From Pseudomonadota bacterium (GTDB lineage: Bacteria; Myxococcota_A; UBA9042; CAIXZC01), in the NCBI GenBank assembly GCA_043815665.1, contig JBDRIT010000002.1, positions 19,208-83,207 on the forward strand: 64,000 nt of DNA, read 5' to 3'. Shown piece by piece: positions 1-64,000 of the stretch; the stretch's first letter is position 1; each line of letters opens with the position of its first letter. The notes beneath the pieces were generated by a model. That model did no database searches and was not told the DNA's origin. It saw only the letters and a program-made list of their open reading frames with translations. A program made the translations under genes and the position numbers.

Positions 1-86
1 ACGCCAGGCCCGGCCGCCGCTGCGCCGAGGGCATCGTGTCCCGCCTGGATCTTCCTGATGATGACGCCATGGAGGTGCGCAGATGA
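1..86 (+). CDS. 3' end of an upstream gene (partial, product unknown)
   Basis: The frame is open from the window edge and ends ...AMEVRR-TGA at 84-86. The TGA overlaps the apt ATG (ATGA junction). Too short to name. Confidence 0.25.
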   Translation, partial: ARPGRRCAEGIVSRLDLPDDDAMEVRR

Positions 87-616
87 GCGATGACACGCTG
101 AAACTCGACCTGCGGGATCAGATCCGGGACGTCCCGGACTTCCCGAAGCCCGGGATCCTCTTCAAGGACATCACCCCGCTGCTCCTGAACCCCAGCGCGT
201 TCCGCCTCTGCATCGAGAAGCTCTGCGCCCCCTGGTATCACACCGAGCCCGACGTCATCGTGGGCATCGAGGCGCGGGGCTTCATCTTCGGCGCAGCCAT
301 GGCGGTGCAGATGGGGATCCCCTTCGTGCCGATCCGCAAGTCCGGAAAGCTCCCATGGAAGACCCGGTCCCGGACGTACTCGCTGGAGTACGGCGAGGAC
401 ACCGTGGAGATCCACGAGGACGCAGTGCAGCCCGGCCAGAAGGTCCTCCTCGTGGATGACCTCCTCGCCACCGGTGGAACCATGGGGGCCGCGATCCGTC
501 TCGTGCAGGACCTCGGCGGAGAGGTCATCGAGGCCCTCTTCGTCGTGGAGCTCAAGGATCTCGCCGGGAGGGACAAGCTCCCCGATGTGCCGGTGCGATC
601 GATACTGACCTATTGA
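83..616 (+). CDS. apt: adenine phosphoribosyltransferase
   Basis: 177 aa. Contains DFPKPGILFKDITPLL, GIEARGFIFG and the PRPP-binding loop VLLVDDLLATGGT, typical of Apt. Confidence 0.9.
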   Translation: MSDDTLKLDLRDQIRDVPDFPKPGILFKDITPLLLNPSAFRLCIEKLCAPWYHTEPDVIVGIEARGFIFGAAMAVQMGIPFVPIRKSGKLPWKTRSRTYSLEYGEDTVEIHEDAVQPGQKVLLVDDLLATGGTMGAAIRLVQDLGGEVIEALFVVELKDLAGRDKLPDVPVRSILTY

Positions 617-655
617 TCTCCGTTTCGTCCTGCCTGATACTACGCCCGTTGTCCG

Positions 656-729
656 CGGGGCGTAGCGCAGTCTGGTAGCGCACGAGTTTTGGGTACTCGA
701 TGTCGCTGGTTCGAATCCAGTCGCCCCGA
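656..729 (+). tRNA. tRNA-Pro (anticodon UGG)
   Basis: A 74-nt cloverleaf was folded by hand. Acceptor CGGGGCG/CGCCCCG, D stem GCGC/GCGC, anticodon stem CGAGT/ACTCG with loop TTTGGGT, T arm GCTGG-TTCGAAT-CCAGT. CCA is not encoded. Confidence 0.9.
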
Positions 730-757
730 CCCTTCGGTTCTTCTCCAGAGGTTGGTC

Positions 758-1384
758 ATGCACAGGCTCACGATCCTGGCCCTCGCCGCAACGCTCCTGG
801 TACCGGGACGCGTAGAGGCGAAGAACGTCCAGGGCAAGCTGGGGTTCGGATACCAGCTCACGTTGGCGGGGGTTCAGGGGTTCTCGCTCACCTACTGGGC
901 CGCCGAGAAGTTCGCGATGCAGTTCATCGCGGGCGCAGAGTTCAAGCTGGACAAGAAGAACGAGGTCAACTCGACCATTCACCTCGGCATCGGCGGGCGC
1001 TACGTCCTCATGAGCACCCGCTACGCGAACCTCTCCATCGGGCTCCGGGCGGTCATGGCCTACGCACCGAACCTGTGGACCACCTCCAGCATCCTCAGGT
1101 GCCACCCCGACGGCGACGGCTCCGTGTGCGAGGAGGAGATCTCCACGGCCACCGAGAGCAACGTGGTCCAGTTCGGCGTGGAGCTGCCGATCGAGGTGGA
1201 GTATTTCTTCTCCGACACCTTCTCCATCATGCTGGGGGCCGGGGCCATGGCGGTGTTCGTCCCCAAGGCGGGGGCCATCCTCGACCCCGGTGGTCTGGGC
1301 GCTGTCCACCAGGCCGAAAACAAGGGCATCGGCATCGGGACCGGAGCGGTCTTTGGCGCTGCGGCCTTCAACTTCTACCTGTAG
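758..1384 (+). CDS. small outer-membrane beta-barrel protein (predicted)
   Basis: Start moved to ATG 758, giving the signal peptide MHRLTILALAATLLVPGRVEA. Alternating Gly/aromatic beta-strand pattern with an OMP-type C-terminus ...AAFNFYL. Confidence 0.6.
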   Translation: MHRLTILALAATLLVPGRVEAKNVQGKLGFGYQLTLAGVQGFSLTYWAAEKFAMQFIAGAEFKLDKKNEVNSTIHLGIGGRYVLMSTRYANLSIGLRAVMAYAPNLWTTSSILRCHPDGDGSVCEEEISTATESNVVQFGVELPIEVEYFFSDTFSIMLGAGAMAVFVPKAGAILDPGGLGAVHQAENKGIGIGTGAVFGAAAFNFYL

Positions 1385-1444
1385 CGACGATCCCCCTGAT
1401 CCTGTATGCTCGGTGGTCGAGAACTCCCGAATCGGAGGACCCGG

Positions 1445-4312
1445 ATGAGACGACTCGCGCTCGACACCTGCCCCATCGTCGTCATGACGACCACCCTCGC
1501 GCTCGCTGCCTGCTCGAGCGGCGGCGGCGGGCAGGACCTCGACTCCAGCGCCGGCGACGGCGCACGGCTCGACTGCACCGGAGACTGCCTGTCACAGGAG
1601 GACGGTCTCGAGCCGGGCGAGGTCGTGGATCCCGTGGACGGCGACGCGCCTCTGGATGGCCTCGGGGTTGACACCCCGGGCGAGGACACCGCGGCCCCGG
1701 GCTGTGACCCACCGGATTGCGACGACGGGAATCCCTGCACCGACGACCAGTGCAAGGAAGGGTTCGGCTGCCAGCACCTCCCCAGGACCTGCGACGACGA
1801 GGACGCCTGCACCGACGACAAGTGCGATCCCGCCTCCGGTGCGTGCCTCAACGAGGCCGTCACCTGCGGGGATGGCAACCTCTGCACCGAGGAGGTCTGT
1901 GATCCCGATGTCGGGTGCGTCTACACCCTCATTCAGTGCGACGACGGTGACCCCTGCACCTCCAACGGCTGCTCTCCGAACGGCGGCTGCGTCTATCAAC
2001 CCCTGACCTGCGCGGACGGGAACCCCTGCACCGACGACTGGTGCGACCCCGTCGCCGGGTGCCAGCACCAGGCGGTCGCGGACCCCGAGTGCTGCGCGAC
2101 GAACCAGGACTGCGAGGACGGATCCCCCTGCACCGATGATTCCTGCGTCGCGGCCTCCTGCGTTCACAGCGACGTCCCGGGGATGATCTGCTGCGACACG
2201 GACCTGGACTGTGGCGACCAGAACGACTGCACCGACGACATCTGCATCGAGCAGGTGTGCAACTACTTCGCCGCGGGCGAAGGCTGCTGCGAGGATGCGC
2301 TGGATTGTTCCGACCAGGACGGCTGCACCCAGGACCTCTGCCAGGACTTCCACTGTGTCCTGGCGCCCATCCCCGGCTGCTGCCACGAGAACCTGGACTG
2401 TGACGATCAGGAGGCCTGCAGCGCGGACATCTGCAGCATGACCGGCGGGGACTTCGGGTTCTGCCAGAACACCCTGATCCCCGACTGCTGCCACGACACG
2501 ATCCTCGAGTGCGACGACGGCGACGTCTGCACCACGGACGCGTGCCCCGGCATGGGAGAGGTCTGCGAGCACGCCCCCGTGGCGGGCTGCTGCAACGCCC
2601 CGTCAGACTGCGACGACGGCGACGGCTGCACCCTCGAGATCTGCATGAACCACGAGTGCTCCTGGTCCGAGATCTGCTGCCAGACCAACGCGGACTGCGA
2701 CGACGGGGACGACGTGTGTACCGTCGAGGAGTGCGTCGGCAGCTTCTGCGTCACCACCCCCACCGGCGCAGCGGGTTGCTGCGAGGTGCCGCTCTTCGAG
2801 GACGACTTCTCCACGAACAAGGGCTGGATCTACGACGGCGAGTGGGAGCGCGGCCCCGCGCAGGCGAGCACCGGCTCTGTCTACAACAACGATCCAGCTC
2901 TGGACCACACCGGCTCTGACGACAACTACATCGCCGGCGTGGTCATCGGAGGCCTGGCCAACACCAACCTCCACGACTTCGACTACCTCACCAGCCCCGT
3001 GGTCAGCGTCAACACCCCGGGGAACGTCCACCTCTCCTACCGGCGCTGGCTCAACAGCGACTATTCGCCGTACATGATCAACGTCGTCGAGGTCTTCAAC
3101 GGGGTCACCTGGGTGAACCTCTGGATGACCTCCTCCCCCGGGATCCAGGACTCCGTGTGGACTTATCACGAGTGGGACATCACGGCCCACGCGAATCCGG
3201 ACATGCGGGTGCGTTTCGGCTTCAACATCGGCAGCGGCGGCGTCTTTTCGATCTCCAGCTGGAACCTCGACGACGTGAAGATCCTCCGCAAGGAGGCGCC
3301 GCTCTGCTGCGCCTGGGACACGGACTGCGACACCGACGGCCTCGAGGCGGACGCGACCTGCATGGCTGGCACCTGCTCCTCGGGGGAGTGCCAGGTGGAC
3401 GCCCAGTGCGCCGACGAGGACTCCTGCACCGAGGACCTCTGCGTTGCGGGAGGATGCGTCCACGAGCCCATCGAGGGCTGCTGCAGCCTGGACGAGGACT
3501 GCGACGATGGGAATCCGTGCACTGACGATCTCTGCACCATCGACAGCTGCTCCCATGCGCCTGTCCTCGACTGCTGCCTCACCGCGGACGACTGCGGCGA
3601 CATGGACGAGTGCACCGCGGATTCCTGCGTCGAGAACCAGTGCCAGTACGTCCCCATCGACTTCTGCTGTGTCGTGGACGGGGACTGTGATGACGAAGTC
3701 TCCTGCACGGAGGACCTTTGCGTAGAGGGGATCTGCGTCAACACGCCGATCCCGGATTGCTGTGTCGTGGACGGGGACTGTGACGACCAGGATCCCTGCA
3801 CCGTGGACGCCTGCAAGGCCGGCTCCTGCAGCAGCCTGGAGCTGGTGGACTGCTGCGTCGACGACGCCTCATGCGCGGACGGCGACCCCTGCACCGAGGA
3901 CGCCTGCGTGGACAACGTCTGCGGCAACACGCCAATCATCGATTGCTGCGTCGACGACACGGAGTGCGACGACGAGGACCCGTGCACCGACGACGCCTGC
4001 ACCGGCAACGCCTGCGTGAACACCGCCATCCCGGACTGCGTCTCGGCGCCCACCTACACCAACGACGTCCAGCCGATCTACCTCGCGAACTGCAGCCCCT
4101 GCCACGCCGGCGGCGGGACCTCCGGGGGTGCCGGCTTCGGCGACTCCTACCAGGATGCGCTGAAGGACTCGACGATCTGCCCTGGGAAGGTCGTGGGCGA
4201 GTGCACCCTCATCCGGATCCAGAACGGCTCGATGCCCCCCGGCGGGGGCGGACCCACCGTAGACGAGCAGGCCGTGCTCCAGGCCTGGATCGACGCGGGC
4301 CTCCCCGAGTAG
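1445..4312 (+). CDS. Cys-rich repeat lipoprotein with C-terminal CxxCH (cytochrome-c-like) domain
   Basis: Start moved to ATG 1445 (MRRLALD...LALAAC lipobox). I count 19 C-T-x-D-x-C type modules (PCTDDQC, ACTDDKC, PCTDDWC...), resembling the Dictyostelium CTDC-type repeat. There is a central Cys-free beta-rich module. The C-terminus has NCSPCH (nt 4091-4105) plus ...NGSMPP...WIDAGLP, like the planctomycete PSCyt1 haem domain. Confidence 0.75.
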   Translation: MRRLALDTCPIVVMTTTLALAACSSGGGGQDLDSSAGDGARLDCTGDCLSQEDGLEPGEVVDPVDGDAPLDGLGVDTPGEDTAAPGCDPPDCDDGNPCTDDQCKEGFGCQHLPRTCDDEDACTDDKCDPASGACLNEAVTCGDGNLCTEEVCDPDVGCVYTLIQCDDGDPCTSNGCSPNGGCVYQPLTCADGNPCTDDWCDPVAGCQHQAVADPECCATNQDCEDGSPCTDDSCVAASCVHSDVPGMICCDTDLDCGDQNDCTDDICIEQVCNYFAAGEGCCEDALDCSDQDGCTQDLCQDFHCVLAPIPGCCHENLDCDDQEACSADICSMTGGDFGFCQNTLIPDCCHDTILECDDGDVCTTDACPGMGEVCEHAPVAGCCNAPSDCDDGDGCTLEICMNHECSWSEICCQTNADCDDGDDVCTVEECVGSFCVTTPTGAAGCCEVPLFEDDFSTNKGWIYDGEWERGPAQASTGSVYNNDPALDHTGSDDNYIAGVVIGGLANTNLHDFDYLTSPVVSVNTPGNVHLSYRRWLNSDYSPYMINVVEVFNGVTWVNLWMTSSPGIQDSVWTYHEWDITAHANPDMRVRFGFNIGSGGVFSISSWNLDDVKILRKEAPLCCAWDTDCDTDGLEADATCMAGTCSSGECQVDAQCADEDSCTEDLCVAGGCVHEPIEGCCSLDEDCDDGNPCTDDLCTIDSCSHAPVLDCCLTADDCGDMDECTADSCVENQCQYVPIDFCCVVDGDCDDEVSCTEDLCVEGICVNTPIPDCCVVDGDCDDQDPCTVDACKAGSCSSLELVDCCVDDASCADGDPCTEDACVDNVCGNTPIIDCCVDDTECDDEDPCTDDACTGNACVNTAIPDCVSAPTYTNDVQPIYLANCSPCHAGGGTSGGAGFGDSYQDALKDSTICPGKVVGECTLIRIQNGSMPPGGGGPTVDEQAVLQAWIDAGLPE

Positions 4313-4315
4313 GCG

Positions 4316-5086
4316 CTACCGCCCCTCTTTGAACAGGTAGGTCCCCTTGGCATCCACGCGGACGACCGGCAGCGTCTTCGTGGCCTCGAAGAGGTCGTAG
4401 CCTTCCTTGATGTTCTTCCAGAACGCGAGGTGTTTGCTGTCGGGCTCCTGCTCGATGAGCCCCTCCAGATCCCGGGTCGGGAAGAGGTGGACGTAGACGC
4501 GGCGCTTCAGCCGGTCCATGGTGCGGGCCATGACCCAGAGCTCCTCGATACGCTCGTCGCTCATGGCAAGGCAGCCGATGGACACGCAGTTTCCATGGAT
4601 CATGATCGCGCTGCCGAGGTTGCCCCGGTGCCCGAGGATCCTGTCCGACTCGTTGGGGTAGTTGACGCGGAACGAGAGGTGGAAGCTGCTCCTGCTGTTG
4701 AAATAGTCGAGGTGGTAGAAGCCCTCGGGCACCTGGCCGTCCCCCTGGCGCCGCTTGGGGCCGTCCCCCCCCGAGCTGTAGCAGATCTCGTAGGTGGCGA
4801 TGGGTGTCAGCGGTCCGGTCTGCGCGGAGGCCGCCCAGACCTCGAGGTGGCGCTCCGCCTTGAACCCGCGCAGCAGGAGCTGGCGCGGCGGGAAGGTCAC
4901 CCCCGCGTCCGCGAAGAGCTTCTTCACCACCGCGTCCTTCTCCCTGAACGCATGGGCATCCCGCTCCTTCCCGGACATGCTGTCGGGCAGGCTCTTGTCC
5001 GTGTGGCGGATGAGCGGTGGCTCCCCGGCGAACGCGGGGAGCGTGAGCGACAGCGCAAGGATCACCAGCGCGAACCTGACCTTCAT
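4316..5086 (-). CDS. L,D-transpeptidase (YkuD-fold) family protein
   Basis: Start moved to ATG 5086, with GGAGG 8 nt upstream. Signal peptide MKVRFALVILALSLTLPAFA. Catalytic-type motif IMIHGNCVSIGCLAMS (His ... Ser-x-Gly-Cys). Confidence 0.7.
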   Translation of the reverse strand: MKVRFALVILALSLTLPAFAGEPPLIRHTDKSLPDSMSGKERDAHAFREKDAVVKKLFADAGVTFPPRQLLLRGFKAERHLEVWAASAQTGPLTPIATYEICYSSGGDGPKRRQGDGQVPEGFYHLDYFNSRSSFHLSFRVNYPNESDRILGHRGNLGSAIMIHGNCVSIGCLAMSDERIEELWVMARTMDRLKRRVYVHLFPTRDLEGLIEQEPDSKHLAFWKNIKEGYDLFEATKTLPVVRVDAKGTYLFKEGR

Positions 5087-5137
5087 TCGTTGCACCTCCT
5101 GGAGCGATGAACCCTCAGCCCCACCTCCCATTCCGCC

Positions 5138-5172
5138 CATTGTCCGTTGTCCATTGTCCATTGTCCATTCGC
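5138..5172. repeat. tandem heptamer repeat (CATTGTC-like, 5 units)
   Basis: The sequence reads cattgtc cgttgtc cattgtc cattgtc cattcgc. It lies in the divergent intergenic region between the starts at 5086 (-) and 5239 (+). Confidence 0.85.
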
Positions 5173-5238
5173 CGGGGCTGCCTCATTTGGATTTCCTCCC
5201 GCACCGGGCATCTGCTACCATTTCACTCCGGAGGCACG

Positions 5239-7152
5239 ATGTCAGACACCCCATTTCACGCGTGGAAGCCCACGCTCCGTGCCGATGTCCACCTTCGGGA
5301 CGATCGGTCCGGGGACTTGATCCTCCTGGGACCCCGGGGCGGATTCCTCGCTGCGCTCCCGGCGCGCTGGCGTCCCCTCCTCGGCCGGATGGATGGCCGG
5401 CTCGATGTCGGGGCGCTGCTGGTGGAGGACGCCCGCCTGTCGGGCCGCTTCGACCCGCGCAGCCTGGTCGGGCTCCTGGAGCGCCTGGCCTCCCTGGACG
5501 CGTTCACGGAGCGGCCCCCACGCATCCCCACCGCCGAGGCCACACCCACGGTGCTGGATCGCCTCCTCGCCGGCCTGGGGCGCTGCCTCGACATCAATCT
5601 GACCGGCCCCTCCCCTGCCCCATGGGATCCGGGCCGCTGGACGATTCCGGTCTTCGGCCTCCTGGTCCTCGTCGTCCATGTGATGATCCTCTTCCTGTTC
5701 CTGGACGGCGTGATCACCTCCGGTGAGGCGGGCCTTCCCCGGGCGCTGTCCCAGGCCGGAGCCGCCTTCGGGGGGCTGGCCCTCTCCATGACCCTGCGCG
5801 GACTGGTGCGCTGGTACGTGCTCTTCATCGGACGGAGGCCCGCACGCAGGGTCGGCCTGCGGGTTCGACTCGGGCTCCCCTTCCTGGACGTGGATCCCCG
5901 TGCCGCCGGGGCCCTGTCCCGCACCCGACAGATCGCCCTGGCGCTGTCCGGGATCGGCGCGTTGGCCGTCGCGTCCGGGGCGATGCTCTTCCTCCCGGGG
6001 GGCGGTCCGCTGGCTGCGGTGGCCGGGCGCGCCGCGCTGGCTGCGTTGATCTTCGATCTCTGCCCCTTCGCCCGCTCCGACGGATCTCTGCTCCTCGAGT
6101 CCATCCTGGGGATCTCCTGGCTCCGCGGTCGGACCCTCCGGTATCTCCGTCAGGGCCTCGCTGCCCGCTTCCTCCGGGGCCGCGCCTCGGAGACCGAGGA
6201 GTGGCGCCTCCTCCTGGTCCTGGGTCTCTGGGCGGTCTGGGCCGGCCTCGCCCTACCCCTCGTCGCCTTCCCGGCTTTGCGATCGGCTCTGGACATCACC
6301 GGGGCGCTCCTCGCAGACGCCGTCGCCACGGAGGACGCCCTGTCCTCGGTCCTCGGCCTCGTCATCGGTCTCTACCTGGCGCTCCTCTTCTGCGTCGTCT
6401 CGGTCTTCGGCGTCCTCCTCGCCGCCTCGTTCATCCTTCGTTCCCTCCAGGCCCTGATGCCGATCCGTGCCGGCGCGACAGTGGGACCAGAGCCAGGCGC
6501 GCTCCCCGAGGCCCTGGGCGCCCTGGGCCTCGACGAGGGCCTCGCCGGCCCCCTCGCTGCAGCGGGCCGTTGGTTTCGCCTCGGCGCCGGGGATGTCTTC
6601 CCGGTCCCCGGCGCCCCCTTCGAAGGCGTCGCCCTCCTCGTGGCCGGGCGGGCGGCGGTCCAGCGGAGGGAGGTCTCCGGCCTGGTCCACGACGTCGCCG
6701 AGGCCGGACCCGGGTGGGTGATCCAGGGGCAGCCCGGTGTGCCCGGGTGGCGGTGGAGCCTCTACACCCGCGGCGTTGCGCTCGTCCTTGTCCTGGATCC
6801 ACCGGTCGAGGACGCCCTGGGCGCGCTCGCCGGTCGGATCCGAGGATACGAGGACTGCCCTGCGCTCTGGGGGCTGGGACCGGACGGCGTCCGGTGGGCA
6901 GCCTCCCATGGTGAGTTCACCTGCCCCTCGGGAGAGGCCATCACGCCCCTCGAGGGGACGGTCAGCGTGCTCCTCACCGGCTCCGTGGAGCACGAGACCC
7001 GTTCGGGTTCGACGCTCCTGCAGGCGCCCCGGGTCCTCCCGCTTCCCGGGCCCGGGGAAGCCCTCCGCGCGGCAGGCGCATCGGTCAGGCTCCTCCGGCT
7101 CCCGGTGGCCGCGCCAGGCCGCTTCCTCCCGTCCTGGTGGAGCCAGGGGTGA
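5239..7152 (+). CDS. polytopic membrane protein: PqqD-like N-domain, degenerate site-2-protease (M50)-like core, cNMP-binding-like C-terminal region
   Basis: Start at ATG 5239, with GGAGG 5 nt upstream. The N-terminal ~80 aa follow the PqqD/RRE-like pattern (...LLGPRGGFLAALPARWRPLLGRMDGRLDVGALL...LLERLASLDAF). Multiple TM helices. FDLCPFARSDGSLLL resembles the M50 NxxPxxxLDG motif, but no HExxH is present. The C-terminal part has a beta-roll-like GDVFPVPGAPFEGVALLVAGRA segment. Confidence 0.5.
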   Translation: MSDTPFHAWKPTLRADVHLRDDRSGDLILLGPRGGFLAALPARWRPLLGRMDGRLDVGALLVEDARLSGRFDPRSLVGLLERLASLDAFTERPPRIPTAEATPTVLDRLLAGLGRCLDINLTGPSPAPWDPGRWTIPVFGLLVLVVHVMILFLFLDGVITSGEAGLPRALSQAGAAFGGLALSMTLRGLVRWYVLFIGRRPARRVGLRVRLGLPFLDVDPRAAGALSRTRQIALALSGIGALAVASGAMLFLPGGGPLAAVAGRAALAALIFDLCPFARSDGSLLLESILGISWLRGRTLRYLRQGLAARFLRGRASETEEWRLLLVLGLWAVWAGLALPLVAFPALRSALDITGALLADAVATEDALSSVLGLVIGLYLALLFCVVSVFGVLLAASFILRSLQALMPIRAGATVGPEPGALPEALGALGLDEGLAGPLAAAGRWFRLGAGDVFPVPGAPFEGVALLVAGRAAVQRREVSGLVHDVAEAGPGWVIQGQPGVPGWRWSLYTRGVALVLVLDPPVEDALGALAGRIRGYEDCPALWGLGPDGVRWAASHGEFTCPSGEAITPLEGTVSVLLTGSVEHETRSGSTLLQAPRVLPLPGPGEALRAAGASVRLLRLPVAAPGRFLPSWWSQG

Positions 7153-7583
7153 GATCCACGGTCCGCGTCCTCGCCTTCTTCCTCGTCCTGGCGACGGTGT
7201 ACTGGGTCATGACCCACGGCGGGGGCATCCTATCCCGCACCATCGAGGCCACCCGCAAGGTGGTCACCATGTGGAACCTCCGCAGCATCAAGGACGTGGT
7301 CCTCGCATCCCGTATCCTCCAGGAGCCGGACAGGATCCTCGCCTGGTCCGAGGAGGACTTCTCGGAGTTCCTGCGGGACGCCCTCGTGACACCGAAAGAC
7401 GACGCCGCCGACCCCACGGTCGACCCCTGGGAGTCCCCCTACCTCCTGGACATCCTCGAAGACGGCGAGGACTGGGTGCTCGTCAGCACGGGCCCGAACC
7501 TCGTGCCCGACCTCTGCGACTTCGAGGGCCCCGGGGGAGACGACATCTGCCTGGTGATCCCGGCAGCGGAGATCAGTCGCTGA
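7149..7583 (+). CDS. GspG (T2SS pseudopilin)-like domain protein with atypical N-terminus
   Basis: GTG 7149 overlaps the upstream TGA (GTGA), with GGAG 6 nt upstream. ATG 7137 is an alternative start. There is one N-terminal TM helix. DPWESPYLL...LVSTGPN...GGDDI resembles the GspG DPWGxPY...GxDG...DI signature. No G-F-T-L-I-E prepilin motif. Confidence 0.5.
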   Translation: MRSTVRVLAFFLVLATVYWVMTHGGGILSRTIEATRKVVTMWNLRSIKDVVLASRILQEPDRILAWSEEDFSEFLRDALVTPKDDAADPTVDPWESPYLLDILEDGEDWVLVSTGPNLVPDLCDFEGPGGDDICLVIPAAEISR

Positions 7584-9642
7584 CCGTCGGCACCTCGCCC
7601 TGCAGCCAGTGGAATCTGTATCCGGAGGGCAGGATGAAGGTCTCCGTGGTGAGGATTGCATCGGGCCAGCGAACGGTGACCTCTGCCTCGCAGCCGGTCC
7701 CGAGGCCGAAGTGGAGGATCCGCTCCTGTTGGACGCCGTAGTGGCCGTGGCCGCCCCCCACCTCCTGGGTCTGGGTCACCCCCGCCGCGGTGACGCTGAC
7801 CCGCGCTCCGATCGCGGCCCGGTTCGTCCCCTCGCTGCCTTCGAGATCGATCTGGATCCAGTTCCCCGCCTGTCCGAGGCTGTTGCGGAAGACCCGGATG
7901 GCCTGGGTTTCGTAGCAGTTGTTCGGTTCCCCCGCGTCGCAGCGCGCGTGGGAGTGCCCCACCACCATGTCCAGATCTCCGTCACGGTCGAGGTCCGCGA
8001 TGGCCACGCCGTGGCTGCGGTTGTGCTCGAAGTAGTCCTCGATGCCCAGCCCGGTGAAGGTGCCCGGCTGGGCACCGTTCTGGTGGTACAGCAGGCCCCG
8101 GTTCCCGGGGTAGTCCGACGCGCCGATGTAGACGTCGGGCCAGCCGTCGTTGTCGAAGTCGAACACCGCGGCGGTCATGTCCCCGTTGTTCCAGGCGAAC
8201 ATCGCCTGCTCACGGACGAGGCCGGTCTGCTCGTTCCCGGGGCGGGAGAAGACCGGGTTCTGGGTGCCGTCATTGAAGAGCAGCTCCGAGGGATCCGACG
8301 ACGACCCGACGTCCCAGTGAACGATCTCCGTGGTGAGAAGATCCATGTGGCCGTCGTTGTTCACGTCCGCGCAGACCGTGGTGCCGGAGTTCCCCCCGAG
8401 ACGGAAGGGCTCCCGATCGTACTGGTGGTCCCAGCGGAAGGCGTCCTCGTCGGTGTTGCACACGATGTACTGGGGCGGCGGCACACCGTCACAGTCCACG
8501 GCCTCGGGATGGAGTTCGCAGTAGCACCGCGCCGACTCGTTGTCCGTCCAGTCCTGCCGCTGATCGTAGGCATAGCCGGAGTCCACGGCCCGGTTCATGA
8601 AGTTGAAGCCGTCGTGTTCCCACTGTCCCTGGAAGAGGAGGTTGGGTGCGCGCCCGTAGGAGGAGGCGAGGAGCTCGGTCATGCCGTCGCCGTTGAGGTC
8701 GCATGCGAGGGAGCTCCAGGCCCAGGAGTGGGAGAGACCCTCGTTGAGGTCGGCGATGTAGACCCAGCCCGTGGTCATGAGCCCCGCCTCCTCGGTGACC
8801 TCTGTGAACCCGCCGTCGCCGTCTCCGAGGTAGAGCCGGTCGTTGAGGGGCGCCGGCGCGCCCGCTGGCGTGTTCTGGGTGACCCAGATGTCGACGAAGC
8901 CGTCCCGGTTCACGTCCACGAAGGAGGCACCGGCGGGGACCTGGGGCGCATCCACGGAGCGGAGCCCGCTGTCCGAGGGGCCCAGGACGAAGGTCCCGTC
9001 CCCCTGGTTGATCATCAACTCGCTGGTCTCCTGATCCGGTCCGGGCTCGTTGACCGTCTTCCCGAAGAACACATCCACGTCCCCGTCGTTGTCCACGTCC
9101 GCGGCCGCGGTGACCTCCCCGGCCCGTGCGACCAGGGGGTCCCCCGCAACCCGGGGAGCCAGGATCCCGGACTCCTCGGTCACGTCGAGGAAGGCGCCGG
9201 TCCCGTCGTTCTGAAGGAGCCACTTCCGCCGCCCCTCGGCTTCGAAGCTGTCCTCTCCTCCGCCGTTCCGCACCAGAAGGTCCGGCGACCCGTCCCCGTC
9301 GAAGTCCACGACGCTGACACGATAGCCTGCGGCACCACCGGCCGCGGCGGTGGCGCTGGTCGTTACCTCCTCGAAGACCGGGGTCCCCGGCTCCCAGAGG
9401 GTTCCCGTGTTGCAGATCGGAGGCGGAAACAGGGAGACATCCATCGCAATGTCCGCCGCCATGTCCTCGTCGGGCACATCCGTCGACGGGACGTCGCCAC
9501 GCGCCAGATCCTCGACGATCGTGTCCCCTGCGGAGTCCGACGGTGCGTCGACCCCGGCAGGACCCCCGGCCCCTGAAGCGCAGGCCCACAACAACGAGCA
9601 CGTCGCAAGGAACAACCAAAAAGAGCGAATTGCGGTGTTCAT
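7573..9642 (-). CDS. CRTAC1/ASPIC-UnbV family lipoprotein with FG-GAP (VCBS) repeats
   Basis: Start at ATG 9642 with a GGAGGGAGA SD. Lipobox LLWAC. Repeated Ca-binding loops DVDNDGDVD, DVNRDGFVD, DLNGDGMTE, DVNNDGHMD, DFDNDGWPD and DLDRDGDLD. C-terminal UnbV/ASPIC-like NRAAIGARVSV...GGGHG...HFGLG. Confidence 0.8.
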   Translation of the reverse strand: MNTAIRSFWLFLATCSLLWACASGAGGPAGVDAPSDSAGDTIVEDLARGDVPSTDVPDEDMAADIAMDVSLFPPPICNTGTLWEPGTPVFEEVTTSATAAAGGAAGYRVSVVDFDGDGSPDLLVRNGGGEDSFEAEGRRKWLLQNDGTGAFLDVTEESGILAPRVAGDPLVARAGEVTAAADVDNDGDVDVFFGKTVNEPGPDQETSELMINQGDGTFVLGPSDSGLRSVDAPQVPAGASFVDVNRDGFVDIWVTQNTPAGAPAPLNDRLYLGDGDGGFTEVTEEAGLMTTGWVYIADLNEGLSHSWAWSSLACDLNGDGMTELLASSYGRAPNLLFQGQWEHDGFNFMNRAVDSGYAYDQRQDWTDNESARCYCELHPEAVDCDGVPPPQYIVCNTDEDAFRWDHQYDREPFRLGGNSGTTVCADVNNDGHMDLLTTEIVHWDVGSSSDPSELLFNDGTQNPVFSRPGNEQTGLVREQAMFAWNNGDMTAAVFDFDNDGWPDVYIGASDYPGNRGLLYHQNGAQPGTFTGLGIEDYFEHNRSHGVAIADLDRDGDLDMVVGHSHARCDAGEPNNCYETQAIRVFRNSLGQAGNWIQIDLEGSEGTNRAAIGARVSVTAAGVTQTQEVGGGHGHYGVQQERILHFGLGTGCEAEVTVRWPDAILTTETFILPSGYRFHWLQGEVPTVSD

Positions 9643-9715
9643 TCTCCCTCCTCGCTGCCGCAGGTGATCACCTTGAGGGCGGCCGCTCCTCAGCACTCAG
9701 GATGACTTCGGGTCC

Positions 9716-11752
9716 TCACCTGTACATCACCGGGTTGACGTTGATCCGGTCGGCGAACTCCAGGGCCTCCGCCTCGGTGGCGTCAGGCAGGTAGTAGAAG
9801 CGCCACAGGTGGGGGCCCTTGGGATCGGCGGGGTCTGCCGGATGGATCGCCTTGTTCATGAAGCGAATCACCGGCTCGTCCTGAATGAGCTGGGCGGAGA
9901 GGTGCACCCGGGTCTTGTCCTTGAGGATCCAGGAGCCGTCACCCAGACCGAGGAGCCCGTTCGCCGCCGCGCAGCCCACGTCCCCGGTGCCCTCAGCGGG
10001 GAGGGTCGTGATGTCGATGGTGCGGATCACGCCCTCGTCCTCCCGACCCACGGGGGCATAGATCAGATCATCGCCGAAGCGCGGGAAGTCCACCCAGTGG
10101 TTCCACTCCACGCCGCCGGGGGCCTCGATGGCGATGTCCACGTAGGTGACGCCGATGTTCGGGTCCTCGAACCACGCCACCGTCCCCTCCCAGCCGAAGC
10201 CCTCGACCAGGAGCTCGAAGGGGGCGTCCACGGGCACCGGCGGCTCCGGTGCCTCGAAGAAGATGTCCTGGTACACGGTCCCCTGGGCCGGGGCCACCAG
10301 GAGGGAGGTCGCGCCGAGGGTGTCCTTGATGTCGTCCCAGAGCGCCTCGCCGGCCGCGATGGCCTGGGCGCCGTGGTCCAGGGCGTAGTTGATCTCCCCC
10401 GCCCAGGGGTTCCAGCCGGTCCCGTCGCTCACCTGGCCCTTGAGCTGGAGTCGCCAGACCTCGTCGAGGGCGTCCTCCCATGCCGCGCTGATCTCGGGGT
10501 CGGCCACCTCCCCGGCGGCGTAGGGGATCAAGGTCTCCAGCGCGGCCAGGAGCTGGTTGCCGCGGCTGAGCAGGGTCAGGATCTCGTTGTCCCGCTCGTC
10601 CGCGGACCAGAGGCCGGTGCCGCCCATCCAGGTGAAGGTGTTGTGGGAGTCCACGGGCTGCCAGGTCCCATCGATGATCACGGGCATGGGCTCGGCATCG
10701 ACCCCGAGATCGTCGAGGTGATCGAGGTAGTCCCCGATGGTGGTCACGTGGAAGCCCTGGGCCTCGAGGTCCGTGAGCTCGGCGACCAGCGCGTCGGCGC
10801 TCGCCTGGTTGAACGCGAAGAACTCGCCGAAGTACGGGTCGAGGTCTCCGGTCAGCTCCTTCTCGCCGTCGTCGAAGAAGTGCCAGGTCACCTGGATCTG
10901 CTCCTCGCCGTCTCCCTCGGTGATGCCCCGCCCGCCGACGATGACCGGCACGCCCTCGTGCTCGAAGAGGAGCGGCGGCGCATCGTCGCCGTAGTGGTAC
11001 CGGTACAGATTCTTCGGCAGGATCGCGGCCCGCCCGTCGTCCTTGAGGATCCGGACCATCCCCTCGCCGAACTGCCCCTCCTGGGTGAACACGCCCCGGC
11101 CCACCGGGAGACAGACCGCGCCCAGGGACTCCATGGTGAGGCGGCTGGAGGCCCTCACGCTGCGCAGATCGTGGGCGATCCAGAGCTGATCCGACCAATG
11201 GAAGCTCTGGACCTGGAGCTGACCACGCCCCACGAGGGTCCGCATCGTCTCGATGACCTGGGGATGGCGCTCGCGCATGACGTCGATCATGATCCCCTGC
11301 ATCTCCACGTCGACGCCCCAGGTCGGGTGATCCATGAGGATGTCCAGGAGGGGCGCGAAGCTCTCCTCGACGATCCGGTCCTCCAGCGCGTCGTTGCTGA
11401 AGTCGATCTCTGAGCGTCCGCTCATGCCCTCGGTGCCACCGGCCACGTACTGGATGTTGAAGTGGTACACCGAGAGCGCGAACTTTCGGGGCGCCGGCGT
11501 GGGCTCGGGCATGTCGCCCTGGGCCACCATCTGGCAGCCCTCACCGACGTCATCCGGAACGTCGGGCGCCTTGCGGTCAGGGGTCGCCGTGTCGAGGGTC
11601 ACGTCGGGGCTCAGGCCGTCCGCGACCACGTCCTCACCCACCTGGTCCGGCGCCGTCGCGCCGCGGCCGGTGTCGTCAAGGCATCCCTGCACCAGAGCCA
11701 GGGCGAGCACCGGGATCAGCAGCCCCGAGAGCATCGTCAGGCGGAGCGTCAT
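9716..11752 (-). CDS. lipoprotein, possible GH57-like glycoside hydrolase fold
   Basis: Start at ATG 11752, with GGAGGG 8 nt upstream. Lipobox ALVQGC. Segments YHFNIQYVAGG, GRGQLQVQSFHWSDQLWIAH, VFTQEGQFGEG and QVSDGTGWNPW loosely resemble GH57-type barrel and helical-domain motifs. The assignment is weak. Confidence 0.35.
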   Translation of the reverse strand: MTLRLTMLSGLLIPVLALALVQGCLDDTGRGATAPDQVGEDVVADGLSPDVTLDTATPDRKAPDVPDDVGEGCQMVAQGDMPEPTPAPRKFALSVYHFNIQYVAGGTEGMSGRSEIDFSNDALEDRIVEESFAPLLDILMDHPTWGVDVEMQGIMIDVMRERHPQVIETMRTLVGRGQLQVQSFHWSDQLWIAHDLRSVRASSRLTMESLGAVCLPVGRGVFTQEGQFGEGMVRILKDDGRAAILPKNLYRYHYGDDAPPLLFEHEGVPVIVGGRGITEGDGEEQIQVTWHFFDDGEKELTGDLDPYFGEFFAFNQASADALVAELTDLEAQGFHVTTIGDYLDHLDDLGVDAEPMPVIIDGTWQPVDSHNTFTWMGGTGLWSADERDNEILTLLSRGNQLLAALETLIPYAAGEVADPEISAAWEDALDEVWRLQLKGQVSDGTGWNPWAGEINYALDHGAQAIAAGEALWDDIKDTLGATSLLVAPAQGTVYQDIFFEAPEPPVPVDAPFELLVEGFGWEGTVAWFEDPNIGVTYVDIAIEAPGGVEWNHWVDFPRFGDDLIYAPVGREDEGVIRTIDITTLPAEGTGDVGCAAANGLLGLGDGSWILKDKTRVHLSAQLIQDEPVIRFMNKAIHPADPADPKGPHLWRFYYLPDATEAEALEFADRINVNPVMYR

Positions 11753-11771
11753 CGTATGTCCCTCCATGGGT

Positions 11772-13778
11772 TCAATCGCCAACATCAATCAGCCAGGTGA
11801 CCCAGTGCCAACGGTCCCCGCGACGCTCCCACCAGGAGAGTCCCCTCGACGACGGGTGGGGTGCCGAGCCCAGCGCGTCTACCTTCGCCGTAACGAAGGA
11901 GGGCGCGATCCACCGGACCTGACCGTCGCTCCGTGCTGCGTACACTGGACCGAGCTCGTCGATCTCATGGGGCAGCTCCGCGATCTCTGCCAGGAAGCGG
12001 TCACCTTCGCGTCCCGAGAACCAGCCCTGCCCCTCCGCCGTCTGCACGAGGAGACGGGGGTGGTCCTCCGCGTCGGGGCCCGGCAGGAGCAGGCGCGGCT
12101 CCCCCGGGATCGGTTCGGTCCTCCCGTCGGCGCCGTGGAGCTGCCACAGTGCGCCGTTGCGGGTGACGTACCACAGGATCCGTCCATCGGGACCGACAAC
12201 CGTGAACTCCTGGGGGAGGACGTCGACGTGGGTCGGCTCTCCCTCCAGCGTGATCGTCGACGGACCCTTCGACCCGTTGCAGACGAGCACCGGCGCCGCA
12301 GGAGCCCCGGTCCATCCCAGAGGTGCCTCGCAGCAGAGCCCAGCGACGGCGAGGGAGGTCCACAGGCACTCCCCGCCAACCCCGCGGCCCAGCACCCAGG
12401 ACCGCGCCACCGCCCCCTCCCCCACGAAGCCCAGCCCCGTGACCTCGTCCGTCTGGAAGACGACCCGCCCGTCGAGGAGGACGTCCTCGCGGCCGGTGGC
12501 ACGATCATGAAACACCGAGAGCACCCGGGTCCCGTCGGCGGAGGGAACGAACCAGGTCAGCGCGTCCCCCTTCGCCAGGAGCGATGCGCCTGCGACGACG
12601 CCTTGCCCCCCCTCCAGGGGAGTGACCTGCGCGGTGAACCGCCCGTCCCCGAGGAAACCCTCACCCCAGATCTCCCGAAACCTGGGCCCGTCGGCGTCGG
12701 CGCCGATTCGATCCCCCTCGGGATCGCGGATGATCGGGATCGGGTCGCCGGAGGGAGGACGGAGAAAGCGCGTCACCGGCCCGCCCTCCACGATCACCCT
12801 GTCGTCAGCCAGGAGCACGGTGCGCTCCCCCTGGAACCACAGCGTGGCCAGCGCGCCGTCGGAGAGATGCGCCAGCGCGGCGAGCCGCCCCAGGGAGCCC
12901 GTGGTGCCGTGATCGGTCTGGATCCGATCCCCCGCGCGGTCGGAGACCATCACCGCATAGCGGAGACCATCCGCGGAGAAGGACACCCAATCGATCCTGC
13001 GCCACGGGCCCGTGGTCTCGAGACCGTCGGACAGGGACAGGTCCCCGCCCTCCCGCTCTCTCCAGGCCACCAGGAGGCGCCCCGTATGCGGCGCTGAGGC
13101 GATCATCTCGATGCGCGCCCCGCAGGCCATCTCGCGGGCTCCGACCACCAGGCACTCCTCGGAGCCGCGCAGGGCCACGTACGCGGGGACCCTGCCGGCG
13201 ACCAGGTGGTACCGGAGCGCCATGGACCGGGACGCGCCCGGATCCGGGTCGCCCCGGAGGACCCGGTTGGTCGTCAGGGGGCTGCGCTCCAGGTCTGCGG
13301 GCTGGGAGGGACGTCGTGTGAGGCGCACCCATTGGGTGGGATCCCTGGGATCCCTGGAGGCGAAGGTCATGGACGCGCCGCCGCGATCACTCCAGCTCCA
13401 CGAGGAGGGGTTGTCTGCTCGACCCAAGACTGCCAGGTCCGGGGTCCGGATGGCGTCCCATGCCCGACCACGCCGCGCCCCCCAGATCACCCGTGCGCCC
13501 CGGGCCGTCCGGACCCAGTAGGTCAGCTCACCGCTCCGGGTCCATTGCACCTGCTCAATCCCCGCGGCCTCCTCGATGACCACACCGTCGACGTAGAGTC
13601 GATGTCCCGCCTCTCCTGCGACGATCCATGCGATACGGCCATCCGACGACGTCGCTGTCTCCACAGGGCGCCCGAGGGCCGCCTCGAACGCGTACCGCGA
13701 GACGGGTTGGTCGGCGCGGGCCGGCGGCACCGCGGGGACCCCGCCGACCAGCAACGCGATGAGGAGGATGCGGACCAT
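11772..13778 (-). CDS. secreted protein of unknown function (beta-rich, repeat-like)
   Basis: Start at ATG 13778, with GGAGG upstream. Signal peptide MVRILLIALLVGGVPAVPPARA. Balanced amino-acid composition, unlike the Ser/Arg/Pro-rich antisense ORF. No catalytic motif recognised. Confidence 0.55.
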   Translation of the reverse strand: MVRILLIALLVGGVPAVPPARADQPVSRYAFEAALGRPVETATSSDGRIAWIVAGEAGHRLYVDGVVIEEAAGIEQVQWTRSGELTYWVRTARGARVIWGARRGRAWDAIRTPDLAVLGRADNPSSWSWSDRGGASMTFASRDPRDPTQWVRLTRRPSQPADLERSPLTTNRVLRGDPDPGASRSMALRYHLVAGRVPAYVALRGSEECLVVGAREMACGARIEMIASAPHTGRLLVAWREREGGDLSLSDGLETTGPWRRIDWVSFSADGLRYAVMVSDRAGDRIQTDHGTTGSLGRLAALAHLSDGALATLWFQGERTVLLADDRVIVEGGPVTRFLRPPSGDPIPIIRDPEGDRIGADADGPRFREIWGEGFLGDGRFTAQVTPLEGGQGVVAGASLLAKGDALTWFVPSADGTRVLSVFHDRATGREDVLLDGRVVFQTDEVTGLGFVGEGAVARSWVLGRGVGGECLWTSLAVAGLCCEAPLGWTGAPAAPVLVCNGSKGPSTITLEGEPTHVDVLPQEFTVVGPDGRILWYVTRNGALWQLHGADGRTEPIPGEPRLLLPGPDAEDHPRLLVQTAEGQGWFSGREGDRFLAEIAELPHEIDELGPVYAARSDGQVRWIAPSFVTAKVDALGSAPHPSSRGLSWWERRGDRWHWVTWLIDVGD

Positions 13779-13792
13779 CGGGCCTCCAGGGC

Positions 13793-15760
13793 TCAAGGCA
13801 TGGTGAGAACCCGGGCAGGGTCGAGACCCGCTGCGCGGTTCGCGGGAAAGAAGGCCCCCAGGATGGAGAAGAAGAGCGCCACCACGACCGAGAGGCCAAC
13901 CCACAGGGGCTCGAAGTGGAAGAAGGTCTCCGGCTTCAGCGGGAAATCACCGACGTACCGGGCGACCAGGAGATCGATGCCCCTGCTGGCGCCCCAGGCG
14001 ATGAGGTTCCCCGCGATGCCGCCGAGGACCCCGATGAACAGGGACTCACCGAGGAAGAGCAGGCGGACGTCCATGCGCGTGGCGCCCACGGATCGCAGGA
14101 CCCCGATCTCCCGCTTCCGCTCGTAGATCACCATGAGGAAGACGTGGGTGATGTTGATCGCGGCGATGCTGAGGATCACCGACGCCATGATGAAGAAGAT
14201 CGCCAGTGCGACCACGAGGATGGTGCGGAACTTCTCCGCCTCCGCTGAGCGCCGGGACAGCTGGACATTGTGCGCCTCGATGTAGTCCAGCGCCTCGGGG
14301 AGCTTCTCACGCTCCGCGAGCTGCAGGATCACGCTGTCGAACTCCCGCGTGGCCTCCCTGCCCTTGTAGCGGGAGTTCGCGCGCCGCACGTACTCCATGG
14401 GCATGGTGACCCCATGTTCCAGGGCCTTGCTCGAGAACCCGACCATGAGCATGCGCTTCTGCACCGGGGTCCGGTCCGCCACGGGATCCTTGTAGAACGA
14501 GTGTCCGAAGAGCACCTCGCCGTCGTATCCCATGAACGCGTTGATGGTGCCGAGCTCTGCGCGCCCGAAGGTGCTCTTCATCACGAGGTTGAAGATCTCG
14601 AGGACGAGGGGGTTCACGATCACCGGGATCGGGTGCTCGCAGCGGCCCTTGCCGCGGCGGTCGCGCCAGTAGCGGCTCGGGAACCGGTACTCGTACACGG
14701 AGCAGAACGTTCGGGGCGCACATTGGGCGGGAGGACAGCTCTCCCCCTCCTCCTTGGAGGTCCCGTCCTCGCAGAGACCGGGAAGGATCCCCCGGCGCAG
14801 CTCCGGGTTCGCGAGGAGATCGGCCTCCTCCCGCTCCTGGGCACAGCGGATGTAGTCGCAGGTGCCCTCGGCAGCGCACCGGCCATTGATGCACCGACCC
14901 GAGACGCAGTCGTTGTCTTCCTGGCACGCCCCGGGGACGCACTCCTGCCAGGCAGGGCAATCCGGCGCCCCCACACAGGGGATGACGCAGACCTCCCGGT
15001 CGCACCGGCCGTCGACACAGGCCGTCCCGCCGCAGTCAGCGGCGCTGGTGCACTCGAGGCGCCGGCAGACGGTGCCCTCCTTGCAGGCCCCCTCGTCACA
15101 GGTGGGCCTGCACTCCCCCAGGAGGCACGCGTAGCCCTCGGCGCAGATCTGATCGTCCCGGCAGGGGATGAACTCGCCGTGGTCCCGGAACAAGCGCCAG
15201 TACTCGAGAGCCCTGCACGCTCCGTCGTGGCACTCCTCCCCGGGGGAGCAGTCCTCGTCGTCGTAGCAGCGACGCTCTCTTCCGTACCTCTCCACCAGGG
15301 TCTGCCGGCGCCGCTCCTCCTGCGTCCCCGCCTGGGCCTCGGCGAGATCCGCACGGAGGAGCGCGTCGTCCAGGCCATCGAAGTAGGCCTCGAAGGTCAT
15401 TCCACGTTCACCGAAGAGCTGCCCGCCGATGCGGTAGACCGCCTGGAACCGCGACCGCAGCTTCGGGTAGACCTGCCCGATCCCCGGAATCTCCGCGAAA
15501 TCCTCCAGGTGATCCTGGTCGAAGTGGAGGCGCTCGACCCGGCTCTTCGCACCGGCGATGCTCACCGCGGAGGGCTCCACCTCGATGAGGTCCACCGGGT
15601 ACATCTTGTTCAGGACCTCCTCGCGGACCCCGATGGTGAGCGCCGTGAAGAACGAGAAGACCGAGACGCCCACAATGATGCCGATGCTGGAGAACACGAG
15701 GTTCTTCCGGTTTCTCCGGACATTCTTGAAGACGATGGAGACGAGCTTCCCGGCCCTCAT
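13793..15760 (-). CDS. ABC transporter permease, FtsX/MacB (type VII) family, with Cys-rich periplasmic insert
   Basis: TM1 at the N-terminus. The C-terminal FtsX domain reads ...ERKREIGVLRSVGATRMDV...FFPANRAAGLDPARVL. The periplasmic domain contains 30 Cys between aa 165 and 374. The start overlaps the upstream stop (ATGA). Confidence 0.85.
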   Translation of the reverse strand: MRAGKLVSIVFKNVRRNRKNLVFSSIGIIVGVSVFSFFTALTIGVREEVLNKMYPVDLIEVEPSAVSIAGAKSRVERLHFDQDHLEDFAEIPGIGQVYPKLRSRFQAVYRIGGQLFGERGMTFEAYFDGLDDALLRADLAEAQAGTQEERRRQTLVERYGRERRCYDDEDCSPGEECHDGACRALEYWRLFRDHGEFIPCRDDQICAEGYACLLGECRPTCDEGACKEGTVCRRLECTSAADCGGTACVDGRCDREVCVIPCVGAPDCPAWQECVPGACQEDNDCVSGRCINGRCAAEGTCDYIRCAQEREEADLLANPELRRGILPGLCEDGTSKEEGESCPPAQCAPRTFCSVYEYRFPSRYWRDRRGKGRCEHPIPVIVNPLVLEIFNLVMKSTFGRAELGTINAFMGYDGEVLFGHSFYKDPVADRTPVQKRMLMVGFSSKALEHGVTMPMEYVRRANSRYKGREATREFDSVILQLAEREKLPEALDYIEAHNVQLSRRSAEAEKFRTILVVALAIFFIMASVILSIAAINITHVFLMVIYERKREIGVLRSVGATRMDVRLLFLGESLFIGVLGGIAGNLIAWGASRGIDLLVARYVGDFPLKPETFFHFEPLWVGLSVVVALFFSILGAFFPANRAAGLDPARVLTMP

Positions 15761-16437
15761 GCGTCCCCCTCGCCGACCACGAGGCCGTCTTTGAGGCGGA
15801 CGATCCGCTGCGTCAATCCAGCGAGGCGGTCGTCGTGGGTGACGAGGATCACCGTGAGGGCCTGGGAGCGGTTCAGCTCGAGGAAGAGATCCATGACCTG
15901 GTGGCCGCTCTTCGAGTCGAGGTTCCCCGTGGGCTCGTCAGCGAGGAGGAGGCGGGGCTTCCCGAAGAGCGCCCGCGCAATGGCGACCCTCTGCTTCTCC
16001 CCGCCGGAGAGGCGCGTCGGGTAGGACTCGGCCTTGTGCAGGACCCCGACCTGGTCCATGGCCTCGTCCGCGCGGAGCCGGACCTCCTTGCGGCCCATCC
16101 CACCGCGGAACCAGGCCGGGGCCTCCACGTTCTCCCGACAGGTGAGGTGGGGCAGGAGGTTGAAGGCCTGGAAGACGAACCCGAGGGTCCGGTTGCGGAA
16201 GCGCGACAGCACGCGGTCCGACATCCGCTGGATGTCCTGGCCATCGACGGTGGCGGTACCGGTGAAGGCGCGGTCCAGCCCACCGATGACGTTGAGGAGC
16301 GTCGTCTTCCCCGAGCCGCTGGCGCCCACCAGCGAGACGAAGCAACCTGCGGGGATCTCCAGATCCACGCCGCGGAGGACCGCATTGGCGGCATCGCCTC
16401 GATCGTAGACCTTCCGAATGTCCTTCAGATGGATCAT
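15757..16437 (-). CDS. ABC transporter ATP-binding protein (LolD/MacB-type)
   Basis: Walker A GASGSGKTT, Q-loop, signature LSGGEKQRVAIARAL, Walker B LLLADEPT and H-loop VTHD. Confidence 0.9.
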   Translation of the reverse strand: MIHLKDIRKVYDRGDAANAVLRGVDLEIPAGCFVSLVGASGSGKTTLLNVIGGLDRAFTGTATVDGQDIQRMSDRVLSRFRNRTLGFVFQAFNLLPHLTCRENVEAPAWFRGGMGRKEVRLRADEAMDQVGVLHKAESYPTRLSGGEKQRVAIARALFGKPRLLLADEPTGNLDSKSGHQVMDLFLELNRSQALTVILVTHDDRLAGLTQRIVRLKDGLVVGEGDA

Positions 16438-18029
16438 CAGCGCAGCAGAACCTCCCCCTCGAACCGTGTCCCCTCGGGGGAGTCTCTCCGCACCGCCTGG
16501 ATCTCAAGGAAGCTGTTCACCATCCGCAGGTAGAACGGCGGCACTCCCTTGGACCGCAGGTCCCGCACGAGGCGCTTCATCTTCACGGTCAGGACCATGT
16601 CCCCCGCCGTGCGTCCCACGAAGAGGGCCTTCCCCAGCGCGGGGGCGGCGCCCGACCATACCTTGGCGACCCGATCCGTCTCTCCCTTTCCGGACAGCAC
16701 CATGAGCCGGTCCGCCCCGGCCAGGACGCCCAGACAGAGGCTCCTGTCCTCCTTGGCCTTGCAGAACTCCACGGCCCTGGGCGCCGCAGCGGAGACCACA
16801 TGGGCCCTCCAGCCGCCGGCGACGGGCCCATCCTCCACGGGGATCCACTCAAGGAACCTCTCGGGTGGCGTCCCCTGGACGATGAGCCCCATGTGCACTG
16901 CGTTGAGAGCCTGGAGGACGCTGCTGGGAGCGATGATTTCTCCCACGGGCGCCCTGGGGTCGGCGCCCAGGAGCACCAGGCCGACCTCGGCGTCCATGGC
17001 CTCGAGGGCCTGCCGGATCTCGGGAATCCGTTTCGGGTCGAGGACCTCGCCGGCGAGGAGACCGAGGATGTACATCCCCTTTCCACCGAGGAGCTCCCCG
17101 AAGGTGCCGTCGAACCGGGACCGGATCTGCAGGGTGAGGATCGTGTCTTCGGGGACCGCGTCCTTCCAGTCCGGGACGGCGGTGCCCGTGACCGACGGGC
17201 CTCTCGCCTCGGGCCGGGTCGGGATCATCTCGAGGTCCCAATCGATGCCGTCGATGCCCGCGGCGAAGGTGAGACGGAGGGTGCGGATCCCTGCCTGTAT
17301 CCCGTGGAGCCAATGCCCCACCCCGGCCAGGGGCCCCAGCAATCCGCTGACATCGACGGGCCTCGCTGCGGCCACCCCGCCCCGCCACTCGAACAGGAAA
17401 CGACCGTCAGGCGCCTCCAGCCCGACCGCCCCGTCCGGGAGGTGGTGAAGCGCTACCCGGGCCACGGCGGCGTCTGCCCGACCGTCGGGCCCGTATCCCA
17501 GGAGGACGAGTCCGTCCATGCGCAGCAACGCCACCACGCATCGTTCCTCGTCATACACCCGCGAGAGGAGCCCCTGCGCGGCTTCCCGGCGCTCGATGCG
17601 ATACCCCGAGGTGTCTCCGACCCGCTCCACAATCTCGTCCAGTGGATCCCCGCTGCGTGCGCTGAGGATCAGACAGACCCCCTCCTCGACGCCGAGCGCC
17701 ACGAGGGGCTGGTCCGGCGCAAGGCCGAGGTTCGCGAAGAGATCCTCGTCACCGAGATCCACCTCGTAGCTCTCCCGGAGGAGATCTACGACACCCAGGA
17801 GACCCTCCACGTTCACGAGGATCTGCAAGGCGGCGACCCGCACCTCTTCGAGGGGCGGTGTCACGAGGACCCAGGAGGCGCCCGTCGGGTCCACCAGCGC
17901 GGCGGGGTTCTCCGGCGCGTCGGCATGGAGTCGGCCGCCGCAGGCGCTGACCAGGGTGGCCGCGGAGAGAGCGATGACGAGGGCCCCGAGTCGGCGTCCG
18001 ACGGGCCCTGCTGTGAGTGGGCAAGTCAT
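16437..18029 (-). CDS. lipoprotein of unknown function
   Basis: Signal and lipobox ...ALSAATLVSAC. The stop overlaps the ATG of the ABC ATPase (ATGA at 16435-16439). No recognised domain. Confidence 0.55.
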   Translation of the reverse strand: MTCPLTAGPVGRRLGALVIALSAATLVSACGGRLHADAPENPAALVDPTGASWVLVTPPLEEVRVAALQILVNVEGLLGVVDLLRESYEVDLGDEDLFANLGLAPDQPLVALGVEEGVCLILSARSGDPLDEIVERVGDTSGYRIERREAAQGLLSRVYDEERCVVALLRMDGLVLLGYGPDGRADAAVARVALHHLPDGAVGLEAPDGRFLFEWRGGVAAARPVDVSGLLGPLAGVGHWLHGIQAGIRTLRLTFAAGIDGIDWDLEMIPTRPEARGPSVTGTAVPDWKDAVPEDTILTLQIRSRFDGTFGELLGGKGMYILGLLAGEVLDPKRIPEIRQALEAMDAEVGLVLLGADPRAPVGEIIAPSSVLQALNAVHMGLIVQGTPPERFLEWIPVEDGPVAGGWRAHVVSAAAPRAVEFCKAKEDRSLCLGVLAGADRLMVLSGKGETDRVAKVWSGAAPALGKALFVGRTAGDMVLTVKMKRLVRDLRSKGVPPFYLRMVNSFLEIQAVRRDSPEGTRFEGEVLLR

Positions 18030-18171
18030 GCCCCGACGGTATGCGCGCGTGGGTGCTCCGTCAAGGGAGAGGTCGCCGGGGAACGCCGCGCTCCGTCTTG
18101 ACGTGTCGAGACGGCCTGTGCTTTACTTCGTGGGCTCCACCGAGCCTCGCCAACCGTCCCGAGGAGGCCTC

Positions 18172-19932
18172 GTGACCCAGACCTCTCTCCTGCTGATGCT
18201 GAGCTCCCTGACCCTCCTCGGTGCCGGGGCTGAGGATCCGGTCCATCGCGTGATCAAGCCCGGCCAGGAGGAGCTCGTCGGGAGGATGATGACCGCCGAC
18301 CTCCCTCGGGGTTGGGACGTCGGCGAGGTGTCCATCGGACAGGATCACGTCGACGCCCTGTACACCCACCGTGAGAGCGGAGGCCGCCTGCAGGTCGGGC
18401 TGCACCACGTCTCCTGGTCCGGTGAGGCCGTCTTCCGTACCGAGCAGTTCGCTGCCGTCACCGGGAAGACGCAGCCCACCCCGGAGGCGGAGGCCCTGCT
18501 CACCCGGATCGAGGCCAACGTCCGCTCGATGGAGGCGGAGTGGTCCTGGAGCGAGATCGCGTTGGACCCCATGGGGGAAGAACACAGCGCCAGTCTTCGG
18601 CTCCCGCCGCGGTTCGTCGCATGGGCGAACCTCCGCGTGACCGCCATGGCCGGGTTTGAGCGGCGTGCCCGGGCCTGGATCCGCGCCCGCGTCTTCATGC
18701 GGACCCCTGACGAGCCCGATTCCCCGCACTGGAAGGACACGCGAGGAGCCTGGGATCTCATCTACGCCGCGGAAGCTGCGCTCGCCCACGAGGAGCGCGA
18801 TCGGGCCGCCGCCGCGCTGGAGGAGCTGGAGCGATTCCAGGAGAGGATCGCGCCGCGCAGCCGGCCGATGATCGCGAATCAGATCGGGTTCCTGTTCTAC
18901 GAGACGGGCGACATCCCTCGATCGGAGCTGTGGTTCCTGAAGGTCCGTGAGGATGCAGGACCCCTCCTCGACAGGACGGGTCCGTCGGGTTCTGATGCCT
19001 TCCTGATCCACCTCGAGGTCCTGCGGGCCGACATCGGCCTCGGTCGCTTTCCGCAGCCCGATGCCCTGGCGGCACAGGTGCTCACCCTCGCACCGGATCC
19101 TGACGCGGCCTGTGAAGGCTTCGAGCTTGCGAGCAGCTTCAGACGGAGGGGCCGGCCAGACCTCGGGCTGGCCTTCCTTCAGCAGCTCCACGAGCGCCTG
19201 GGCGACTGCAAGCGGGGGTATCGGATTGCGGCGGACCTTGCGATCCGCACGGAGCGGACCGCCGAGCTCCTGGACCTGCTCCGGGATGGCGCTGAGACGT
19301 ACCCCGACGATGTGGGGATCGTCAGCGCCCTCGCGGAGCACTACAAGTTCGTCGGTGAGCCGGATCGGGCCATCGCCCTCCTCCAGGGGCTCGTGGATCG
19401 GGGCGCCCGGACCAGCGGCCTGATGGGTTCCCTGGATGCCCTGTACGCGCAGTCCCCGGATCGTGCGGAGCACCGCGCCCGGTTCATCCGGGTCGCCGAC
19501 GCTGCCCCCGAGGACGCAGCGTCGGCCTTCTTTGCGGGCTCCCTGCTCCACTACGACGGCGAGCACGAGCGCTCCAACCAGTACCTCATGCGGGCCGCCG
19601 AGGGGCTGCCGGGGGTCGCGCGGGTCTTCATCTACATCGCGATGAACCATCATCGTGGGAAGGGAGATCGCGCGCAGGCGGCGAAGTATATCGATCTGGC
19701 CTTCGCCGCCGGGGCCCGGGACCCGGACATCTACTACTGCCGCGGGATCATCAACATGGACGTAGAGCCCGAGGCCACCATCCAGGATCTTCGGAGATAC
19801 CTGTCCTTGACCCGCACGTCCTGGGACGTTCCCAAGGAGAAGGCCCGCCTCGTCGAGACGATCATCGAGCGCCTCGAGTCCTGCAAGCACGAGGCCATGC
19901 CCTCGCAGTGCATCGGGCTCGATCCGCCGTGA
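18172..19932 (+). CDS. secreted TPR-like helical repeat protein
   Basis: Start moved to GTG 18172, with GAGGAGG 5 nt upstream. Signal peptide TQTSLLLMLSSLTLLGAGA. The C-terminal two-thirds are helical and repeat-like (…ALAEHYKFVGEPDRAIALLQGLV…). Confidence 0.55.
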   Translation: MTQTSLLLMLSSLTLLGAGAEDPVHRVIKPGQEELVGRMMTADLPRGWDVGEVSIGQDHVDALYTHRESGGRLQVGLHHVSWSGEAVFRTEQFAAVTGKTQPTPEAEALLTRIEANVRSMEAEWSWSEIALDPMGEEHSASLRLPPRFVAWANLRVTAMAGFERRARAWIRARVFMRTPDEPDSPHWKDTRGAWDLIYAAEAALAHEERDRAAAALEELERFQERIAPRSRPMIANQIGFLFYETGDIPRSELWFLKVREDAGPLLDRTGPSGSDAFLIHLEVLRADIGLGRFPQPDALAAQVLTLAPDPDAACEGFELASSFRRRGRPDLGLAFLQQLHERLGDCKRGYRIAADLAIRTERTAELLDLLRDGAETYPDDVGIVSALAEHYKFVGEPDRAIALLQGLVDRGARTSGLMGSLDALYAQSPDRAEHRARFIRVADAAPEDAASAFFAGSLLHYDGEHERSNQYLMRAAEGLPGVARVFIYIAMNHHRGKGDRAQAAKYIDLAFAAGARDPDIYYCRGIINMDVEPEATIQDLRRYLSLTRTSWDVPKEKARLVETIIERLESCKHEAMPSQCIGLDPP

Positions 19933-19943
19933 GCCGCGTCCCG

Positions 19944-22127
19944 ATGCGGTCCCTCCAGGCCCTCGTCGTGGCCGGGTCCCTCCTCGCGTGCGCCACGGAG
20001 GTCGCTGCGGGAGGCCGGGTCGAGGACCTCCTCTGCGACGAGGCCGGAGGGGCCTTCGAGGCTGGTGAGGGCTGGTCCCTCGACGGGACCGAAGTGGGTC
20101 CCGAGGGCCTGTCCCTGCGCTTCACCAGCCCTGCCGCCCCGGACCTGGTCGTCCTCCTGTCCCCGCGGGACGACGGTGCGCCCGCGTTCCAGCGGACCCC
20201 CTCGTTCAACATCTCCCACCTCGGTCCCATGGAGGATGCGGGGTCCGGTCGTGGACGACTCCTGCACCGGGTGGTCGACACGATCCGCAGGAATGACCCG
20301 GGAGACTTCGATATTGTGGGGAGGTCGCCCGTCATTGCGGTGCCGCCCAGCCCCCGGGCCCGGGACGAGGAGCACCCGCCCCGGCGACCCAAGGCCCTCT
20401 TGGAGAGCATCTCCTCCATGGCGCCCGCAGAGCGCCTTCAGGTCCGCGTGGTGCTCCTGCTCCTCCTCGGGTCCCTCGCCGCGCTCGGGCTGTCGGTCTC
20501 GCTCCAGGCGAGGGCCTGGCGGGAGAGCGCGCCGGAGACCCGGCCGTTCGTGGCGGCGGCCCTCGCCCTGGGCCTCCTGATCCGCCTCCTCGTCGCGCCG
20601 CGGGTCGTCATGATCTACATGGCCTTCGGCTTCACGCAGGAGGTCTCCATGTTCGAGGGCCTGCCGAGGTACGGCGCCGGGGCATTCACCCTCTATCGTC
20701 TGCTCTTCGAGCTCTTCCCGACGGATCACCTCACCATCATCCAGGCCAACACTTGCCTGGGGTTCCTGACGATCCCAGCGATCCTGGCCTTCGTCCAGCG
20801 GCACCGGCCGAGGGGACTCGCTGTCGCCGTCCTGGCCGTCCTGCTGAACGTGACCCCGATGTTCATCTGCGATCACCGCACCGAGAGCATCCTCGTGGTG
20901 GCGGTGTTCTTCCTGTGGCACGGCCTCCTGCTCCTGGACGGACTCCTCGCGCACGGGAGCCGCTGGTGCCTGGCGGGTGCCCTGCCGCTCCTCGGCCTCG
21001 CCGCGCTCTGCCGTCCGGAGATGATCATCATCGTCCCCGTCGCAGTCGGCGTGGTCATCATCGCCCGTGCGCGTGAGGGGCTCCGCGGCGCGCGGATCCC
21101 GCTGGGGATCGCCGGGTGTGTCCTGGCGATGCCCCTCGGTCTGCAGCTCCATCACCTCCTGGAGGTCGTCCCCACGCAGATCGACAGGGGCGCCATCCCG
21201 GCCCTGGATCTCGGCATCCTCCTCTCCCTCCCCGGGGAGCTGGTCTTCGAGAACGGGTGGCTGGACGTGTGGACCTTCCCCGTAGGCGTCACCCTGATGG
21301 CCTTCGTCGGCCTCCTGACCGCCCGGCGGGGCCGGCGGACCCTGCCCCTGGGACTGGGCGCCCTGGCCGTGGTGTGGACCCTCGTCTACGTCGTCGACGC
21401 CCCGTTGACCTCCCTGCCCCGCCTCCACGCCCCCGCGGCCGCGCTGGTCGGGATCCTCGCGGCCCTCGGGGTGGACGACGTCCGCGCACGCCTCGTGAAG
21501 ATCGGCGGCCGGATGGGCATCTCCCTGGCCGTGGGGGTCGGAGTCCTCGTCCTCGGTTCGGCCTTGCCGTCGATCCCGTCCCTCTTCGCGCCCACGAACG
21601 AGCTTCAGGACGAGCGCTTCTTCCGTCGAGCCGTTGCGGCCCTCCCGGACACCCCGATCTGTCTGGTCCGCATCGGCCCCGGGGACAGCCCCCCGAGGGG
21701 CAGGACCCACCGCTATCATCCCGACTACCTCGTCACCCCTCCGAACCGGGAAGGCCAGGTGAGCGGCATCGCCGCGTGGGAGGCCAAACGGTCCGGCGGC
21801 TGCGCTGACGCCGCGTACTTCTATCTCGGGCTCCTGTGCTACGCCGAGGAGTCCACAGGCGGCCCTCACGGCGTGCCCGAGCGCGTGGTGCAGGCCCGTT
21901 GTCTCTGGGGGGAGGACTGCTGGCGGGCCTTCTTCGTGCATCACGAGGACGCGACAGCCCCGCCGCGGAGGCCCCTGGTCTCGGCCTGCGCCCACATCCT
22001 GGACGAGGGTCGGCCGGTGCCGGTCCTCGAGGAGGACCTCCCCAACGTCGGCGACAACGAGTTCGGCTACTACCCGGAGGTCCCGACGTTCCGGGTCGGC
22101 CTCTACCGCCTGAGTCCGGCCCCCTGA
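19944..22127 (+). CDS. polytopic membrane protein, possibly GT-C-fold glycosyltransferase-like
   Basis: ATG 19944 gives the signal peptide MRSLQALVVAGSLLACA. An alternative GTG at 19929 overlaps the upstream stop. About 180 aa of periplasmic N-domain, then at least 10 hydrophobic helices (with a ...LCRPEM... loop), then a soluble C-domain. Function is not established. Confidence 0.4.
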   Translation: MRSLQALVVAGSLLACATEVAAGGRVEDLLCDEAGGAFEAGEGWSLDGTEVGPEGLSLRFTSPAAPDLVVLLSPRDDGAPAFQRTPSFNISHLGPMEDAGSGRGRLLHRVVDTIRRNDPGDFDIVGRSPVIAVPPSPRARDEEHPPRRPKALLESISSMAPAERLQVRVVLLLLLGSLAALGLSVSLQARAWRESAPETRPFVAAALALGLLIRLLVAPRVVMIYMAFGFTQEVSMFEGLPRYGAGAFTLYRLLFELFPTDHLTIIQANTCLGFLTIPAILAFVQRHRPRGLAVAVLAVLLNVTPMFICDHRTESILVVAVFFLWHGLLLLDGLLAHGSRWCLAGALPLLGLAALCRPEMIIIVPVAVGVVIIARAREGLRGARIPLGIAGCVLAMPLGLQLHHLLEVVPTQIDRGAIPALDLGILLSLPGELVFENGWLDVWTFPVGVTLMAFVGLLTARRGRRTLPLGLGALAVVWTLVYVVDAPLTSLPRLHAPAAALVGILAALGVDDVRARLVKIGGRMGISLAVGVGVLVLGSALPSIPSLFAPTNELQDERFFRRAVAALPDTPICLVRIGPGDSPPRGRTHRYHPDYLVTPPNREGQVSGIAAWEAKRSGGCADAAYFYLGLLCYAEESTGGPHGVPERVVQARCLWGEDCWRAFFVHHEDATAPPRRPLVSACAHILDEGRPVPVLEEDLPNVGDNEFGYYPEVPTFRVGLYRLSPAP

Positions 22128-22196
22128 CGTTCCCTTTCGTGTTGAATCCACCGACGCGAATTGCTAGGTTCCCCCCGACCCTGGGAGGGAACCCGG

Positions 22197-25046
22197 ATGG
22201 CCGCGTCCAGAGAGATCGTGATCCACGGTGCTGCGCAGCACAACCTGAAGAACATCGACCTGGCGCTCCCGAAGGAACGGCTCATCGTCTTCTGCGGCGT
22301 GAGCGGCTCCGGCAAGAGCAGCCTGGCCTTCGACACGATCTTCGCGGAAGGACAGCGTCGCTATGTGGAGTCGCTGTCCGCGTACGCGAGGCAGTTCCTC
22401 GGTCAGATCGAGCGGCCCCGCTTCGAGAGCATCACCGGCCTGGCGCCGACGGTGGCCATCCAGCAGAGGACCGCCTCGAGCAATCCCCGCTCCACCGTGG
22501 GCACCGTCACGGAGATCCTCGACTACCTGCGCATCCTCTATGCGCGGATGGGGGATCAGCGCTGTCACCAGTGCGGGAGCGAGGTCGGCAAGCAGACCGC
22601 CCAGGAGATGGTGAGGCATCTCCTGGCCCTCGAGGAGGGCACGGACCTGACGCTCATGGGGCCCCTCGTCGTCCACCGCAAGGGTGAGCACCGGGATCTC
22701 TTCACCGACCTCCTGGGTCGCGGGTTCGCCCGGTTCCTCGTTGACGGTACGATCCAGAAGCTGCGGGGGCCGCCGGAGCTGGACAAGAACGTCTGGCACG
22801 ACATCTCGGTGGTGGTGGACCGGATCCGGGTCCGCCCGGACATCGAGAGCCGCCTCACGGACTCCGTGGAGACCTGCCTCAAGGTCTCCGGGGGCAAGAT
22901 GAACGTCCGTATGGGGACGGAGGACCGCTCCTTCTCCGAGGACCTCTACTGTGATCGCTGCCGGATCAGCCTCCCGGAGCTCTCCCCGCAGCTCTTCTCG
23001 TTCAACACCCCCCAGGGCGCCTGCACCGCCTGCAACGGCCTCGGGACCCGCTTCGCCGTGGATCCCGAGCGGGTCGTCCCCGACCCGAAGCGCTCGGTCA
23101 ACCAGGGCGCCATCGCGCTCTGGCAGAGCTGGAGGACTGCGGGAGATTCCTGGACCCGTGAGGTCGTCGGGCACCTGGCCTCCGGGGTCGGGATGGATCT
23201 GACCCTCCCCTGGGATGAGATGCCCGCGGACCACCGCCACGTCCTCCTCTATGGCAACCAGGATGGTCCTGGGGCCCGAGGGCGGGTGCCCTGGTACGAG
23301 ACCGCGTCGGAGCTCCGCTGGGAGGGGATCAGCAACACCATCATGCGGCGGTTCCACGAGACCCAGTCCGACTCCATGCGGAGCTTCTACCAGAGCTTCT
23401 TCTCCACCAAGCACTGTGACGAGTGCGACGGGACGCGGCTCCGGCCCGAGGCCCGCGCCGTGACCATCGCGGGCCGTGACATCACAGAGATCTCCCGCCT
23501 CACGGTCGAGGACCTGCTGCCGATCCTCGAGGGCGTACCACGGGAAGGCCACCGGACCGAGATCGCGCGGGTGCCCCTCCGGGAGTCCCTCAACCGCCTG
23601 AGGTTCCTCGAGAACGTCGGCCTCGGCTACGTGACCCTGGATCGCTCGACGGAGAGCCTCTCCGGAGGTGAGTCCCAACGGATTCGCCTCGCCAGCCAGC
23701 TCGGTACCGAGCTCACCGGGGTCATCTACGTCCTGGACGAGCCCTCCATCGGGCTGCATCCCAGGGACAACAGCCGGCTGGTGGAGACCCTCAAGCATCT
23801 TCGGGACATCGGGAACACCGTCCTCGTGGTGGAGCACGACCGTGACACCATCGACGCCGCGGACCATGTCGTCGACTTCGGCCCAGGTGCAGGCGTGGAG
23901 GGAGGCGAGATCGTCTACTCTGGTGACGTCCAGGGGCTCTACACCGACGAGGCATCCCTCACCGGCGGCTACCTGTCCGGCCGGCTCTCTGTCCCGATCC
24001 CCGACACCCGCCGCGCTCCCAAGGGGTGGCTGCATCTGGAGGGCGCGACCCACAACAACCTGCGGGACATCGACGTCCACTTCCCCCTTGGCGTGTTCTG
24101 CGTGGTCACCGGCGTTTCCGGTGCCGGGAAGAGCAGCCTCGTGGACGAGTCCCTCCGCCCCGCGCTCCTGCGGCACTTCCACTCCTCTTCCACGGCGGAG
24201 CCCGGCAGGTACAGGGCGCTCCGCGGCCTCGAGTTGATCGACAAGGTGGTCTCCATCGACCAGCGGCCCATCGGACGCACGCCGCGCTCCAATCCGGCAA
24301 CCTACACCAAGGTCTGGGACCTGATCCGTAAGGTCTTTGCGGAGACCCGCGAGGCGAAGACGTACGGCTTCGGTCCCGGGCGCTTCTCGTTCAACGTCAA
24401 GGGCGGTCGCTGTGAGCGATGCCAGGGCGCCGGAGTGCTCAAGGTGGAGATGCACTTCCTCCCGGACGTCTACGTCACCTGTCCGGAGTGCGTCGGCGGC
24501 CGCTTCAACGACGCGACCCTGCGGGTGCGGTACCGTGATCACTCCATCGCGGACGTGCTCAGGATGCCCATCGCCTCCGCGGTCGAGCTCTTCGAGCCCT
24601 TCCGGGGCATCCGGCAGATCCTCCAGACCCTCGTCGATGTGGGCCTCGGCTATGTTCGGTTGGGGCAACCCTCACCCACGCTGTCCGGCGGAGAGGCGCA
24701 ACGCATCAAGCTCTCCAGGGAGCTCGCACGACGGGACACCGGGAGCACCCTCTATCTCCTCGATGAGCCGACGACCGGGCTCCACTTCGAGGACATCTCA
24801 CGACTCCTCGGAGTCGTGCAGCGGCTCGTCAAGAAGGGCAACACGGTCCTGGTGGTGGAGCACAACCTGGAGGTCATCCGGGCGGCGGACCATGTCATCG
24901 ATCTCGGTCCCGAAGGAGGCCGGGGCGGGGGTGAGGTCATCGCGGTCGGAACGCCTGAGGAGATCGCAGCAACCCCGGAGTCGTACACGGGCAGATACCT
25001 CCGGACGAAGGTCCCCGAGCTCAGCGGCAGGCGAACAACGGCTTGA
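22197..25046 (+). CDS. uvrA: excinuclease ABC subunit A
   Basis: Start at ATG 22197, with GGGAGGGA upstream. HNLKNIDLALPKERLIVFCGVSGSGKSSLAFDTIFAEGQRRYVESLSAYARQFL, two ABC modules and Zn-finger CxxC pairs. Confidence 0.95.
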   Translation: MAASREIVIHGAAQHNLKNIDLALPKERLIVFCGVSGSGKSSLAFDTIFAEGQRRYVESLSAYARQFLGQIERPRFESITGLAPTVAIQQRTASSNPRSTVGTVTEILDYLRILYARMGDQRCHQCGSEVGKQTAQEMVRHLLALEEGTDLTLMGPLVVHRKGEHRDLFTDLLGRGFARFLVDGTIQKLRGPPELDKNVWHDISVVVDRIRVRPDIESRLTDSVETCLKVSGGKMNVRMGTEDRSFSEDLYCDRCRISLPELSPQLFSFNTPQGACTACNGLGTRFAVDPERVVPDPKRSVNQGAIALWQSWRTAGDSWTREVVGHLASGVGMDLTLPWDEMPADHRHVLLYGNQDGPGARGRVPWYETASELRWEGISNTIMRRFHETQSDSMRSFYQSFFSTKHCDECDGTRLRPEARAVTIAGRDITEISRLTVEDLLPILEGVPREGHRTEIARVPLRESLNRLRFLENVGLGYVTLDRSTESLSGGESQRIRLASQLGTELTGVIYVLDEPSIGLHPRDNSRLVETLKHLRDIGNTVLVVEHDRDTIDAADHVVDFGPGAGVEGGEIVYSGDVQGLYTDEASLTGGYLSGRLSVPIPDTRRAPKGWLHLEGATHNNLRDIDVHFPLGVFCVVTGVSGAGKSSLVDESLRPALLRHFHSSSTAEPGRYRALRGLELIDKVVSIDQRPIGRTPRSNPATYTKVWDLIRKVFAETREAKTYGFGPGRFSFNVKGGRCERCQGAGVLKVEMHFLPDVYVTCPECVGGRFNDATLRVRYRDHSIADVLRMPIASAVELFEPFRGIRQILQTLVDVGLGYVRLGQPSPTLSGGEAQRIKLSRELARRDTGSTLYLLDEPTTGLHFEDISRLLGVVQRLVKKGNTVLVVEHNLEVIRAADHVIDLGPEGGRGGGEVIAVGTPEEIAATPESYTGRYLRTKVPELSGRRTTA

Positions 25047-25563
25047 CCCCGCGGAGGCTCGTGCGGTTCTCCTCGGGCCAGGGCGCCACCGCCTGGTCAA
25101 ACCGCCGGAGGAGCCGCTCCTGGATCTCCCCCGCATGGGACACCACGCCGGACCAGATTACCGCGTCCCGGCCCAGGTTGGACAGGACCTCGGCGCATGA
25201 GGCATCCACCGCCTTGCTGATCCCTCGGACGTAGTTCCTGACCTCCTCGGACAGGTCGTAGGGATCTCCTCCACCCTCGACGATGTCCACGATCTCCTGG
25301 AGCATGTTGTTTCGCCGCTCCCAGGGTGAGCCCGGGTATCGCTGCGAGATCTCGCCGCTCGGGTCAAGGGAGGGCTGGATCTTCGCGGCGGCCTTCACGA
25401 GCCGCTCATCGGCCGGAGCCTCCGGTTCCCTGTCGACACGCCCCTGGGCGATCCAGGCGATGGCGACGGCCAGGCAGATGACGGTGATCACGGCGATCAC
25501 GGCCTTCTTCGATCGTCCCGGAGAGTCCTCATCCCTGTGGACACGACCGCCGAAGTCCTTCAT
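25021..25563 (-). CDS. membrane-anchored hypothetical protein
   Basis: Start at ATG 25563, overlapping the upstream stop (ATGA). One TM helix, AVIAVITVICLAVAIAWIA. The 3' end overlaps the uvrA 3' end by 26 nt. Confidence 0.45.
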   Translation of the reverse strand: MKDFGGRVHRDEDSPGRSKKAVIAVITVICLAVAIAWIAQGRVDREPEAPADERLVKAAAKIQPSLDPSGEISQRYPGSPWERRNNMLQEIVDIVEGGGDPYDLSEEVRNYVRGISKAVDASCAEVLSNLGRDAVIWSGVVSHAGEIQERLLRRFDQAVAPWPEENRTSLRGVKPLFACR

Positions 25564-26582
25564 CCCTCGACCTCCCATACGCCCAGGCGGCCCTTGAAAG
25601 CTTGGATCACCGGGATCGAGATCGGATCGATGCCGCGTCGGGCCGCCAGATCCGCGGTGGCCCAATCCGCGAGGAGCAGGCTCTCGTAGATCGCGGTCAA
25701 CGGGTCGTCTCCTGCCAGGGGCAGGGTCTGCACAGGGTAGCCCTGGTCCTCCATCACCGCTGCGAACAAACGGAATCGTTCGGCGACCCTCGGGTGCATC
25801 CACGGGTCCGGGAGCAGCAGGAACATGAACTGCCCGGCGAAGGCAGGGTCGAAGCCGATCATCTCGTTGTGGTTGGCCTCCGGGAGTGCCCCGGAGAGGG
25901 CCGGCACCTTGGCGTTCTCATGGAGCTTGATTCTCCAAATTCGCGCGAGGCCCGACTCGAAGCAGGACGACGAGTAGATCACCGGGATCCGTCCGTGCAG
26001 GCGCTCGCCCAAGCCGGGTCCTGCGGCCTCCGTTGACGCCATGACGCTCTCGAGACGGGCCCTGAGCGCAGCGGCGTCGAAGGGACGCTCGAGCACTCCG
26101 AGCCCATCCAGGAGACCGAGGAGCAGCGCCGATGTGTAGTACAGGGAGAAGCGTGGCTGGAAGCCCGGGGGCTGGGGCGGGATCGTCACCGGGATGACGC
26201 CGCGCCCGCGATCCGCCGCTGCCGCCCGGAGGAGGCGCCCGCCTGATGCGACCGCGATGACCCGCGCACCGGCGTCGAGGGCCTCCCGGTACGCTGAGAG
26301 TGTCTCTTCGGTGTCCCCGGAGTAGGAGATCGCCACGACGAGGGTGTCGGCGCCCACGGGGACGCGCAGATTGTACTCCCGGGCGACGTGGAAACGCCTG
26401 CGGTCCGGGGTCCCCTCCAGGAGCGACAGGGTCTCCACGATCCCTCCGCCGAGCGCGCTCCCGCCCATCCCGGCGAGGACGACCCGCTCCGGGGTCGGAC
26501 CGCTCCACTGTTCGAGCACCGTCCGTGCGGCCTCAGCCGCATCCGAGAGTTGGCCCGGGCCTCCAACGATGAACCGACGCAT
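25560..26582 (-). CDS. bifunctional phosphoglucose/phosphomannose isomerase (SIS family)
   Basis: Start at ATG 26582. GMGGSALGG, VVAISYSGDTEETL and C-terminal KLHENAKVPA...LPEANHNEMIG, typical of the PGI/PMI family. Confidence 0.8.
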   Translation of the reverse strand: MRRFIVGGPGQLSDAAEAARTVLEQWSGPTPERVVLAGMGGSALGGGIVETLSLLEGTPDRRRFHVAREYNLRVPVGADTLVVAISYSGDTEETLSAYREALDAGARVIAVASGGRLLRAAAADRGRGVIPVTIPPQPPGFQPRFSLYYTSALLLGLLDGLGVLERPFDAAALRARLESVMASTEAAGPGLGERLHGRIPVIYSSSCFESGLARIWRIKLHENAKVPALSGALPEANHNEMIGFDPAFAGQFMFLLLPDPWMHPRVAERFRLFAAVMEDQGYPVQTLPLAGDDPLTAIYESLLLADWATADLAARRGIDPISIPVIQAFKGRLGVWEVEG

Positions 26583-26599
26583 GGCAATCTCCGGTGGGT

Positions 26600-27466
26600 T
26601 CAGAGGCTCATGACTCGTGTGGAGAAACCCTGCTCCTGCTCGAACTTGCTCTTGAACTTCTGGGCGTCTTTCATCTTCATGAAGCGGCCGACCCGGACCC
26701 TGTGCCACATCCCCTTGTCGCCGAGTTCGACGCGCTGGACGAAGGGGTGATAGCCTCGCTCCTCCATGAGTACGACGAAGATGCGGGCCTCGTCGGGGTC
26801 GCGGAAGGACTGGAGCTGGAGGGTATACTTGCCGATGGTGTGCCGCTCCACCACCACCTCCTTCGGCTCCTCCTCCCGGGCCGACGCAGGGGCGACGACG
26901 ATCTCGATCTCGACGTTGTCCTCCGGATCGATGCGCTCTCCCGCCTCGGCGGTGCGCGTCGGGGGGGCGCCGACGGCGCCCCCGGGGATCGGGGCTTCGT
27001 CAGATTTCTTGGCACCCGGATCAACCTTCACGGTCTCCCCGGTCACGGGATCGAGGGCGAGGCCGAAGCGCTCGCGGAGCACCTCGTCACTGAACTGGGA
27101 GAGCTCAACCTCCTGATCCGCCAGGTTCTTGGAACGGAACTGCCGGAGCGTGTGTGCCAGCTCGTCCTGGTCGATGCGTTGATCCGCTCGACGGCTCAGG
27201 AGGGTTGGAAAGAGGAGGAGGGAGCCGTCGGCAACCAGATCCGAGGCCGGAGTCAGGACTCGGAGGCTCCCCTCGAGCTGCTTCAATCCATCGGGCTCGC
27301 TCACCCCATGGATCCGGGCAATGGCATCGCCCTGGCCGAGGGTGAGGCCGAGGTAGAAGATCACACCGCCGACACCGAGACAGGCCACCACGATCTTGAT
27401 GATCATTCCCGCCTCGAGGTCGATATGGACCCGCTCCTGCAGCCGCTCCGAGTTCCTCAGGTGCAT
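26600..27466 (-). CDS. SPOR domain-containing (septal peptidoglycan-binding) protein
   Basis: AGGAG lies 8 nt upstream. One TM helix. C-terminal SPOR-like YTLQLQSFRDPDEARIFVVLMEERGYHPFVQRVELGDKGMWHRVRVGRF. Confidence 0.75.
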   Translation of the reverse strand: MHLRNSERLQERVHIDLEAGMIIKIVVACLGVGGVIFYLGLTLGQGDAIARIHGVSEPDGLKQLEGSLRVLTPASDLVADGSLLLFPTLLSRRADQRIDQDELAHTLRQFRSKNLADQEVELSQFSDEVLRERFGLALDPVTGETVKVDPGAKKSDEAPIPGGAVGAPPTRTAEAGERIDPEDNVEIEIVVAPASAREEEPKEVVVERHTIGKYTLQLQSFRDPDEARIFVVLMEERGYHPFVQRVELGDKGMWHRVRVGRFMKMKDAQKFKSKFEQEQGFSTRVMSL

Positions 27467-27612
27467 ATCAACACTCCTGGCATGGACTTTGGTTGTGAAA
27501 CAACGTCCCTGGTTGAACCTATCCCCGATTCAGGGAGACGCAAAAAACCGGCACTGTTCGGGGACGGTCTTGATCTGGAGATCCATTCGCACGGGCGCCC
27601 ACGTCGCCAAGC

Positions 27613-27628
27613 GTTGCATCTTGCCACA
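27613..27628 (+). promoter_or_regulatory. candidate upstream activator site, copy 1 (GTTGCATcttGCCACA)
   Basis: A 16-nt motif GTTGCAT-N3-GCCACA. It recurs with identical spacing at 27724-27739. It lies about 160 bp upstream of the sigma54 -24 element. Confidence 0.3.
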
Positions 27629-27723
27629 CCTGCCGCATTCCGCCACACATGGCCCATTTCACCGTTACGACCTTTGCCAACAGGAGGCATTGGTCTGACC
27701 GGTCCATCCGAGGTCCCGGGCCT

Positions 27724-27739
27724 GTTGCATAACGCCACA
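27724..27739 (+). promoter_or_regulatory. candidate upstream activator site, copy 2 (GTTGCATaacGCCACA)
   Basis: Second copy of the 16-nt motif. It lies about 50 bp upstream of the sigma54 -24 element. Confidence 0.3.
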
Positions 27740-27781
27740 ACGCAGAATCCGGAGGTCCGCATGAACACTGGGCCTGAGGCT

Positions 27782-27797
27782 TGGCACGTGCCTTGCA
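27782..27797 (+). promoter_or_regulatory. sigma54 (RpoN) -24/-12 promoter
   Basis: TGGCACGtgccTTGCA matches the consensus TGGCACG-N4-TTGCW exactly. It lies in a non-coding gap. Confidence 0.7.
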
Positions 27798-27807
27798 TCT
27801 AATCCGG

Positions 27808-28020
27808 GTGTTGATTGTTTTCTCCTATAAACGGTTATCATGTTCTACCCCAACTTCCTCGCTTCGGTCGCTGCGGTCGAATCGGGGCCCCGCCTCAGAA
27901 GAACAGAGATGCAGATGCGAGCTCGACGTGAAACTCTGTTCCTACTTTTAGTCTTCTGAGTTCTTCGGTTTTTCAAACGCGTCGAGTTCTGCAAAAAAGG
28001 GTCCTTCGGGACCCTTTTTT
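27808..28020 (+). ncRNA. candidate sigma54-dependent structured small RNA or 5' leader
   Basis: Bounded by the sigma54 promoter and an intrinsic terminator. Visibly AT-richer than its neighbours. No SD-preceded ORF. Nested complementary segments: 27894-27902 with 27952-27960, 27903-27908 with 27934-27939, and 27919-27928 with 27980-27989. Confidence 0.45.
27993..28020 (+). terminator. intrinsic (bidirectional-type) terminator
   Basis: AAAAAAGGGTCC-TTCG-GGACCCTTTTTT: a perfect GC-rich stem, a tetraloop and a T6 tail, with an A6 on the 5' side. Confidence 0.8.
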
Positions 28021-28109
28021 GCGTTCTGAGGAACCTTGCCCACGGTCTGGTGTCCCCGCCTTCACGTCTCGGCAGACGACCGTACCTCCCCCGGGAGACC
28101 TGGACATCA

Positions 28110-29633
28110 ATGAAGGCGAACCACGCCGCCGCTGCGCTCGCCTGGGCATCCCTCCTCGCGCTGGGAAACGTCCACGTCATCTCGGTCCTCCAGCCGCCCC
28201 GGTCCCTGAAGGCACCGATTCAGCGCCATGAGCTGATCATGCAGGCCAGGGAGGGCCCCTTCGAGTCTGCTCGCAGTCCTGTCGTCGAGGAGGCCTCCGT
28301 CATCCCGGATCACCTGGTCCTCCCGGACGGGGAGACCCACCTGCGTCCCCACGTCCCGCCGCCTCGGACCCGCCATGGATGGGTGTACCCCCTGCCCGAC
28401 GACGTCTCGCTCCTGCCGCACCCGATCCAGGCCGGCTGGTTCCAGGGCTGGACGCTCTCCCTCCCGGAGAGTCGGGCGCCGGGTTCCCCCGCCGCATACG
28501 ATGGAGCCGTCTATGTCGCGGGGGGAGCCGGCTCGAGGGACGTCTACTCCCTCGACGCCATCACCGGGATTCCGCTCTGGTCCGTCCGTCTCTCCGAGGA
28601 GGGACCGGCGAGCCTCGCCGTGGTCGGCCGCCACCTGGCCGTCGCCGCGGCGTCCGGGACCGTCTTCGTCCTCTCCACCTTCGACGGCACCATGATCTGG
28701 AGTCGCCGCCACGTAGGGGCGTACACCGGGTCGCCGGTGCTCACCGAGGAGGTCCTCATCGGCGGTCACCTCGGCCCCGAGGGCTACCTGATCACCGCAG
28801 CGAACCTCGAGAACGGCGATCCACTGTGGGAGGCCTCCATCGATGGACGGGTCCTGGGCGCGCCGGTGGTCGACGGCGGCTTGATCTACGTGGCAACCGA
28901 TGAGGGCTCCGTCTACTGCATCGACGCCCAGACAGGGCTCGAGCGCTGGAGCGAGCCGCTCGGCGCCTGGAGCACCCCACGAATTGACGGTTCCCAGATC
29001 CTCGTCGCCTGCGCAAACCCCTGGAGTCCGGCGGATGAGCAGGGGGCCCCCGGACTCCTCAGGGTCACCCTCTCCGCAGGCCTCCCCTTCGAACGTGTCG
29101 TATGGGGTCCACGGGAGGCAGGAGAGCATGTCCGTCTGGTCAGTCGCCTCTCCGTCGGTATGGGGTTCTCCGGGGTCCCTGCCGCAGGGTATCCCATGCA
29201 GACCGATGCCCGCCAGGAATCGGCGGGGGACGGCCCGGCCGCCTTCGACCAGGGAGATCCGACGGGCGCCCTGCCCCAGCCCTGGACCAGCGGTGGCGAC
29301 ATCTGCATCGCCGCGCATCGTTCGATTCGATGCGCAGACCTGAAAGCGGGTTCCCTGCGGTGGGAGTGGACACCCCCCTCGGATCTCGGCCCCTCCTTCA
29401 TCACCGGGACGCCGGCATTGTCCCCCACCAGCGTCATCACCGCGTCCACCCGGGGAGACCTGGCCGCGCTCCAACGGCAGGACGGCGAGGTCCAGTGGAC
29501 CCTCCGCCTCGGGGAACCCGTCACCAGCTCGCCGATCCTCAAGGACGGATGGCTGTACGTCACCACATCACGCGGCCGGGTCTTCGGTGTGGATCTGCAT
29601 GAACCAGCGGACTTGGATGCCACGCCGGATTGA
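28110..29633 (+). CDS. PQQ-like beta-propeller repeat protein (BamB-like fold), secreted
   Basis: Start at ATG 28110 with signal peptide MKANHAAAALAWASLLALG. Repeated blades: GAVYVAGG...VYSLDAITGIPLWS, GTVFVLSTFDGTMIWS, GLIYVATDEGSVYCIDAQTGLERWS, GDLAALQRQDGEVQWT, GWLYVTTSRGRVFGVD. Confidence 0.75.
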   Translation: MKANHAAAALAWASLLALGNVHVISVLQPPRSLKAPIQRHELIMQAREGPFESARSPVVEEASVIPDHLVLPDGETHLRPHVPPPRTRHGWVYPLPDDVSLLPHPIQAGWFQGWTLSLPESRAPGSPAAYDGAVYVAGGAGSRDVYSLDAITGIPLWSVRLSEEGPASLAVVGRHLAVAAASGTVFVLSTFDGTMIWSRRHVGAYTGSPVLTEEVLIGGHLGPEGYLITAANLENGDPLWEASIDGRVLGAPVVDGGLIYVATDEGSVYCIDAQTGLERWSEPLGAWSTPRIDGSQILVACANPWSPADEQGAPGLLRVTLSAGLPFERVVWGPREAGEHVRLVSRLSVGMGFSGVPAAGYPMQTDARQESAGDGPAAFDQGDPTGALPQPWTSGGDICIAAHRSIRCADLKAGSLRWEWTPPSDLGPSFITGTPALSPTSVITASTRGDLAALQRQDGEVQWTLRLGEPVTSSPILKDGWLYVTTSRGRVFGVDLHEPADLDATPD

Positions 29634-29676
29634 AACCTGCGTCCCCTGCGGATAGAATCCCTGCGAAGAGGACGCG

Positions 29677-31109
<1,433 letters not shown>

Positions 31110-31113
<4 letters not shown>

Positions 31114-33164
31114 CGCGCACGCCGCTGCGGCGCCTCGGCGCCGTGATCCTTCTCCACCTCCTCGTCGGCGCCTGCTCAGGAAGCGGCGCGCCCGGCGCGG
31201 ACGTGGTGAGCAGCCTGGACCTGGCGGAGGCTGACGTCGTGGTTCCCGTGGACGCGGGCGGCGAGATCATCCTTCTGCGGTGTCCGGCCTCCGTGGATCC
31301 CTCCCACGAGCCCGTCCGGATCCTCGAGAGCGACCGGGTCTTCTGGGATTCTCTTCTCTCGCGCATCGATCCGCCGGGCATCCCCGATGATCCCGACGCC
31401 TTCCCCGCCTGGCAGGACGAGACCCGGGAGGCCCTGCTCCACTCCCTTGGCTTTGACGGCATCGAGCCGCCGGGGACCTTCGTGGCGTCGGAGCTGGTCG
31501 ACGTCCTCGACAGAGGTGATCACCTGGTGGAGCTGCGGCTCGTGGAGGCGCATCCCGGGATGTGGATCCCCACCCTCGTGCTCCGACCGAAGGGGAATGC
31601 GACGTCCCTCCCCGGGATCCTGGTCCACCACGGACATGATCAGCCAGGGAAGAGTCGTGACGCCATCTTGACCCTCGGGGTGAACCTCGCCCGCCGCGGG
31701 GCGCTCGTGGTCCAGCCGGACTGGCTGTTCTTCGGGGATCTCACCAGGAAAGAGAACGACCACATGCACGCCGAGGGGAACCTCCTCGCCGGGCGCTCCA
31801 TGAACCTCCCCATCACCTCCGTCGCACGCCGCATGATCGATTACCTCGAGCAGCGGCCGGAGGTGGATCCGGCCCGCCTCGGGATGGTGGGACACTCCGG
31901 CGGCGCCGAGACCACCTTGTACCTCTCCGCTGCGGAGCCCCGCATCCACGCCGCGGCGCCCATCGACGGGGTGGACGACTGGACCTTCCGGGTCGGGTAC
32001 CGCCTCTTCCGGGATCCGGAGCACTTCCCGACCGCGCTCCTCACCTTCGCGGGATATCGGGAGGTGGTCGCCCTCTCGGCGCCCCGCTGGTTCTTCTCCC
32101 TGTCCGGAGACGAGGACTACATCGCGGGCCCCACCCATGTGGTCCAGGAGGTCATCGCGGACGCGGCCATCGCCTGGGAACACCTCGGGCATCCCGAGCG
32201 CATCCTCCACCAGGGCTTCCCGGGCGGCCACCAGGTCAACCGCGTCAAGCGGGAGGCCGTCTACGCGTTCTTCGCTTCGGCTCTGGACGCCCCGGGGCTC
32301 GCTGGCGAAGAGGACGGCACCGCCTTCACCGACGACCCGTCCCTCCACCTCGCACCTCCAAAGGGGAATCGGACGATCCTCGATGTCGTGCGGGATCTCC
32401 TGGACGAAGCCCTGGCCGCGCTCGATGCGCCCAGCGGTGACGCGCTCTCGCTGATCCTCGGGAGCCCCGGGCAGGGCAACGGTGTCCTGGCCCTCGAGGC
32501 CGCCGATGGGGCTCCGATTCCCGGACGGGCGATCCGGGACGAGGGACCGGACCTGCCTGTGGACCTCTATCTCCCGGAGGCCTGGGATGGCCGACGCGGC
32601 GTGATCTGCATCGCCCGGGAGGGCCGCGCCGCGTGCGCAGCGGCGGGGCGACTCCTCTCGGCCATCGGGTGGACCGTGCTGGCCGCAGACCTCCGGGGAT
32701 ACGGCGAGCTCTACGCAGATTGGCCTGCGGAGGATCTCTGGGACTGGGCCCGCACTGCGAACCTTGCGGTGATGCTCGGCGATCCGCTGCCCAACATGCA
32801 GGCACGGGATCTCTCCGACCTGGCCGTGGCGCTCCGAGGCCACCGGGACCTGGACTCCGTCGGGGTGATCGGGGTCGGTCCCGAGGGCGGGTTCCTCGCC
32901 CTCCTCTTCGGCGCGGCCATCCCCGCCCTCGATCCCGTCGTCGCCCTCGCCCCCCATCTCTCCCTCCGGTCGGACTTCGACGACCTGGGTGCGCTCTATC
33001 CGGCCCCCTGCCAGATCTATCCTTTCGGGATGTTCACCGCGGCCGCACCGGAGGACCTGGTCGGGCTCCTGGGCTCCAGGGACTACTACGTCACGGATCA
33101 CTGGGTTGCTGAAGTTTCTGATCAGAAAGCGCTGTGTAACTTCTTTATATCTTTGTGGAAATAG
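31110..33164 (+). CDS. lipoprotein with alpha/beta-hydrolase (esterase/dienelactone-hydrolase-like) domains
   Basis: The ATG overlaps the upstream TGA (ATGA). Lipobox LLVGAC. Nucleophile elbow GMVGHSGGAE. A second hydrolase-like half follows (…VIGVGPEGGF…). Confidence 0.6.
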
Positions 33165-34517
33165 CTAATTCCCGATCGCGTCGACGGCGGCATCCACGAT
33201 GCGATCGGCGTAGACGCAAGCCTGGTTCTCGTCGGGGCACTCCACCATGACCCGGAGGACATTCTCCGTGCCGGAGTAACGCACCACGGTGCGTCCGTCC
33301 GCGCCCATCTGAGCCTCCACTGCGCTGATGGCCTTCTGGACCGTGGGGAGATGTTCCAGATCAGGCTTGCGAGCCACCTCGACCTGCCGATGGACCTGGG
33401 GGAAGCGCACCATGACGTCGGCCAGCTCGGAGAGCGGTTTCTCCGCCCGGATCATGGTCGCCAGGACCTGCAGCGCAGAGACCATGCCGTCACCGGTGCT
33501 CGCGTGCTCGAGGAAGATCATGTGGCCGGACTGCTCCCCGCCGAACTTGTACCCCTCGGCCCGCATGCGTTCGAGGACGTAGCGATCACCGACCTGGGTG
33601 CGGACCACACGACCACCCGCCGCCTCGATACGACGGTCCAGTCCGAGGTTGGACATGATCGTCGCGACCAGGGTGTTCTTTGGCAGGCGGCCCTCGGCGA
33701 GCATCTGCGCGCCGATGAGCGCCATCACCGCGTCGCCGTCCACCACCCTCCCCTTCTCGTCGGAGAGGATCAGCCGATCCCCGTCTCCGTCCAGCGCAAT
33801 GCCAAGGTTCGCACCTTCCTGGACCACCGCCTCCGCCATGAACTCCGGGTGGAGCGCGCCGCATCGACGGTTGATGTTCGTCCCGTCGGGCCAGACCCCG
33901 CGCTCGATCACCTGGGCGCCCAGCTCCTCCAGGATGGCCGGCCCGACCCGATACCCGGCGCCGTTCGCGCAGTCGATCACGATGCGGAGCCCGCGGAGAG
34001 TCAGATCGTCCGGGAAGGCCTCCTGGGCAAAGACGATGTACCGACCCTGCGCGTCCGCGATGCGGTAGGCGCGCCCGACATCGGCGCCCACGGGCCGCCG
34101 CTCCTCGGCGAAGCCCTCGTCCATGAGGTCCTCGAGGGTCTCCTCCACCGCATCCGGGAGCTTGTAGCCGTCCCCCCCGAAGACCTTGATGCCGTTGTCA
34201 TGGAAGGGGTTGTGGCTGGCGGAGATCATGACCCCCGCCTGGGCCCGCATCTTGTGGGTCAGGAACGCGATGGCCGGCGTGGGCAGAGGCCCCACCTGGT
34301 AGGTGCTCGCGCCCATGGAGCAGGCGCCCGCGGCGACCGCGAACTCGAAGATGTAGCTGGATCGACGCGGGTCCTTGCCGATGAGAATCCTCGGCTCCGG
34401 ATGGTCCTTCGAGAAGTGCCACGCCAACACCTGTCCGAGACGCATGGCCATCTCGGGGCTCATGGGCGTCCGGTTCGCCTGTCCGCGGATCCCGTCGGTC
34501 CCGAAGTATCTCCGCAT
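33165..34517 (-). CDS. glmM: phosphoglucosamine mutase
   Basis: MRRYFGTDGIRGQAN..., active-site SASHNPFHDNGIKVFG, GDGDRL. Confidence 0.95.
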   Translation of the reverse strand: MRRYFGTDGIRGQANRTPMSPEMAMRLGQVLAWHFSKDHPEPRILIGKDPRRSSYIFEFAVAAGACSMGASTYQVGPLPTPAIAFLTHKMRAQAGVMISASHNPFHDNGIKVFGGDGYKLPDAVEETLEDLMDEGFAEERRPVGADVGRAYRIADAQGRYIVFAQEAFPDDLTLRGLRIVIDCANGAGYRVGPAILEELGAQVIERGVWPDGTNINRRCGALHPEFMAEAVVQEGANLGIALDGDGDRLILSDEKGRVVDGDAVMALIGAQMLAEGRLPKNTLVATIMSNLGLDRRIEAAGGRVVRTQVGDRYVLERMRAEGYKFGGEQSGHMIFLEHASTGDGMVSALQVLATMIRAEKPLSELADVMVRFPQVHRQVEVARKPDLEHLPTVQKAISAVEAQMGADGRTVVRYSGTENVLRVMVECPDENQACVYADRIVDAAVDAIGN

Positions 34518-34545
34518 CTTCTTCCTCCAATGATGAGGACGTTCG

Positions 34546-35538
34546 TCAGGGGGCGCGGCGCCGCCTGAGCTTGATCTTGAAATATCGGTTCTCCTCGTCG
34601 AGCTCGAAGCGCAGCCCCTCGCCCTCCCGGATCACCGGCTGCACGGGCCCGTACACCTCCGAGAGGAGATTCCCCGGTGGCGGCTGTATCCCGCCGGCGT
34701 CGAGCCAGACGTGGTTGCCCACGTTCGCCCGCGTGATGCCGACGAGGAGCCGCTCGGTCCCGGAGATCCGCACAGAGAAGCGCTCCGGGATCGCCCTGCA
34801 GGTGAACCCCGCCGGGCAATCCACGACGCGTATCGGGACGTCGGCCAGGGCCTTGACGTCGTGCTTGTCTCTCAGAGAGATGAGGACCCGGACCTTCGAG
34901 GGCTCGATGGTGATGAGATCGCCCGGGGGCGGCGCCACCTCGACCCGGGTCTCGTAGGCGGTCTCGAGGCCGGTGATGTCCACCGGGCGCGTGCTCAACT
35001 CCTCGATCTCGTCGAGGACCGTCATGGGACCGGTGATGGTGACCGTTGGCGGCGCCACCTCGATCCCGGCATAGTCCACGAAGACGTACTGGCTCGGTCG
35101 CCCCTGGACGTTGGGGCGCACGGACAGGGTGCGGGCGTCCAACGTGTCGATGCGCACATCGAAGGACGGTGGGTAGATCGCAAGGATCCGAGCCCCCTTC
35201 ATGTCCAGATGCTCTTCCAGGGCCTCCACGATGAACTCGTACTCGGAGCCGCCCTGGAGGTCGCCCAGGTCCACCACGAAGGTCTCGGGGGTCCGCTGCA
35301 GGTACGTGACCAGCCGGGACCAGGGCCCCCGGAGTCGCAGACGGATCTCCTTGGGCGGCTCCTCGAGCAGGAGCGCGCCCTTGGCCGGCAGGTTCGCGTG
35401 GATGGGCACGCGGATCTCCACCTCCCGGATGGTGTCCTGCCGGACCATCCAGACCAGGAGGATGGCCACCACCAGGGAGAAGGCCTTGAGGAACGGAAAG
35501 CGCAGCAGGCGCTGCACCATGGCGCTGCGCTCGCTCAT
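34546..35538 (-). CDS. cdaR: YbbR-domain protein (CdaR-like regulator of diadenylate cyclase)
   Basis: N-terminal TM helix followed by repeated YbbR-like beta modules. The ATG overlaps the cdaA stop (ATGA). Position between cdaA and glmM matches the conserved operon. Confidence 0.7.
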   Translation of the reverse strand: MSERSAMVQRLLRFPFLKAFSLVVAILLVWMVRQDTIREVEIRVPIHANLPAKGALLLEEPPKEIRLRLRGPWSRLVTYLQRTPETFVVDLGDLQGGSEYEFIVEALEEHLDMKGARILAIYPPSFDVRIDTLDARTLSVRPNVQGRPSQYVFVDYAGIEVAPPTVTITGPMTVLDEIEELSTRPVDITGLETAYETRVEVAPPPGDLITIEPSKVRVLISLRDKHDVKALADVPIRVVDCPAGFTCRAIPERFSVRISGTERLLVGITRANVGNHVWLDAGGIQPPPGNLLSEVYGPVQPVIREGEGLRFELDEENRYFKIKLRRRRAP

Positions 35539-36317
35539 CGGTCACCCCCGGCGCCGGTGTCCGTCAGGAGGAGCTCACGGAGCCGGTCCGGCTCCACGCC
35601 CATCTCGAACCTGCCGCCACGGGCCACGGAGATGCGGCCGGTCTCCTCGGAGACGACCACCACCAGGGCGTCGGTCTGCTCCGAGAGGCCCAGGGCAGCG
35701 CGATGACGGGTGCCGAGCTGCTCGTCGTCGAGGTTCTCGGACAGGGGCAGGATGCAGTGCGCCGCCACGATGCGGTTGTTGCGGACGATGACTGCGCCGT
35801 CATGGGTCGGGTTCTCGTAGGCCGGGACGAAGAGCAGGAACAGCAGGTGCCGCTCCAGGGCAGCGTCCAGCGGGATGGAGCCCTGCTCGAAGGGCGAGAG
35901 GTCGCCGGTGCGCTCCATGACGATGAGGGCCCCGATGCGTCGCGAGGAGAGCGCCCGCGCCGCGTCCACGACCTGCTCGGCGGACTCGGACGTCGTCCTC
36001 GCACCGGAGCCGCCCCCGAGCCAGCCCGGGACCCAGTAGAGCCGCCCCAGGGCCCTCCGGATGTCCTCCTGGAACAGGATGATCACGAGGATCAGGAGAC
36101 TGCCCATGAAGTTCGAGAGGAACCAGTTGACCGTGGTCAGCCCCAGGACCCGGTCGCTGGAGACGGTGTAGAGACCGAGCACTGCGGCGAGCCAGATGAA
36201 GGCCTGGAACGCCCGGGTGCCGCGGAAGAGGAGGATGACCTGATAGATGATGAACGCCACGACGAGCACGTCGAGGACGAACCGCACCACCTCCAGACCG
36301 CTCCCCAGGAAGCTCAT
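35535..36317 (-). CDS. cdaA: diadenylate cyclase (c-di-AMP synthase), membrane-bound CdaA type
   Basis: Three N-terminal TM helices. DAC domain motifs PTHDGAVIV and GTRHRAALGLSEQTDALVVVVSEETG. Confidence 0.9.
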   Translation of the reverse strand: MSFLGSGLEVVRFVLDVLVVAFIIYQVILLFRGTRAFQAFIWLAAVLGLYTVSSDRVLGLTTVNWFLSNFMGSLLILVIILFQEDIRRALGRLYWVPGWLGGGSGARTTSESAEQVVDAARALSSRRIGALIVMERTGDLSPFEQGSIPLDAALERHLLFLLFVPAYENPTHDGAVIVRNNRIVAAHCILPLSENLDDEQLGTRHRAALGLSEQTDALVVVVSEETGRISVARGGRFEMGVEPDRLRELLLTDTGAGGDR

Positions 36318-36326
36318 CGTCGTACC

Positions 36327-37169
36327 TCAGACATCCCAGACGATCCCGTCGACCACGCGGACCACGTCCCGCATCGCCTCCACGTCGTGTACACGGATCA
36401 GGTGGACACCCTGCGCCGCCAGGACGGCGACCGCCGCCGCGGTCCCCATGACACGCGCTCCGTGGGCCCGCCCCGTGAGCTCACCGATGAACCGCTTGCG
36501 GGAGGGCCCGTACACGACGGGATAGCCGCCGAGGAGGACCTGGGTCGCGCTCCGCATGAGCTCGAGGTTGTGCGCCAGGGTCTTGCCGAACCCGATCCCG
36601 GGGTCGATGAGGAGCGCGTCCCGTCGGATCCCCCGGGCCTGGGCCCAGCTGGCCTGCATGTGGAGGAACTCGATGACGTCGTCGACAACGTCCACGTACT
36701 CCGGGGCGTCCTGCATGGTCGCCGGGGGCCACAGCGCGTGCATGATGATCAGGGGGCAGCCTGCCGCGGCCACCACGTCCACCATGGCGTCGTCGCCACG
36801 CAGGGCGGAGACGTCGTTGACCATCTCGGCGCCGGCGGCCAGGGCGGCCTTCGCAACCGGAGCCTTGAAGGTGTCCACTGAGAGGATGACATCGAGCCTG
36901 GCCGCGACGGCCTCGACAATGGGGATGACCCGGTCCAGCTCCTCCTGGAGCGGCACGGGCGCAGCGCCGGGGCGCGTGGACTCGCCGCCGATGTCGATGA
37001 CGTGGGCGCCTGCGGCTGCCATGTCCGCTGCATGATCCACGGCCGCGGCGCGCGTCTGGAAGCGGCCGCCGTCCGAGAAGGAGTCGGGGGTCACGTTCAG
37101 GACCCCCATGAGACGGGTCCGATCGAGGGTCAGCTCACGCGTCGCCGTCTTCAGGGTTCGTGTCCTCAC
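36327..37169 (-). CDS. folP: dihydropteroate synthase
   Basis: [30 protein letters not shown]. The 5' end overlaps the ftsH 3' end by 35 nt. Confidence 0.9.
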
Positions 37170-39300
37170 CGGCCTCGGCCCCCTCCTCTGGGTTCTTCAT
37201 CTGTCGCAGAGACAATCCATGTCGCAGCAGAATCTCGATCAGGTCTTTCTGGTCCAGGGTCTCACGCTCAAGGAGGGCCTCCGCGAGCTCATCGAGAACC
37301 GCGCGGCCCTCCTGGACGATGCGGCGGGCGCGATCAAAGGCCGTGTCCACGATTCGCTTGATCTCCCGGTCGATCCGCTCTGCGGTGGCTTCGCTGAAGC
37401 CCCTGACCTTGGAGAACTGCTTGCCCAGGAAGATCTCCTGCTGCCCCTGGCTGTCGTAGGAGAGGGGCCCGAGGTTGCTCATGCCCCAGACACACACCAT
37501 CTTGCGGGCAAGTTCTGTGGCGTGATCGATGTCCTGTCCTGCGCCGGTGGTCTGCATTCCGAAGACCAGCTCCTCCGCGACGCGTCCGCCCATGAGCATG
37601 GTGATCGTGTCCTCGACCCAGCCACGGGAGTATCCGTGACGGTCCCGCTCGGGGAGGAGCTGCGTGAGGCCCAGGGCCATCCCCCGGGGCACGATGGTGA
37701 CCTTGTAGAGGGGATCCGCGTGCTCGAGACGCGCCGCGACCAGCGCATGACCGGACTCATGGTACGCGGTGGTCCGCTTCTCATCCTCGGTGAGGACCAG
37801 GCTCCTGCGCTCCGTGCCGAGGAGGACCTTGTCCTTGGCGTCTTCGAGATCCGTGGGCTCGATGGACTCGGCGTTCCGGCGGGCGGCGAGGAGCGCAGCC
37901 TCGTTGAGGAGGTTCTCGAGATCCGCGCCGGAGAAGCCCGGGGTGCCGCGGGCCAGGAGGCCCATATCCACCGACTCGTGGAGCGGCTTCTTCCGGGAGT
38001 GGACCCCGAGGATTCCCAGGCGGCCCTTGACGTCCGGGAGGCTCACCACCACCCGTCGGTCGAAGCGACCGGGACGCATGAGCGCCGGGTCGAGGACGTC
38101 GGGACGGTTCGTCGCGGCGATGAGGATCACGCCCTCGTTGGACTCGAAGCCGTCCATCTCCACGAGGAGCTGGTTCAGGGTCTGCTCCCGCTCGTCGTGG
38201 CCACCGCCGAGGCCGGCACCGCGGTGCCGGCCGACCGCGTCGATCTCGTCGATGAACACGATGCAGGGCGCGTTTTTCTTGCCCTGCTCAAAGAGATCCC
38301 GGACCCGGGACGCACCCACGCCGACGAACATCTCCACGAAATCGGAGCCGCTGATGCTGAAGAACGGAACCCCCGCCTCCCCGGCGACGCCCCTGGCGAG
38401 GAGGGTCTTTCCGGTGCCGGGGGGCCCCATGAGGAGGACCCCCTTGGGGATCCGTCCGCCGAGGCGGGTGTACTTCTTCGGATCCCTCAGGAAGTCGATG
38501 ATCTCCTGCAGCTCCTCCTTGGACTCGTCGATCCCAGCGATGTCAGCGAAGGTGACCGTCGCGTCGTGCTGGGTGAGGACGCGATGCTTGCTCTTGCCAA
38601 AGCTCATGGCCTTCCCGCCGCCGGCCTGGAGCTGACGGAGGAAGAAGAGGAAGAGTCCGAAGAGCAGGATCATCGGGACCCAGGAGATAAGGAACTGGAA
38701 CAGCAGGCCGTCCTTCTCCTCCTCCTCGTGGACCACCTTGACGCCCACGCCGAGGATCTGGGGCTCGTAGTTCTCGAGCCTCCCCCGCGACCGGCGCTCC
38801 GCGCCGTCGTGGTAGGTCACAAGGAGGGTCTCACCCTTGACGACGATCTGCTTGACCTGGGTGTACGCCAGCCTCTCCGGGTCGCCCACCTCGCTCACTT
38901 CCGGGATGCGCCGTCCCTCCCGGAGGAGGTCCGAGAACGACAACACCTTCGCCGCCGCGTGGCTGTCCGGAAGAGGATCGCGCGGCTCGAGCCACACCAC
39001 GTCCACGCCCCGCCGGACGAGGTCGTCGTGGTACCCCTCGACGCTCTCGAGCTTGCCCCTGGCCGTGAAGGCCTCCCCGTCGATGAGGGTCCCGATGAGG
39101 ACCTCTCCACGGATCTCCAGGTGGCGGATGCCGCTCAACGGGACGCCGCCCTCGGGGACGATGACGGTCTGCGCGTCCGAGATGAAACGGGAGAACGGGA
39201 CCTCCTCGGGGTTCGGCTTGCTCTTCATGAACTGGACGACCAGGATGAAGGCCAGGATGAGGAGGACCCACAGGATCAGGTTCTTCTGCTTGCTACCCAC
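37135..39300 (-). CDS. ftsH: ATP-dependent zinc metalloprotease FtsH (long periplasmic domain)
   Basis: Start set to GTG 39300, with GGAG 9 nt upstream. Walker A GPPGTGKT, Walker [31 protein letters not shown], Zn site HESGHA. The track ORF extends artefactually to 41772. Confidence 0.9.
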
Positions 39301-39336
39301 GCTATCTCGCTCCAGTCGGGTCGAAACGGAGAAGAG

Positions 39337-39365
39337 AATATAGACATAAACCCCCGCTGGTACAA
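39337..39365 (-). promoter_or_regulatory. sigma70-type promoter candidate for ftsH operon
   Basis: The minus strand reads TTGTAC-17 nt-TATATT, about 35 nt upstream of the ftsH GTG. Confidence 0.4.
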
Positions 39366-39412
39366 CCGGAAATCCCCGAGAGTTCATCGCTTCGCCCTCT
39401 CGGTTAACGCGC

Positions 39413-39441
39413 TTGCTCCCGCAGAGGGCTGACCCTATACT
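39413..39441 (+). promoter_or_regulatory. sigma70-type promoter candidate for bamA operon
   Basis: TTGCTC-17 nt-TATACT, about 50 nt upstream of the bamA start. Confidence 0.4.
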
Positions 39442-39489
39442 CGGACGCCATTGCGCCGGGCAGCCGAAAGAAGGGAGACCGTCGGCACT

Positions 39490-41823
39490 GTGTATCGCTT
39501 CCTCACCATCGCCGTGCTCTGCACCCTGTGGCTGCAAGCCGCCGGGGAGCTGCGCGCAGCGGACGACGCGAGCCCCCTCGTGACGTCCTTCAAGACCGAG
39601 GGTCTCTACCGCATCCCCCTCTCCACGGTGCTCCAGCGCATCGGGACGCGGGAGGGGGAGCCCCTCTCCCCGCATCGCCTCTCCGAGGACGTGAAGGCCC
39701 TGTACCGCACGGGCTACTTCGAGGACATCCGCATCTTCGCCGTGGATGTCCCCGACGGCGTCGCCCTCACGGTGCACTTCAAGGAGCACCCACGGGTCCA
39801 CAAGGTCTCCTTCACGGGGAACGACGAGCTGGACGAGGATGAGCTCAAGAAGGCCGTCACCGTGAAGACGGCGCGGTTCCTCAACCTCGATGAGATCGAG
39901 CGCTCCCTCTCGGCGATCCGAGACCTCTACCGGGACAAGGGGTACTACCTCGCCGACATCAGCTACGAGCTGAAGCATCTCTCGAAGAACCGTGTCGAAG
40001 TGACCTTCGAGATCAAGGAAAATGACAAGGTCCGGGTGACCCGCATCCGGGTCACGGGAAACGCGGCCGTCACCGACGAGGACGTGACCCGCTTCATGCA
40101 GACCGGCGAGGCGAACTACTTCTCCTTCCTCTCGCCGCACACCGACAGCTTCAAGGAAGAGATCTTCGACCTGGACCTGCGCCGGGTCCAGTGGGTCTAC
40201 CTCACCAGGGGCTACCTGGACGTCAAGCTCGGCGACCCCGTCGTCGAGCTCGCCCCCAACATGCGGGAGATCGCCCTGACCATCCCCGTGGAGGAGGGCC
40301 TCCAGTTCACTGTCGGCAAGGTCACCATCGTCTCCCCGGACGACGACGGCATGATCTTCGAAGACGAGGAGTTGCGCGCGGGCCTGCGCCTTCGCGAGGG
40401 CGAGACCTTCAACATGGAGCACGTGCAGGTGGACAACGACGTCCTGAGCACGAAGTACATGGACATCGGCTACGCCAACGCGAGCGTGGGCAGCCGGAAC
40501 AAGATGGATCGCGCCCGGCGGATCGTCGACTTCACCTACGTCATCCAGAAGGGCAACCCCACCTTCATCCGCAACATCGAGATCACCGGAAACGCCACCA
40601 CCCGGGACAAGGTGATCCGGCGGGAGCTGAAGATCGCGGAAGGGGACCTCTTCAACCAGTCCCTGCTCAAGCGCAGCGAGGCCTCGATCTTCCGCCTCGG
40701 ATTCTTCAAGGACGCGAAGATCACCCGGCGGCCCGTGGACCACTCCCAGGTCGCGCTCGACGCCGACGACGCGGACTTCGTGGACCTGATGGTCACCGTC
40801 GAAGAGCAGGACACCGGCGCGCTGCAGGTGGGTGCAGGCTTCAGCAGCCTCGAGTCCTTCATCTTCCAGGGCCGGCTGTCGAAGAACAACTTCCTGGGCC
40901 GGGGGCAGACCTTCAGCATCCAGGCGATGATCTCCAGCCTGCGGCAGATCTACATGGTGTCCTTCGTGGAGCCCTACTTCTTCGACACCAACTGGACCTT
41001 CTCCTTCAATCTCTACAACATGATGACCGTCTTCGAGGAGTTCTCCACGGACTCCGTCGGCGGGGACCTGTCCTTCGGCTACCGATTCCTCGAGGACTAC
41101 ACAGTCTTCGGGACCTACAAGCTCGAGAACAAGGAGACCGACCTCGGCGGACGCACGGGCTTCACGACGGTGCCCATCGAGCGGTACAAGCTGGATGGCC
41201 TCACGTCCAGCGTCAAGCTCAGCGTCGCCTGGGACACCCGGAACAACCGCCTGGTCCCCACTGACGGCTGGTACAACACGGTCTCCTACGAGTGGGCTTC
41301 CCCCTATCTGGGCAGCGAGACCGACTACCACCGGGTCCTGTTGAACTCCCGTTGGTACGTGCCCCTGATGTGGGACACCATCCTGCGCCTCAACGGGACC
41401 CTCGGCTGGGTCTCCCCCTCCGCGCCGCTCTTCGAGCGCTTCTTCGTCGGCGGGATCTTCTCCGTCCGGGGGTTCCAGCGGAACTCCCTGAGCCCCACGG
41501 CGTCCGTCGCCTCGAGCATCGACCCCGCCGGGCCCCTGACCGCATTCCACGTCGGCGGGAACAAGCAGCTCATCTTCAACGTTGAGTTGGAGATCCCCAT
41601 CGTGAAGGCCATGCGGATCATGGGCGTGCTCTTCTTCGACGCAGGGAACGCGTACGCTGACGACAGCCCCATCTCGTTCAAGAACCTGCGGACCTCCATG
41701 GGCTTCGGCTTCCGATGGTGGTCCCAGATGGGCCCGTTGCGGTTCGAGTGGGGCTTCCCCCTCCAGCCGCACAAGGACGAAGATCCCATGGTCTTCGAGT
41801 TTACGATCGGAAGCGCGTTCTAG
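39490..41823 (+). CDS. bamA: outer membrane protein assembly factor BamA
   Basis: Signal peptide, then POTRA repeats (…[15 protein letters not shown]…, …[15 protein letters not shown]…). C-terminal Omp85 barrel ending ...FEFTIGSAF. The start is ambiguous: GTG 39490 or TTG 39451. Confidence 0.9.
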
Positions 41824-41843
41824 GACGCAAGGAGAGGACTCGG

Positions 41844-42386
41844 ATGGAAATCAAGTACATGCCCGCGGCCCTGTTCGCGGTGGCGATCATGGTGTCGGCA
41901 CCGGCGCTGGTCATTGCGCAGGCCAAGACCCTCGACACCGAGGTCAAGATCGGCATCGTCGACCTCCAGCAGGCCATCTCCACCGTGAAGGACGGCCAGA
42001 TGGCCAAGAAGAAGCTCAAGGCCTTCAAGAAGAAGAAGGAGAAGATCCTTGAGGGCAAGGCCGACAAGATCAAGGCCATGGAGGCGGAGCTGGAGAAGCA
42101 GCTCCCGCTGATGACCGAGAAGGCCAAGCAGGAGAAGCTCAAGGAGTACCAGAAGGAGATGATGGAGGCGCAGAACCTCTACGTGGAGATCCAGTCCGAG
42201 CTGGCCAAGAAGCAGCAGGAGCTCTTCGAGCCGATCCTCCAGCGCCTCGGGGGGCTCATCGAGGAGCTCGCCTTGGAGTTCGGCTACTCCCTGATCATGG
42301 ACAAGTCCGGCGGCGCGGTCCTCTACTACAGCCCCCAGACTGACCTGACCCCTGAGCTGATCAAACGGTTCAACGCCGCAAAGTAG
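41844..42386 (+). CDS. skp: periplasmic chaperone Skp/OmpH
   Basis: AAGGAGAGG SD. Signal peptide, then a Lys/Glu-rich coiled-coil OmpH pattern ([10 protein letters not shown]...[11 protein letters not shown]...). Located immediately after bamA. Confidence 0.85.
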
Positions 42387-42390
42387 GACC

Positions 42391-44181
42391 ATGCCCCACA
42401 CCGTCGCACGAAGGGCCGCCGCGTTCTTCGCGGGGGCCACGCTCCTCTTGACCGCCTGCGGAGACCCCGCGACGCCTCGCCGCCTCGACCTCGCGGAGGC
42501 TGATCTCCTGGCCTCGCCGATGCCCCTCCCCTCCCTGGACGTGGTCGTCCCCGCCCCGCTGGGACCGGATGCGCTCTTCACAGGGCTCCGGGATCGCCCG
42601 TCCCGTCGACGAGACCTGCCGGACAAGGAGGCGCAGCGAAGCCCTCGCAGGTTCCAGGTGGGCCAGGAGCCTGACGAGACCCGTGAGTCGGCCACCCACA
42701 TCGAGCTCTCGGGGGAGGTCTGGGGTTGGGTCCACCCCCCCATCTCCGACGACCAGGCCGACGTGGATTGGTACGAGGCGACCGCGGATCTGGAGGCACC
42801 CCGCTCGCTCACCGTCGAGCTCGACCCGGTGGAGGGGTGCGACCTCTCCCTCGAGCTCTGGCACCAGGGCTTCAGCGGTGACCCGAAGCGCGTCGCCCGC
42901 GCCGACGCCTACGGCGCCGGACAGGGAGAGCACCTCGGCAACGTCGCGCTCACCAACGGCCGCTGGTTCCTCCGTGTCTCCTCCGGCAAGGCCGGCGCCG
43001 GGTTCCCCTGGAACGTCAGGGATCCCTACCTGCTTCGGTTCCGAGTCGAGGACGTCGACGGCGGCCACGAGCTCGAGCCCGATGACGACGAGCGTCGGGC
43101 CAACCCCGTCCTCCCGGATCACCCCATGGAGGCCACCCTCCACCTGGGCGACGAGGACTGGTTCCGCATCGACGTGTCCCGGTTCGGCCTGGACTCCCGC
43201 CTCGCCCTGGACATCCTCCCGGATCCGGGCCTCGCGCTCCGATGGGAGGTGATCACCCAGGACCGCGTCACGGTCCTCGGCGGCGAGGCCGAGAAGGGCG
43301 GACGGATCCACGTACCGAACCTCGGCGTCTCCGAGGGCCTGGAGAGCTTCTACGTCGTTGTGCGCGCGCCGGAGGCCCTGGAGGGCATGGCCCAATACAC
43401 GATCTCCACCGCGGTTCATCCGCTGGACGGTCGCACCGAGCTCGAGCCGAATGACTCCATCAGCCGTGCCACCACCGTCCCGGTCCCTTCCACCGTCACC
43501 GGCTGGCTGCATGACGGGCTGGATCGGGATCTCTACCGGGTCCTGCCCGGCGACGCGGGGGCCGTACGTATCGATCTTGACGGAGTGCCCGGTGTACTCC
43601 CAGCGCTGGAGCTCCTGGACGCCACAGGAGAGGTCATGGGGAGCATCCAACCCGCCGAGGCGGGAGCCGGACTGTCCCTCCCGAACTGGTCCCCGCCGGC
43701 GGAGGGTGGGTGGATCGCGTTGAGGGCGGTCGAGGGCGCCAGCCCGTTGACCCCCTATTCCCTTGCCATCCAGGTCCGAGACACCTCCGGAGAAGAGGCT
43801 GAGCCCAACGACAGCCCGGAGCTTGCCTCCCTCGTGAACCCGGATCAGGACGGCCTCCAGGGCTACATCGCCTTCGCCGGTGACCGGGACTGCTATGGCC
43901 TCCCCGTGGGCGCGGTCCCGCCCGGTGGAGGCCTGGAGGTCTCCATCGAGGAGCGGGGAGATCGGGGCATCCGCGGTACGTTCTATGGCCGGGGGGGCGT
44001 CCTGGTGGAGCAGGTCACGATCTCCGCAGGTGATCGGGAGAGGGTCCACCTGACCCCGGAGTCCGGCGGCCCCATGACACTCTGTATCGAGAGCACGGCG
44101 CCCAGCGGGTCCCCGGGACAGCATGGATACCGCGTCACCGCGATCCCCGTCGCACCCGAGCCCCTGGAGGATGGAAGATGA
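42391..44181 (+). CDS. lipoprotein with four PPC (pre-peptidase C-terminal)-like modules
   Basis: Lipobox LLLTAC. Four ~125-aa modules open with E-x-E-P-(N/D)-D and carry D-x-D-(W/L/C)-(Y/F) (ELEPDDDE...GDEDWFRIDV, ELEPNDSI...LDRDLYRVL, EAEPNDSP...GDRDCYGLPV). Confidence 0.6.
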   Translation: MPHTVARRAAAFFAGATLLLTACGDPATPRRLDLAEADLLASPMPLPSLDVVVPAPLGPDALFTGLRDRPSRRRDLPDKEAQRSPRRFQVGQEPDETRESATHIELSGEVWGWVHPPISDDQADVDWYEATADLEAPRSLTVELDPVEGCDLSLELWHQGFSGDPKRVARADAYGAGQGEHLGNVALTNGRWFLRVSSGKAGAGFPWNVRDPYLLRFRVEDVDGGHELEPDDDERRANPVLPDHPMEATLHLGDEDWFRIDVSRFGLDSRLALDILPDPGLALRWEVITQDRVTVLGGEAEKGGRIHVPNLGVSEGLESFYVVVRAPEALEGMAQYTISTAVHPLDGRTELEPNDSISRATTVPVPSTVTGWLHDGLDRDLYRVLPGDAGAVRIDLDGVPGVLPALELLDATGEVMGSIQPAEAGAGLSLPNWSPPAEGGWIALRAVEGASPLTPYSLAIQVRDTSGEEAEPNDSPELASLVNPDQDGLQGYIAFAGDRDCYGLPVGAVPPGGGLEVSIEERGDRGIRGTFYGRGGVLVEQVTISAGDRERVHLTPESGGPMTLCIESTAPSGSPGQHGYRVTAIPVAPEPLEDGR

Positions 44182-44954
44182 GCTGGACGTACGATCTGTC
44201 GAGGACCATGACCGAGCTGCTCCGAACCAACCGTCCCTTCGCGAGCGTCGTGGTCGTGGAGACCAGCGGCTCCGCGCCCCAGAAGACGGGTGCGCGACTC
44301 CTGGTCCTCGATGATGGGAGCATCCAGGGCACCATCGGCGGCGGCCGGTTCGAGTGGGAGGTCATGCGGGTCGCGCGGGAGGCCCTCGCAGAGGGAACCC
44401 CGCGGTTCGTACGGTACGATCTCGCCAAGGACCTCGGGATGGCCTGTGGAGGTGCGATGTCCGCGTTCATCGAGCCGCATCTCCCGGCAGAGCGCGTCCT
44501 CGTCTACGGCGCAGGGCACTGCGCCAGGGCGCTGGTGCCCCATCTGCTTCGTGCCGGATTCCGGGTCCGCGTCGTGGATCCACGGAGCGACCTCCTCGAG
44601 ACGTCGGAGTTCGATTCGAGCGTGGACCTGGTGGAGTCGGACACGGCGGCCGACGCGGCCCAGGCCATCCGGGCGGAGGACTGGGTCCTGATCATGACCC
44701 ATGGACACACCCACGACCTGTACACCCTCCGGGCCGCGCTCCCCCACGCGCCGCGGTATCTTGGCGTGATGGCCAGCAAGCGCAAGGCCGAGAATTTCCG
44801 CAGGACGCTCCTTGACGAGGGGTTCTCCGAGGAGCAGGTCAGCAGCGTGAGCATGCCCATCGGCATGGACATCGGCGCCGTGGGTCCCGAGGAGATCGCT
44901 GTCAGCGTCGCCGCACAGATCATCTCCATCCGCCGCGCCGGGGGCGACGTCTGA
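44178..44954 (+). CDS. XdhC/CoxI-family accessory protein
   Basis: The ATG overlaps the upstream TGA. N-terminal XdhC_CoxI pattern (ASVVVVETSGSAPQKTGARLLVLDDGSIQGTIGGG) and a Rossmann-like C-domain (VLVYGAGHCARAL...YLGVMASKRK). Confidence 0.75.
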   Translation: MSWTYDLSRTMTELLRTNRPFASVVVVETSGSAPQKTGARLLVLDDGSIQGTIGGGRFEWEVMRVAREALAEGTPRFVRYDLAKDLGMACGGAMSAFIEPHLPAERVLVYGAGHCARALVPHLLRAGFRVRVVDPRSDLLETSEFDSSVDLVESDTAADAAQAIRAEDWVLIMTHGHTHDLYTLRAALPHAPRYLGVMASKRKAENFRRTLLDEGFSEEQVSSVSMPIGMDIGAVGPEEIAVSVAAQIISIRRAGGDV

Positions 44955-44955
44955 C

Positions 44956-45684
44956 ATGGGGCTCCGGGATCGCATCGTCACCTCCTGGCGGGGGCTGCCC
45001 AGGGTGCTCCAGGTGCTCATCGGGCTCCAGGTGATCGTGTGGGTCGCCCTCCTCCCCCTTCCCCGGGATCTCGTGACCCGGCTCCTCCTCATCGTGGGGT
45101 TCTCTCCGCCGCTCTTCCTGGAGGGTTCCGTCTGGCAGCTCGTCACTCATCCCTTCGTACACGCCCCGGCGGACTTCTTCGGGTTGATCTTCGATGTCCT
45201 CCTCCTCTGGGTCCTCGGGGGGATCTTCGCCCGACGCTGGCGGACGCGCCACTTCCTCTTCTTCATCGGTGTCTGCGCTGCGGCGGGGGCGCTCACCGGG
45301 GGCCTCGCCGCGTGGGCGTGGCCCGAGAGCTTCAGCCCCGTCCTGGCGGGCATGGACGCGTCCGTCCTGGGTCTCTTCGTGGCCTTCCACATGATCTTCG
45401 GCGACGAATTCGTCCGACTCATGGGCCTCTCGGAGCCGATCCGGGCCCGCTGGATCCTCTACGTGGTGCTCGGGATGGACGTCCTCTTCTTCCTCACCGG
45501 CTCGAATCCCGATCTCGGGGCTCAGGTCGGCGGGCTCGTGGCCGGCTGGCTCATGGTCACCGGACGGTGGCGTCCCCGAAAGATGCAGCGCTGGCTCGAG
45601 AAGAAGGGCTCGGACGTGCGCTGGGAGAAGAGACGGAGCCGGTTCAAGGTCATCGATGGCGGTCGCCGCCCGACCCGTCACTGA
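44956..45684 (+). CDS. rhomboid-fold membrane protein lacking the Ser-His dyad (pseudoprotease)
   Basis: Six TM helices. WQLVTHPFVHA...IFDVLLLWVLGG aligns to the rhomboid WR..H...H...N..GG region. GMDAS replaces GxSG, and GAQVGGLVAG replaces AHxGG. Confidence 0.6.
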   Translation: MGLRDRIVTSWRGLPRVLQVLIGLQVIVWVALLPLPRDLVTRLLLIVGFSPPLFLEGSVWQLVTHPFVHAPADFFGLIFDVLLLWVLGGIFARRWRTRHFLFFIGVCAAAGALTGGLAAWAWPESFSPVLAGMDASVLGLFVAFHMIFGDEFVRLMGLSEPIRARWILYVVLGMDVLFFLTGSNPDLGAQVGGLVAGWLMVTGRWRPRKMQRWLEKKGSDVRWEKRRSRFKVIDGGRRPTRH

Positions 45685-47678
45685 TCCGTGTCGTCGCGCC
45701 CCGGCAGGACCCCGGATCGTTCGAGCTTCCGGCCGGTCTGCCGCACGCCCTCAAAGAGATCATCGACCACATCGTCCACGACGTTGCGGCTGCCCTCGAA
45801 CACCTGCTCCACGACGTCATGGGCGACGGCCTGCAGCATGTCCAGACCCTTGCTCTGCATCTTCTCGGAGAAGGACTTCGGCGACTCCCGCTCACCGGCC
45901 CGCTGCTTCCGTATCTGGTCGGCGAAGATCCCGATGGAGCGTCGCATGGACGGCTCCGTGACCTGGGCCGTGAGGCGAAGCGCAGTCTTGGCCATCCCGA
46001 CCGGCGCGTCCCTGTCCTCCTGTCGCCGGTACTCCTTGAACTGATCCCGGTTGTCCACGAATCGGACCTCTGCGCTGCGTCCCCCGTCGGGCCGGCGGTG
46101 GACCATCACCAGGATGTTGTCCGTCAGGTACCCCCAGATCCCGTAGATGAAGACGTCGCGGCCCGCGTTGCGCGGGCGCATGTCCGGGAAGAAGCCCGTG
46201 TCGACGTAGTAGCGGTAGGCGAGGACGAAGAAGACCAGGAGCTTCTCCGCGATCTCGGGGACCTCGTCCAGGAGCTGGACGTTCTGTGGCTTCCAGAGCT
46301 CCTCCAGGGAGAGGACGGTCTCCACCCGGCCCTGGCTCACAGCATGGAAGTCGGCCCGCTCCTGGAAGGTGTAGAAGGTCCGACCGATCCGCTCGAAGCG
46401 ACCGGGCACCCCCGGAGCGCCGCGGCGCTGGTACTGGGCCAGGGTGGCCTCGAAGGCCTTGAGGAGCTTGCGGGCCTCCCGGGGCTTGAGGTCCCCAAGG
46501 AGCTCTGCGGCGAGGAGGGGGCGCTCCATCATGAGGTTCAGATCCAGGTTCCGGCGCTCGGGGATGCGGATCCCGCTGAACGCGCTGGCGAGGCTGACCG
46601 AGGCCCGCCCGAACATGCGGACGGCGCTCAGGCTCAGGAGCCCCTGGTACGGTTCGATGCGATAGACCGGGTAGTCGTGATGGAACTCGAGGAGGTCCCA
46701 GGTGAGGATCCGGGTCTCCTGATCCGACAGGCGGCACCGCACAGAGCGGGGGAGCTTGCCGGACAGGACCTCCGAGAGGGCGCCGACCAGCTCCTCGTTG
46801 TGCCGCCTCCGCATGGAGAGATCCTCTGCGGACACCTCCAGGTCCGGGGCGTAGTAGGTGATCTCCGGGAGGAGGAAGCACTCCTCTCCCCAGCGGCCGA
46901 ACGCGTCGCTGATCAGGTCCCGCGCCGCGGTCCACCCGAGGTTCGGGTGACGGCTCCCCTTCGCGTAGCGGAGCACGTCCCGCCATCCCACGGTGATGGG
47001 CGCGTCGAAGAACTTCCGGAGGCGATCCTCCATCTCCCGGGAGAGCGGCGTCTTCCGGATCCCCTGCTGGATCCGATGGAGATCCCGCCATCCGGCGCAG
47101 GGCTCCCGGAAGTAGGGGTCCCGACCGGCGATGTCATAGATCGATTCGTTCGCCCTGGCGTTGGTCAGATCGACGAGGAAGGGATCGGCCCGGGTGGGCG
47201 CCAGATCCCGCTCCTCCCCGCCCAGGGTACGACGGATCACGTCCAGGAGATCCGGAGCGAGCTGGGCGTCCCGGTTCCCAGCCCCCCAATAGGGAATCTG
47301 CCGGACCGCGTCGGCGACGTCGATCCTGGTCTTCTCGAGGGAGGGATGGAGGTTGTATCCCACAGGCCCGAAGGCATAGCTGATGGTGCTGCGCGGGACA
47401 GCGTTCTCCCGGGGCCCCAGGAGCTGCATGTGAAACTCCCGGATCTTCCCGCGCTTCAGGAGGAACCGCCCCGCGATCTCCTGCGCGACCGCGTCGACCT
47501 GCTCCCGCGCCCGCCGTCCCACGGCGAGGGGGCCCAGGCGCGCCGCCAGGGCGTCACCGTCGATCCGCCTGACCTCCGTGTGCGCGCCGCCGGTGGAGCC
47601 CTCGATGAACCAGGTCGAGGATTCCATGATCATGCGGAGCAGGTGCTCTCGGTTGTCGTTCTTCCCTGGATCACTCAT
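45678..47678 (-). CDS. large cytoplasmic protein of unknown function
   Basis: 666 aa with balanced composition and no TM helix or signal peptide. The antisense 916-aa ORF is Arg/Pro/Gly-rich and was rejected. Contains FFPDMRPRN (D-x-[KR]-P-x-N, nt 46167-46184). Confidence 0.6.
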   Translation of the reverse strand: MSDPGKNDNREHLLRMIMESSTWFIEGSTGGAHTEVRRIDGDALAARLGPLAVGRRAREQVDAVAQEIAGRFLLKRGKIREFHMQLLGPRENAVPRSTISYAFGPVGYNLHPSLEKTRIDVADAVRQIPYWGAGNRDAQLAPDLLDVIRRTLGGEERDLAPTRADPFLVDLTNARANESIYDIAGRDPYFREPCAGWRDLHRIQQGIRKTPLSREMEDRLRKFFDAPITVGWRDVLRYAKGSRHPNLGWTAARDLISDAFGRWGEECFLLPEITYYAPDLEVSAEDLSMRRRHNEELVGALSEVLSGKLPRSVRCRLSDQETRILTWDLLEFHHDYPVYRIEPYQGLLSLSAVRMFGRASVSLASAFSGIRIPERRNLDLNLMMERPLLAAELLGDLKPREARKLLKAFEATLAQYQRRGAPGVPGRFERIGRTFYTFQERADFHAVSQGRVETVLSLEELWKPQNVQLLDEVPEIAEKLLVFFVLAYRYYVDTGFFPDMRPRNAGRDVFIYGIWGYLTDNILVMVHRRPDGGRSAEVRFVDNRDQFKEYRRQEDRDAPVGMAKTALRLTAQVTEPSMRRSIGIFADQIRKQRAGERESPKSFSEKMQSKGLDMLQAVAHDVVEQVFEGSRNVVDDVVDDLFEGVRQTGRKLERSGVLPGRDDTDQ

Positions 47679-47808
47679 GGGGGAAGGATCCTACGTTCCG
47701 AAAAAAAAGGCAAACGCCGGGCGCCGCGATTGCGCTCGGTCGAGGTTCCCTGTCTAATGGTTCCCGGGAGACGAGAGGAGCCCCGATGACCGGTAGAGAG
47801 TGCCCCAT

Positions 47809-48546
47809 ATGAAGCGAGTCGCCCTGGTGATCGTCGGGGACGAGATCCTCGACGGGTCGGTCAGCGACACCAACTCCGGGTTCCTCACCCGACGCATCGC
47901 CGATCTCGGCTCCCAGGTGACCCGGATCGTCGTGCTCCCGGACGAGCCTCAGGTGGTCGCTGCGACCCTCGGGCCTCTCGCCGACGACAATGACTACGTG
48001 ATCACGTCCGGCGGGATCGGACCGACCCCTGATGACCGGACCTACGAGGCCATCTCCCTGGCCTTCGGCGTCGCGTTGACACCCCATCCCGTCCTGGTCT
48101 CCATCGTCGAGCGCCGCTTCTCCGAGGGTGAGCGTCCCTGGGCCCTGCGCATGGCCAGCCCCCCGGAGGGCGCTGAGCTGGTCACCGGCGGTCGCTTTGC
48201 GTGGCCGCTCATCCGTTTCCGGAACCTCTTCGTCCTGCCGGGAGTTCCGGACATCCTCGAGGACAAGTTCTCCCTCCTGGAGCCATTCCTCTGCGCGGGC
48301 GCCTTCCACATGGGGACTCTTCGGGTGCGCGTGCGGGAGTCGGTGTTCGCAGGGGACATGGACGCGGTGATGCGGGAGTATCCCGAGGTGCACGTGGGTT
48401 CCTATCCTGTCCTCAAGCCGGAGCCCCATGTCCGCCTCGTGGTCCGGTCCAAGGATCATCGCGCCGCGTGTGCCGCCCTCGACCGCCTCGTCGCCCTCTT
48501 CGATGATGACTTGAAGATCGATGTCCAACCCCCAGAATTTACTTGA
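47809..48546 (+). CDS. molybdopterin-binding (MoCF-biosynthesis/CinA N-terminal-like) domain protein
   Basis: VALVIVGDEILDGSVSDTNSGFL...VITSGGIGPTPDDRTYEAIS. The start could also be GTG 47800. Confidence 0.7.
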   Translation: MKRVALVIVGDEILDGSVSDTNSGFLTRRIADLGSQVTRIVVLPDEPQVVAATLGPLADDNDYVITSGGIGPTPDDRTYEAISLAFGVALTPHPVLVSIVERRFSEGERPWALRMASPPEGAELVTGGRFAWPLIRFRNLFVLPGVPDILEDKFSLLEPFLCAGAFHMGTLRVRVRESVFAGDMDAVMREYPEVHVGSYPVLKPEPHVRLVVRSKDHRAACAALDRLVALFDDDLKIDVQPPEFT

Positions 48547-48571
48547 CCCACGACAACGTGCATTGTATAGA
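48543..48571 (+). promoter_or_regulatory. sigma70-type promoter candidate for tRNA-Val/infC operon
   Basis: TTGACC-17 nt-TATAGA, about 65 nt upstream of tRNA-Val. Confidence 0.45.
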
Positions 48572-48636
48572 ACCTCAGTCCTGAAACCGCACTCTCGTCG
48601 CGCAGACTGTGAGGTGGGTCGCGGGGCTTTGATATC

Positions 48637-48708
48637 AGGCGCGTAGTTCAGTGGGAGAACGCTTCCTTGACACGGAAGAGGTCGTGGGTTCAAGTCCCGC
48701 CGCGCCTA
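48637..48708 (+). tRNA. tRNA-Val (anticodon GAC)
   Basis: A 72-nt cloverleaf. Acceptor AGGCGCG/CGCGCCT, D stem GTTC/GAAC, anticodon stem CTTCC/GGAAG with loop TTGACAC, T arm GTGGG-TTCAAGT-CCCGC. Confidence 0.9.
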
Positions 48709-48718
48709 CTGAGTCGCT

Positions 48719-48760
48719 GCCCCCATCCCGGTCCTGCAGAGACCACTTGGGGGCTTTCTT
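48719..48760 (+). terminator. terminator/attenuator-like hairpin after tRNA-Val
   Basis: GCCCCCA...(GGTC-ctgcaga-GACC)...TGGGGGC followed by TTTCTTT. The stem is imperfect. Confidence 0.3.
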
Positions 48761-48772
48761 TACAACTGGAGC

Positions 48773-49324
48773 GTGATGAGACGAGGACGGCCGAACTTGA
48801 CGAAGGAAGAGCCTGAGGGGCACAGGATCAATCAGCAGATCCGTGCCGCTCGTGTTCGTGTCATTGATGGCGAGGGCAACCAGCTCGGGATCATGACGGT
48901 GCCCGAGGCCATGGAGCAATGCCGGATCGCCGGGCTGGATCTGGTCGAGGTCAGCCCCCTGGCGCGACCTCCTGTCTGCCGCATCATGGACTATGGGCGG
49001 TTCAAGTATCAGCAGAAGAAGAAGACCCAGGAAACGAAGAAGAACACCAAAGTGGTCCAGGTGAAGGAGATCAAGGTCCGTCCCAAGACCGATGGACATG
49101 ATCTTGAGACCAAGCTGAGGCAGATCCGGGATTTCCTCGAAGAGGGACACAAGGTCAAGGTGACCATGCGTTTCCGTGGCCGCGAGATCATCTATGCCGA
49201 GCGCGCGATGGAGATGCTCTTCAACATCGGCAAGGAGATCGCTGAGCACGGAGAGATCGAGCAGCACCCGAATCTCCTGGGCCGCAATATGAGCATGCTC
49301 GTGGTGCCCAAGGCGAAGAAGTAG
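48773..49324 (+). CDS. infC: translation initiation factor IF-3
   Basis: HRINQQIRAARVRVIDGEGNQLGIM...LDLVEVSPLARPPVCRIMDYGRFKY...KEIKVRPKTDGHDLETK. The exact start codon is uncertain, since IF-3 genes often use unusual starts. Confidence 0.9.
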   Translation: MMRRGRPNLTKEEPEGHRINQQIRAARVRVIDGEGNQLGIMTVPEAMEQCRIAGLDLVEVSPLARPPVCRIMDYGRFKYQQKKKTQETKKNTKVVQVKEIKVRPKTDGHDLETKLRQIRDFLEEGHKVKVTMRFRGREIIYAERAMEMLFNIGKEIAEHGEIEQHPNLLGRNMSMLVVPKAKK

Positions 49325-49336
49325 AAGGAGGCAGAC

Positions 49337-49534
49337 ATGCCGAAGATGAAGACACACCGCTCGTCTGCGAAGCGGCTGCGAATCACGAAGAACGGCAAGG
49401 TCATGGCCCATCGGGCCTACGCCAGCCACTTGCTGACACACAAGTCCCAGAAGCGAAAGCGGAACCTGCGGAAGGCGCGGGTTGTCGAGGGCGCCGCAGT
49501 GCGGCACGTTCGTCGGGCGCTGCCCTACGGATGA
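49337..49534 (+). CDS. rpmI: 50S ribosomal protein L35
   Basis: MPKMKTHRSSAKRLRITKNGKV... Confidence 0.9.
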   Translation: MPKMKTHRSSAKRLRITKNGKVMAHRAYASHLLTHKSQKRKRNLRKARVVEGAAVRHVRRALPYG

Positions 49535-49588
49535 GTGCGAACGCTTCCTGAGGCTTCGAGACCGGTACCGGTGTGAGGAGAGAAGATC

Positions 49589-49951
49589 ATGTCAAGGGCG
49601 AAGAGAGGGTTCAAGGCCAGGCGGCGGCGGAAAAGCATTCTCCTGGCGTGTCGTGGATACCGCGGTGCCCGTTCCCGTACCTATCGCGTGGCCAAGGAGA
49701 CCTGGCTGCGTGCTGGGAACTTCGCATACCGCGATCGGCGGCAGCGCCGCAGGGACTTCCGGCGGCTCTGGATCACGCGGATCAACGCTGCGGTTCGGCA
49801 GCACGGCGTCAAGTACTCGACGTTCATGCATTGGCTCAATCTGTCGGAGATCGACCTGGATCGTCGCGTCCTAGCGGACATGGCCATCCATGATCCCGGC
49901 GGCTTCAAGGCGCTCGTGCAGATGGCCGAGTCGACCGCCGCCAACCAGTAG
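49589..49951 (+). CDS. rplT: 50S ribosomal protein L20
   Basis: MSRAKRGFKARRRRKSILLACRGYRGARSRTYRVAKE... Confidence 0.92.
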   Translation: MSRAKRGFKARRRRKSILLACRGYRGARSRTYRVAKETWLRAGNFAYRDRRQRRRDFRRLWITRINAAVRQHGVKYSTFMHWLNLSEIDLDRRVLADMAIHDPGGFKALVQMAESTAANQ

Positions 49952-49968
49952 ATGAACAGGGGGCTCCG

Positions 49969-50253
49969 ATGACGAAGGCGGACCTGGTATCGTCCATCTG
50001 TGACGAGGTCGGTGGCTTCACGAAGAAGGAAGCGGCCGTGATCACGGATATCGTGTTCGACACCATGAAGGATGCTCTGTCCGAGGGAGAACACCTGAAG
50101 CTCTCCGGGTTCGGCACCTTCTCCGTCAAGCACAAGAAACCTCGCATCGGTCGGAACCCCCGGTCGGGCGAGGAGATGATGATCTCGGAGCGGCGCGTGC
50201 TCTCGTTCAAGCCCAGCCAGATCCTGAAGCGGGCCGTCAACAACAACGGATAG
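49969..50253 (+). CDS. ihfA: integration host factor subunit alpha (HU/IHF family)
   Basis: MTKADLVSSI...GFGTFSVKHKKPRIGRNPRSGEEMMISERRVLSFKPS. Confidence 0.8.
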   Translation: MTKADLVSSICDEVGGFTKKEAAVITDIVFDTMKDALSEGEHLKLSGFGTFSVKHKKPRIGRNPRSGEEMMISERRVLSFKPSQILKRAVNNNG

Positions 50254-50281
50254 AGGCTTCGGCGTCTTCGACGCCAGGGGG

Positions 50282-50860
50282 ATGTGGAGGATGACGCCGG
50301 ACACTGGACCAGTCATCCCGGACAAAGCGTTCTTCCGTATCGGCGAGGTGGCGGAGATCGTCGGGGTGAAGCCCTACGTGATTCGGTACTGGGAGACCGA
50401 GTTCAAGCAACTCCACCCGAACAAATCCCGCACCAACCAGAGGGTGTACTCCCGCGCCGACGTCCAGCTCCTGATCACCATCAAGACGCTGCTGTACGCG
50501 GACGGCTTCACCATCGAAGGCGCCCGAAAGCAGCTCTCCAAGAGCGTACGACCCAAGACCGGCGCCCTCCCCTTCCCCGACGGCGACGATGGGCTCGATG
50601 ATGGCGCCCCGGTGCTCGAGTCCAACCAGGTCAAGTCGTTCCTCAGCGAGCTCGACGAATCCAAGTCCGAGCTCAGCCGCCTCCGCAGGCGGGTCGACGA
50701 CGCCGAGGCCCGGGCCCACGAGCTCGACACCAAGCTCACCGAGGAGCGCCGAGCCCGCACCCAGCTCACCGCCTGGGTCCGCAAGGAGATGACCGAGGCG
50801 ATGACCCTCGTCGACGCGACCATCGACGCCGAGCCCGGCGCCAAGATCTCCAGCTCCTGA
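50282..50860 (+). CDS. MerR-family transcriptional regulator with C-terminal coiled coil
   Basis: FFRIGEVAEIVGVKPYVIRYWETEF...RTNQRVYSRADVQLL is a MerR HTH. It follows ihfA. Confidence 0.8.
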   Translation: MWRMTPDTGPVIPDKAFFRIGEVAEIVGVKPYVIRYWETEFKQLHPNKSRTNQRVYSRADVQLLITIKTLLYADGFTIEGARKQLSKSVRPKTGALPFPDGDDGLDDGAPVLESNQVKSFLSELDESKSELSRLRRRVDDAEARAHELDTKLTEERRARTQLTAWVRKEMTEAMTLVDATIDAEPGAKISSS

Positions 50861-50870
50861 GGAAGGACCA

Positions 50871-50905
50871 ATCGTAGAGGTCGGCCACCAGCGACGACCC
50901 CGATC
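50871..50905. repeat. 35-bp perfect direct repeat, copy A
   Basis: atcgtagaggtcggccaccagcgacgaccccgatc. Identical to 51040-51074. Confidence 0.9.
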
Positions 50906-50964
50906 CGGACCGCAGGGTTCGCGGGGGCAACCAACGACCCAACGTTGTCCCAGCAGTGATTCCA

Positions 50965-51030
50965 ACATTCCTTGGATTCGAACTCGACCGCAGGTCGAGT
51001 CGCCGACCGAACTCCCCAGCTCAGAAGATC
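50965..51030 (-). pseudogene. decayed tRNA remnant (minus strand)
   Basis: The reverse complement retains an anticodon-arm-like CTCGA-CCTGCGG-TCGAG joined directly to TTCGAATCC. There is no T-stem 5' half and no valid acceptor. The layout parallels the intact tRNA-Pro 169 bp further on. Confidence 0.3.
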
Positions 51031-51039
51031 ACCCGGTGG

Positions 51040-51074
51040 ATCGTAGAGGTCGGCCACCAGCGACGACCCCGATC
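51040..51074. repeat. 35-bp perfect direct repeat, copy B
   Basis: Identical to 50871-50905. The next ~20 nt are still similar but diverged. Confidence 0.9.
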
Positions 51075-51112
51075 TGACTCGCTGGTTCGGAGGAAGGAGC
51101 CCCGAAACGCAG

Positions 51113-51138
51113 AAAGGGCCATCCGAAGATGGCCCTTT
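51113..51138 (-). terminator. intrinsic terminator downstream of tRNA-Pro(GGG)
   Basis: AAAGGGCCATC-(tetraloop)-GATGGCCCTTT. On the minus strand it is followed by a T-rich tract (tttctgcgttt). Confidence 0.6.
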
Positions 51139-51143
51139 CCGAG

Positions 51144-51217
<74 letters not shown>

Positions 51218-51270
51218 TCAGACGCCGATGAATCGGCGGTTCGGTTGTCATCGCCCGCAGGCGAGACAGG

Positions 51271-51299
51271 GGTATAGCCCGATTGGGAATCGATGTCAA
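51271..51299 (-). promoter_or_regulatory. sigma70-type promoter candidate for tRNA-Pro(GGG)
   Basis: The minus strand reads TTGACA-17 nt-TATACC, about 50 nt upstream of the tRNA 5' end. Confidence 0.45.
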
Positions 51300-51317
51300 A
51301 TCGAAACTGGACTCCCG

Positions 51318-53102
51318 TCAGTCCAGGGGGATCACGAGGCCGCCGGAGAAGGAGATCCCGCCGGAGCGATGGATGTCATCGAAGGCTCCCCAGTATCCCG
51401 GGGTGAGGGTGAGGACCATGCCGTCGCCGAGGGAGACCCGGAAGTCGGGCTGGAGATAGAAGCCGCTGCCGTTCCCCACGAAGCCGAAGCGCATGACCCC
51501 AACGGGCCCCATGGTGACGCCGAAGCCCCACTGGAGGGTCGGCCCCGTGAGGATCGGCAGCTCGTGGAGGAAGCGGACGTCCATGAACGCGAGGTCCCGG
51601 GGCCCCAGACGAGCGCTCGCCGCGCCCATGACGCCGAGCCCCGTGCGGAGCTCCGGGGAGCCGAAGAGGTGGACCCCGCCGTAGACGCTCCACCAGTAGC
51701 CGTCGTAGCCGACGTAGGGCTCTGCGCCGCGCACGGAGTAGGTCACCGGGGCCCCGGCGATGTAGCCGGGAGTCGGATAGTATTCGTACCACGGAGCGAC
51801 GCCGACGCCGCGGGACGGCCCCTGGGTGCGGCCGAACTCCCCACCGTAGGCGGTCACGCCGGTCTCGAGGAACTGGCGATCGCTGAAGTTCCGGCGATAG
51901 GCGAGGGTCCCCTGTATCGCCCAGGCGTGGTCGGTGAAGACCGTGGGCGGGTCGTCGTTGCAGCCCTCGGTGTAGGTGTAGTGCACCTGGCCGATGTCGC
52001 CCCCGAAGCTCACCCGCAGATCGTGGACGTTCTCCGAGGGCTGCTTCTCCGTCCGGACCATCGGGATCCAGGCGGCCATGGCGATCACGGTGACGCTCAC
52101 CGGGAGGAGACGCCGCCAGCGCAGAGAGAGGGCCGGCGCCGCGCGCGCCGCGAGGTGCTCCGTCGCGTGCCACGCAAGGGGGACGCAGGCGAGCAGGGCG
52201 CAGAAGCGCTCCCCCGGCCCGAACCAGGCCCACACCATCCAGCCGGCGAGGACGCTGAGGGCGGACAAGATCGAGAGCCTCCAGGGCGTGACCGGGACCA
52301 TCGGCCGCGCGGCCTCCGGCTCCGGGCGTCGCTCACGGCGCCAGAGGGCCAGCCCAGCCAGGACCAGGACGACCAGGAGCGCCCACTGGACCCGCTTCAG
52401 GCCGCCGGCGGCCGGGCCACCGTAGCGGAAGAACTCCTGCCCGAACCGGATGGCGCCGTACCCGATGACGGTCACCAGCAGCGTGGCGCCGCGGCGCCTC
52501 AGGCGGCGATGCGCCCAGAAGACCCCGGCGATGAGCGGCGCCACCAGGAGGATCTCGTAGAGCGGGGCGGGATGCATCGAGAGGGACGCCGCCGCGCCGG
52601 GGGCCAGGAGGCCCTCGGCGATCTGGTGCCGGGCTGCGATGGAGCCCGCGCCGTACCGCATCGCCCAGGGGACAGCGGTCACGGTGCCATGGCAGCAACC
52701 GGTGAACAGGCATCCGAAGCGACCCACGAGGATGGCCACGGGCAGCACGAGGCCCAGGGCGTCCTCGAAGCGCGCCCGGTGCCCGAGGAGCCAGCGCAGG
52801 CCCCAGGTGGCCACGAGGGTCCCCGCGACCGCGCCCAGGAGGTTCTTTCCGTGGACCTCGGGGAGCACGCCCGCACCGAGGGCCGGCGCCCAGGCGCCGT
52901 GCTGGGACATGTAGAGCTTTGAACCGACGACGGCGCCGAGGACACTCGCAGCGATGAGCGCCGCCCAGGGGAGCGGAGCCTCATCCCAGCGTCGCCCGAG
53001 GATCCACTCCCCGATGACGCAGACGGCGATGGCCGCGGTCAGGAAGAAGAGGAAGGCGCCGGGCCAGATCCCCGTGGGCTCGATGAAGGTCGCTCCGATC
53101 AC
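51318..53102 (-). CDS. lgt: prolipoprotein diacylglyceryl transferase fused to extra TM helices and a Gly/Tyr-rich beta domain
   Basis: GTG start at 53102, with GGAG 8 nt upstream. Lgt motifs VGRFGCLFTGCCHG, HPAPLYE and YGAIRFGQEFFR lie in the first ~270 aa. About 4 more hydrophobic helices follow, then a ~240-aa Gly/Tyr/Phe-rich C-terminal region. Confidence 0.75.
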   Translation of the reverse strand: MIGATFIEPTGIWPGAFLFFLTAAIAVCVIGEWILGRRWDEAPLPWAALIAASVLGAVVGSKLYMSQHGAWAPALGAGVLPEVHGKNLLGAVAGTLVATWGLRWLLGHRARFEDALGLVLPVAILVGRFGCLFTGCCHGTVTAVPWAMRYGAGSIAARHQIAEGLLAPGAAASLSMHPAPLYEILLVAPLIAGVFWAHRRLRRRGATLLVTVIGYGAIRFGQEFFRYGGPAAGGLKRVQWALLVVLVLAGLALWRRERRPEPEAARPMVPVTPWRLSILSALSVLAGWMVWAWFGPGERFCALLACVPLAWHATEHLAARAAPALSLRWRRLLPVSVTVIAMAAWIPMVRTEKQPSENVHDLRVSFGGDIGQVHYTYTEGCNDDPPTVFTDHAWAIQGTLAYRRNFSDRQFLETGVTAYGGEFGRTQGPSRGVGVAPWYEYYPTPGYIAGAPVTYSVRGAEPYVGYDGYWWSVYGGVHLFGSPELRTGLGVMGAASARLGPRDLAFMDVRFLHELPILTGPTLQWGFGVTMGPVGVMRFGFVGNGSGFYLQPDFRVSLGDGMVLTLTPGYWGAFDDIHRSGGISFSGGLVIPLD

Positions 53103-53227
53103 GCAGCGCTCCGCGATGGGTTTGCGCCATTGTACCGATCTTCGCCCCTATGGCGCCACCCCTCGATGCTGCATCGGATCGCGCAACGCTGCGCGAGACG
53201 AACCCAGCTGGGGAACCCCCTCGATCC

Positions 53228-53408
53228 GTCGTCCCGAGGTCCCCCGAGGGACCTCAAGTGCCAGCTCTCGAGTACAATGACGGGAGCGCGCTGTGCCCGA
53301 GAGAGACACTTGAGGTCCCTCGTGTCGCTGCGCTCGCTCGGGACGACGGAAGATCCGTGCCCGAGAGGAGCACTTGAGGTCCCTCGCTGTGCTCGGGACG
53401 ACAGCGGG
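53228..53408. repeat. composite intergenic repeat: two tandem ~64-bp units plus an inverted partial copy
   Basis: GTGCCCGAGAG..CACTTGAGGTCCCTCG..CTCGGGACGAC occurs at 53293 and 53357 (period 64). The inverted arm CGTCGTCCCGAG..CGAGGGACCTCAAGTG lies at 53228-53260. Confidence 0.85.
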
Positions 53409-53458
53409 TCCGTGGATGGGCTCGTGTGCTGCGATGTCGGGCGGGGGGGAGGGGCGGA

Positions 53459-58975
<5,517 letters not shown>

Positions 58976-59034
58976 TTGTCTCCCTCCAGGAGTGCAGGTG
59001 CAGGTTCGAAATGAGCGATGCTCACAGTGGTGGC

Positions 59035-59062
59035 AATCTATGCACCGCAGAGGGGAAGTCAA
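59035..59062 (-). promoter_or_regulatory. sigma70-type promoter candidate for the giant gene
   Basis: The minus strand reads TTGACT-16 nt-TAGATT, about 60 nt upstream of ATG 58975. Confidence 0.4.
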
Positions 59063-59092
59063 CATCATTGGTGACGACATCGCGCTCGTGTG

Positions 59093-60523
59093 TCAGGCGC
59101 TCGCACCCCAATCGTCCTTCCCCGCGAGGAAGGCGCCGGCGAGGGGCATCACGGCGCGCACCTGGCGGCACATCTCCGCCGCCAGCGCGCGGATGTCCCA
59201 CTGCGCGTGGGCATCCATCCGGAGGCGGGAGAGGTGAACGAGCTCCCGGAGGTGGCAGGAGAACAGGACGCGGCGCCGGTGCGCGTTGGTCAGCGCGTAG
59301 GCCGCGTGCGCCGGGCTGACCTCGGAAACGATGCGGCGGTAGAGCTCCTCCGCGGCGGCAGCGGAGTCCTGGAGGATTCCCCGGGCGCCGGCATCCGCGA
59401 GGTGGGGTGGCGTGGTGATCCCCAATCCAGGGTCATAGGGGCCCGGGATCACCGTGGCGATGCGGTGGCGCTTGAGCTGGGCGAAGCAGGAGGCGGAGCA
59501 CACGAGATCGAAGTCCAGACGCACCATCTCGAAGCCACGGGGCATGGGATCGTGCATCCCCGTCCGCCCCCGGAGATCCACGAGGAGGTCCCCGGCGATC
59601 CCGGGATCCGCCCGCACCGCGGTCAGCGCGCCCCCGTAGGAGCCGCCCACCCGCTCGACGAGGCAGGCCGCCGCCACCTGCAGGTCTCCATCCGCCGGCG
59701 GGTCGACGAGGCGCACCGCCTCCGCAGGACCGGCGCCACCGGTGGCCGGGCCCGACGCCGTGCCGCGCTTCCAGGCCTCCACGGGGGTCGCGTCGGTGTA
59801 GCGGATCAGGGAAGGGGCGATCCGTCGGACCTCCTGGACCAGCGCCGTCGCCACGCCACGGACCTCGGCGAGGGGGCTGGCCATCATCCGCCGGGAAGCG
59901 GCCTCCACGGCGCGGGCGTTGAGGGTCATGCCGAGCTGTCCCGTCGCCGCCAGGGTGGCCGCGTAGCGTGCGTCCTCCCGGATCCGCTCCCGGCGCCGGC
60001 GACGCCAGGCGGTGCGCTCCTCGGGATCGTCGGGTACGGGATCCAACGCCCGCCAGTAGTCACGAAGCCGCTCCACGATGGCCCCGTGGGCGGAGAGGCT
60101 CCCCCGGACACCTTCGGCGAAGGCCCGCCGGAGCGCCTCGGGCAGCTCCTCGGGGACCACGTAGTCCTCCCCGAGTCGGACGTAGCGCTGACTCTTCTCG
60201 GTGTACGACGCGATCCGCTGGGCCTCGAGCTCCTCGATGGCCAGCCGGGAGATGCCCTTGACGTCCACGTTGAACACTGCGTGCTCCGCGATGGACGCGT
60301 GGCCCTGCTCGAAGACGATGGCTTCGTTGGAGGTCCGGGACCTGTCCACGTCCTCCACGGATCTCCGGCGCAGCTCGTCCACGTCGACGTCGTGCTTCGA
60401 GATGCGCGCATAGGCCGCAGACAGGGTCTCCGGCGTGAGCACCGCGCCGACGGCGCGTCCGGCGTCCGCGACCTTCGCCAGCTCGTCCACGTCGACGTTG
60501 TATCCCGCCACCCGAATGTACAT
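59093..60523 (-). CDS. thyX: FAD-dependent thymidylate synthase, tandem-duplicated ThyX
   Basis: Start at ATG 60523, with GGAGG 6 nt upstream. First half: GHASIAEHAVFNVDVKGISR...YTEKSQRY. Second half: CFAQLKRHRIAT...HLRELVHLSRLR...AQWDIR. Confidence 0.75.
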   Translation of the reverse strand: MYIRVAGYNVDVDELAKVADAGRAVGAVLTPETLSAAYARISKHDVDVDELRRRSVEDVDRSRTSNEAIVFEQGHASIAEHAVFNVDVKGISRLAIEELEAQRIASYTEKSQRYVRLGEDYVVPEELPEALRRAFAEGVRGSLSAHGAIVERLRDYWRALDPVPDDPEERTAWRRRRRERIREDARYAATLAATGQLGMTLNARAVEAASRRMMASPLAEVRGVATALVQEVRRIAPSLIRYTDATPVEAWKRGTASGPATGGAGPAEAVRLVDPPADGDLQVAAACLVERVGGSYGGALTAVRADPGIAGDLLVDLRGRTGMHDPMPRGFEMVRLDFDLVCSASCFAQLKRHRIATVIPGPYDPGLGITTPPHLADAGARGILQDSAAAAEELYRRIVSEVSPAHAAYALTNAHRRRVLFSCHLRELVHLSRLRMDAHAQWDIRALAAEMCRQVRAVMPLAGAFLAGKDDWGASA

Positions 60524-60617
60524 GTGGGCCTCCGCGTCAGACCGCATCCTCCGCAACGCCTTTTCGGTTGTCAAGGCGTCCTGTGGTCGAGTAATGTCCG
60601 CCGATTGGGAGTGAGCA

Positions 60618-61640
60618 GTGGAAGACCTTGTCCAGCGGATTCAGCTTGGGTTCGGCGTCGGACCGCTGACCAGTGTCGCCCTGGCGGGAGCCGTCGCCGT
60701 CGCCGCCTGCCTGCTCCTCCCGCGCCTCCCCTGGTTCCGGGAGCTGTCCAGCGCGGCGCCTGGGAACAATCCCTGCCATTCCTCCGGGAGAAAATCCAAG
60801 ATCGGGGGCATCGCGGTGGTCGGCGGAGCGCTCCTGGTCGCCACCCTGGTCTCAGGCACGGCGTCCCCCTGGCGCGCACTCCCGATCTATCTTGGCGGGC
60901 TCTTCCTCATCGGGCTCCTTGACGACCTCCAGCCCCTCACCCCCGGTTGGAAGATCATCCTCCAGGTCCCCATGGCGCTCTTCGTGGTCCTGTCGATTCC
61001 GCGGGAGGGATGGGTCCACCTCGGGCTCCCATGGGTGTTCCTGCAGGTCGCCTGGATCGTCGTGATGACCAACGCGTTCAACATCGTCGACGTCGCGGAC
61101 GGCCTCCTCGCCGGCCTCGCGCTGCCCGTGCTCGCGCTCATGGGCGGGGTGCACCTCGTCATCGGGGCGCCCGATGTGGCGATCCTGTGCCTCGCGTTTA
61201 CCGGGGCGCTCCTGGGGTTCCTGGTCTTCAACGCCTCTCCGGGCGGGGTGATACTCGGCGACAGCGGGAGCCTGCCGATCGGTGGCCTCGTCTCGTTCCT
61301 GGTGCTCCTGATCCCTTCGAGCCCCGCGGATGCTCCCACCCCGCTGTTGGCCCTCCCCCTGACCGGGGTCGTGGCCCTGGAGGTCCTCTGGGTCTCGGTG
61401 CGGCGGATCCGTCGAGGGATTCCCCCGTGGAGGGGCAGCCCCCACCACCTGATCTACTGGATCATCGAGCGCGGCGTGCCGCTGCCCCTGGCGGTGGTGC
61501 TCCTGGTCTCGGCACAGATCCTGCTGCTGCTCCCCTTCGCCGCGATCATGGAGACCTGGTCGTGGCTGATCCCTGCCGGCGCCACGCTCCTGATTCTCAT
61601 CGCAGCCCCGTTCCTCCGTCGCGCCCGGGACGCCGGGTAG
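60618..61640 (+). CDS. polyprenyl-phosphate N-acetylhexosamine-1-phosphate transferase (MraY/WecA, GT4 family)
   Basis: GTG start with GGGAG upstream. About 10 TM helices. GLLDDLQPL, MTNAFNIVDVADGL, VILGDSGSLPIGG. Confidence 0.75.
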   Translation: MEDLVQRIQLGFGVGPLTSVALAGAVAVAACLLLPRLPWFRELSSAAPGNNPCHSSGRKSKIGGIAVVGGALLVATLVSGTASPWRALPIYLGGLFLIGLLDDLQPLTPGWKIILQVPMALFVVLSIPREGWVHLGLPWVFLQVAWIVVMTNAFNIVDVADGLLAGLALPVLALMGGVHLVIGAPDVAILCLAFTGALLGFLVFNASPGGVILGDSGSLPIGGLVSFLVLLIPSSPADAPTPLLALPLTGVVALEVLWVSVRRIRRGIPPWRGSPHHLIYWIIERGVPLPLAVVLLVSAQILLLLPFAAIMETWSWLIPAGATLLILIAAPFLRRARDAG

Positions 61641-62772
61641 ACAGCGGGCTCTCCCAGGTCTCGACGCGATCGCCGCGCAGCACCCGCCACGTGGCCTGAA
61701 GACCGGCCAGGTGCATGACGACGAAGTAGAGGGGGAAGCGGGTCGCCGGGATCCGCACGCCGGCCCGCTCCGAAACGCGCCCGAGGAGGGCCGCCCCGTA
61801 GAAGAGCCCCTGCGCGCCCAGGAGCCAGAGGTAGATCCCCCCTCTCGCCAGGACCAGCGCGACGGTCAGGGCCAGGATCTCCAGCAACGCCACACCGGTG
61901 AGCCACCGCAGGATCTTGTGCAGGAAGAACTGGAGCTTGAGCACCCCGGGGGCGAGGCGGATCATCTCCCCGACGTGGGAGAGTCCCCGGATGGCCATCC
62001 TCACCTTCCTGTCGAACTCCTCCTCGTTGGAGTCCGACAGGTACTCCAGGGCGACCGCCCCGGGGTGGAAGACGGTCCTGAAGCCGGCCCGGGCCACGGC
62101 GAGGGGGATCTGGAGATCGTTGGCGAGCCCGGGCAGCAGCTCCGGCACGAGTCCCCGGCGGACCGCGAGGATGGCGCCGTTTCCCACCACCATGCTGCCG
62201 CACGCGCTCTCCTTGCGCTTGACGAGATCCTCGTAGCGCCAGTAGGCACCCTCGAGGGTCCTCCCGCCGGCGTGGAAGCGGAGCTGTCCGACGACGCACC
62301 CCACCCGGGGATCACGCAGGGGCTCAACGATGCGGGTGAGCGCGTCGGGTTCGTACATGGGGTTGGCATCGGAGAAGACGACGATGCCCTCCCGGACATC
62401 CTCGAGGGCGCGGTTCAGCGCGCGGTTCTTCCCGCCGCGACCGACCCGGACATGAGCGATCCTGCCCGGATGCGCCTCCGCTGCGCGCCGACACACCTCC
62501 TCGCTGCCGTCCTGGGAGCCATCGTCTGCGAGCAGGATCATCGGCGGCGGGGCGCCCTCCAGCGCGAGGGCGTTCCCGATCTTCTCATCAATGACCGTGG
62601 CCTCGTCATGGAGGGAGACCACCAGCGTGACCGGCCCGGTCACCCCGCCCCCTGCAACCGTGGGCCTGGGACGCAGCGACGCCACGACGCTGAGGATCAC
62701 GGGGTATCCGACGTAGGCCAACCCGAGGAGGGCGACATCGAGCCAGAGGAGCATTTCCAGGATCAGCCACAT
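61597..62772 (-). CDS. family 2 glycosyltransferase (membrane-associated, processive-type layout)
   Basis: Start at ATG 62772. N-terminal TM helix, LLADDGSQDGS, VVFSDANPMYEPD, GQLRF, then C-terminal TM helices. Confidence 0.7.
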   Translation of the reverse strand: MWLILEMLLWLDVALLGLAYVGYPVILSVVASLRPRPTVAGGGVTGPVTLVVSLHDEATVIDEKIGNALALEGAPPPMILLADDGSQDGSEEVCRRAAEAHPGRIAHVRVGRGGKNRALNRALEDVREGIVVFSDANPMYEPDALTRIVEPLRDPRVGCVVGQLRFHAGGRTLEGAYWRYEDLVKRKESACGSMVVGNGAILAVRRGLVPELLPGLANDLQIPLAVARAGFRTVFHPGAVALEYLSDSNEEEFDRKVRMAIRGLSHVGEMIRLAPGVLKLQFFLHKILRWLTGVALLEILALTVALVLARGGIYLWLLGAQGLFYGAALLGRVSERAGVRIPATRFPLYFVVMHLAGLQATWRVLRGDRVETWESPLSTRRPGRDGGTGLR

Positions 62773-62876
62773 GGCGAGAGTATGCGGGAATCGGGTCGGA
62801 GGAGGAAGTCCTGTGTCCTTGAGCCGGTGTCGGGCGCGTGGTACAACGCGTGGTGCAAATGAACTTGGAGGATCAG

Positions 62877-64000
62877 ATGGATATTCGCAAGGTCGTGTTG
62901 GAGCGCTTTCTGCGGTACGTACAGATCGACACCGGTTCCGACGAGGCCGCAACGGACAAGGCCCCGAGCACGGTGCGTCAGTACGATCTTTTGAACCTGC
63001 TGCGGGACGAACTCAAGGCCCTGGGCCTCGAGGATGTCTCCATCAACGACGGCGGGGTCCTCACGGCGTTCCTGCCCGGCAACGTGCCGGCCGCTCCGCT
63101 GGTGGCCCTCATCGCCCACGTGGACACCTATCCCGGCACGGCAAACGAGGGCGTGAAGCCCATGGTCCATGAGGCCTACCCCGGCGGCGACATCGCGCTG
63201 CCCGGCGCGCCCGGGGACGTGATCCCCACCGCACAGAACCCGGGGCTCGCTGCCTACGTGGGGCGCACCCTCATCACGTCGGACGGCAGCACGCTGCTGG
63301 GCGCGGACGACAAGGCCGGGATCGCCGAGATCATGACGGCCCTGGGGGTCATGATGGAGGAGCCCGGTCGCCCCCGAGGCCCCCTCAAGATCGCGTTCAC
63401 CCCCGATGAGGAGATCGGACGGGGCACGGAGAACTTCCCGCCCCTGGACCAGTTCGGAGCGGTGGCCGCCTACACCCTCGATGGTGGCCCCGCGGGCGAG
63501 GTGGAGAACGAGACGTTCTGCGCGGACACGGCCATCGTCACGGTCAAGGGCAAGGACGTCCATCCGGGGTATGCGAAGGGCAAGATGATCAACGCGGTGC
63601 GCGCCGCATCGCACCTGATCTCCCTTCTGCCCCAGGACAAGCTCCCCGAGACCACCGAGAAGCGGGAGGCCTACCTCCACCCCCTCGGGATCACGGGGGA
63701 CGTGAACGGCACCACGGTCACCTTCATCGTCCGTGACTTCGAGATGGCCGGCCTGAAGATCCTCGAGGACCTCCTCGACGGTCTCGCGAGGGAGACCGAG
63801 GCAGCGTTCCCGGGGCTCACCATCGCGACGGAGATCAAGCACTCCTACAAGAACATGCGGTACTTCCTGGACACGGACCCCCGGGTGATGGAGTTTGCCC
63901 TCGCCGCGGTGCGGGACATCGGGCTCGAGCCCGTGGTCGAGCCCATCCGCGGCGGAACCGATGGATCTCGGTTGAGCGAGATGGGCCTGCCGACGCCGAA
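62877..64000 (+). CDS. pepT: peptidase T (tripeptide aminopeptidase, M20B), 3'-truncated by window edge
   Basis: Not in the ORF track because no stop falls within the window. MDIRKVVLERFLRYVQIDTGSDE...APSTVRQYDL...LIAHVDT...LGADDKAG...IRGGTDGSRLSEMGLPTPN, read in frame from ATG 62877. GGAGGA SD. Confidence 0.85.
   Translation, partial: MDIRKVVLERFLRYVQIDTGSDEAATDKAPSTVRQYDLLNLLRDELKALGLEDVSINDGGVLTAFLPGNVPAAPLVALIAHVDTYPGTANEGVKPMVHEAYPGGDIALPGAPGDVIPTAQNPGLAAYVGRTLITSDGSTLLGADDKAGIAEIMTALGVMMEEPGRPRGPLKIAFTPDEEIGRGTENFPPLDQFGAVAAYTLDGGPAGEVENETFCADTAIVTVKGKDVHPGYAKGKMINAVRAASHLISLLPQDKLPETTEKREAYLHPLGITGDVNGTTVTFIVRDFEMAGLKILEDLLDGLARETEAAFPGLTIATEIKHSYKNMRYFLDTDPRVMEFALAAVRDIGLEPVVEPIRGGTDGSRLSEMGLPTP

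Follow-up and report, generated by a model that had tools for sequence, protein, structure and literature searches.

A predicted sigma-54-dependent, structured non-coding RNA gene conserved upstream of an NtrC-type activator gene in uncultured bacteria

The window, a stretch of 64,000 nucleotides of DNA analysed as a whole, contains a 643-bp intergenic gap between the start of a SPOR gene (27466) and the ATG of a propeller gene (28110). The propeller gene (28110-29633, + strand) encodes an exported BamB/PQQ-like beta-propeller protein. It is followed on the same strand by the gene of an NtrC-family response regulator, the presumed activator (29677-31113), which has a receiver domain, a sigma-54 AAA+ domain and a Fis-type HTH, and by the gene of a 684-aa alpha/beta-hydrolase-fold protein (31110-33164), whose start overlaps the activator stop. 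The hydrolase gene lies 3' of the activator gene on every contig long enough for a complete downstream gene, and the locus is devoid of histidine kinase genes. A preliminary description of this DNA had proposed that a sigma-54 promoter in the gap drives a non-coding transcript of ~210 nt, structured and capped by a terminator, beside the NtrC-type activator. When the sequence was re-examined, all the features listed there were found at their coordinates, and the interval is indeed AT-richer than its surroundings, with a GC content of 0.44-0.57 vs 0.64-0.79 in the adjoining genes. The proposal held as a prediction of the transcript, with the promoter, upstream repeats, helices and terminator all kept in relatives. 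The comparative analysis showed that the gap 27466-28110 contains a genuine, conserved and previously uncatalogued non-coding RNA gene on the + strand, with a predicted length of ~213 nt (27808-28020); its start was placed by promoter geometry and its end by the terminator U-tract.

The sigma-54 (-24/-12) promoter TGGCACG-TGCC-TTGCA (TGGCACGTGCCTTGCA) lies at 27782-27797 on the + strand. It matches the RpoN consensus exactly, as had been claimed, and is conserved at the 5' end of the RNA in relatives. A window scan for TGGCACG-N4-TTGCW with one mismatch permitted gave this single match in 64 kb. At least one match was found in 22 of 100 shuffles; because a single match in 64 kb is thus not improbable by chance, the weight of the promoter rests on its conservation. 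In all 11 syntenic loci extending far enough upstream, the exact consensus is present once, each time at the RNA gene; the other loci lack it. L006 and L026 are truncated on the 5' side, do not cover the promoter and were left out of this count. The consensus positions are invariant in 8/8 loci with the region, and the 4-nt spacer reads TGCC, CGGT, CGGC, CGAA, GTGC or ACGC.

Two copies of a GTTGCAT-N3-GCCACA repeat had been described upstream of the promoter. Both are present, at 27613 and 27724, and they are better described as two of three candidate activator sites with the dyad GTnGC-N5-GCnACA, the third being a degenerate copy at 27632. Site 1 (GTTGCATCTTGCCACA, 27613-27628) is centred at -187.5 from the predicted start; its position and dyad are common to the window, L001-L004 and L024, and the 'n' and N5 bases vary. 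Site 2 (GCCGCATTCCGCCACA, 27632-27647), whose left half is degenerate, is centred at -168.5, 19 bp from site 1, and has an equivalent at -166.5 to -170.5 in 8/8 loci covering the upstream region. Site 3 (GTTGCATAACGCCACA, 27724-27739) is centred at -76.5, matches on both strands by its symmetry, and has an equivalent at -75.5 or -76.5 in seven of the eight loci. Site 3 and the promoter are 41-42 nt apart, and L025, the most distant copy, is no exception. The dyad motif is enriched in the window, with 5 matches vs 0.51 expected. Between site 3 and the promoter, a further conserved block (GCATGAACACTG, 27759-27770, -49 to -38) reads GCATGrACACTG and is invariant in 6/6 sequences of alignment A1, with related sequence in L024 and L022. 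Inspection for an IHF site (WATCAR-N4-TTR) between sites 2 and 3 gave no convincing match. The comparison among loci showed that this predicted promoter with its three-site upstream architecture is conserved and that the RNA gene is linked to the activator gene.

Ten distinct copies of the RNA were found (the window, L001-L004, L006, L022, L024, L025 and L026), nine of them from metagenome contigs and MAGs; samples with carriers include JGI 3300009008, 3300009314 and 3300073100 and ENA ERZ24794679. All ten lie immediately upstream of an orthologous activator gene or propeller-activator pair, in the same orientation. A covariance model (R1) built from seven copies located a single full copy in the window, at 244.9 bits, and one copy per locus, and it also recovered the distant L025 (81.8 bits) and L026 (89.7 bits). 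The activator orthologues share 62-87% identity and the RNA is present on every orthologue contig that extends far enough upstream; the RNA is absent at the nearest non-orthologous relative examined (53%, L027/L028). Of the two matches from a genome scan with a 21-mer, L006 is a true copy and L007 a chance match; a metagenome scan with an invariant 19-mer yielded 11 chance matches and no new copies, and blastn against plasmids gave no match. The family is small, with 10 sequences from one narrow lineage. Its carriers are rarely sampled uncultured bacteria labelled Myxococcales/Deltaproteobacteria, and the myxobacterial attribution is by MAG labels only.

Which gene follows the RNA depends on the clade, the propeller gene in one and the activator gene in others: the propeller gene stands between RNA and activator in part of the family, is absent from L006, L022, L024 and L025, and has no room in L026. 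By inspection, the last ~70 nt of the L023 propeller gene and its downstream spacer recur 3' of the RNA in L022. This recurrence suggests a deletion. The upstream neighbour of the RNA is a RidA (or SPOR) gene; the window is without the RidA gene that relatives carry here. A tblastn search of the gap for a RidA pseudogene found nothing significant, and weak alignment of the DNA is confined to the last ~30 nt.

The gap contains one 39-codon open reading frame (27840-27959). We considered a reading in which the region encodes a small protein, or in which a chance promoter stands in an intergenic region decaying after the loss of RidA. The reading frame is initiated by ATG in the window, a promoter match arises by chance at the shuffle frequency given above, and the window does lack RidA, all of which would fit such a reading. 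However, the ATG reads ACG in every relative aligned there, no reading frame retains its frame, start or length across the homologues, and the 5' domain of the RNA carries indels of 1, 2 and 4 nt. The small reading frame was ruled out on these grounds, and the original non-coding call stands. The promoter, upstream sites, helices and terminator are conserved as well, with compensatory changes, and this reading, already contradicted by the comparative data, is highly improbable.

The single-sequence fold of the window RNA beats its shuffles (z = -3.4). Across the ten copies, 95% of the alignment cells in the helices are paired and 21 pairs show compensatory changes, vs 6.8 +/- 1.9 for shuffled controls and no more than 6 with the partners slid. 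For the main covariation count, the model had fitted the alignment to helix C; a MAFFT-only alignment shows the same trend. Many G-U pairs are compatible with the + strand only. The 5' domain is variable and consists of two hairpins. P1 (27809-27815 with 27837-27842) has 93.6% of its cells paired and both-side changes in 2/6 pairs, e.g. GGT/ACC to GAT/ATC in the window. P2 (27857-27870 with 27874-27887), with a conserved apical CUGC, is 88.8% paired and has compensatory changes in 7/13 pairs. The 3' domain is highly conserved; within the window's clade it is 88-92% identical vs 78-83% for the activator coding DNA.

Three complementary segments in the 3' domain had been described as nested. All are present, the helices covary, and the compensatory changes looked for in relatives were found in the second and third; the nesting did not hold, since the third helix crosses the first two. 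Helices A and B form one long interrupted hairpin (27894-27960). Helix A (CTCAGAAGA/TCTTCTGAG, 27894-27902 with 27952-27960) is retained in the window's clade and L024 and is mostly broken in L025 and L026. Helix B (ACAGAG/CTCTGT, 27903-27908 with 27934-27939) is 100% paired in 10/10 copies, and L003 carries a double compensatory change from ACAGAG/CTCTGT to ACGAAG/CTTCGT. Helix C (GAGCTCGACG(TG)/(CG)CGTCGAGTTC, 27919-27930 with 27978-27989) is 98.3% paired with compensatory changes in 7 of its 12 pairs; its arms in L025 and L026 are largely rewritten yet complementary (TGCTCACTGC/GCAGTGAGCA). Helix C has its 5' arm inside the helix B loop and its 3' arm on the 3' side of helix A, so that it crosses both. 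Helices A and B together with C are predicted to be a pseudoknot or an alternative, two-state fold. Should A+B and C exclude each other, the energies of the two folds lie within 3 kcal/mol in 5 of 8 complete copies, the window included.

The most conserved part of the RNA is a pyrimidine-rich stretch (UCCUACUUUUAGUCUUCUGAGUUCUUCGGUUUUUCAAA, 27940-27977), the middle of which (27952-27960) is the 3' arm of helix A. It is largely kept in 10/10 copies and about half of it is unpaired under either fold. We infer that it is a candidate interaction surface, which would serve as a seed for target pairing. A duplex scan of this region against the 43 translation-initiation regions in the window gave nothing better than shuffled seeds; this negative carries little weight because the scan covered only 64 kb. 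Three candidate targets were rejected. The best scan match, to the divergent SPOR gene (9 bp in codons 4-7), is accounted for by conservation of the protein, and L022 and L024 have lost it. An 8-bp match (ACCGAAGA/UCUUCGGU) to the start region of the activator gene itself does not hold across orthologues, and by inspection a short CACGUC/GACGUG match to the propeller-gene leader is lost in L004.

We also weighed a regulatory RNA that binds protein, in which the pseudoknotted 3' domain would dock or sequester a protein rather than pair with mRNAs. GlmY, which docks RapZ, and 6S RNA, which binds RNA polymerase, are models for such a function. The conservation extends over ~130 nt, includes unpaired bases and is above that of the neighbouring coding DNA; because ~130 nt at ~90% exceeds the need of a simple seed-type sRNA, it could be a hint of a partner protein or of some more elaborate mode of action. 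The pseudoknot with its possible two-state behaviour fits, too. The CUGC of the P2 loop and the GCAG of the helix B loop are, on inspection, kept in every copy that includes them and could form a tertiary contact, which would also fit, as does the lack of a base-pairing target in the 64-kb scan. The last argument is weak, however, given that the scan covered only 64 kb. Moreover, inspection found no repeated motifs such as CsrA GGA loops or multiple Hfq/Crc A-rich blocks, and the conserved neighbourhood has no candidate gene for an RNA-binding protein. We regard protein binding as a real, if minor, possibility.

The 3' end of the RNA is defined by an intrinsic terminator (AAAAAAGGGTCC-TTCG-GGACCCTTTTTT, 27993-28020, + strand) with a 12-bp stem, a 4-nt loop and a U-tract. 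The stem consists of six A-U and six mainly G-C pairs. It had been called a textbook terminator, and this proved apt: it is found in 10/10 copies with all its positions paired (100%), and L025 and L026 show a compensatory exchange in one pair (U-A to C-G). A simple scanner missed it, presumably because the A/U pairs lengthen the stem and consume the T-run. The interval from the terminator to 28110 is itself conserved. At 28030-28055 (+ strand) it carries an invariant GGAACCT-N12-GGTGTCC; in five sequences the spacer is always 12 nt long and unconstrained in sequence, and the two blocks are mutually complementary. This element may represent a promoter of the ECF type (GGAAC-N17-GTC) that serves the propeller gene or, alternatively, fold into a hairpin within a read-through transcript. 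It is followed by a conserved leader of the propeller gene (28066-28109, + strand) with two hairpins. The first (CGTCT-CGGC-AGACG, 28066-28079) is invariant. The second covers a Shine-Dalgarno-like GGGAG (28093-28097), and its pairing is kept with different sequences (GTCTCC/GGGGAC, TCCTC/GAGGA). The earlier observation of no obvious sigma-70 promoter between the terminator and 28110 agrees with the scanner, which found no match there. The activator gene is preceded by a sigma-70-like promoter, TTGAAA-N17-TAGAAT (29630-29658, + strand), with 10/12 matches and none expected by chance; a TAGAAT or TAGGAT -10 element stands at the same place in L001-L004, L006, L022, L023 and L025.

These features bear on the two readings offered by the preliminary description, a stand-alone sRNA and a leader or attenuator of the downstream operon. 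In the latter, the sigma-54 transcript would mainly be the 5' part of a propeller and activator mRNA and the ~213-nt species a by-product, and a leaky or regulated terminator would let the activator boost its own synthesis. The RNA does always lie upstream of the activator in the same orientation, and the 90 nt from the terminator to 28110, conserved, foldable and free of sigma-70 promoters found by the scanner, fit a continuing transcript. In L024 only ~30 nt separate the terminator from the activator ATG and inspection found no convincing promoter between them, so that some read-through may be functional. There is also a precedent in Proteus mirabilis, where glmY and qseEGF are co-transcribed, with the glmY promoter driving both (PMC8745638). 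On the other hand, the terminator with its perfect 12-bp stem and U-tract is kept in 10/10 copies. Alignments inspected for a conserved alternative pairing to its 5' arm revealed none; a partial complement (GGCCCUU/AAGGGUC) occurs in some copies only and is absent from L025 and L026. The invariant GGAAC-N17-GTC could be a separate promoter of the propeller gene. As the activator gene carries a conserved sigma-70-like promoter of its own, and as the downstream gene changes between clades and the RNA does not, the stand-alone reading is the better supported of the two. The cis-acting leader is unlikely, and the locus probably encodes a stand-alone, sigma-54-dependent regulatory RNA of ~213 nt.

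At gathering thresholds, Rfam models found only three tRNAs in the window. No model of Rfam 15 reached threshold for the RNA, and at E <= 10 there were only terminator-driven matches and a sub-threshold match to Atu_C8 (RF02502), an sRNA of Rhizobiales. In this best sub-threshold match the window scored 17.1 bits and L025 scored 29.7 bits against a gathering score of 50, the L025 match having an E of about 2e-4 for the short stretch searched. Both RNAs have a long stem followed by a G+C-rich terminator, but only helix C and the terminator align, the 5' hairpin of the model is deleted, and the loop is 46 nt here vs 26 in the model. With scores below threshold and a partial alignment, we rejected homology and read the match as shared generic architecture.

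An analogy to the Pxr sRNA had also been drawn, with a covariance-model search of Rfam, Pxr included, as a means of checking it. That search returned no family at threshold, and the RNA is not Pxr. Pxr, an sRNA of Myxococcus and Cystobacterineae, has 108 nt, three stem-loops (SL1-SL3), of which SL1 and SL2 are conserved in sequence, and a sigma-54 promoter, and lies beside the NtrC-like nla19, downstream of it and between it and a NADH dehydrogenase gene (PMC5568312). The analogy holds for the control logic: both RNAs are attributed to myxobacteria (here by MAG labels), and both have a sigma-54 promoter and an adjacent gene for an NtrC-like regulator. It fails for size, fold and gene order, as the RNA described here has ~213 nt, two 5' hairpins and a pseudoknotted 3' domain, and lies upstream of the activator. 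A 21-nt segment of ancestral Pxr had no match in the window, even with 3 mismatches permitted.

By architecture, the closest analogue is enterobacterial glmY with GlrR, which is closer than Pxr. The glmY gene encodes a sigma-54-dependent sRNA, has three activator sites and lies upstream of a two-component system, whose genes in E. coli are transcribed independently of glmY (PMC3045617). GlmY/GlmZ with GlrK/GlrR (QseE/QseF) resemble the present system in the size of the sRNAs (~150-210 nt), the sigma-54 promoter and the position of the sRNA gene directly upstream of the response-regulator gene. The activator sites of glmY are three copies of TGTC-N10-GACA more than 100 bp upstream; here there are three GTnGC-N5-GCnACA candidate sites. 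In both cases an exported accessory protein is encoded between the sRNA gene and the regulator gene (QseG there, the beta-propeller here in part of the family), and the ambiguity between independent transcription of the activator genes, as in E. coli, and co-transcription, as in Proteus, is the same. In contrast, the Rfam models GlmY_tke1 and GlmZ_SraJ gave no match here, even at E <= 10. GlmY folds into simple stem-loops, unlike the pseudoknot predicted here; the present locus is without a histidine kinase and belongs to another phylum. GlmY acts on glmS by way of RapZ; neither glmS nor rapZ was found in the annotated parts of the window. There is a glmM gene close by, in the opposite orientation, which may be a coincidence. 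Other sRNA genes with a sigma-54 promoter beside an NtrC-family activator include Qrr1 with LuxO in Vibrio and CrcZ with CbrB and NrsZ with NtrC in Pseudomonas. RNAs of this type act by Hfq-dependent pairing or by Hfq/Crc sequestration via recognisable motifs. The regulatory logic is the same, but their sequence, size and fold are unrelated and such motifs were not seen here.

For the stand-alone regulatory RNA we propose the following model. The NtrC-type response regulator would be expressed from a sigma-70-type promoter of its own, and a kinase or signal would activate it. It would bind the three dyad sites at -187.5, -168.5 and -76.5 and open the sigma-54 promoter at 27782-27797, with transcription starting near 27808 and mostly halting at the strong terminator (27993-28020). 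In the 3' domain, the A+B hairpin and the 12-bp helix C may coexist as an H-type pseudoknot or may alternate, framing the pyrimidine-rich stretch. This stretch would contact targets in trans, most likely mRNAs by base pairing, possibly aided by a protein. A more speculative version, which we consider something of a long shot, is that the 3' domain is a two-state pseudoknotted module that senses or docks a protein or small molecule and so gates the exposure of the pyrimidine-rich strand. If true, it would represent a new class of RNA switches that act in trans under sigma-54 control in bacteria affiliated with Myxococcota, and it could also feed back on the propeller-activator-hydrolase module via terminator read-through.

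Systems of this general kind are familiar, with GlmY, Qrr, CrcZ, NrsZ and Pxr as well-known examples. What is new is an uncatalogued RNA family, tied to one orphan NtrC-type response regulator, with comparative support that is unusually complete for a candidate from metagenomes only. To our knowledge, Pxr is the one myxobacterial sRNA whose regulation has been worked out, and a second, unrelated example would therefore broaden the picture of sRNAs in these bacteria. The predicted circuit of activator, three sites, sigma-54 promoter and RNA in this uncultured lineage is testable, and it could be rebuilt in a heterologous host.

The 643-bp intergenic gap that holds the RNA gene in the window lies between a SPOR-domain gene (26600-27466, minus strand) and a BamB/PQQ-like beta-propeller gene (28110-29633, plus strand). 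Next comes an NtrC-family response regulator (29677-31113, plus strand) with a receiver domain, a sigma-54 AAA+ domain and a Fis-type HTH. The preliminary description had proposed that a sigma-54 promoter here drives a structured, terminator-capped non-coding RNA beside an NtrC-type activator. Comparison with relatives (loci L001-L028) supports this claim, as promoter, upstream sites, helices and terminator are all conserved. The promoter TGGCACGTGCCTTGCA is present at 27782-27797, and the 64 kb contain no second match even when one mismatch is tolerated. Shuffling gave at least one match in 22 of 100 trials; the match alone is thus not improbable, and the case depends on the comparison with relatives. 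The exact sigma-54 consensus occurs once per locus in 11 of 11 syntenic loci spanning the region, each time at the RNA gene, and is absent from the other loci. Its consensus positions are invariant and the four spacer bases vary by lineage.

Upstream of the promoter, the two exact copies of GTTGCAT-N3-GCCACA described earlier are indeed present, but there are three dyad sites, the additional one being a degenerate copy at 27632. We redefined the repeats as GTnGC-N5-GCnACA (27613-27628, 27632-27647 and 27724-27739), which has 5 matches in the window against 0.51 expected. The dyad resembles TGT-N11-ACA, a kind of motif that NtrC-family activators use. In the window and L001-L004, the site centres lie at -187.5 to -189.5, -168.5 to -170.5 and exactly -76.5 relative to the inferred start, and the inner bases of the three sites vary. 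By the same criterion, two of the three sites remain in L022, L024 and L025. Between site 3 and the -24 element lies a block, GCATGAACACTG (27759-27770, -49 to -38), invariant as GCATGrACACTG in the window's clade; no recognised factor site matched it.

After identical sequences were collapsed (L003 = L019-L021; L004 = L005), ten distinct copies of the RNA (~213 nt predicted, 27808-28020, plus strand) were counted: the single copy in the window and those in L001, L002, L003, L004, L006, L022, L024, L025 and L026, with L006 and L026 truncated 5' by a contig edge. Scanning the genome collection for an invariant 21-mer yielded one further copy, that of L006, whose MAG carries the label 'uncultured Myxococcales bacterium'; 'Deltaproteobacteria bacterium' is the label on one regulator orthologue. 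In metagenomes, a 19-mer returned chance matches only. The regulator orthologues are 87, 86, 82, 75, 75, 75, 70, 63 and 62% identical, and the next relative falls to 53%; at L027/L028, where the regulator has this 53% identity, the RNA copy is absent and the gene context differs. Among 5.8 billion proteins, just four are related to the propeller protein (55-64% identity).

The 3' domain of the RNA is 88-92% identical to the window in L001-L004 and L022. For regulator coding DNA, measurable in four of these loci, the figure is 78-83%, and in the 5' domain identity drops to 58-70%. The interval is AT-richer than its surroundings, as had been noted (GC 0.44-0.57 vs. 0.64-0.79 in the flanking genes). 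The 39-codon ORF pointed out earlier exists, with its ATG replaced by ACG in all relatives aligning there. No ORF common to the homologues in frame, start or length was found, and the non-coding call stands in the face of the case named against it, a conserved small ORF. The 5' part carries indels of 1, 2 and 4 nt. Judged by sequence comparison, the RNA is non-coding and structured.

A covariance model built on seven full-length copies recovers the distant copies L025 (81.8 bits) and L026 (89.7 bits). On its alignment, the six helices (P1, P2, A, B, C and the terminator stem) have standard pairs in 95.0% of cells. The compensatory changes that had been suggested as a check were found among the relatives: 21 pairs change on both sides, compared to 6.8 ± 1.9 in shuffles (0 of 500 reach 21), and sliding the partners by 1-3 columns leaves at most 6. 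A MAFFT-only alignment of seven sequences agrees with this picture (11 vs. 2.8). G-U pairs are frequent, compatible with the plus strand only.

Seven of 12 pairs covary in helix C (27919-27930 with 27978-27989, plus strand), both arms of which are mostly rewritten in L025 and L026 with complementarity kept, and 7 of 13 in P2. Helix B (27903-27908 with 27934-27939, plus strand) is paired in every copy, with L003 showing a double compensatory change. In the window's clade and L024, helix A (27894-27902 with 27952-27960, plus strand) is kept; in L025 and L026 most of it is disrupted. All three complementary segment pairs of the preliminary description are real, but they are not nested. Because the 5' arm of helix C lies inside the helix B loop and its 3' arm past helix A, the 3' domain is predicted to form an H-type pseudoknot or else to switch between two folds. 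If exclusive, the A+B and C folds are at most 3 kcal/mol apart in 5 of 8 complete copies, window included; in L004, L024 and L025 the balance tips towards the C fold by 5-12 kcal/mol. The most conserved stretch, pyrimidine-rich UCCUACUUUUAGUCUUCUGAGUUCUUCGGUUUUUCAAA (27940-27977), is about half unpaired in either fold. CUGC in the P2 apical loop (27871-27874) and GCAG in the helix B loop (27911-27914) are complementary and may make a loop-loop tertiary contact; neither varies in any copy including them.

The terminator AAAAAAGGGTCC-TTCG-GGACCCTTTTTT was confirmed at 27993-28020. Its strength is invariant across copies, and no conserved pairing competing with it was seen. The gene that follows is the propeller in one clade and the regulator in others, with the RNA unchanged. 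The regulator has a strong sigma-70-like promoter of its own, TTGAAA-N17-TAGAAT at 29630-29658 (10/12 matches, none expected), which overlaps the propeller stop codon, 18 nt before the regulator's ATG. As TAGAAT or TAGGAT, the -10 hexamer recurs in L001-L004, L006, L022, L023 and L025, most of the orthologous loci. These features argue against a cis role by read-through of the transcript, which would be favoured by the mere ~30 nt from terminator to regulator ATG in L024 and by the conserved 90 nt from terminator to 28110 in the window's clade; we consider such a role quite improbable. Just past the terminator, GGAACCT-N12-GGTGTCC (28030-28055) has invariant blocks and a spacer free in sequence and fixed in length. 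It may be an ECF-type promoter, a -35/-10 pair with a 17-nt spacer (GGAAC-N17-GTC), or, since the two blocks are mutually complementary, a hairpin. The propeller leader (28066-28109) has an invariant hairpin, CGTCT-CGGC-AGACG, and a second one that covers a Shine-Dalgarno-like GGGAG, its pairing kept with differing sequences. These two conserved hairpins suggest translational control of the propeller gene.

The regulator's stop codon is overlapped by the start of a gene for a 684-aa alpha/beta-hydrolase-fold protein (31110-33164, plus strand), whose dienelactone-hydrolase-like core is short (residues 154-286 only). This gene lies 3' of the regulator on every contig showing a complete downstream gene. 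Since no histidine kinase gene was found near the regulator in the locus, the 684-aa protein might be part of its signalling module. Directly downstream of the regulator-hydrolase pair is a folP, cdaA (DAC domain), cdaR (YbbR), glmM cluster (33165-37169, minus strand), kept in the closest relatives L004 and L019 and not in L022. Elsewhere in the window, 1406-4312 encodes a 968-aa protein with Dictyostelium-type CTDC repeats (Pfam PF00526), a repeat faintly matched in the related locus L027.

The relatives share the order UvrA, hypothetical gene, PGI-like SIS protein (minus), SPOR (minus), RidA (plus) and a gap of ~430-780 bp, followed by propeller-regulator-hydrolase or by regulator-hydrolase directly. 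The RidA/Rid-family gene (110-131 aa) stands between SPOR and the RNA upstream sites in every relative covering the interval (L001 2881-3276, L019 3553-3948, L022 5073-5468) and is absent from the window (27467-27612). No remnant was found in the window gap by tblastn, and DNA-level alignment was weak, over the last ~30 nt only; the loss looks like a lineage-specific deletion ending just short of activator site 1. L022 is without the propeller gene, but a stretch of ~70 nt downstream of its RNA terminator matches the 3' end of the L023 propeller gene, after which spacer and promoter region are common to both (L022 5874-6000 vs. L023 540-661). These retained segments indicate that the propeller gene was probably lost by deletion in the L022 lineage, not gained in the window's lineage.

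The proposed covariance-model search was run with Rfam 15 on the window and assigned the RNA to no family at gathering thresholds; at E <= 10 it gave terminator-driven noise only. The best sub-threshold match, Atu_C8 (L025 29.7 bits, window 17.1 bits vs. threshold 50), was rejected, as only helix C and the terminator align. Pxr, a 108-nt RNA with three stem-loops, is encoded downstream of nla19, beside an NADH dehydrogenase gene (PMC5568312). Membership in its family was rejected because size, stem-loops and gene order differ and the window has no match to a 21-nt Pxr segment. As an architectural analogue, for which Pxr had been put forward, glmY with GlrR is closer, and by architecture it is the closest. 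Common to both systems are a sigma-54 promoter with three dyad activator sites (PMC3045617), an sRNA gene directly upstream of a response-regulator locus and an exported accessory protein encoded in between. However, sequence and fold are dissimilar, the window locus encodes no kinase, and the RNA is not known to be linked to glmS. Enterobacteria offer a precedent for both modes of expression: in E. coli, glmY is transcribed separately from glrK/qseE (PMC3045617), and in Proteus the two are co-transcribed (PMC8745638).

A target search over start regions of the window gave nothing above the level of shuffled controls, and matches in the SPOR gene, in the regulator and in the propeller leader were rejected because they are not conserved. 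The best reading is that the RNA is a trans-acting regulatory RNA; a protein-docking role seems unlikely. The RNA is a new family of a known regulatory kind, from a narrow lineage represented by metagenomes only, and its synthesis would serve as a readout of how active the neighbouring orphan response regulator is.
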